A stretch of 36,231 nt of DNA from Helobdella robusta. Lineage: Eukaryota. Made by a program: the position numbers and the translations under genes. The DNA is taken from contig KB097558.1 in NCBI GenBank assembly GCA_000326865.1, positions 913,876 through 950,106 of the forward strand, written 5' to 3'. Positions 1-36,231 of the stretch are shown here, in pieces (within the stretch, counting starts at the first letter, position 1; the number at the start of each line of letters is the position of its first letter). The notes beneath the pieces were generated by a model that saw nothing but the letters and a program-made list of their open reading frames with translations, was not told where the DNA came from and did not search any database.

Positions 1-10150: not shown

Positions 10151-11555
10151 GTGGCTACTTATAAATTTTAGTTATAATGTTGATGATGCTGTTGATGAAT
10201 AGGACGATGTTTCACTCACCCGCTCATTCCTTCATCCCACCTACCCACTCACTTGTTCAACTGACAGGTAGTCCTATGTGGGAAGCGTAGCTTTGTGCTC
10301 TCAAAATTTTCGACCAAAAGTTCTGACTCAGGCAAAATAATGACATCATCGTCGTCATTTCAAAAACAACAACAACAACAACTTCGAATGAACGTGGACA
10401 ATCCTGACAAGCCATCCAATGAAGTAGTTTGTAGCAACGACAGCAAAAGAGTTTTCAACATAAAAGAATTCATAGGACTTCCAAAACGACAAAAAAATTT
10501 CTCGACTGGACAGCAGGTTCAGTTTCAACTGATGAAACATCTACCTCAGCGCCTCAGATAAATGCAAAACTTTGATTGGCAGATAATAATCACATTGCAT
10601 TTGATTTTTAATTAACATGTATGTCGAAATTAAAAATTTGTTAACAATTAAAAAATTGGGTGATTTTCTTATGAATGCTAAATTTAAATACGATTGGAGA
10701 ATGATTGCTCTTTATAGATTTTGGATGATGGTATAATGTTTGTTTTTACATGATTTTCTTTAAGAGAGAACGATATATATGATTAGTTGGAATTGGAATT
10801 TTTATGAAGAGATGTTTGCATACATTTATATAAAATATAGGTATTTGAAATAATAATAAAAATTATACACTTGCATTTTGGTTTATATTTTTATTTTTGT
10901 TTGATCTTTATGTATGAACAGAACATATTAACGGACATTGTTTATGTGTTCAAATTTTATAGTTAATTTTGTTTTTTGTTGCGGGCATAGGGACATTTTG
11001 TCTTTGCCCATGTTATTTTTTCATAATAATAATATTAATAAATTCCGAAAACAAATCTGAAACAAGAAATAGATCGGATAATCTTACAGAACGTTGAAAG
11101 AATTGGCATCGTTGAAGAAACCAAATGCGACGACGTTTCAATAAAAAACATGACAAGACCACATCTTTAGATCAAAGTGAACATGTATGGTCGAAAATAA
11201 AAATTCCGAAAACAAGTCTGTAACAAGTGAAAGAAATGTGACAGCTTTTTATTAATTTTTGGTTCTGACATTGGAAGAAAGTATGATTTATTTTAAAATT
11301 CTTTCAAAATGTTTGATGATCTGCAGAACAAGTGAAATTTTCACTAGAAATTTGAAAAAATTGGCACCATTTAAGACATTTAAAACGCGACCGGAATGAG
11401 TCGTGTCTGATGCAAATACAAGCCCAGTGAAGAAGGAAATCATTTTGACATTTCGACGAGGTAATCAAACATTCGAGAAGCCGATCTGCTCTAGCTAGTT
11501 AGAAAAATAATTGAACGCCATCGTTATCAGCTGCTAAAAAATCAAAATTGAAGAT

Positions 11556-11768
11556 ATGGAACAAAAAGAGGATAGACAAATTCTTCCAAGAACCCTATGC
11601 ATCCCAGATCAGGTTGTCTCTCACTTTGTGTTGGGTAATGAAAGCTTCACAATAAGAAGTTACGAATGTATCGAGGATGGAGTTAGATGGAATTGGTCCA
11701 TCTTTGGACGTGAAATTAAGAAGGCACAAGATAGCTGGAAGTGGCATTTAATTTTTTTTCTGATTTGA
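11556..11768 (+). CDS. Hypothetical ORF (70 aa) with 5'UTR-like leader; unverified
   Basis: ATG in AAAATTGAAGATATGG context. A GC-richer leader at 11390-11555 contains a GAG|GTAATC donor (11459) and a TTATCAG|CTGC acceptor (11531). Product MEQKEDRQILPRTLCIPDQVVSHFVLGNESFTIRSYECIEDGVRWNWSIFGREIKK has no recognisable family. Confidence 0.25.
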   Translation: MEQKEDRQILPRTLCIPDQVVSHFVLGNESFTIRSYECIEDGVRWNWSIFGREIKKAQDSWKWHLIFFLI

Positions 11769-12099
11769 ATATTACAATTTTATTTTTTTATTCGAGAAAT
11801 TTTTAAACAAAATTATATCATAACTGAGTGCTTTGTTCTGTTTTTCGTATTGTTTTTAATCGTTTTTTCCTATTTTTTATTTACGACGTAATTGTAAAAA
11901 ATAAAATATCTCTTTAATTTTCTTCATACACGCACATACATATTAACATACAAATATGTATACGCAACGGTAACTGCATACAAAACTAAGTAATCCGTGT
12001 GAGTGTACTTTTGATATATCGTCTTTCAAAATCATGAAATTTAGCACACCAACAACATCGTCTTTCAAAATCACAACGTCATTCGTCACATCTTGTAAC

Positions 12100-13850
12100 C
12101 ATCCGAGTTTGTCAGTTTGAATTTTTGGAAAAATAATAGACCACTAACAAATGGAGACTTAATTTTAGTATTGATTTCTTGTCTCCTTCCTACCAAAATT
12201 TGATTAAAATGTTTCACGAGCGAAATATTTGCTGTGTGTATGGTTAAAATCTTCGACCGAGATTTGATACTTTTAGCATTTAAAGTTCACCAAAATGTGT
12301 GTTCAAACAGATCCTTACCCATCATTCCAATTTCGTTTCGTATTAAAATCTTCAACACCTACATCGTAACCTTCATCAAGCAATAATTTAGAATTCACGT
12401 ATATTTTTAAACATAAACAATTAATATTCCACAAAAAAGTAAACTTATAATGAAAAATATTGAAGAGAGTTAATGCACCAGCATTTAACAAACCATCCAA
12501 CCAAGGTAATAAAAATCTGCAAATTATATGCTATGATGCGTAAAAGCGAATTCAAGAGAAGCCGCCGAGAGTGGATGACGTCAATTTTTGCAGCAACCTC
12601 ATCTGGCCACACCTCACATACGATGAGTACAACTTTGTTCTTAAGTGGTGTTTCATGTTTGTAGGAACATTTGTACATTCTAGCTGCGTACAACCGCCAT
12701 CTGGTGACGTTGAAGAATGTTCAGCCTGTTGTGTTGGTTGAAAGTTGTTCTTCTCCATCTCCTCCTCCAACTTCTTCATCAATTCTTCTTCCTCCTCCAA
12801 ACTTCTTCCGTACTTCCCAAGTTGTCTTGTGGCCAGCCTGTAAAGGGTAGTATTGCATTCAGACATGAGTTCAAGTTTTGTAATAACTAATTTCAAATAA
12901 TAAGCGGTCAGTCCGGTTTTTAATGAAACTGTGTGAATCGCGTGCATTTCAATTTAAGAAGAGGCCAACAAAGCACATTAAGAGAAAATTCAATTTATTA
13001 AATACTGGAAAGATATTTGTCAAACGAGTTACCAGCGTGGTCATAAAATGTGAATCACTCAAGCTAGCTAAACCAGGGAATGCAAAGCTGAGAAAACCAC
13101 TCATCCAGAACGAATCATCAGGTTTTATAAAAATCATTTAAACGAAAAGATAAAATGAAATAAAGTGATGCAGAAAAATGACGGAACTTGTTGAGTAGCA
13201 TCTTGTAGGAATCAGGCAACTTCGACATGTTCTCTTCGTTGTTAAATTAAGTTTAATTAAAAATTTAATGAGCTTACCTTTCAACTAATTAATTACTATT
13301 AAATATAATTATCAGCTGTGTAGGACGCACTTAACGTTATTATGTTATAGACACCATTTTAGATGATACCTCTCATAACTGTGAAAAAAACATCTTAGTC
13401 GTAAGAAACGTTAACAACTAAGACAGTTGCACAAGTCCTCAATCTAATAATACGTTATAGTTATCAATTTTCAATCATTAAACTAATACTCAAAGGTACC
13501 AGCAGCATTCATGCAGCCAGCACACTTGAATACGCGTGAATCCGCGCACACACACGACACACGCGCGAGCGCACACACAAACAAACACAGCAGATGGAGA
13601 TTTCTTTACAGTCGAATCCAGTAACTACAACTGCGAGGCCAGGCATCTTACCTGCTGCACCACCTCACCACCCAGGCATATGGCACATATTAGATTTGAT
13701 TCAATGCCGATTGTGCCACCGACTAACCAAAGAGTAAGGAGTAATCATCCTCATCGTCTTCCTCTTCATCATCATCGTAACTTGTCATCATTTTACTTTT
13801 TACAAAATCATTAAACTCTTTTTCATTGCTGATTCTCATTACCTGTGATG
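12100..13850. repeat. Segmental duplication copy B (paralog of 340-1600) with a ~0.87 kb copy-specific insert at 12465-13345
   Basis: See copy A. The segment 12465-13345 has no counterpart between 1165 and 1200 of copy A. Confidence 0.7.
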
Positions 13851-13875
13851 ATGTGATAATGCTAAAGAAAATTTG

Positions 13876-14010
13876 GTCAATCAATCAACCGATCAATCAA
13901 TTAACTAACCAACCATTCATTCAACAAACCAACCAATCGATCAAATCGATCAATCAGTCTGTCAGTCAGTCAATCAACCTGTCCCCCAATCTCAACCAAC
14001 CAACCAACCA
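13876..14010. repeat. (CAAT/CAAC)n compound microsatellite
   Basis: caatcaatcaaccgatcaatcaa...caaccaaccaacc. Produces ORF 13826..14065. Confidence 0.9.
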
Positions 14011-14779
14011 TACACTCACTTTCATAATAGAGTTCATCATCTTCTCAGTCAGCACTCCATCATGACTAAGCACTAAACAACCATCATCTGCTATGTAACC
14101 CTGTTTAGTGCATGAATGACTGAGTGATGACGACGACGATGATGACAATAAACCCACGCCAAAAAAAATAAAAAAATAAATGAACAGAAATAGAAATGAT
14201 GATGTGAGTAAATCATGAGCAGTAAGCAAGTGAATGCATGACGAATGTCTCGTTCATACTGACTAGCTTAGTCAGGTAACTCCACTTTTTATCAATGAAT
14301 GGTGCATTTTGATTGGCTACCGGTAAGTTGGTTGATTGGTGACGTTGTTGTTGTTGTTGTTGTTGTTGTGTTGGCTGATCTGTGTTCATTTGAAGAAATG
14401 TTTCCCGTAGATCATTCAATGGAATGTCCACCTAATGAAGAAGTTAAAAAAAAAATTTTAAATGCATCTGCATGGGAAATAGAAGCATTTCAAGCAACAC
14501 AGTTTAGTGCTCAATGGAAATTATTTCAAAATAAGATTAACCTAGTTTTGGCAAGATTTGAAATGAACTCTTTAAATAAAAATGTAAACACCATATTTAT
14601 AATTAACCATTAAGAAAAAATATACATAAATATATCACAAAGACAGACACACGCATACACAAGCATACAGAAAAAGAGAGAGAGAGAGACGCACGCACAC
14701 ACACAGACAGACACGTACAAACGTGAATATATATGAAATATATGATATAGAATGAATTAGTAGCAACAAATAGACCAAC

Positions 14780-14878
14780 AGTATCATACAGAGCAAGTGT
14801 GGGATGTTCAGCGTAGCCATACATATGCAAGAGCTGTTCATTTGATAGTTCACCGTATGTGTTGAAGATCTCTTCGTT
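14780..14878 (-). CDS. SETD6: SETD6-like exon 6 (EIFNTYG...HMYGY); 3' boundary uncertain
   Basis: Acceptor CATATTAG|AAC. Candidate donors ACT|GTTGGT (14779) or GTTG|GTCTAT (14775). Confidence 0.6.
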
Positions 14879-17629
14879 CTAATATGGTTTGGTGTATGCG
14901 TGTGTGTGTGTTTGTGCGTGTGTGTGAGTGAATGTGGGTAGATGTGGAGATTTGATAAGTTTAGTTCAATTTATTAAAAAGTTAGGATCATTATGGAGAT
15001 AAAACTGTGATTTTCATTTATTGAGATGCTGCTGGTTTATAAATGATGTTTTGTGCATTTTGATTTTATAACTAAACACTACTATATGAAATTTTGTTTT
15101 TATGGCCCTAGATTTTTTAATACGACTAACCACCTTTGTTTAATTGACTATCACGCTTACAAAGCACCTTCAATAAACCTCCTTACAAGCAAAAGACATC
15201 AATCTAAATTGAATGACAAACTTTTTTGATATTTCTTTTGGCAAGCATTTCCAAGCACTGAGGTCTGAACCTGATGAATGCATTGTTTTCACTGGCGTGA
15301 TTCAAGATGTCTGCCAGTGGTACCATCATTGGTGGGTGGACATCATCCTCATCATCATCATCGTCGTCGTCATCATCTTTGCCTGGTTTCTTCGGTTCAG
15401 TGAAGCTGTACGCCATGACAAAAGAGACCATCTTCTTGAAGTGATGCAAGGTGATGTTGTCTGCGCTGTGCGATGAAATGTGTGGTGGGGTTAAGGAAGG
15501 CGGGAAAAGTCCAGAAGATACAAAATAAGGTAAAAAAATATTGAGGCTGGTACAATTTGTAAGCAGTGCAATGTGGGGCGTTCAATGTTCAACTGCACAA
15601 CCAATATAAATTCATCTTTTCAATTCAATTTTCATGTACAGTAGGTAGTTGGCAGAACAAGTTTGTACGAGAGCTGTATGGACTGTTATTCTCATGACGT
15701 AAACATTAATTAACTCGTTCAACACTCGTTCATAAAAATGAAATTTATTTTTTAACATCAAAAACCCAGGCTGCCATAAACATGCATTCCCAACCGGACA
15801 TTTAGAACCAAGCTTGAACACGTACAACGTACATTACTTAGTATCCTTATTATTGTTATCTTTGCTATATTTTTATCTTTAGATAGAAGATCGCAGCAAA
15901 GAAATATTGAATCTATGTTAAACATCTGGAATATATATATATATAGGTCCTGCGTAGTCGGGTTTCTAGGCAGGTTCCCAGCAGAGAAAACGAAGTCGTA
16001 AATGTGATTTATATAGTTACATGGATTAGTGTTACTGTTGGCATTCAAATAAATGTTCAACAACATTCATGAATATGTATACAAACAGTACATAAATATT
16101 ATGTAAGTACATATGTTGAAATACACATACAAAATTAGAATAAAAAAAAATCAAACACCAACTTGAACAATTGAGGATGCTTCTTAACAAAGGGCACAAC
16201 AATGTGTTCGAATTCAAATGTTAATGACTTCAGATCGCGATCCAACAGCCCCAGCAAATTCGTTCCTTTCAATTCTTCATTCAATTCCTCTCTGCAACAA
16301 ACGTGAATGCAATTGATAAGGAGAAGAAAATGTAGTCACATCATGTAACACGGCATTCGATGCCATCTATGTAGGTCATTTATGTTTATCAGTCTATTTT
16401 AAATAATAGTGATCACAACAATAATAAACAACAACATGAATAATAAAAATGAGCCAGCAACCAAAAATCGAACCGGCAACCAGCAAGCACCTCAGTAACT
16501 TACTTGGACCACATCATTGGAAGGTGGAGGTCATCAAAATCAGGCACCATGTTGAAGTAAGGCTGCCACCTACCACCAAAGCCACAAGCAGCAGCTTCCA
16601 TCTTATCATACTCATGCAACAGACACAGGAGAAGAGGTACCCAGCTACTGCCACTGTCCAGTTCCTCACCAGCTTGTTTGTTCATATCATCATATTTGTT
16701 CGCAATCAATTAAAATTTTAAATAAAATCATGTGACCAATCAGTTTTTTAAATTATACCATCCAAAATTTTTTTACTAAAAACAGTTCACAAATTTTCAG
16801 GTCAGCGAATACGAGGCTTTATATTATTTTTTTAGCCAAATCACATTCAGTAGGTGGAAAACATATTTAGTAGAAAACATCTAACGAAGCTAAAGTACAA
16901 TAAAATAATTTTTTTTTTAAATTCTACAAAAATGAAATCGGTACATGAAGATAAGTATCTAAAAGTGACAATGTGAGGAGCTGAAAGGAAGTATCAATAA
17001 AAAATATAATTGAGAATGAAACAAAAAATTAATAAATTCATTTTCCTGAAAAATATTTTAAAGCAAATATCTTGACCCTTAATAAAATCATCGGTAATCT
17101 CATCAACATCACTGTCGCAAAAACCTACCTGCTTCAATCGCCACCTTCAATTCATCAGAGACAGTGCAGGGATGTAAGAGAACACTCCTGGGAACAGTGA
17201 AAAGCACATCTCCCTCCGTGATGTCCTTGTCAGCTACCAGGCCCCAACCTGAAGCCACATTTCTCTTGCTGACAGATACCTGGACAGTGACAACCAAAAA
17301 GAAAACAAATTAACTTTCGTTGATGATGTTTTGTTGCATACATTCTATCACGTACAAATTTAATTCCATTTTAAATTTTAATTAATACTGAATATCAACA
17401 CTAACTAATTGTTTAATAAAACTTTTATTAAAACTTTTAAAGAAATAAATTTTATTCAAAATATTGAAAAATCTCAATAGAAACCCCATCTAACATTGAA
17501 GAGCAAGAAACCTTCCTGCCGCATCCAATCCTGGAATGCAACCAGCTTTTCATCATCTGGTAACAGCTTCATTTTTTTCCTAACAACATTTTCATTGTCA
17601 TCTTCATCGTTGTGAGTGTGCTTAGCCAT
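14780..17629 (-). CDS. SETD6: SETD6-like SET-domain protein-lysine N-methyltransferase gene (6 exons resolved; 3' exons unresolved)
   Basis: Exons (- strand): 17495..17629 (MAKHTHNDEDDNENVVRKKMKLLPDDEKLVAFQDWMRQEGFLLFN); 17129..17279 (VSVSKRNVASGWGLVADKDITEGDVLFTVPRSVLLHPCTVSDELKVAIEAG); 16504..16672 (..GEELDSGSSWVPLLLCLLHEYDKMEAAACGFGGRWQPYFNMVPDFDDLHLPMMWS); 16163..16291 (KEELNEELKGTNLLGLLDRDLKSLTFEFEHIVVPFVKKHPQLF); 15222..15465 (NADNITLHHFKKMVSFVMAYSFTEPKKPGKDDDDDDDDDEDDVHPPMMVPLADILNHASENNAFIRFRPQCLEMLAKRNIKK); 14780..14878 (NEEIFNTYGELSNEQLLHMYGYAEHPTLALYDT). Collinear with human SETD6: GYGMVA..LLFVVPR, SGWVPLLLALLHE, RWRPYF, IVLPFMEAHPDLF, VMAYSF, MVPAADILNH, EIFNTYG..LIHMYGF. All splice phases are consistent. 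Confidence 0.85.
15222..15465 (-). CDS. SETD6: SETD6-like exon 5 (SET-domain core with MVPLADILNH; poly-Asp tract)
   Basis: Acceptor TCGCACAG|C. Donor AAA|GTTTGT. Overlaps ORF 15204..15449. Confidence 0.85.
16163..16291 (-). CDS. SETD6: SETD6-like exon 4
   Basis: Acceptor TTTGTTGCAG|A. Donor AA|GTTGGT. Phase-consistent with exons 3 and 5. Confidence 0.75.
16504..16672 (-). CDS. SETD6: SETD6-like exon 3
   Basis: Acceptor ACAAACAAG|CT. Donor AA|GTAAGT. Overlaps ORF 16500..16709. Confidence 0.8.
17129..17279 (-). CDS. SETD6: SETD6-like exon 2
   Basis: Acceptor TGTCACTGTCCAG|GTA. Donor GCAG|GTAGGT. Overlaps ORF 17109..17297. Confidence 0.8.
17495..17629 (-). CDS. SETD6: SETD6-like exon 1 (start codon at 17629-17627)
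   Basis: ATG GCT AAG CAC. Donor AAT|GTTAGA at 17494. Confidence 0.7.
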
Positions 17630-20529
17630 TTGTAACTCTGTTTGTTAGCATAAACAGTGAATGAAATTGTCTGTATATGTTTTACAATTAACTGTTACAT
17701 TAAAAATTAAATATATTATATGATAAAAAAGAACTAAATAAAAATGAGGGATGTATAATATAAAGTTGTTTTTGTTTCACGACAGTTAAATTTTCCTGTG
17801 TTAATGTATGATTTTTTACTGTATGTGCTCCGGTGTTTCTAAATGACATTAATCAGGATCATTAATCATTAGAATAAATATTAGATTAGAGATTAGCATT
17901 ATATATTTATGATTTTTATATGTTTTGAAAAAAGTTTAATTAATCATGTTACTTTGTAAAATGTAACTTCAATTCTAAGAATTAAATTGTATTATTGACT
18001 TTATTGAATTATTGACTTGACTATACTTGACTTTTTAATTTTTGGTTTGACCCTCAAAATTTAATTGCTTGCTTACCACTTCTTAAAACTTAAATAGATG
18101 CTGTCTGTTATCACCCATTGAATAACTAACCCTAACGCTAACATAACGTCCTAACTCATACCTACAACCATCACCCACCAAAAAAGAGTGGGTCCATTTG
18201 TGGACTATTTGTGGTCCATCGTTTGATGGACCACACCACACCAAACCAAACCAAACCATGTGATTATTAATTTAAATTCTGATTTACATAATTGATTTTG
18301 AAAAATTTAATGCGAAGACCAAAAAATGCATCTCCACATTGAAATAGCGTGGAAAGAAATAAACTAGGTGCTAACCAGCACCGGCACTAACCAAATTCAA
18401 GCTGACGCCTCATCCATTAGGACTTCATTATCAACTATACGAAGTTTAAAAGTAAAAATAATGTACCTACATGGAAAAGATATGAGCAAGACATAATTTA
18501 AACGTTTGTAAGCACAGGTGAACCGATATAAGTCGTTAACGAAAATAACCAAAATTAATTAATCATTATTAAAATCATAATTTAAATATATAAAAGTAAC
18601 TACGACGCTGTCGACTGGTCTGCTTGCTGTGATAAAAAAATGAATATAAGAATAGAACTAAAGCACCTGAATTTAACTTTAACTTGAGAGCGTTTGTGTC
18701 ACTGTATAATCATCTGCAATTAATATTCATCTGCCACATAATGACTCTCTTTATAAAATATATTAAATGCATGTTGCCAATGGCGCTCTTTTTTCAAGTT
18801 AAGCTTCCAATTGGAAAAAAACATTCAAGAGATTTCAGTATATAATGCCGTGCTCCACGAAAAAATAATACGTGAAACAAATGTGCGAAATGTGAGTAAA
18901 AAAACTAAACTGGTCGAACTTACTTGGCGTTTATTGAGATTTGCTCACAAATTCGACAGATATCCTTTGTCGAAACCTATAACACCTACATGATAAAATG
19001 TGGTGACTGCTTTCTTATTTTCCATTTTTTCGCAAATTTACGTTAGACTTTTCACGCGTTTGAGTGTCATAAAGTAGAGAAACGTCTGGATGTTTAGACG
19101 ATTCTCAACTGCGTACGGCACTGTCTTCAATTGAACCACATCTCGAGAAATTGACAAACGTTGTAAATACTCACTTAGAAAATCGAATTACCTTACGGCT
19201 TAAATTCGTTAAGAACACAGGTATATACATCATGATAAAATATATTCCTTTAACAAACCGAAAACTTCTGATGGAGAATATTTCTAACTTTATATGAAAT
19301 TTTGTTTTAATTACTTTTGTTTCGATTTAACGGATTTTCAGCACAAATTCGTTTTTTTACTGTACTATTCACTGTATCAATTTCACAAATGCTAAAATTT
19401 GTTGACCGGCATGTTTACGCTATGATGACGTCGCGAGATTATTTTCAAAATATTAATAAGAGCGACAAAACAAGGACAATTTTTTAAACATATCGGAGAA
19501 ACTACGGAACATTATACAGCATCTAAAATTGCGATCATCACTATGATTAACAATAAATTTTGATAACTAAATTTTTTTTAAAAAACACCAATAACGATCG
19601 TTTCGTGGAAGATGTAAAACCCAGAAATATCGTTTTGATTGAGTTTATCGAGCTGAAAGTCATGGAAGTTATAGCATTGATATTTTGTCTGTCAGCATTT
19701 GACCTCTTGATTGGAGTTCTCCACGGAAGGAACAAAGATGAATCTTTCAATTTGGCGTAACTTAAATTATTATATTGAAAGTTGCATATAAATAAGTTAA
19801 ACCGATTCGTCGTATATTTCACTTTAGCACGAGGTATGAGTTGTTTCATAGCAAGCTGCAGCCGACCTGAAATATGTGCAGTGCAATAGTTTCTAATTTT
19901 TTTCATCGAAAAGACGCACGTTTTTTGTTATGTATAACAATTAGCAAGTTTCATACAGTCAAAAATGGTAATAAATTAATCACCGCAGTTTGCATAGTAT
20001 GAATTTTAATGATCAGAAGTACTCACTCTTCCTCGTTTGGCGAATGCACGTAGGTGCATGTACTTAAGTTTAAACATGCATACGAGCAAATCACGAATGA
20101 CTACCAGCGTAGAGCCTGCGGACATCTCGCATTTGATCCGTCGAAATTTTCAACCTTCACACTTTTGGCTTGTGATCAGTTTTGTTCATAAACCCAAGCA
20201 ATGGTCTCCTCAAGTTTTTCTGAAACTGAACATCCTTATTGACGTCAGTGTTTCAGACATCACATCACATCTGACATTTAATAACCAATTTATTTTAATT
20301 AATTTTCATCTTTTGATCTTATCAGACAATTGAGCTTTTATTTCTATAGTTTTATTTTTTATAAATCCTGTTGTTCATTCCTCTCACAAACAATAGCTGT
20401 CTACATAAATCAGATTTGCCGTTCCAGTCTGATTGCTTCAATTTAGAACGCAGCATTGGCTTCAGATGCGGTCTTTTGTTCAAAACTTTATGAATAAATA
20501 AGTTTTTCTAAAAAAATATTTACATTTGA

Positions 20530-22204
20530 ATGCAACTCTTCTACTTTTCCAGAAAAGAAACAAATGACAACAAATGGTGGTGGAATACGAGGAATACAGC
20601 CCATACAAAGAAAGATATTAGAACATTAGACGCCTACATTATTGTGCCTGGACTGAAAACAACTCTGAGCTTTTTGCAATTTTATGGCGGTGAGTCTTTA
20701 AAAGCATTACTAATAAAAAAATGTTGTTATTATTTCTCATTTTCAGGTACATTTGTACTCATATTCCTGGTTGCAATAACGGCAATGTTGCTTGCTCGTA
20801 CGTATGTTTCTTTCTGAACTGTTGCGATGCATTACATTTTGAGATCATTCTTTTCAGATGTCATGAATGAAAGAATTGTTTGTTTGGATGAACTTAAAGA
20901 GAAAAAATCAAATTATGTTAATGAAGATACATCGTCAGAAATCGACCACAATGTTTCTCCAAAAGTCGAAAAAAATCGTGAAAGTTTTGACAACGTGAGC
21001 GGGGACAAACATGGCAAAAGTGAAAATGTAAGAAAAAATAATTGGTTATTTGTTTAATTTATACAGCGCAGTCTCTTTTTTGTTGAATGACTCTTTTAAA
21101 AACTATTTTTCTTGCATTTGAAACACGTCGAACCAGGTCTTCTGGTCAAAACAGGTGCTCCGATCATCGACCCATTTTTCAAATTAAAAATAACCCCGAT
21201 TCGTATTATATGACTAAATCGTTTTTAAGCGATGAATTCTTATAAACTGCATTCTTATTTCATCGCGCATCTCTTCAGCTTGAAACTGATGGTGATTTAG
21301 TGAACTGTACAACGAAAATTGTTAGTTCGAAAGATATAAAAATGACACCAAGCGATAATTTTAGCAATGTGAACAAAGAAAATATAAAGAAAACAAGACT
21401 GGGAATTAACTCAGCATCAGTATGTTAGTCAAATATTTTCCGTATCGATATGTTTATTAACAATACCTTTTACTTTGACGCAGCACTTAACTGAGGGCGA
21501 TATGTTAGATTATGTAACGAAACATGCCATTTCAAAAACTGCGAAATTCACGCCGAGTGATAACTTCCACCACCTGAGCCGGGACAGACACGCCAAAATG
21601 GAAAGTCTGAAAAGATCGAAATTGACGAAAACCTCCATACCGGTGTGGTATTTTTTAGATTATTTTTGGCGGCGCAATAGCTAAGTAGATAAGCTCGCCT
21701 GGTGCTGTTTTGCAGTGACCGAGTTTGAATATGACGAAAGATTCAAGCCCTATCACACATGCCTCGTGTGTGATGCGTCGTTCAACACGTTTGTTTGTGT
21801 GTTGTTGATTCCTCTGAATCTGGGAAGAGTACGCAAGGATTTTATAAAACTAATTTAAACCTTTAACCTTTTTTTCATTCTAACTTTTTTAAATTAGTTT
21901 TTATAAAAGCCTTGGGTACTATTGTTACCTTGCACTTCAAACGAGTTTAAGCTTAGGAAATTCAAAAATTACAATAAAAGTTATATTTTTTATATTAAGA
22001 TTTATATGGATCTAATTTTAGTAATTTAAATTATTCTCTTCATGAATTTGTCATCTGGTGTGCTCATATTTAATGATATTTTTACCATTACATTTCTTTT
22101 GTTAGCTCATATCCGAAGATGAAAGACTAGATTACAAGAGAGAGAAATTGTTTCAACAGAAGGAGAGGCAGAAGATTTTCGATGACAAACGCCACGCAGT
22201 TTAA
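20530..22204 (+). CDS. Novel single-pass membrane protein gene, 6-exon model (~265 aa)
   Basis: Exons 20530..20689, 20747..20801, 20844..21027, 21279..21419, 21484..21642, 22106..22204 (stop TAA 22202-22204). Donors GGCG|GTGAGT, AC|GTATGT, AAT|GTAAGA, CA|GTATGT, CCG|GTGTGG. Acceptors TTTTCAG|GT, TTTTGAG|AT, CTCTTCAG|CT, TTTGACGCAG|CA, TTTGTTAG|CT. All phases consistent. Product: MQLFYFSRKETNDNKWWWNTRNTAHTKKDIRTLDAYIIVPGLKTTLSFLQFYG-GTFVLIFLVAITAMLLAR-TSFFSDVMNERIVCLDELKEKKSNYVNEDTSSEIDHNVSPKVEKNRESFDNVSGDKHGKSEN-LETDGDLVNCTTKIVSSKDIKMTPSDNFSNVNKENIKKTRLGINSAS-HLTEGDMLDYVTKHAISKTAKFTPSDNFHHLSRDRHAKMESLKRSKLTKTSIP-LISEDERLDYKREKLFQQKERQKIFDDKRHAV. It has one predicted TM helix and a charged tail, with no recognisable family. 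Introns 1-2 are 57 and 42 nt. Confidence 0.5.
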
Positions 22205-23319
22205 AAAATTGTCAACTGAACGCCGAGTTTTTTTAAAAAATCATAATTGCCCGATCTTCTCGTATTAGAATTGATTTGTTGGTTTCGATGATTAATAAAA
22301 ATAATTTTTTGTGAGGTTTTTATATTTTCCTGGAAGTTTATGAAAATTTATTGCATTCATTTAAAATAAATACTACCCTTTGAAAATCGTTCTCTATTTT
22401 TTGTCATGAATTTCAAATTCATCTAGAGTTATAACATTTTTTTAATTTTTGCATCTAAAAGATAATTTTTTCAGTTGAATCCGAATGTCATATCAAAATA
22501 CAAACACGTATTTGTAATGAGACATAATTCTAAAATTTGACTGCTTCTAAAAGAAATATCAAGCACTGAAAACAATTGAATGTGGAGGTGAAGTTTTTCC
22601 GGCTGACAGTATTTCTAGCATCTTCCTGATGCTCACTGCGCACACTGTTCCAGGCAGAGCCATTTTTCCTTTCCCAAGCTGACTACGGGCTTCTGGTTAA
22701 ACTTTTTTTTGCCATACTGAACTGTGTTTCACAAAATGCATTGCTGCGAAGTATCAAATGTTGGTACGGGGTCTGTTCAGAGATGGAAATCTTTTTGTTG
22801 ATCAATTACTTGTTTCTTCAACTTGGAAATCTTACACCAATTTGTATCAAACATCACTGATATTGCAATGAAGTTGAAAAATAGTTGGTATTATTTATGT
22901 ATTTGTGTTAAAAATATCAAAGAAATTAGCTTTTGTGTGTGCAGGTATAAAAAATTTGAGGGCTTCAAACTTGTAAGTTATTAATAAGTTGCTATTTCAA
23001 TATTTCTCTATTCGATGTGCAAACCGCTGGAAAAATATGCGTCCCGGGTCGCGAGACATAAGGTAAGAAATTCGGGACTGTCCCGCTCAGTTCGGGAAGG
23101 TTGGCAACTTTATTTGCACGATTTGATTGAGCAAGTAGTAACTGTTATTGATTACAATTCGTTTATGTTATTTTATTCCACACTTTTAAGTTTCGACGAA
23201 ATGTTGTCGAAAGTTTTAGTTAATAAAAACTTCACTTTGCTACAATTTATTAAAAAAATTCACTATAAAACATTAAAATGCAAATATTTCAATTGATAGT
23301 CTTTAATGAAAATTTCATT

Positions 23320-23486
23320 TTACAAATTTTTTAAAACAAATTTATTTTTCCATATCCAGTAGGGGCAGAAGCTTCTGATGGTGTCGTTGGTGCAGCTGTT
23401 GACACAGCATTCGCATTCCAGGTTCATTGAATATCCATTTCTATAAACATGCATGGCTGATCTTACTTCTTTTCTTATGTCGTCGT
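23320..23486 (-). CDS. Insulin-like peptide exon 2 (C-peptide remainder and A-chain; stop at 23322-23320)
   Basis: Reads ..NLECECCVNSCTNDTIRSFCPYWIWKNKFVLKNL*. Acceptor preceded by the pyrimidine tract CTACCACATTCATTTTTAAG. Confidence 0.7.
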
Positions 23487-23742
23487 CTTAAAAATGAATG
23501 TGGTAGAATTATGCTTAAGTTTGAAGATTGAAAATTTTGGAAAAACCAAGTATACCGTCTATATGTGATAGAATCTCTCTAGCCTCCCTCCTCCACTCGT
23601 TACACACACTTGCGATCCTCGGCATCAAATCTTCGCACAAAGGCCTATCAAATTCCAAAGTCAGCCAATTGCATTCCTCGGCTCCGATTGATCCTGCGAT
23701 CAACAAGATGAGCAGCAAACTTTTTCTTGAACAACTCATCAT
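23320..23742 (-). CDS. Insulin-like peptide precursor gene (molluscan-insulin type, 8 Cys), 2 exons, 117 aa
   Basis: Exon 1 23556..23742 and exon 2 23320..23486, with a 69-nt phase-1 intron (donor GACG|GTATAC, acceptor CATTTTTAAG|AC). Product: MMSCSRKSLLLILLIAGSIGAEECNWLTLEFDRPLCEDLMPRIASVCNEWRREAREILSHID-D-DDIRKEVRSAMHVYRNGYSMNLECECCVNSCTNDTIRSFCPYWIWKNKFVLKNL. Hydrophobic signal-like N-terminus. B-chain-like C-x11-C-x10-C (CN..DRP..C........VC) followed by dibasic RR. A-chain signature CC-x3-C-x8-C with the extra Cys (CECC) characteristic of molluscan insulin-related peptides. Intron lies in the C-peptide region as in insulin-superfamily genes. ATTAAA 12 nt and AATAAA ~70 nt after the stop. 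Confidence 0.75.
23556..23742 (-). CDS. Insulin-like peptide exon 1 (signal peptide, B-chain, start of C-peptide)
   Basis: ORF 23515..23742 (-). Donor after codon D62 plus 1 nt. Confidence 0.75.
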
Positions 23743-23790
23743 CGTGTCTTCAATTACAACTGGCTTGAGATATATTCTCTTACAAAACTG

Positions 23791-23798
23791 CTTTTATA
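23791..23798 (-). promoter_or_regulatory. TATA box (TATAAAAG) of the insulin-like peptide gene
   Basis: The - strand reads CTATAAAAGCAGTTTTG. It sits 56 nt upstream of ATG 23742, implying a ~25-nt 5'UTR. Confidence 0.6.
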
Positions 23799-24189
23799 GT
23801 AAAATTTTCCAATTCATTTGCAGATGAAACCATAAAATTTGGCAAATAGATTCTAATAATATAAAAACGCATTTTATTTCCTATTGTTTGAAAACTTCAA
23901 GCGAAATCTCGACTGCGCAGTGCAATGCTGATTAGCGGACGGGCGATAAATTAGCAACCGCCAGGAAATGAGGGAAGCAGCAAAAACGTTAATTTCCTAA
24001 CAATTCGAACACAATTCAAGAAAGTTAATGCTCAATCAGCTTCTGTTCATTGTTTTCATTCGAAGGTGGAATAATATGACAAAATTGCAGTCTCAAAATG
24101 TTGATATTTGAAGAAATTGGAATGTGCAGGCCAGAGCTGTATCCTTAGTGTTTTTAAACAGAGACAAGCGTGATTTAATTTTTTCAAAA

Positions 24190-24300
24190 TGATTGAATGA
24201 TGAATTGACTGGTTGATTAGCTGTTTGGTTGACTGGATGGTTCGTCGGTCGGTTGAATGGTTGGTTCAGGTTGGTTGGTTTCAGGTTGGGTGGTCGGTAC
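24190..24300. repeat. (GGTTG/GATTG)n microsatellite
   Basis: ggttgattagctgtttggttgactggatggttcgtcggtcggttgaatggttggttcaggttggttggtt. Confidence 0.85.
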
Positions 24301-25529
24301 CATTTAAAACTAACAAATCACAAAGCAGGCTTATTAAAAAAACAAATAATTGGTTAATATTTCAGTGTCAAGAAGACCGAAATTTTTGATTTGTTTGAAG
24401 AGAACTTAAAGTGACACAAAATTAAAAAAAATTTTCTGTTTCATTAAATGGAAATTAGCTAGACAATTTAAATTTTTTGCTTTATTTATAAACAAAATAA
24501 GCAGAAATTTTGTGTTTGAACACAACAGACAGTCAGTCATTTTAAAACCATTTTGCGTTTTCTGACTTCAACTTCTTCCTGTCACAAATTCTTGAAACAT
24601 CCATGTTAAGTACGTCATAATAAATTTGAGTGAGTGATAGTAAATAATTGGTTGATTTTTAACCATTAAGATCAAATCAAAATTGAGAGCTATCCTTTCT
24701 ACTTTATTTAATTTTTTAGCGTTTATGAGCACGAAAAATCGTAAGTGAAAATTCTACCGTCAAGTGAAGAAGAGCTGACAGACTGATGTTGGTAGGAGTT
24801 GGCGGCCCGCATATGAAAGAGACATTACAAGTTGACAAAGTTAGCTGGCCTAAAATGTCGTGTGGTGTGGGTGAGACGTTCAAATGGAGTGGGAGTCGAC
24901 GGACGCCCAAAATTTGAAAATTTTTAAATTAAGAAACTTGACGCGGGGGCTTAAACCGGCCACTGTGGTCAAGTCACGGAATAATTGTTGAAGGTTGAAA
25001 ATTTCACCATCTTCAAACAACCGAACCGTTAGTTCTTTAATTCATTAAACAAAATGGAACACACTTGATGCATTTATTTTTTTTAGAAAGCAAATAATGG
25101 CTAAAAAGGACGAAAATAAGAAACAGAAAAAAATTAAAAAATTTAGGAATGGATACAAATTTCGAAATTTTTTTTCAGATTTCGCTATCGCAACAAAGTT
25201 CATAACTTATATAACAACTGCATCGGGCTTTTATTTATTTAAGAAAATTTTTTTACAGTTCCTGAAAAAAAATTCTACCAAACGATGCTCACATTTGAAT
25301 CACTTCGATTTGCAACAGAACATGTATTTTACATGTAAAGAAAAAGCAGAAAAACTAAAACTGATGTTAATCAAATGGTATAAATGATGTCATATTTATA
25401 TCACAACTCACATCATCAACGGATACAGCATCGAAACATAGCTTGAGAAACATTTATATCGATCAGTAAGTCGATGACAAAAATGAAACGACAAATTGTC
25501 AGTTTGTTAAATATTTTGAATCCTTCGCT

Positions 25530-25650
25530 CATCATCATCATTATCACCGTCACTGTCATCATCATCATCATTCACATCAGCATCACTCATACCATCATTA
25601 TACACCCACATCATCATCATCATACACTCACATCATCATCATCACTCATC
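25530..25650. repeat. (CATCAT)n microsatellite in the MVP 3'UTR region
   Basis: catcatcatcattatcaccgtcactgtcatcatcatcatc... begins ~20 nt downstream of the MVP stop on the - strand. Confidence 0.9.
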
Positions 25651-25668
25651 TAGCAACAGATTAATCCT

Positions 25669-25833
25669 TCACTCATCCTCATCTTCTTCGTCACCCTCAT
25701 CACCTCTCCTCTTCTTACGTGGAGGCATGATACTTCCAGCGATGAGACCGTTGGCGGCGGTGAAGAGGTTGATTGGACTGTTGCCGTCTGTTATCAGGGT
25801 CGACTTGAGGCCAAGTGCTTGCAGAAGTTTAAC
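25669..25833 (-). CDS. MVP: MVP terminal exon ([24 protein letters not shown]...[12 protein letters not shown])
   Basis: Acceptor TTCGAACAG|GTT. Stop TGA. ORF 25669..25863. Confidence 0.85.
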
Positions 25834-28800
25834 CTGTTCGAAGCATGCAATTTTGTATGGCAATATGAAAAAAATGATTCGGAAACTACAAGGGTAACTG
25901 ATTCAAATGTTTCCACTGATTCAAAACTTTCTCAGATTCTCAAACTTAGATTCATCATAAAAAAAACGACGCCTGCCTCGTAAAAAGGCTCACAAATTTC
26001 ACTCAAACAAGTTTCATCATATCTGTAAATTTAAAAAATTCTGACAAAATAAACAATCCTAAACCACGTAAATATTCAGGATTGTATAACAGGTTAACGA
26101 TTTTACAATTCAAATCCACCACAAATCCTTCAAAATGCACCACGAATGCTTTACCTGCAGATCGGGACCGGCAGTAGCCATGGCAAGGAGGGTCTGCGAT
26201 CCGATGGCCTCCACCATGTTCTTGAACTTGGTCGTCTCAATTTCAGCCAGTTCGCGCTGCTTCTCAATTTCGAGATCGCGTTGTGAGGTGAGGTACTTCA
26301 GTTCGCCGTCACGAGCTTCTTCCAACCTCTCTCGTTCGCCTGCCTGTCATGCGTGGTTTCGTACTATTGAAACACTTTTGTTTTGTAAACGAAACTAAAA
26401 AATGATAGGTTCGAACATTTCCCGCCCCGAATGACTGCCTGCTTGTTAGACGCAGTTAATTCACGTCGTTAATATTTACAAATGGTGTCGACGATAAAAA
26501 TAACACTGCAATCATCTCAGTAAACACGTCGTCTATCGTCATTATCACCGAACGCCCTTAAATATTAAATAAACAAACAAAAAAATAAATGGATGGATGA
26601 ATAAATGAATTAATGAATAATTTACAAAAATAGTAAATAATATATGATAATGATGATTAACTAGCCACTGACCCATTCAATACTCTTGGCCTGTTTCTGC
26701 AGTTCAGCTTGCGTGACGGCAGCTTCGGCCTCAATCTTCATCGTCCAAAACTTGCTCTGAGCTTCCGCCTTCGCTAGTCCAGTGCTCTCAACAGCAGCAC
26801 TGCTCGCCTGCAGCTCCAGCAGCTCCTTCCTCGCCTTCTCTGCCTCCGCTTCGTCGCTGATCTTTTGTCGCTCCAGCTTTCCTCGAGCCTCTTGTTCCAG
26901 ACGTTCTGCCTCGTGTCTGGTGTTCATGGTTGGTGGATGAAAGTAAAGACGAATGAATGCGTGGGTGGTGGGTAAAATGAAGATGAATTAATGCGTGGGT
27001 GGTGAATAAGTATGATGAAAAACGATGAATGAATAGATAATTGGTAAAAAGAATGAATTTTAGATATATGAACGGAAGAAACTTGGAGTCAAAAAGAGAT
27101 AAAAAGAAAAAGTGAATTGACGGACGGACATATAACTTAAATGGAAAGTAGATGGATGCATCAACAAATGTGTTTCAAGTAAAAAATTAATAACAAACAT
27201 GTTCAACTTGTTTTTAAAAAATAAAAATCATTTATATTAAGTGACAATTTTAAACTAAATTCAATCAATCAATCAATGATCCTCCTTTGTCCATCAGTGG
27301 ACCGTCGAGGCCGATGGTGTACATCTTAGCATGCTTTTTACATTTCTTTTTTTCTTTCAAAAAACCTTTTTTATTTTTGGTCAGTTTTATTGAATTCAGA
27401 ATACCAACACCAATCCATTCAGTAATGTCATCTATCCATTTCTTTGCAGGTCTACCAACTTTTTTCTTCCAATCTCTTTTCCTCATTAGTACCATCTTAA
27501 TCAATTTGTCTTCCCTCATTCTACAAATGTGTTCCGAAAATCCCTATTTTCTTTCTATGACTTTGTCATATACACTTTTCTGTCTTCCAAGTTGATTTCC
27601 GATGATTTCGTTCTTTACTATCTGCTTCCAACACTTCATCTCAAATGCTTCCAATCCGTCTTTGCCTCTTTTCTTTATTGTCCATGTCTGCCAAGATACA
27701 CAAACTGGTCTACTTGTTCGCGTTTTTTGATTCTATCTGAAATTCCGCATTGTTTCTGCCTTTTCCCGTAATCATCACCTTCGTTTTGTCTATGTTGATA
27801 TGCAACCCGTGATCTTTTCCACCAACATGTGTTAGTTCAATTAGTTTCTGCAGACCTTCTTTTCTAGAAGCTAAAAGATCTATATCGTCTGCAAACCTGA
27901 GATCTTTGACAGTTCTTCTTTCTAAGTCAATTCCACACAATTCCGAATTTTCCATTTTTTCCATTGCTTTTTCTAACAATGCCATGAATAGTATTTGTGA
28001 TGTTGGATCGCCATGTCTGCTTCCAATGTCTGCCTTTATCCAATCCCCAAGTTCTGTACCTATTATTACCGACATTTTTGATTCTTCATAAAGCTCTTTC
28101 AGTACTTTGACCAGCTTTTCTGATGTCCTCATAATTTCTAACAAGCCTTCATGCCAGACAGAATCAAACGCTTTCTTAAAATCAACAAAGCAATGGTAGA
28201 TTGTCTGACCGCTACTTTTTGCATCTTCCATCAGCAGTCTCAACATGAGAATATAGGCAACAAACGACGAACAGTTATAGAAGAAAATAGTGCACTTTTT
28301 AAAACAACAGTTAAGAATGATCAAGCAGAAAATCGGAGTGTCAGATAACGACTCCGACCTTTTGTAATAAAGTATAACAAAGAAGAAATAATGAGCAGCA
28401 CTGAATGAGCAATGGACGTGAAACAAAGAAGAAGAACAAACAATACCTAGCAGCAGCCTCTTGGGAGTTGGTTGTGATTTCGATGGCTAGTTGGACAGAT
28501 TTTTGGAGAGCATCTCTCGTCCTCTGGTCGACTGGTTCAACGGACTGAATGTCGATGCTAGTGAAGATCAATCCGTTCTGAGTGAATATGAACTTGTCTC
28601 GCACCTTCCTGTTCTCGTCCACACCGAACACTGAAGCTCTGATGATCCTCGCTGAGTTCTGAGGTGAGGGATTCATCCGATGGATCGTTGCATGGTTTTT
28701 AGGTTGGTTGGATAAAAGGCTTGCATCATAAAGAAGATGAAATGATAATGATAAACGAAAAATGGCTCAAAAATATTCCATAAACGATATTTTTAGTGCC

Positions 28801-31800
28801 ATTATCATTCAAATGCACAGTAAAAAAGTGCTAAAAATGAAAGAACCAATCACCAACAACAAGCAGTCTTATCCCAACAAACAAATAAACAAACGAACCA
28901 ACCAACCCACCAACCAACCAAACAAACAAATAAACAAACAAAACAAGCAAAAAAACCTTGTGGAAGTCATCAAACTGAACACTGGCAACTGATCCTCTGA
29001 TTCTGGAGGCGATGGCCTTGCAGGCATCTCCCACAAAGTCTGGAACACTGAACAACTTGGCCGCCTCTGCCTCCGACCGTGCATCCGGGTCGAAGTGCCT
29101 GGTGAGGTTTGAAGACGGGGATGAAATTAATCGTCACACAATAAAAGTACTCAAGAGCGAGATCCTGAAATGCGGACAGTTAAAAGAAACGGACAGTATC
29201 GCTCTGCTCGGAACTGTTTTGTATGTTAAATTGTCCATACAGAGCGGACTTTTTGAAGTAACGGCATGCGGACATGCTTTTTGGTACAAAGTAACTTTTA
29301 AGTCTTAAAGAGCGGACAATTTATAACAAAAATGCGCTAATAAGGCATTATTAATTTTTGTTTCGCCTTTCAAGAAGTTTCTTTTCGCTTTATTTACCGT
29401 GATCTCGTTTCTTTCGTCGTTAATAAAACGCTCACCATTGATGATGGTGTTGTAAGTGAAAAAATTCGTGACCTTGAAAGAAAAAAATAGGTACCAGTTG
29501 TGCCAGAGATTCGATAGTGGAATTAGCATCAGAAAGATTGCTGGGAAATTTCAATGAGAACAAATCAATATGCAAACATTCGCGAAAACAAAGAAACTAT
29601 TAAACGGTAATAGAGATCAAATCAAAATGAGGAAGAAGATGGCACCGGAATATGCCAGGAAACTTAAATATTATTTAAACCGTAAAGGCACAGAAGAAAT
29701 GTTTAAATTTTCTGAATAAATTGAATTGAAAATATTTTAGAAAATGAGATATTTAAAACAATTTGTAATGCGAAACAACCATCAAACATTTTTTGGCAAA
29801 ATAAAAATGTATGAAAAAGCTGTTATTTTGTTTTACTCGTAGAAAAACAATATTCGAATATGAAAATTGAAGTTTAATGTTGAGGCTTCAGAAGAGGACA
29901 GTTCAGAGAAGCGGAGAGTTTGAGTCTTCCCCGTCGGTGTCCTCTCTTGAAGACTTTTACTGTAAATCATTTTGCCACAATTTAATCAATGCCATGTTCA
30001 CATTAATTGATGGCTACGTAAATATAACGCCATAAAATTAACGTTACGTTGCCATACGCAAGGTACATCAAGAAAGGTTTAGAAGGATGAAGCACACAAA
30101 CATTGAAAATAACAACGCCAACAATGACGAAGCTAACCAGTTGTAGGAGAGTTGTAGCTGCAGCCTGGCGTGGTCGGCCGTCTCAACGACGATGACGTCA
30201 GTCATAAAGTCAGGTCCCAACAACAAACACAACGACTTGATCTGGTTGGGCTTCTTTGGTTTGCCACCTGACAGACTCAGCTGAGTGAAAGCTTCATCGG
30301 GACCCAGCATCACCAGCTCTGGTCCGAACACCACCCTGTTCAAAATGACGATGATGGTGGTGGTGACTGGTGAGTTAGTTTTTATGAGGATGAAGATGAT
30401 GACGACGATAGCGGCAATGATAATAAAATAAATAAAACCATCACCATCACTCATGTCCCGGCTCTACCTAAGCAACAATTGTTTCGATTGCAATGATCCA
30501 ACAAACAAGTTTAGTTACAACTTCAGCACAAAAATCACCAAATCAGCAAATCTTCCGACCACAACACCACACATCACACACACCTGGCCTTCTTCTCCTT
30601 GTAATCATAGATCTGTACAGCAGCATTATGGGGCACTCTGAATGTAATGACCTTCGATTTATCTCTGGACTTTTTCACTTCACCCGCCCCTCTGGCACCC
30701 CTGTCAGCCAAGGGGTCATGGTCAAGGAGGAGTAGGGCCTCAACATTAGGTGGGAGTTCTTTAGAGAAGAGTTCTTCATCTTGGTTGAGCATGTACGTCT
30801 CGCCGATGATGGCTCTAACCTGTTCGTAAGTTGAGTTATGGAACGGTCTCTAGTGGCTTTGCATGTATGTATTAATGCTGCTTGTGGAAAAAAGAATAAT
30901 AATAATAATTTAAAACACCCGTGAGTTGAAAAACGGTTAACGTGGAAACATTTAAAAGCATCAATCACAGCACCAACTGAAACATAACAGACTAGACAGC
31001 TGCAAGAACATTAAAGCAACAACAGCAGCGTTGACCACTTCAACATCTGAATCAGTGCTATTGCAAGGTGCTAACAAAATCAAAAATATCAAATCATGAA
31101 CAGAAACAACAACAATGACCACCAGAATCAACAATATTCAACAACAATACAACGATAAACAACAATAATCAGCCACAACAAACAACATCTAACAACAATA
31201 AACAGCCGCAACAGCGTCGCACCTTCCCGGTTTTAACGTTCCTGACATAGATACCCTCATTCTCATCGAGAGGGATGGCCGACCTTTTCGTGACGACCTC
31301 AATTTCAACTGGAGGGATGTACTCAACTGGACCGCGGATCATCCAGCGGTCGCCAGGCTTGCGTTCCTTGTCCTGTGTGATGATGAGGATGTGATGATGG
31401 TGACGATGTGATGATGAGGATGACAATCTGATGAGGATGGTGATATTTGTGATGATGTTGGTGTTAATAGTGGTAATGATGGCGATGATGAATAAGATGA
31501 TTACGATTACGAGATGAAAATAGGTAAAATATAATGTATGATGAAAATGAACCAGCCAGCCAGCCAGCCAGCCAGCCAGTCGGCCAACTAACCAGCCAGC
31601 CAGCCAGCCAATCAATTAATCAAACAAGCAGCCAATCAAACAATTATTCAATCCAATTGCATCAGTCAACTGACTCTGTCCATGAATCCTTCATTGGCCC
31701 GCAGTATGAGACCCTCATCCTCGCCCAGCACAAACACATTCTGAATCCCCTTCTCTAGCGTCTCCCCTGGCGTCAAAATGTTAATTCCAATCAATTAGGT

Positions 31801-34800
31801 TAAAACACTTTTCAAAAATGTTTCTGACTCATTTGCGATGTATAACTGAAAGTTAATAATTAAATTAAATTGTAATTAAATTAAATTATAATTATAATTA
31901 AAACTACTCACGCACACACACAAACACAGACACACACAAACACACACACACACCCAGACAGACCAGGTTGTAGGAAAAATGACTTCTCCCCCTTCACCAA
32001 CTTCTTCTTGCCCAGCTGGGGCATGCCCTTATCATCGACGGGGTCTAGGATCACGCAGTATTGTCGGTTGGTCAGTGTTGTTATGTGAACCTCACCAATC
32101 ACCTGCGGCAATCAGGGGTTGCATAAATTATTATAATTAGTTGTTTGTCAGTCATCATGCAAAGTATGGAAAATGATGTAACAACCTGCAGTAGGTTCAT
32201 ACGTGCTAACAATTGGATTTTCAAAAATAAGGCAAAAAAATGAAAGATTTGTTTTTTACTACGATAATAGTCCTTGATATTTTTGTGTATAACCGTTATA
32301 AATAAAGTTGACAATTAAATAAACGATGTAATTTTCTTTTGTTGTTTCGTTAGAATCATAATCACCATCAATATTGCAATTAAACTAGTTAAAATGTCGT
32401 CATTCTAAAGCTTTCTTTGATGTGTCTTGTTAGGATCATTATTATTACTGATATGACAATGAATTTGAAAATTAGTTGGTTTGATTGATGTACATGTCTT
32501 TGAAAACGATCTGCATGTTTATATTTATAAGTTTTAGTTGCTTGAAAAAAAAATTAATTAAAAAAAAGTAATTTTTTAATTTTATAAATCATAACACAAG
32601 CAAAGAGTACATTTTTTGATGAAAAAAACCGAGTTGAACGTTAAAAGAACCTGCTCATAGACGTTGGGTATATGTGCCTCCGTGTCAGTCGACTTGATCA
32701 ACCACTCCTCTCCATTCCTCCTCGTCACGCCGAAGTCATCTTTGAAGGTCTTCAGTGCCCTCACGTGCAGGGCGGTCTGGTGGTGGAAGTCGAATGAAAG
32801 GTGTGAAGCAAGACATAATTTAAAATTAATAGAAAATACTCTAAGCTAGCATTACCTTAATAATGTTTGATACATCTAACTTGATCTTTATATTATCAAA
32901 CAAGAATAATAACAATTAAAAAATATGTTTTTTCAAAAACATACTATGTACATTTTTAATTTCATCTCATTATAATTCTCGAAAAAATTTATTTTTCAAC
33001 CAGACAACCAAGAATCAGAATTCTTTAAATCAAATCTAAATGACAGTCTGACATGAAAAAACAATCAAAATATTTCAAAGATGTATTTGTTGCAGCCACA
33101 AAATTGTGATGAAATGAAAGCCAGCCAGCCAGCCTAAAAAGTACAAACCTTATCATTGAGGACTTGTGCATAGACTACCTCAACCACCTCCTCATATGCA
33201 CCTGGCAGGTAGGCCCCCGTCCTCTTCACCAACCACTCCTCTCCTGTGACTCGGGGGTGGCCCTCGCGATCGATGCACTCCTTGCGAGCCCTCAGTCTGA
33301 TGGCCTGATTGGCTAGGATCACCGTGGCTCCAATGGACTGCTCGATAACGACTTCTTTGCGAGGGATGTATGTTCCTGGACGAAAATGCAGTTGAATTGT
33401 TGTGCTCATTTAATGTTCTATGAATCTTTTATGAATTATTCGTTTGCAAAGTGCTAATTTATGCAACTGAAATGATTTTGAAAGCATTTATTTAAATCAA
33501 ATGAGAATTTAAAACGAGCTTAAATAAACATATTTGAGTAATTTATAATTTAGTTTCTTTTAGTTTCTTTCAATCCTAAGTAATTGAAAATTTCAGGTTT
33601 TAGCAAGTACAATGGACAACAAGTCAGATGGACAACACAACACATCAGAAGGACAACACATTACATCAGATGGACGACAACCACACATCAAAAAGACAAC
33701 ACTTCATATTTTAAATGGTCCTTTAGGGCAGGAATCTCAAAAGGAAATGCTACACTTCCACAGTGGTTGGCAAGAATGTGTTTGATTGTGTGTACGAATT
33801 TTGAAGAGTGTTCCTCATTCAAAATATGCATGATGAATAATAAAAATTAAATAACAATATTGCCTGTATGCAAAAACTGAAAAAAAAGGTTAGGCGTTTC
33901 AATCTTGGATCACCAACCAAGTCTTGAGAAGACAAAATTTGAGAAAGAAACTTCAATTTAAAGATCTGATGATGAGAACATACAAGGTAAACACGAAATA
34001 AACAGAAAACCGAACTAATCATCAGCAGATAAAAAGAATTAAAATAAAAATAAGACATCTAAGTTAACATTCAATGGCCCTTTCTTTATAAGAAAGTTTG
34101 GCGTGAGAAATAAAGAATAAAACCAGTTTAGTGTCTCTAGCTGTCAATGAATTAATGAATAATAAATGAGAAGCTACACTAAGGGAGGAATGCAAACTGC
34201 ACGAGCTGAGAACAATGAAAAATGAAATATTGAAAATGTTAATTAGGCATTTCAAGTGTGGTGCAAGGCAAGGCGGTTTTATTTAAAAGCCACGAGGTGC
34301 AAGGATCAATTACTAACAATATCAAATTAAAACTTCGCATTTCAATGGTGTTACAATGAAATTTTGTTGTTTTATATCAATCATACGGTGCTGTATAATA
34401 TATATTAAAAAGTAACAAGATATCTACTTTGTTATATACTCAATGAGATCATAAAAATCTGAGAAACAGATGGCAAATGAAACACAACAAGCAAGCATTC
34501 AACAAGAAAGATATATTTCTAACTATTACTTTCATAGTACAAACATAAGCAGCAAGTTAAAATGCTATTCAAATTGATATAGAAAATAATTTTCATATCA
34601 AAAACATCAAGAAGAACATTCAGTTGAAAATGAACACACTAGAACCAGAAACAAATACTGCCAGCCAAATCAACAACCACAAACAAAGACAGACCAATAT
34701 TTTAAAAAATGATGAAACAAAAAAATCTACAAAGATAAACAAATATGAGAACAAATGTATAATAACATTTATAATAACAAGTCACAGAACCAACAATCAC

Positions 34801-35195
34801 AAAGATTAACAAATAAATTTAGCAGCATCACCAACAACAAAGAAGCCAAAGTAAAAAAAACAATGGAAGGCCAACCAGGTCCTTCAAAGAGCCACTCATC
34901 ACCAGCAGTTCGTTTCTCTCCAATGTCATCTTCAAAATCCAAGATGGCTCTGAGACGAAGAGCAGTGTTGGCGACAACGATTTTCAACTCAGATACTTGT
35001 TGCTTCAGAATTTCTCCGGGCCAAAGAGGAAATGGATCCTGAGCCAATCGAACGTCGAGGTCAGCGTGACACAATTTCACCTGACCATTGGCATCAAGAA
35101 CGACTCTTCCATCCTTGTCCTTAACAGTCGGGTTTTCAACGACGCAGTAGTGGCGAGGAGGAATTGTTATCATGCGCTCAGGGCCCAGAATAACT
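25669..35195 (-). CDS. MVP: Major vault protein (MVP) gene; 13 coding exons in the window, 5' coding exon(s) beyond the window end
   Basis: Exons (- strand): 34876..35195, 33149..33375, 32651..32776, 31964..32102, 31675..31766, 31223..31372, 30584..30819, 30138..30335, 28957..29098, 28447..28658, 26673..26916, 26155..26343, 25669..25833 (stop TGA 25671-25669). All donors are GT and all acceptors AG, with consistent phases. The concatenated product is collinear with vertebrate MVP from ..PMRMVTVPPRHYC to the C-terminus: [209 protein letters not shown], the coiled-coil region, and [13 protein letters not shown]. Confidence 0.92.
26155..26343 (-). CDS. MVP: MVP exon ([48 protein letters not shown]...AGPDLQ)
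   Basis: Acceptor CATGACAG|GCA. An alternative at 26318 would shorten a ~16-aa excess relative to vertebrate MVP. Donor CAG|GTAAAG. ORF 26110..26325. Confidence 0.7.
26673..26916 (-). CDS. MVP: MVP exon (coiled-coil region: [20 protein letters not shown]...[12 protein letters not shown])
   Basis: Acceptor ACCAG|A. Donor TGG|GTCAGT. An alternative donor AAGA|GTATTG 12 nt upstream is possible. ORF 26661..26927. Confidence 0.7.
27258..28240 (-). mobile_element. 5'-truncated non-LTR retrotransposon (RTE-like LINE) fragment inside an MVP intron
   Basis: ORF 27710..28426 (-) carries the RT motifs [27 protein letters not shown] and [10 protein letters not shown] frameshifted tail ORF 27265..27519 has [23 protein letters not shown] (RTE-type C-terminus). 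The element ends in an (ATTG)n microsatellite at ~27258-27280. Confidence 0.8.
28447..28658 (-). CDS. MVP: MVP exon ([12 protein letters not shown]...[33 protein letters not shown])
   Basis: Acceptor CCTCACCTCAG|AAC. Donor AG|GTATTG. ORF 28341..28676. Confidence 0.85.
28876..28954. repeat. (CAAAC/CCAA)n microsatellite in an MVP intron
   Basis: caaacaaataaacaaacgaaccaaccaacccaccaaccaacc... Produces ORF 28762..28992. Confidence 0.85.
28957..29098 (-). CDS. MVP: MVP exon ([48 protein letters not shown])
   Basis: Acceptor CTCACCAG|G. Donor AAG|GTTTTT. ORF 28831..29055. Confidence 0.85.
30138..30335 (-). CDS. MVP: MVP exon (RVVFGPELV...[16 protein letters not shown])
   Basis: Acceptor TTTTGAACAG|G. 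Donor TG|GTTAGC. ORF 30068..30454. Confidence 0.85.
30584..30819 (-). CDS. MVP: MVP exon ([24 protein letters not shown]...[17 protein letters not shown])
   Basis: Acceptor CGAACAG|GTT. Donor AG|GTGTGT. ORF 30574..30792. Confidence 0.85.
31223..31372 (-). CDS. MVP: MVP exon ([21 protein letters not shown]...NVKTGK)
   Basis: Acceptor CATCACACAG|GAC. Donor AAG|GTGCGA. Lies within ORF 31169..31615, whose N-terminal part is intronic (CCAG)n microsatellite. Confidence 0.85.
31551..31610. repeat. (CCAG)n microsatellite in an MVP intron
   Basis: ccagccagccagccagccagccagtcggcc... Produces the GWLAGWL part of ORF 31169..31615. Confidence 0.9.
31675..31766 (-). CDS. MVP: MVP exon ([31 protein letters not shown])
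   Basis: Acceptor TTTTGACGCCAG|GG. Donor AGA|GTCAGT. Falls below the ORF-track size threshold; found by frame continuity. Confidence 0.7.
31964..32102 (-). CDS. MVP: MVP exon ([22 protein letters not shown]...FFLQP)
   Basis: Acceptor TTGCCGCAG|GTG. Donor CCTG|GTCTGT. ORF 31908..32111. Confidence 0.85.
32651..32776 (-). CDS. MVP: MVP exon ([11 protein letters not shown]...NVYEQ)
   Basis: Acceptor CCACCACCAG|ACC. Donor CAG|GTTCTT. ORF 32582..32764. Confidence 0.8.
33149..33375 (-). CDS. MVP: MVP exon (GTYIPRKEV...VLNDK)
   Basis: Acceptor TCGTCCAG|GA. Donor AAG|GTTTGT. ORF 33134..33409. Confidence 0.85.
34876..35195 (-). CDS. MVP: MVP exon ([17 protein letters not shown]...GDEWLFEGP)
   Basis: Acceptor AATCAG|A at 35197-35196 follows an in-frame TGA. 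Donor CCTG|GTTGGC. ORF 34769..35173. Confidence 0.85.
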
Positions 35196-35849
35196 CTGAT
35201 TGTTCATTCATCATTGATGTTTCAGACATTTGATAAGCACTCATCTTATAGCTTTAAATTTTAAAGTGTAATTTTGACTGATCAATAAAATCATTGATGA
35301 TTTGACTAATAGAAAATTTCCAACAATAGTTTTATTATGTCCATGATAGTATTAACAAAGGCAAACATATAAAAAAAACTAGCTTATTTCATTTGTGTCA
35401 TTATTATTCAACCAGAATACTTCCTATTTCTAATCAAAACTATTACAAAATTTGCACTGGTTCAATTTGCCTTTTAAATGAATATAATTTGATCATCCAA
35501 GTCTGATGGAAAACTACTAAAATGGCATCAAACAATAAGTAAATCAGTTTCTGGATTGAAACTCATTTAAATCATAATTGAATTATCAAAAATAAGTACT
35601 TGATTTTGAGCAACCAGTCATTATTTTATAAAAAAGATATTTTGAAAATAGCAGTTGACTATTCACATCAGAAAATGTGTTTTATAGAATTTCTTGATTG
35701 TAATTTTTTAAAATGAAAACCTTACTCAACCCAAGCTTGGCAATAAAAATTTGGAATAATTTCATGATCTAATTACCAATTACTAAATATCTGATTCAAT
35801 CAATCAATCAATCAATCAATTAGCTTATAAAGCGCTATTTCCGCGATGT

Positions 35850-36231
35850 TCAACAGCGCTCCTCAATGAATTTTGAAAACAGATGGGTCTTGAGATCCGC
35901 TTTGAACTTCGCAAGCGATGGAGAAATAGTTAGAGAAGTAGGTAGAGAGTTCCAGAGAAAAGGACCAGAAAAAGCAAAAGCAGATTTGGCAAAAGAGTGT
36001 TTAACACGAGTTAAGAAAAAGCGAGAAGAAGAAGACGATCGTAAACTGGGGCGTTTAGGTTCAATTAATATATCTGATAAGTACTTAGGAAATAATTTAG
36101 ATTGAGACTTATACATGAACGTGCAAATTTTAAAAATTATTCTATATTTTATAGGTAGCCAGTGCAAGAGAACAAGATATGGAGATATATGAGAAAAGAA
36201 AGGGGCACGAGCAACTAGACGAGCAGCAGAG
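35850..36231 (-). mobile_element. 3' terminal portion of a non-LTR retrotransposon ORF (conserved tail LHWLPIKYRIIFKI...LWNSLP...LKTHLF), truncated by the window end
   Basis: ORF 35850..36167 (-) is open to the window edge. The motif pattern LHWLP-x-RI-FKI, YLSD(I/L)L, RSLRSS, LWNSLP and FK..LKTHLF is, by my recollection, widespread at the C-terminus of metazoan LINE ORF2-like proteins. It lies where MVP intron 1 is expected. Confidence 0.5.

What the first reader, a model, noticed from the sequence alone, without database searches (positions are those of the whole stretch)
23246..23798. Compact 2-exon insulin-like peptide gene of the molluscan 8-cysteine (CECC) type with its own TATA promoter
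Every part of an insulin-superfamily gene is visible in one ~550-bp locus on the - strand. There is a TATAAAAG 56 nt upstream of an ATG. The ORF opens with a hydrophobic signal-like segment (KSLLLILLIAGSIG). A B-chain-like block follows with cysteines spaced C-x11-C-x10-C (EECNWLTLEFDRPLCEDLMPRIASVC). A dibasic RR comes next, then a 69-nt phase-1 intron in the presumptive C-peptide. The second exon ends with ECECCVNSCTNDTIRSFC, which is exactly the CC-x3-C-x8-C insulin A-chain signature plus one extra Cys. The total of 8 Cys, with CECC in the A-chain and an extra N-terminal B-chain Cys in a CN...DRP context, is the arrangement I recall for molluscan insulin-related peptides (Lymnaea MIPs, Aplysia insulin). 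It does not match vertebrate insulin/IGF/relaxin. ATTAAA and AATAAA signals follow the stop. The gene lies 1.9 kb downstream of MVP on the same strand.
Basis: partly seen in the sequence, partly recalled or inferred. Interest (0 to 1): 0.85.

Follow-up and report, generated by a model that had tools for sequence, protein, structure and literature searches.

The report
Divergent leech insulin-like peptide gene
This is a real, compact two-exon gene for a secreted insulin-family hormone precursor in a leech genome, of the eight-cysteine type common in worms and molluscs; its first half (the B chain) is unusually diverged, and a near-identical gene is already catalogued in the leech Helobdella robusta.

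Summary
On the minus strand, ATG 23742, exon 1 (23742-23556), a 69-nt GT..AG phase-1 intron and exon 2 (23486-23320) give a 117-aa precursor: signal peptide, a three-Cys block, RR, a spacer, then CECCVNSCTNDTIRSFC.

It is not a chance ORF. The CxCC-x3-C-x8-C motif is expected 0.003 times per window. A 116-aa Helobdella robusta protein (HELRODRAFT_180010, UniRef "Insulin-like domain-containing protein") is 89% identical with the same splice junction and all eight mature Cys.

A profile of nine real lophotrochozoan CECC-type insulin-like peptides (leech, earthworm, molluscs, bryozoan, brachiopod) matches the spacer end plus A chain: hhalign 92%, E 6e-7. A phase-1 intron in the C domain is typical of insulin genes.

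Caveats:
- The natural precursor is below Pfam thresholds (Insulin 11.5-12 bits against 23). Reference leech and earthworm peptides pass at 29-34.
- The B-chain block shows no profile similarity beyond its cysteines.
- Its spacing is C-x10-C with no Gly. All nine references have C-x11-C.
- The TATA and poly(A) motifs are common in this AT-rich DNA.
- Structure prediction failed.

Verdict: a new, divergent member of a known kind. The "molluscan type" is really the general lophotrochozoan type.

The parts
23791..23798 (-). TATAAAAG motif 56 nt upstream of the ATG; a candidate TATA box, unverified
   Evidence: TATAAA occurs about every 750 nt per strand in this window, so it is weak evidence on its own.
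23683..23742 (-). Start codon and predicted signal peptide, residues 1-20 (MMSCSRKSLLLILLIAGSIG); predicted cleavage G20|A21
   Evidence: A basic n-region (R6, K7) is followed by a hydrophobic core at residues 8-16 with Kyte-Doolittle mean up to 3.27. Ser at -3 and Gly at -1 fit the -3/-1 rule; I applied this rule by hand, not with SignalP. The segment is identical in H. robusta from residue 5.
23593..23682 (-). B-chain-like block, residues 21-50 (AEECNWLTLEFDRPLCEDLMPRIASVCNEW), with Cys24, Cys36 and Cys47 spaced C-x11-C-x10-C
   Evidence: It is 30/30 identical in H. robusta. It scores -0.1 bits against the reference B-chain profile, which is not above shuffles. MAFFT places a one-residue gap at the Gly position after the second Cys. 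phmmer aligns DLMPRIASVC with the INS-6 B helix KLISLVMAVC.
23587..23592 (-). Dibasic RR (residues 51-52); the putative convertase site that ends the B chain
   Evidence: It is RK in H. robusta, so the basic pair is kept. Cleavage is inferred, not shown.
23487..23555 (-). 69-nt phase-1 intron (GTATAC...TTTTTAAG) in the C-peptide region
   Evidence: GC is 0.261. A TAA sits immediately upstream of exon 2 in the exon-2 frame, so no acceptor further upstream can keep the frame. The H. robusta protein has the same junction. A phase-1 intron in the C domain is typical of insulin genes (PMC8286064, PMC11863921).
23440..23586 (-). C-peptide-like spacer, residues 53-78, interrupted by the intron at 23487-23555. 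It contains RK67-68 and ends at Arg78.
   Evidence: In the profile alignment and in BLASTP against Lymnaea MIP-I, Arg78 aligns with the Arg of the KR site that precedes the A chain in reference peptides. Here the site is monobasic (YR). hhalign coverage starts at residue 58.
23362..23439 (-). A-chain core, residues 79-104 (NGYSMNLECECCVNSCTNDTIRSFCP), with C-x-CC-x3-C-x8-C and a conserved N-x-T sequon at Asn96
   Evidence: The motif lies at 23365-23415. hhalign gives 92%, E 6e-7. My own HMM scores it 21.2 bits, reached by 0/2000 full shuffles and 13/2000 Cys-fixed shuffles.
23320..23361 (-). C-terminal tail, residues 105-117 (YWIWKNKFVLKNL), and the TAA stop (23320-23322)
   Evidence: It differs from H. 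robusta at 4 of 13 residues. Reference peptides also carry variable tails after the last Cys.
23246..23307 (-). Candidate poly(A) signals: ATTAAA (23307-23302) and AATAAA (23251-23246)
   Evidence: These hexamers occur every 445-600 nt per strand here, so they are unverified.

Best explanation
The locus is a functional gene for a secreted insulin-superfamily prepropeptide. It belongs to the eight-cysteine (CxCC A-chain) type found across lophotrochozoans. It is orthologous to Helobdella robusta HELRODRAFT_180010, so the window most likely comes from a closely related glossiphoniid leech.

Shown:
- the two-exon structure with a phase-1 intron in the C domain;
- a hydrophobic N-terminal signal-like segment;
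- eight cysteines conserved between two species;
- significant profile similarity of the C-peptide end plus A chain to genuine CECC-type insulin-like peptides.

Inferred by homology:
- The signal peptide is removed after Gly20.
- The chain folds with four disulfides: Cys36-Cys90 (B7-A7), Cys47-Cys103 (B19-A20), Cys89-Cys94 (A6-A11) and the extra pair Cys24-Cys87.
- Convertases cut after RR51-52, and before the A chain at Arg78 (monobasic, aligned with the usual KR) or at RK67-68.
- The two-chain peptide is released from neuroendocrine cells and activates an insulin-receptor-type tyrosine kinase to control growth, metabolism or reproduction.

The B chain is strongly remodelled. It has one residue fewer between the two canonical cysteines, Glu instead of Gly after the first of them, and a Pro inside the predicted helix. 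Receptor specificity or potency may therefore differ from canonical leech insulin-like peptides.
For: - Ortholog: 89% identity over 116 aa, the same exon junction, and all eight mature Cys conserved. UniRef names it 'Insulin-like domain-containing protein'.
- The A-chain motif is expected 0.003 times per window by chance.
- hhalign of the two orthologs against nine real CECC-type insulin-like peptides gives probability 92.1%, E 6.1e-7, over query residues 58-104.
- My own HMM of that region scores the window 21.2 bits and H. robusta 24.7 bits. This is reached by 0/2000 full shuffles and 13/2000 shuffles with Cys fixed.
- The top Pfam hit (Ins_beta E 0.009; Insulin E 0.62) and all four PDB sequence hits (INSL3, DILP5, INS-6) for the natural precursor are insulin-family. 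So are the six best PDB hits for the des-C construct.
- An artificial construct without the C-peptide reaches Ins_beta 21.7 bits, E 2e-4, extending into the B helix. Its phmmer score against INS-6 is E 0.011.
- BLASTP against Lymnaea MIP-I gives E 4e-7. The B half of that query was verified; the A half is from memory.
- The phase-1 intron in the C domain matches the family rule stated in PMC8286064 and PMC11863921.
- Substitutions between the orthologs are unevenly spread: 0/46 in residues 5-50 against 12/67 in residues 51-117, Fisher p = 0.0014, on a post hoc partition. This argues for constraint.
Against: - The natural precursor is below Pfam gathering scores: PF00049 11.5-12 bits against 23, and PF03488 16.4-17 against 21. 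The ortholog scores 16.1 on PF00049. Reference leech, earthworm and mollusc peptides pass at 28.8-34 bits over the whole model.
- The B-chain block scores -0.1 bits against the reference B-chain profile, no better than shuffles.
- Its C-x10-C spacing and missing Gly depart from all nine references.
- The KR site before the A chain is replaced by YR.
- AlphaFold2 models are low-confidence (pLDDT 42.6 and 59.9), and Foldseek finds no insulin fold.
- There is no transcript, peptide or receptor evidence.
- Neutral divergence between the two species is unknown, so 89% identity alone does not prove purifying selection.
- An exhaustive HMM search of 1.84 billion representatives found no relative other than the ortholog.
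Confidence: 0.8

Rival explanations
1. It is a genuine insulin-superfamily gene whose product no longer works as a classical insulin-receptor agonist hormone. The remodelled B chain would reflect neofunctionalisation. Possible roles are a receptor antagonist or decoy, a ligand for another receptor class, an uncleaved IGF-like single chain, or an exocrine peptide (for example from the proboscis or salivary glands).
For: - The B chain has no detectable similarity to reference B chains, has C-x10-C, lacks Gly and contains Pro41. Yet it is 100% conserved between the two species.
- The KR site before the A chain is lost, leaving YR.
- Canonical compact CECC-type peptides that pass Pfam exist in another leech. 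A divergent paralog with a different role is therefore plausible.
- The review PMC12702675 lists 'Insulin-like 1-4' for H. robusta and Capitella, which suggests several paralogs.
Against: - There are no expression or receptor data of any kind.
- The cysteine number and order still allow the standard four-disulfide insulin fold.
- The hydrophobic pattern L39/I43/V46 fits the B11/B15/B18 core positions once one residue is deleted (my reading).
- Insulin-like peptides are generally fast-evolving, so divergence alone does not imply a new function.
Confidence: 0.12
2. It is a secreted cysteine-rich protein unrelated to insulin. By convergence it carries a CC-x3-C-x8-C motif, and the 'B chain' is simply a different N-terminal domain.
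For: - Similarity is confined to about 47 residues.
- With Cys positions fixed, 13/2000 shuffles still reach the A-chain score.
- The B-chain profile score is null.
- Pfam thresholds are not met.
- Structure prediction did not recover an insulin fold.
Against: - Similarity extends beyond the cysteines into the C-peptide end, and Arg78 aligns with the KR site.
- The phase-1 intron sits exactly where insulin genes have theirs (PMC8286064).
- Three N-terminal Cys plus five C-terminal Cys is exactly the lophotrochozoan insulin-like arrangement, and the first spacing (x11) is within the reference range.
- The best sequence hits in two independent libraries are insulin-family.
Confidence: 0.05
3. 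It is a chance ORF pair or a decaying pseudogene, with no expressed product.
For: - There is no transcript evidence.
- The TATA and poly(A) motifs are common here.
- The window has 67 mechanical ORFs of at least 70 aa.
- The divergence time between the two species is unknown.
Against: - The motif is expected 0.003 times per window.
- The reading frame, splice junction, stop position and all eight Cys are intact in two species, and substitutions are non-uniform.
- Exon GC is clearly above intron GC.
Confidence: 0.03

Closest known systems
Helobdella robusta hypothetical protein HELRODRAFT_180010 (XP_009027027.1 / ESN94905.1; UniRef100_T1FFC5, 'Insulin-like domain-containing protein')
   Same: It is 89% identical over 116 aa. 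It has the same signal peptide, an identical B-chain block, the same exon junction, all eight mature Cys, a basic pair after the B chain, RK67-68, Arg78, the N-x-T sequon and a 13-residue tail.
   Different: There are 12 substitutions plus one fewer N-terminal Met. The window's Cys4 in the signal peptide is Ser there. The window's exact sequence is absent from the 15-billion-protein collection, so this is another species or strain, or an unannotated paralog. The H. robusta entry has only an automatic name; I found no paper citing its accessions.
[quoted passage not shown]
   Same: - They share the order signal peptide, three-Cys B chain, C-peptide, five-Cys A chain.
- The A chain is CECC-x3-C-x8-C.
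- The extra B-chain Cys lies 9-14 residues upstream of the canonical first Cys (x11 here).
- Erpobdella has a similarly compact gene (585 bp, 116 aa).
- Profile similarity covers the C-peptide end and A chain (motif also stated in PMC5996578).
   Different: - All nine references have C-x11-C and eight of nine have Gly after the second Cys. The window has C-x10-C and Glu.
- The references' invariant A-chain Glu and Tyr (..E...YC) are Thr and Phe here.
- KR before the A chain is YR here.
- The references pass Pfam PF00049 at 28.8-34 bits; the window does not.
C. elegans INS-6 (PDB 2KJI, 8TK9 chain B) and the Pfam family Ins_beta (PF03488)
   Same: INS-6 is the best solved-structure sequence match. 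The B-helix segment and the A chain align (ECCVNSCTNDTIRSFC against ECCGNQCSDDYIRSAC). Ins_beta is the best Pfam hit.
   Different: The nematode beta-type places its extra disulfide differently: a Cys three residues after B19 and a CC at the A-chain end, visible in the INS-6 sequence. It is a single short chain without a cleaved C-peptide, which is my own knowledge. The score is below the Pfam cut-off for the natural precursor.

Membership tests
Insulin/IGF/relaxin superfamily (Pfam PF00049) | Whole-protein score at or above the Pfam gathering threshold (23 bits) | tested here: not met
   The window scores 11.5-12 bits (E 0.44-0.62), on the A-chain half only. The H. robusta ortholog scores 16.1 bits. 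Reference leech, earthworm and mollusc peptides score 28.8-34 bits over model positions 2-81.
Insulin/IGF/relaxin superfamily | A-chain cysteine signature CC-x3-C-x8-C (PROSITE-style pattern CC-{P}-{P}-x-C-[STDNEKPI]-x3-[LIVMFS]-x3-C; pattern recalled from memory) | tested here: met
   CCVNSCTNDTIRSFC at residues 89-103 matches, as does CCVKSCTNNTIRGFC in the ortholog. Chance expectation for CC-x3-C-x8-C is 0.05 per window.
Insulin/IGF/relaxin superfamily | B-chain C-x11-C, usually with Gly after the first of these Cys | tested here: not met
   The window has C36-x10-C47 with Glu37. All nine references have x11 and eight have Gly. The alternative register C24-x11-C36 puts polar residues and a Pro at helix core positions; this is my reading.
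Insulin/IGF/relaxin superfamily | Phase-1 intron within the C-domain coding region | tested here: met
   The 69-nt intron follows codon position 1 of residue 63, between RR51-52 and the A chain. The rule is stated in PMC8286064 and PMC11863921.
Insulin/IGF/relaxin superfamily | N-terminal signal peptide | tested here: met
   There is a basic n-region and a hydrophobic core at residues 8-16, with S-I-G before the predicted cut. This is a heuristic; no dedicated predictor was available.
Insulin/IGF/relaxin superfamily | Basic convertase sites on both sides of the C-peptide (for two-chain members) | tested here: inconclusive
   RR51-52 (RK in the ortholog) follows the B chain. Before the A chain there are only RK67-68, which is 18 residues before the first A-chain Cys, or the monobasic Arg78, which aligns with the usual KR.
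Insulin/IGF/relaxin superfamily | Three-helix insulin fold with A6-A11, A7-B7 and A20-B19 disulfides | tested here: inconclusive
   AlphaFold2 gave pLDDT 42.6 for the precursor and 59.9 for the des-C construct. Foldseek against the PDB gave no hit with E below 7.
Insulin/IGF/relaxin superfamily | Binding to or activation of an insulin-receptor kinase or a relaxin-type GPCR | not testable with these tools
   This needs synthetic or recombinant peptide and receptor assays.
Lophotrochozoan eight-cysteine (CxCC / MIP-type) insulin-like peptides | A chain C-x-CC-x3-C-x8-C, plus an extra B-chain Cys 9-14 residues N-terminal to the first canonical Cys | tested here: met
   The window has CECCVNSCTNDTIRSFC and C24-x11-C36. 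The motif definition is in PMC5996578.
Lophotrochozoan eight-cysteine (CxCC / MIP-type) insulin-like peptides | Profile similarity to known members across both chains | tested here: inconclusive
   For the C-peptide end plus A chain, hhalign gives 92.1%, E 6e-7, and my HMM gives 21.2 bits against 0/2000 shuffles. For the B chain the score is -0.1 bits, which 350-473 of 2000 shuffles reach.
Nematode beta-type insulins (Pfam PF03488 Ins_beta) | Score at or above 21 bits, and the beta-type positions of the extra cysteines | tested here: not met
   The natural precursor scores 16.4-17 bits. Only the artificial des-C construct reaches 21.7. The extra Cys positions differ from those of INS-6.
Dilp7-type peptides | [quoted passage not shown] | tested here: not met

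The most novel reading that the evidence does not exclude
This would be a Helobdella-lineage insulin-like peptide whose B chain has been rebuilt: a helix one residue shorter between the two canonical cysteines, no Gly-B8 equivalent, and an internal Pro. The B chain is nevertheless frozen between species (30/30 identical). That could mean a changed receptor-binding mode, such as an antagonist, a ligand for a different receptor, or an exocrine peptide aimed at prey. The link to prey is my own recollection that Helobdella feeds on snails, together with the reference data showing that molluscan insulins share the CECC framework.
Probability: 0.1. Interest if true: 0.6.

Novelty: new member of a known kind. 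Interest (0 to 1): 0.3.

Why it matters
The gene adds a verified member to the small set of annelid insulin-like peptide genes. It shows that a real family member can fall below Pfam thresholds while keeping the A-chain framework and the diagnostic intron. This is a reminder that short, fast-evolving hormone genes are easily missed by automatic annotation.

The one-residue deletion in the otherwise fixed C-x11-C B-chain spacing is a natural variant. It could inform structure-function work on how much the insulin B helix tolerates. Beyond that it is an ordinary neuroendocrine gene, and its ortholog is already in public databases.

Tried and rejected
- **Word-indexed protein search and exhaustive HMM search of 1.84 billion representatives.** Only the H. 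robusta ortholog was found. The second hit, P0002, is a 554-aa tandem-repeat artefact that adds up nine weak stretches. I rejected it.
- **AlphaFold2.** I ran the two-sequence alignment (pLDDT 42.6) and a C-peptide-deleted construct (pLDDT 59.9). Foldseek against the PDB on the latter gave only E of 7 or more, to helical bundles. This tells us nothing about the fold.
- **The look-up of encoding contigs.** Nothing was on record, so there is no DNA for synteny or dN/dS and no transcript contigs.
- **The search for related loci in metagenome contigs.** 68 pattern matches, none confirmed.
- **MVP exon search, meant to gauge species distance.** The best hit was 79% identical and no named H. robusta MVP was returned. 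The source species remains inferred from the insulin-like ortholog alone.
- **Veenstra 2011,** the paper that predicted H. robusta insulin-like peptides, is not held. I could not check whether this gene is among them. No held paper cites the ortholog's accessions.
- **A second CC-x3-C-x8-C match at 13548-13592 (-).** It lies in (CA)n-type low-complexity sequence and has no upstream B-chain block. Rejected.
- **Alternative B-chain register (C24-x11-C36 as the canonical pair).** I considered it and judged it less likely, because it puts Thr, Asp and Pro at helix core positions. MAFFT, phmmer and BLASTP all align Cys47 with the last B-chain Cys.
- **The sigma-70 promoter and terminator scan** is irrelevant for a eukaryotic gene.
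Full report
**Observation.**

TATAAAAG lies at 23798-23791, 56 nt before an ATG at 23742. Exon 1 is a 187-nt open stretch to 23556. A 69-nt GT..AG intron follows (23555-23487). Exon 2 is a 167-nt stretch ending in TAA (23486-23320).

The spliced CDS is 354 nt and encodes 117 aa: MMSCSRKSLLLILLIAGSIGAEECNWLTLEFDRPLCEDLMPRIASVCNEWRREAREILSHIDDDDIRKEVRSAMHVYRNGYSMNLECECCVNSCTNDTIRSFCPYWIWKNKFVLKNL. The intron is phase 1. A TAA codon sits directly upstream of exon 2 in its frame, so the AG at 23488-23487 is the most upstream acceptor that keeps the frame.

Exon GC (0.455 and 0.371) exceeds intron GC (0.261). The last MVP exon stops at 25669 on the same strand, and MVP identity is confirmed by Pfam on two exons. 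The '1.9 kb downstream of MVP' statement is therefore correct.

**Is it more than chance?**

In 300 first-order Markov resamplings of the window, translated in six frames, CC-x3-C-x8-C appeared 0.05 times per window. The full CxCC-x3-C-x8-C appeared 0.003 times. The only other match in the real window, at 13548-13592, is low-complexity sequence.

The TATA and poly(A) hexamers are not informative. TATAAA occurs about every 750 nt per strand and AATAAA about every 445 nt in this 34% GC sequence.

**Ortholog and source organism.**

The word-indexed search of 5.8 billion proteins returned one hit: Helobdella robusta HELRODRAFT_180010. It is 116 aa, 89% identical, E 1.9e-64, and UniRef names it 'Insulin-like domain-containing protein'. 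It has the same exon junction, all eight mature cysteines, a basic pair after the B-chain block, RK67-68, Arg78 and the same stop position.

The window's exact protein is not in the 15-billion-sequence collection. The window is therefore most likely from a different but closely related leech. An unannotated paralog cannot be excluded.

Differences between the two proteins are unevenly spread: none in residues 5-50 and 12 in residues 51-117 (Fisher p = 0.0014, post hoc partition). An exhaustive HMM search of 1.84 billion cluster representatives found no further relative; the only other hit is a tandem-repeat artefact.

**Family assignment.**

Against Pfam, the natural precursor gives only sub-threshold matches, and the top one is insulin-family. 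Ins_beta scores 16.4-17 bits against a cut-off of 21. Insulin PF00049 scores 11.5-12 bits against a cut-off of 23. The ortholog scores 16.1 bits on PF00049. Weak PDB sequence hits are the INSL3 A chain, the DILP5 A chain and C. elegans INS-6.

Removing the C-peptide in silico raises Ins_beta to 21.7 bits (E 2e-4), with the alignment extending into the B helix. phmmer against INS-6 then gives E 0.011, aligning DLMPRIASVC with KLISLVMAVC and ECCVNSCTNDTIRSFC with ECCGNQCSDDYIRSAC. These constructs are artificial, so they count only as supporting evidence.

For a proper comparison I took real sequences from Dataset S4 of PMC11863921. They are two Erpobdella octoculata (leech) peptides, two from Lumbricus, one from Bugula, two from Gigantopelta, one from Lingula and one further sequence that looks molluscan, whose header I did not see. 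I aligned them.

All nine have a B chain of C-x9..14-C-x11-C and an A chain of CECC-x3-C-x8-C. Eight of nine have Gly after the second Cys. The four I scanned (two from leech, one from earthworm, one from mollusc) pass PF00049 at 28.8-34 bits across the whole model.

The eight-cysteine 'CECC' framework is therefore the general lophotrochozoan type, not a molluscan speciality. PMC5996578 already hinted at this with Lingula.

hhalign of the two Helobdella orthologs against this alignment gives probability 92.1%, E 6.1e-7, over query residues 58-104.

HMMs I built from the reference alignment gave these scores:

| Profile region | Window score | H. robusta score | Full shuffles reaching window score | Cys-fixed shuffles reaching it |
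|---|---|---|---|---|
| C-peptide end plus A chain | 21.2 bits | 24.7 bits | 0/2000 | 13/2000 |
| B chain | -0.1 bits | -0.2 bits | 350/2000 | 473/2000 |

The second half of the protein is demonstrably insulin-like beyond its cysteines. The first half is insulin-like only in position, cysteine count and the first spacing.

BLASTP against Lymnaea MIP-I gives E 4e-7 with CECC...C...CP aligned.

**Gene structure as evidence.**

[quoted passage not shown] PMC11863921 shows the same for relaxin-type and Dilp7-type genes. [quoted passage not shown] The window gene has the phase-1 C-domain intron and lacks the phase-2 intron. This fits the insulin/relaxin/octinsulin structure and excludes the Dilp7 type.

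**What is unusual.**

- The canonical B-chain spacing is one residue short. It is C36-x10-C47, against x11 in all nine references.
- The residue after Cys36 is Glu, not Gly.
- Pro41 lies in the expected helix.
- MAFFT places the gap at the Gly position. With that gap, Leu39, Ile43 and Val46 fall on the B11, B15 and B18 core positions. This last point is my inference.
- The alternative register (C24-x11-C36 as the canonical pair) puts Thr, Asp and Pro at core positions. No aligner supports it.
- The references' invariant A-chain Glu and Tyr are Thr98 and Phe102 here.
- The KR that precedes the A chain in the references aligns with Tyr77-Arg78. Cleavage there would be monobasic; the next dibasic site upstream is RK67-68.
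- An N-x-T sequon at Asn96, inside the A chain, is conserved in both orthologs.

**Mechanism (inferred).**

- The signal peptide is cleaved after Gly20.
- Oxidative folding forms Cys36-Cys90, Cys47-Cys103, Cys89-Cys94 and the extra Cys24-Cys87.
- A convertase cuts after RR51-52, and at Arg78 or RK67-68.
- The secreted peptide acts on an insulin-receptor-type kinase.

None of these steps is shown here. Two AlphaFold2 runs were low-confidence (pLDDT 42.6 and 59.9), and Foldseek found nothing meaningful.

**Novelty.**

Annelid insulin-like peptides have been predicted since Veenstra 2011 (cited in PMC12702675; the paper itself is not held). The H. robusta ortholog is in NCBI and UniProt with an automatic insulin-like label. 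No held paper cites its accessions.

The window gene is therefore a new, divergent member of a known kind. The remodelled yet conserved B chain is the only feature of wider interest. It leaves a small probability of a changed receptor-binding mode or role.

Noticed in passing
window 7559-7720 (-): A complete U1 spliceosomal snRNA gene (Rfam RF00003, 106.7 bits, E 3.9e-26, model positions 1-166 of 166).
   Followed up: no
window 8097-8170 (+): A tRNA-Gln (anticodon CTG) gene about 400 nt from the U1 gene. Both ARAGORN and Rfam find it.
   Followed up: no
window 8838-9077 (+): An ORF fragment with a caspase domain (Pfam Peptidase_C14, E 1.6e-12). It is probably one exon of a caspase gene on the plus strand.
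   Followed up: no
window 25669-35173 (-): A multi-exon major vault protein gene. The N-terminal exon at 34769-35173 matches Vault_2 and Vault, another exon at 33134-33409 matches Vault, and the last exon ends ...[18 protein letters not shown] at 25669. A search with the first exon returned no named H. robusta MVP; the best hit was 79% identical. I cannot explain this.
   Followed up: partly
window 27710-28426 (-): A reverse-transcriptase fragment (Pfam RVT_1, E 1.1e-15) lies inside an MVP intron. It is presumably a non-LTR retrotransposon remnant. A further ORF at 35850-36167 (-) looks like a retroelement ORF2 tail from memory, but it has no Pfam hit.
   Followed up: no
window 4333-4450: A near-perfect 39-nt tandem repeat (3 copies, 98% matches). 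On the minus strand it encodes repeated ...HDHAIDEEKETKE... units within an 87-aa ORF.
   Followed up: no
window 13877-13977, 28876-28956, 31552-31610 and others: Tetranucleotide microsatellites (TCAA, AACA, CCAG) and AC/CA runs create long spurious ORFs rich in TNQP or LAGW. One of them produces the chance CC-x3-C-x8-C match at 13548-13592.
   Followed up: partly
window 23404-23412 (-), residues 96-98 of the peptide: There is an N-x-T glycosylation sequon inside the A chain, between the A11- and A20-equivalent cysteines. It is conserved in the H. robusta ortholog as NNT. From my own knowledge, A-chain glycosylation is known in crustacean androgenic-gland insulin-like hormones. I did not investigate this further.
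   Followed up: no
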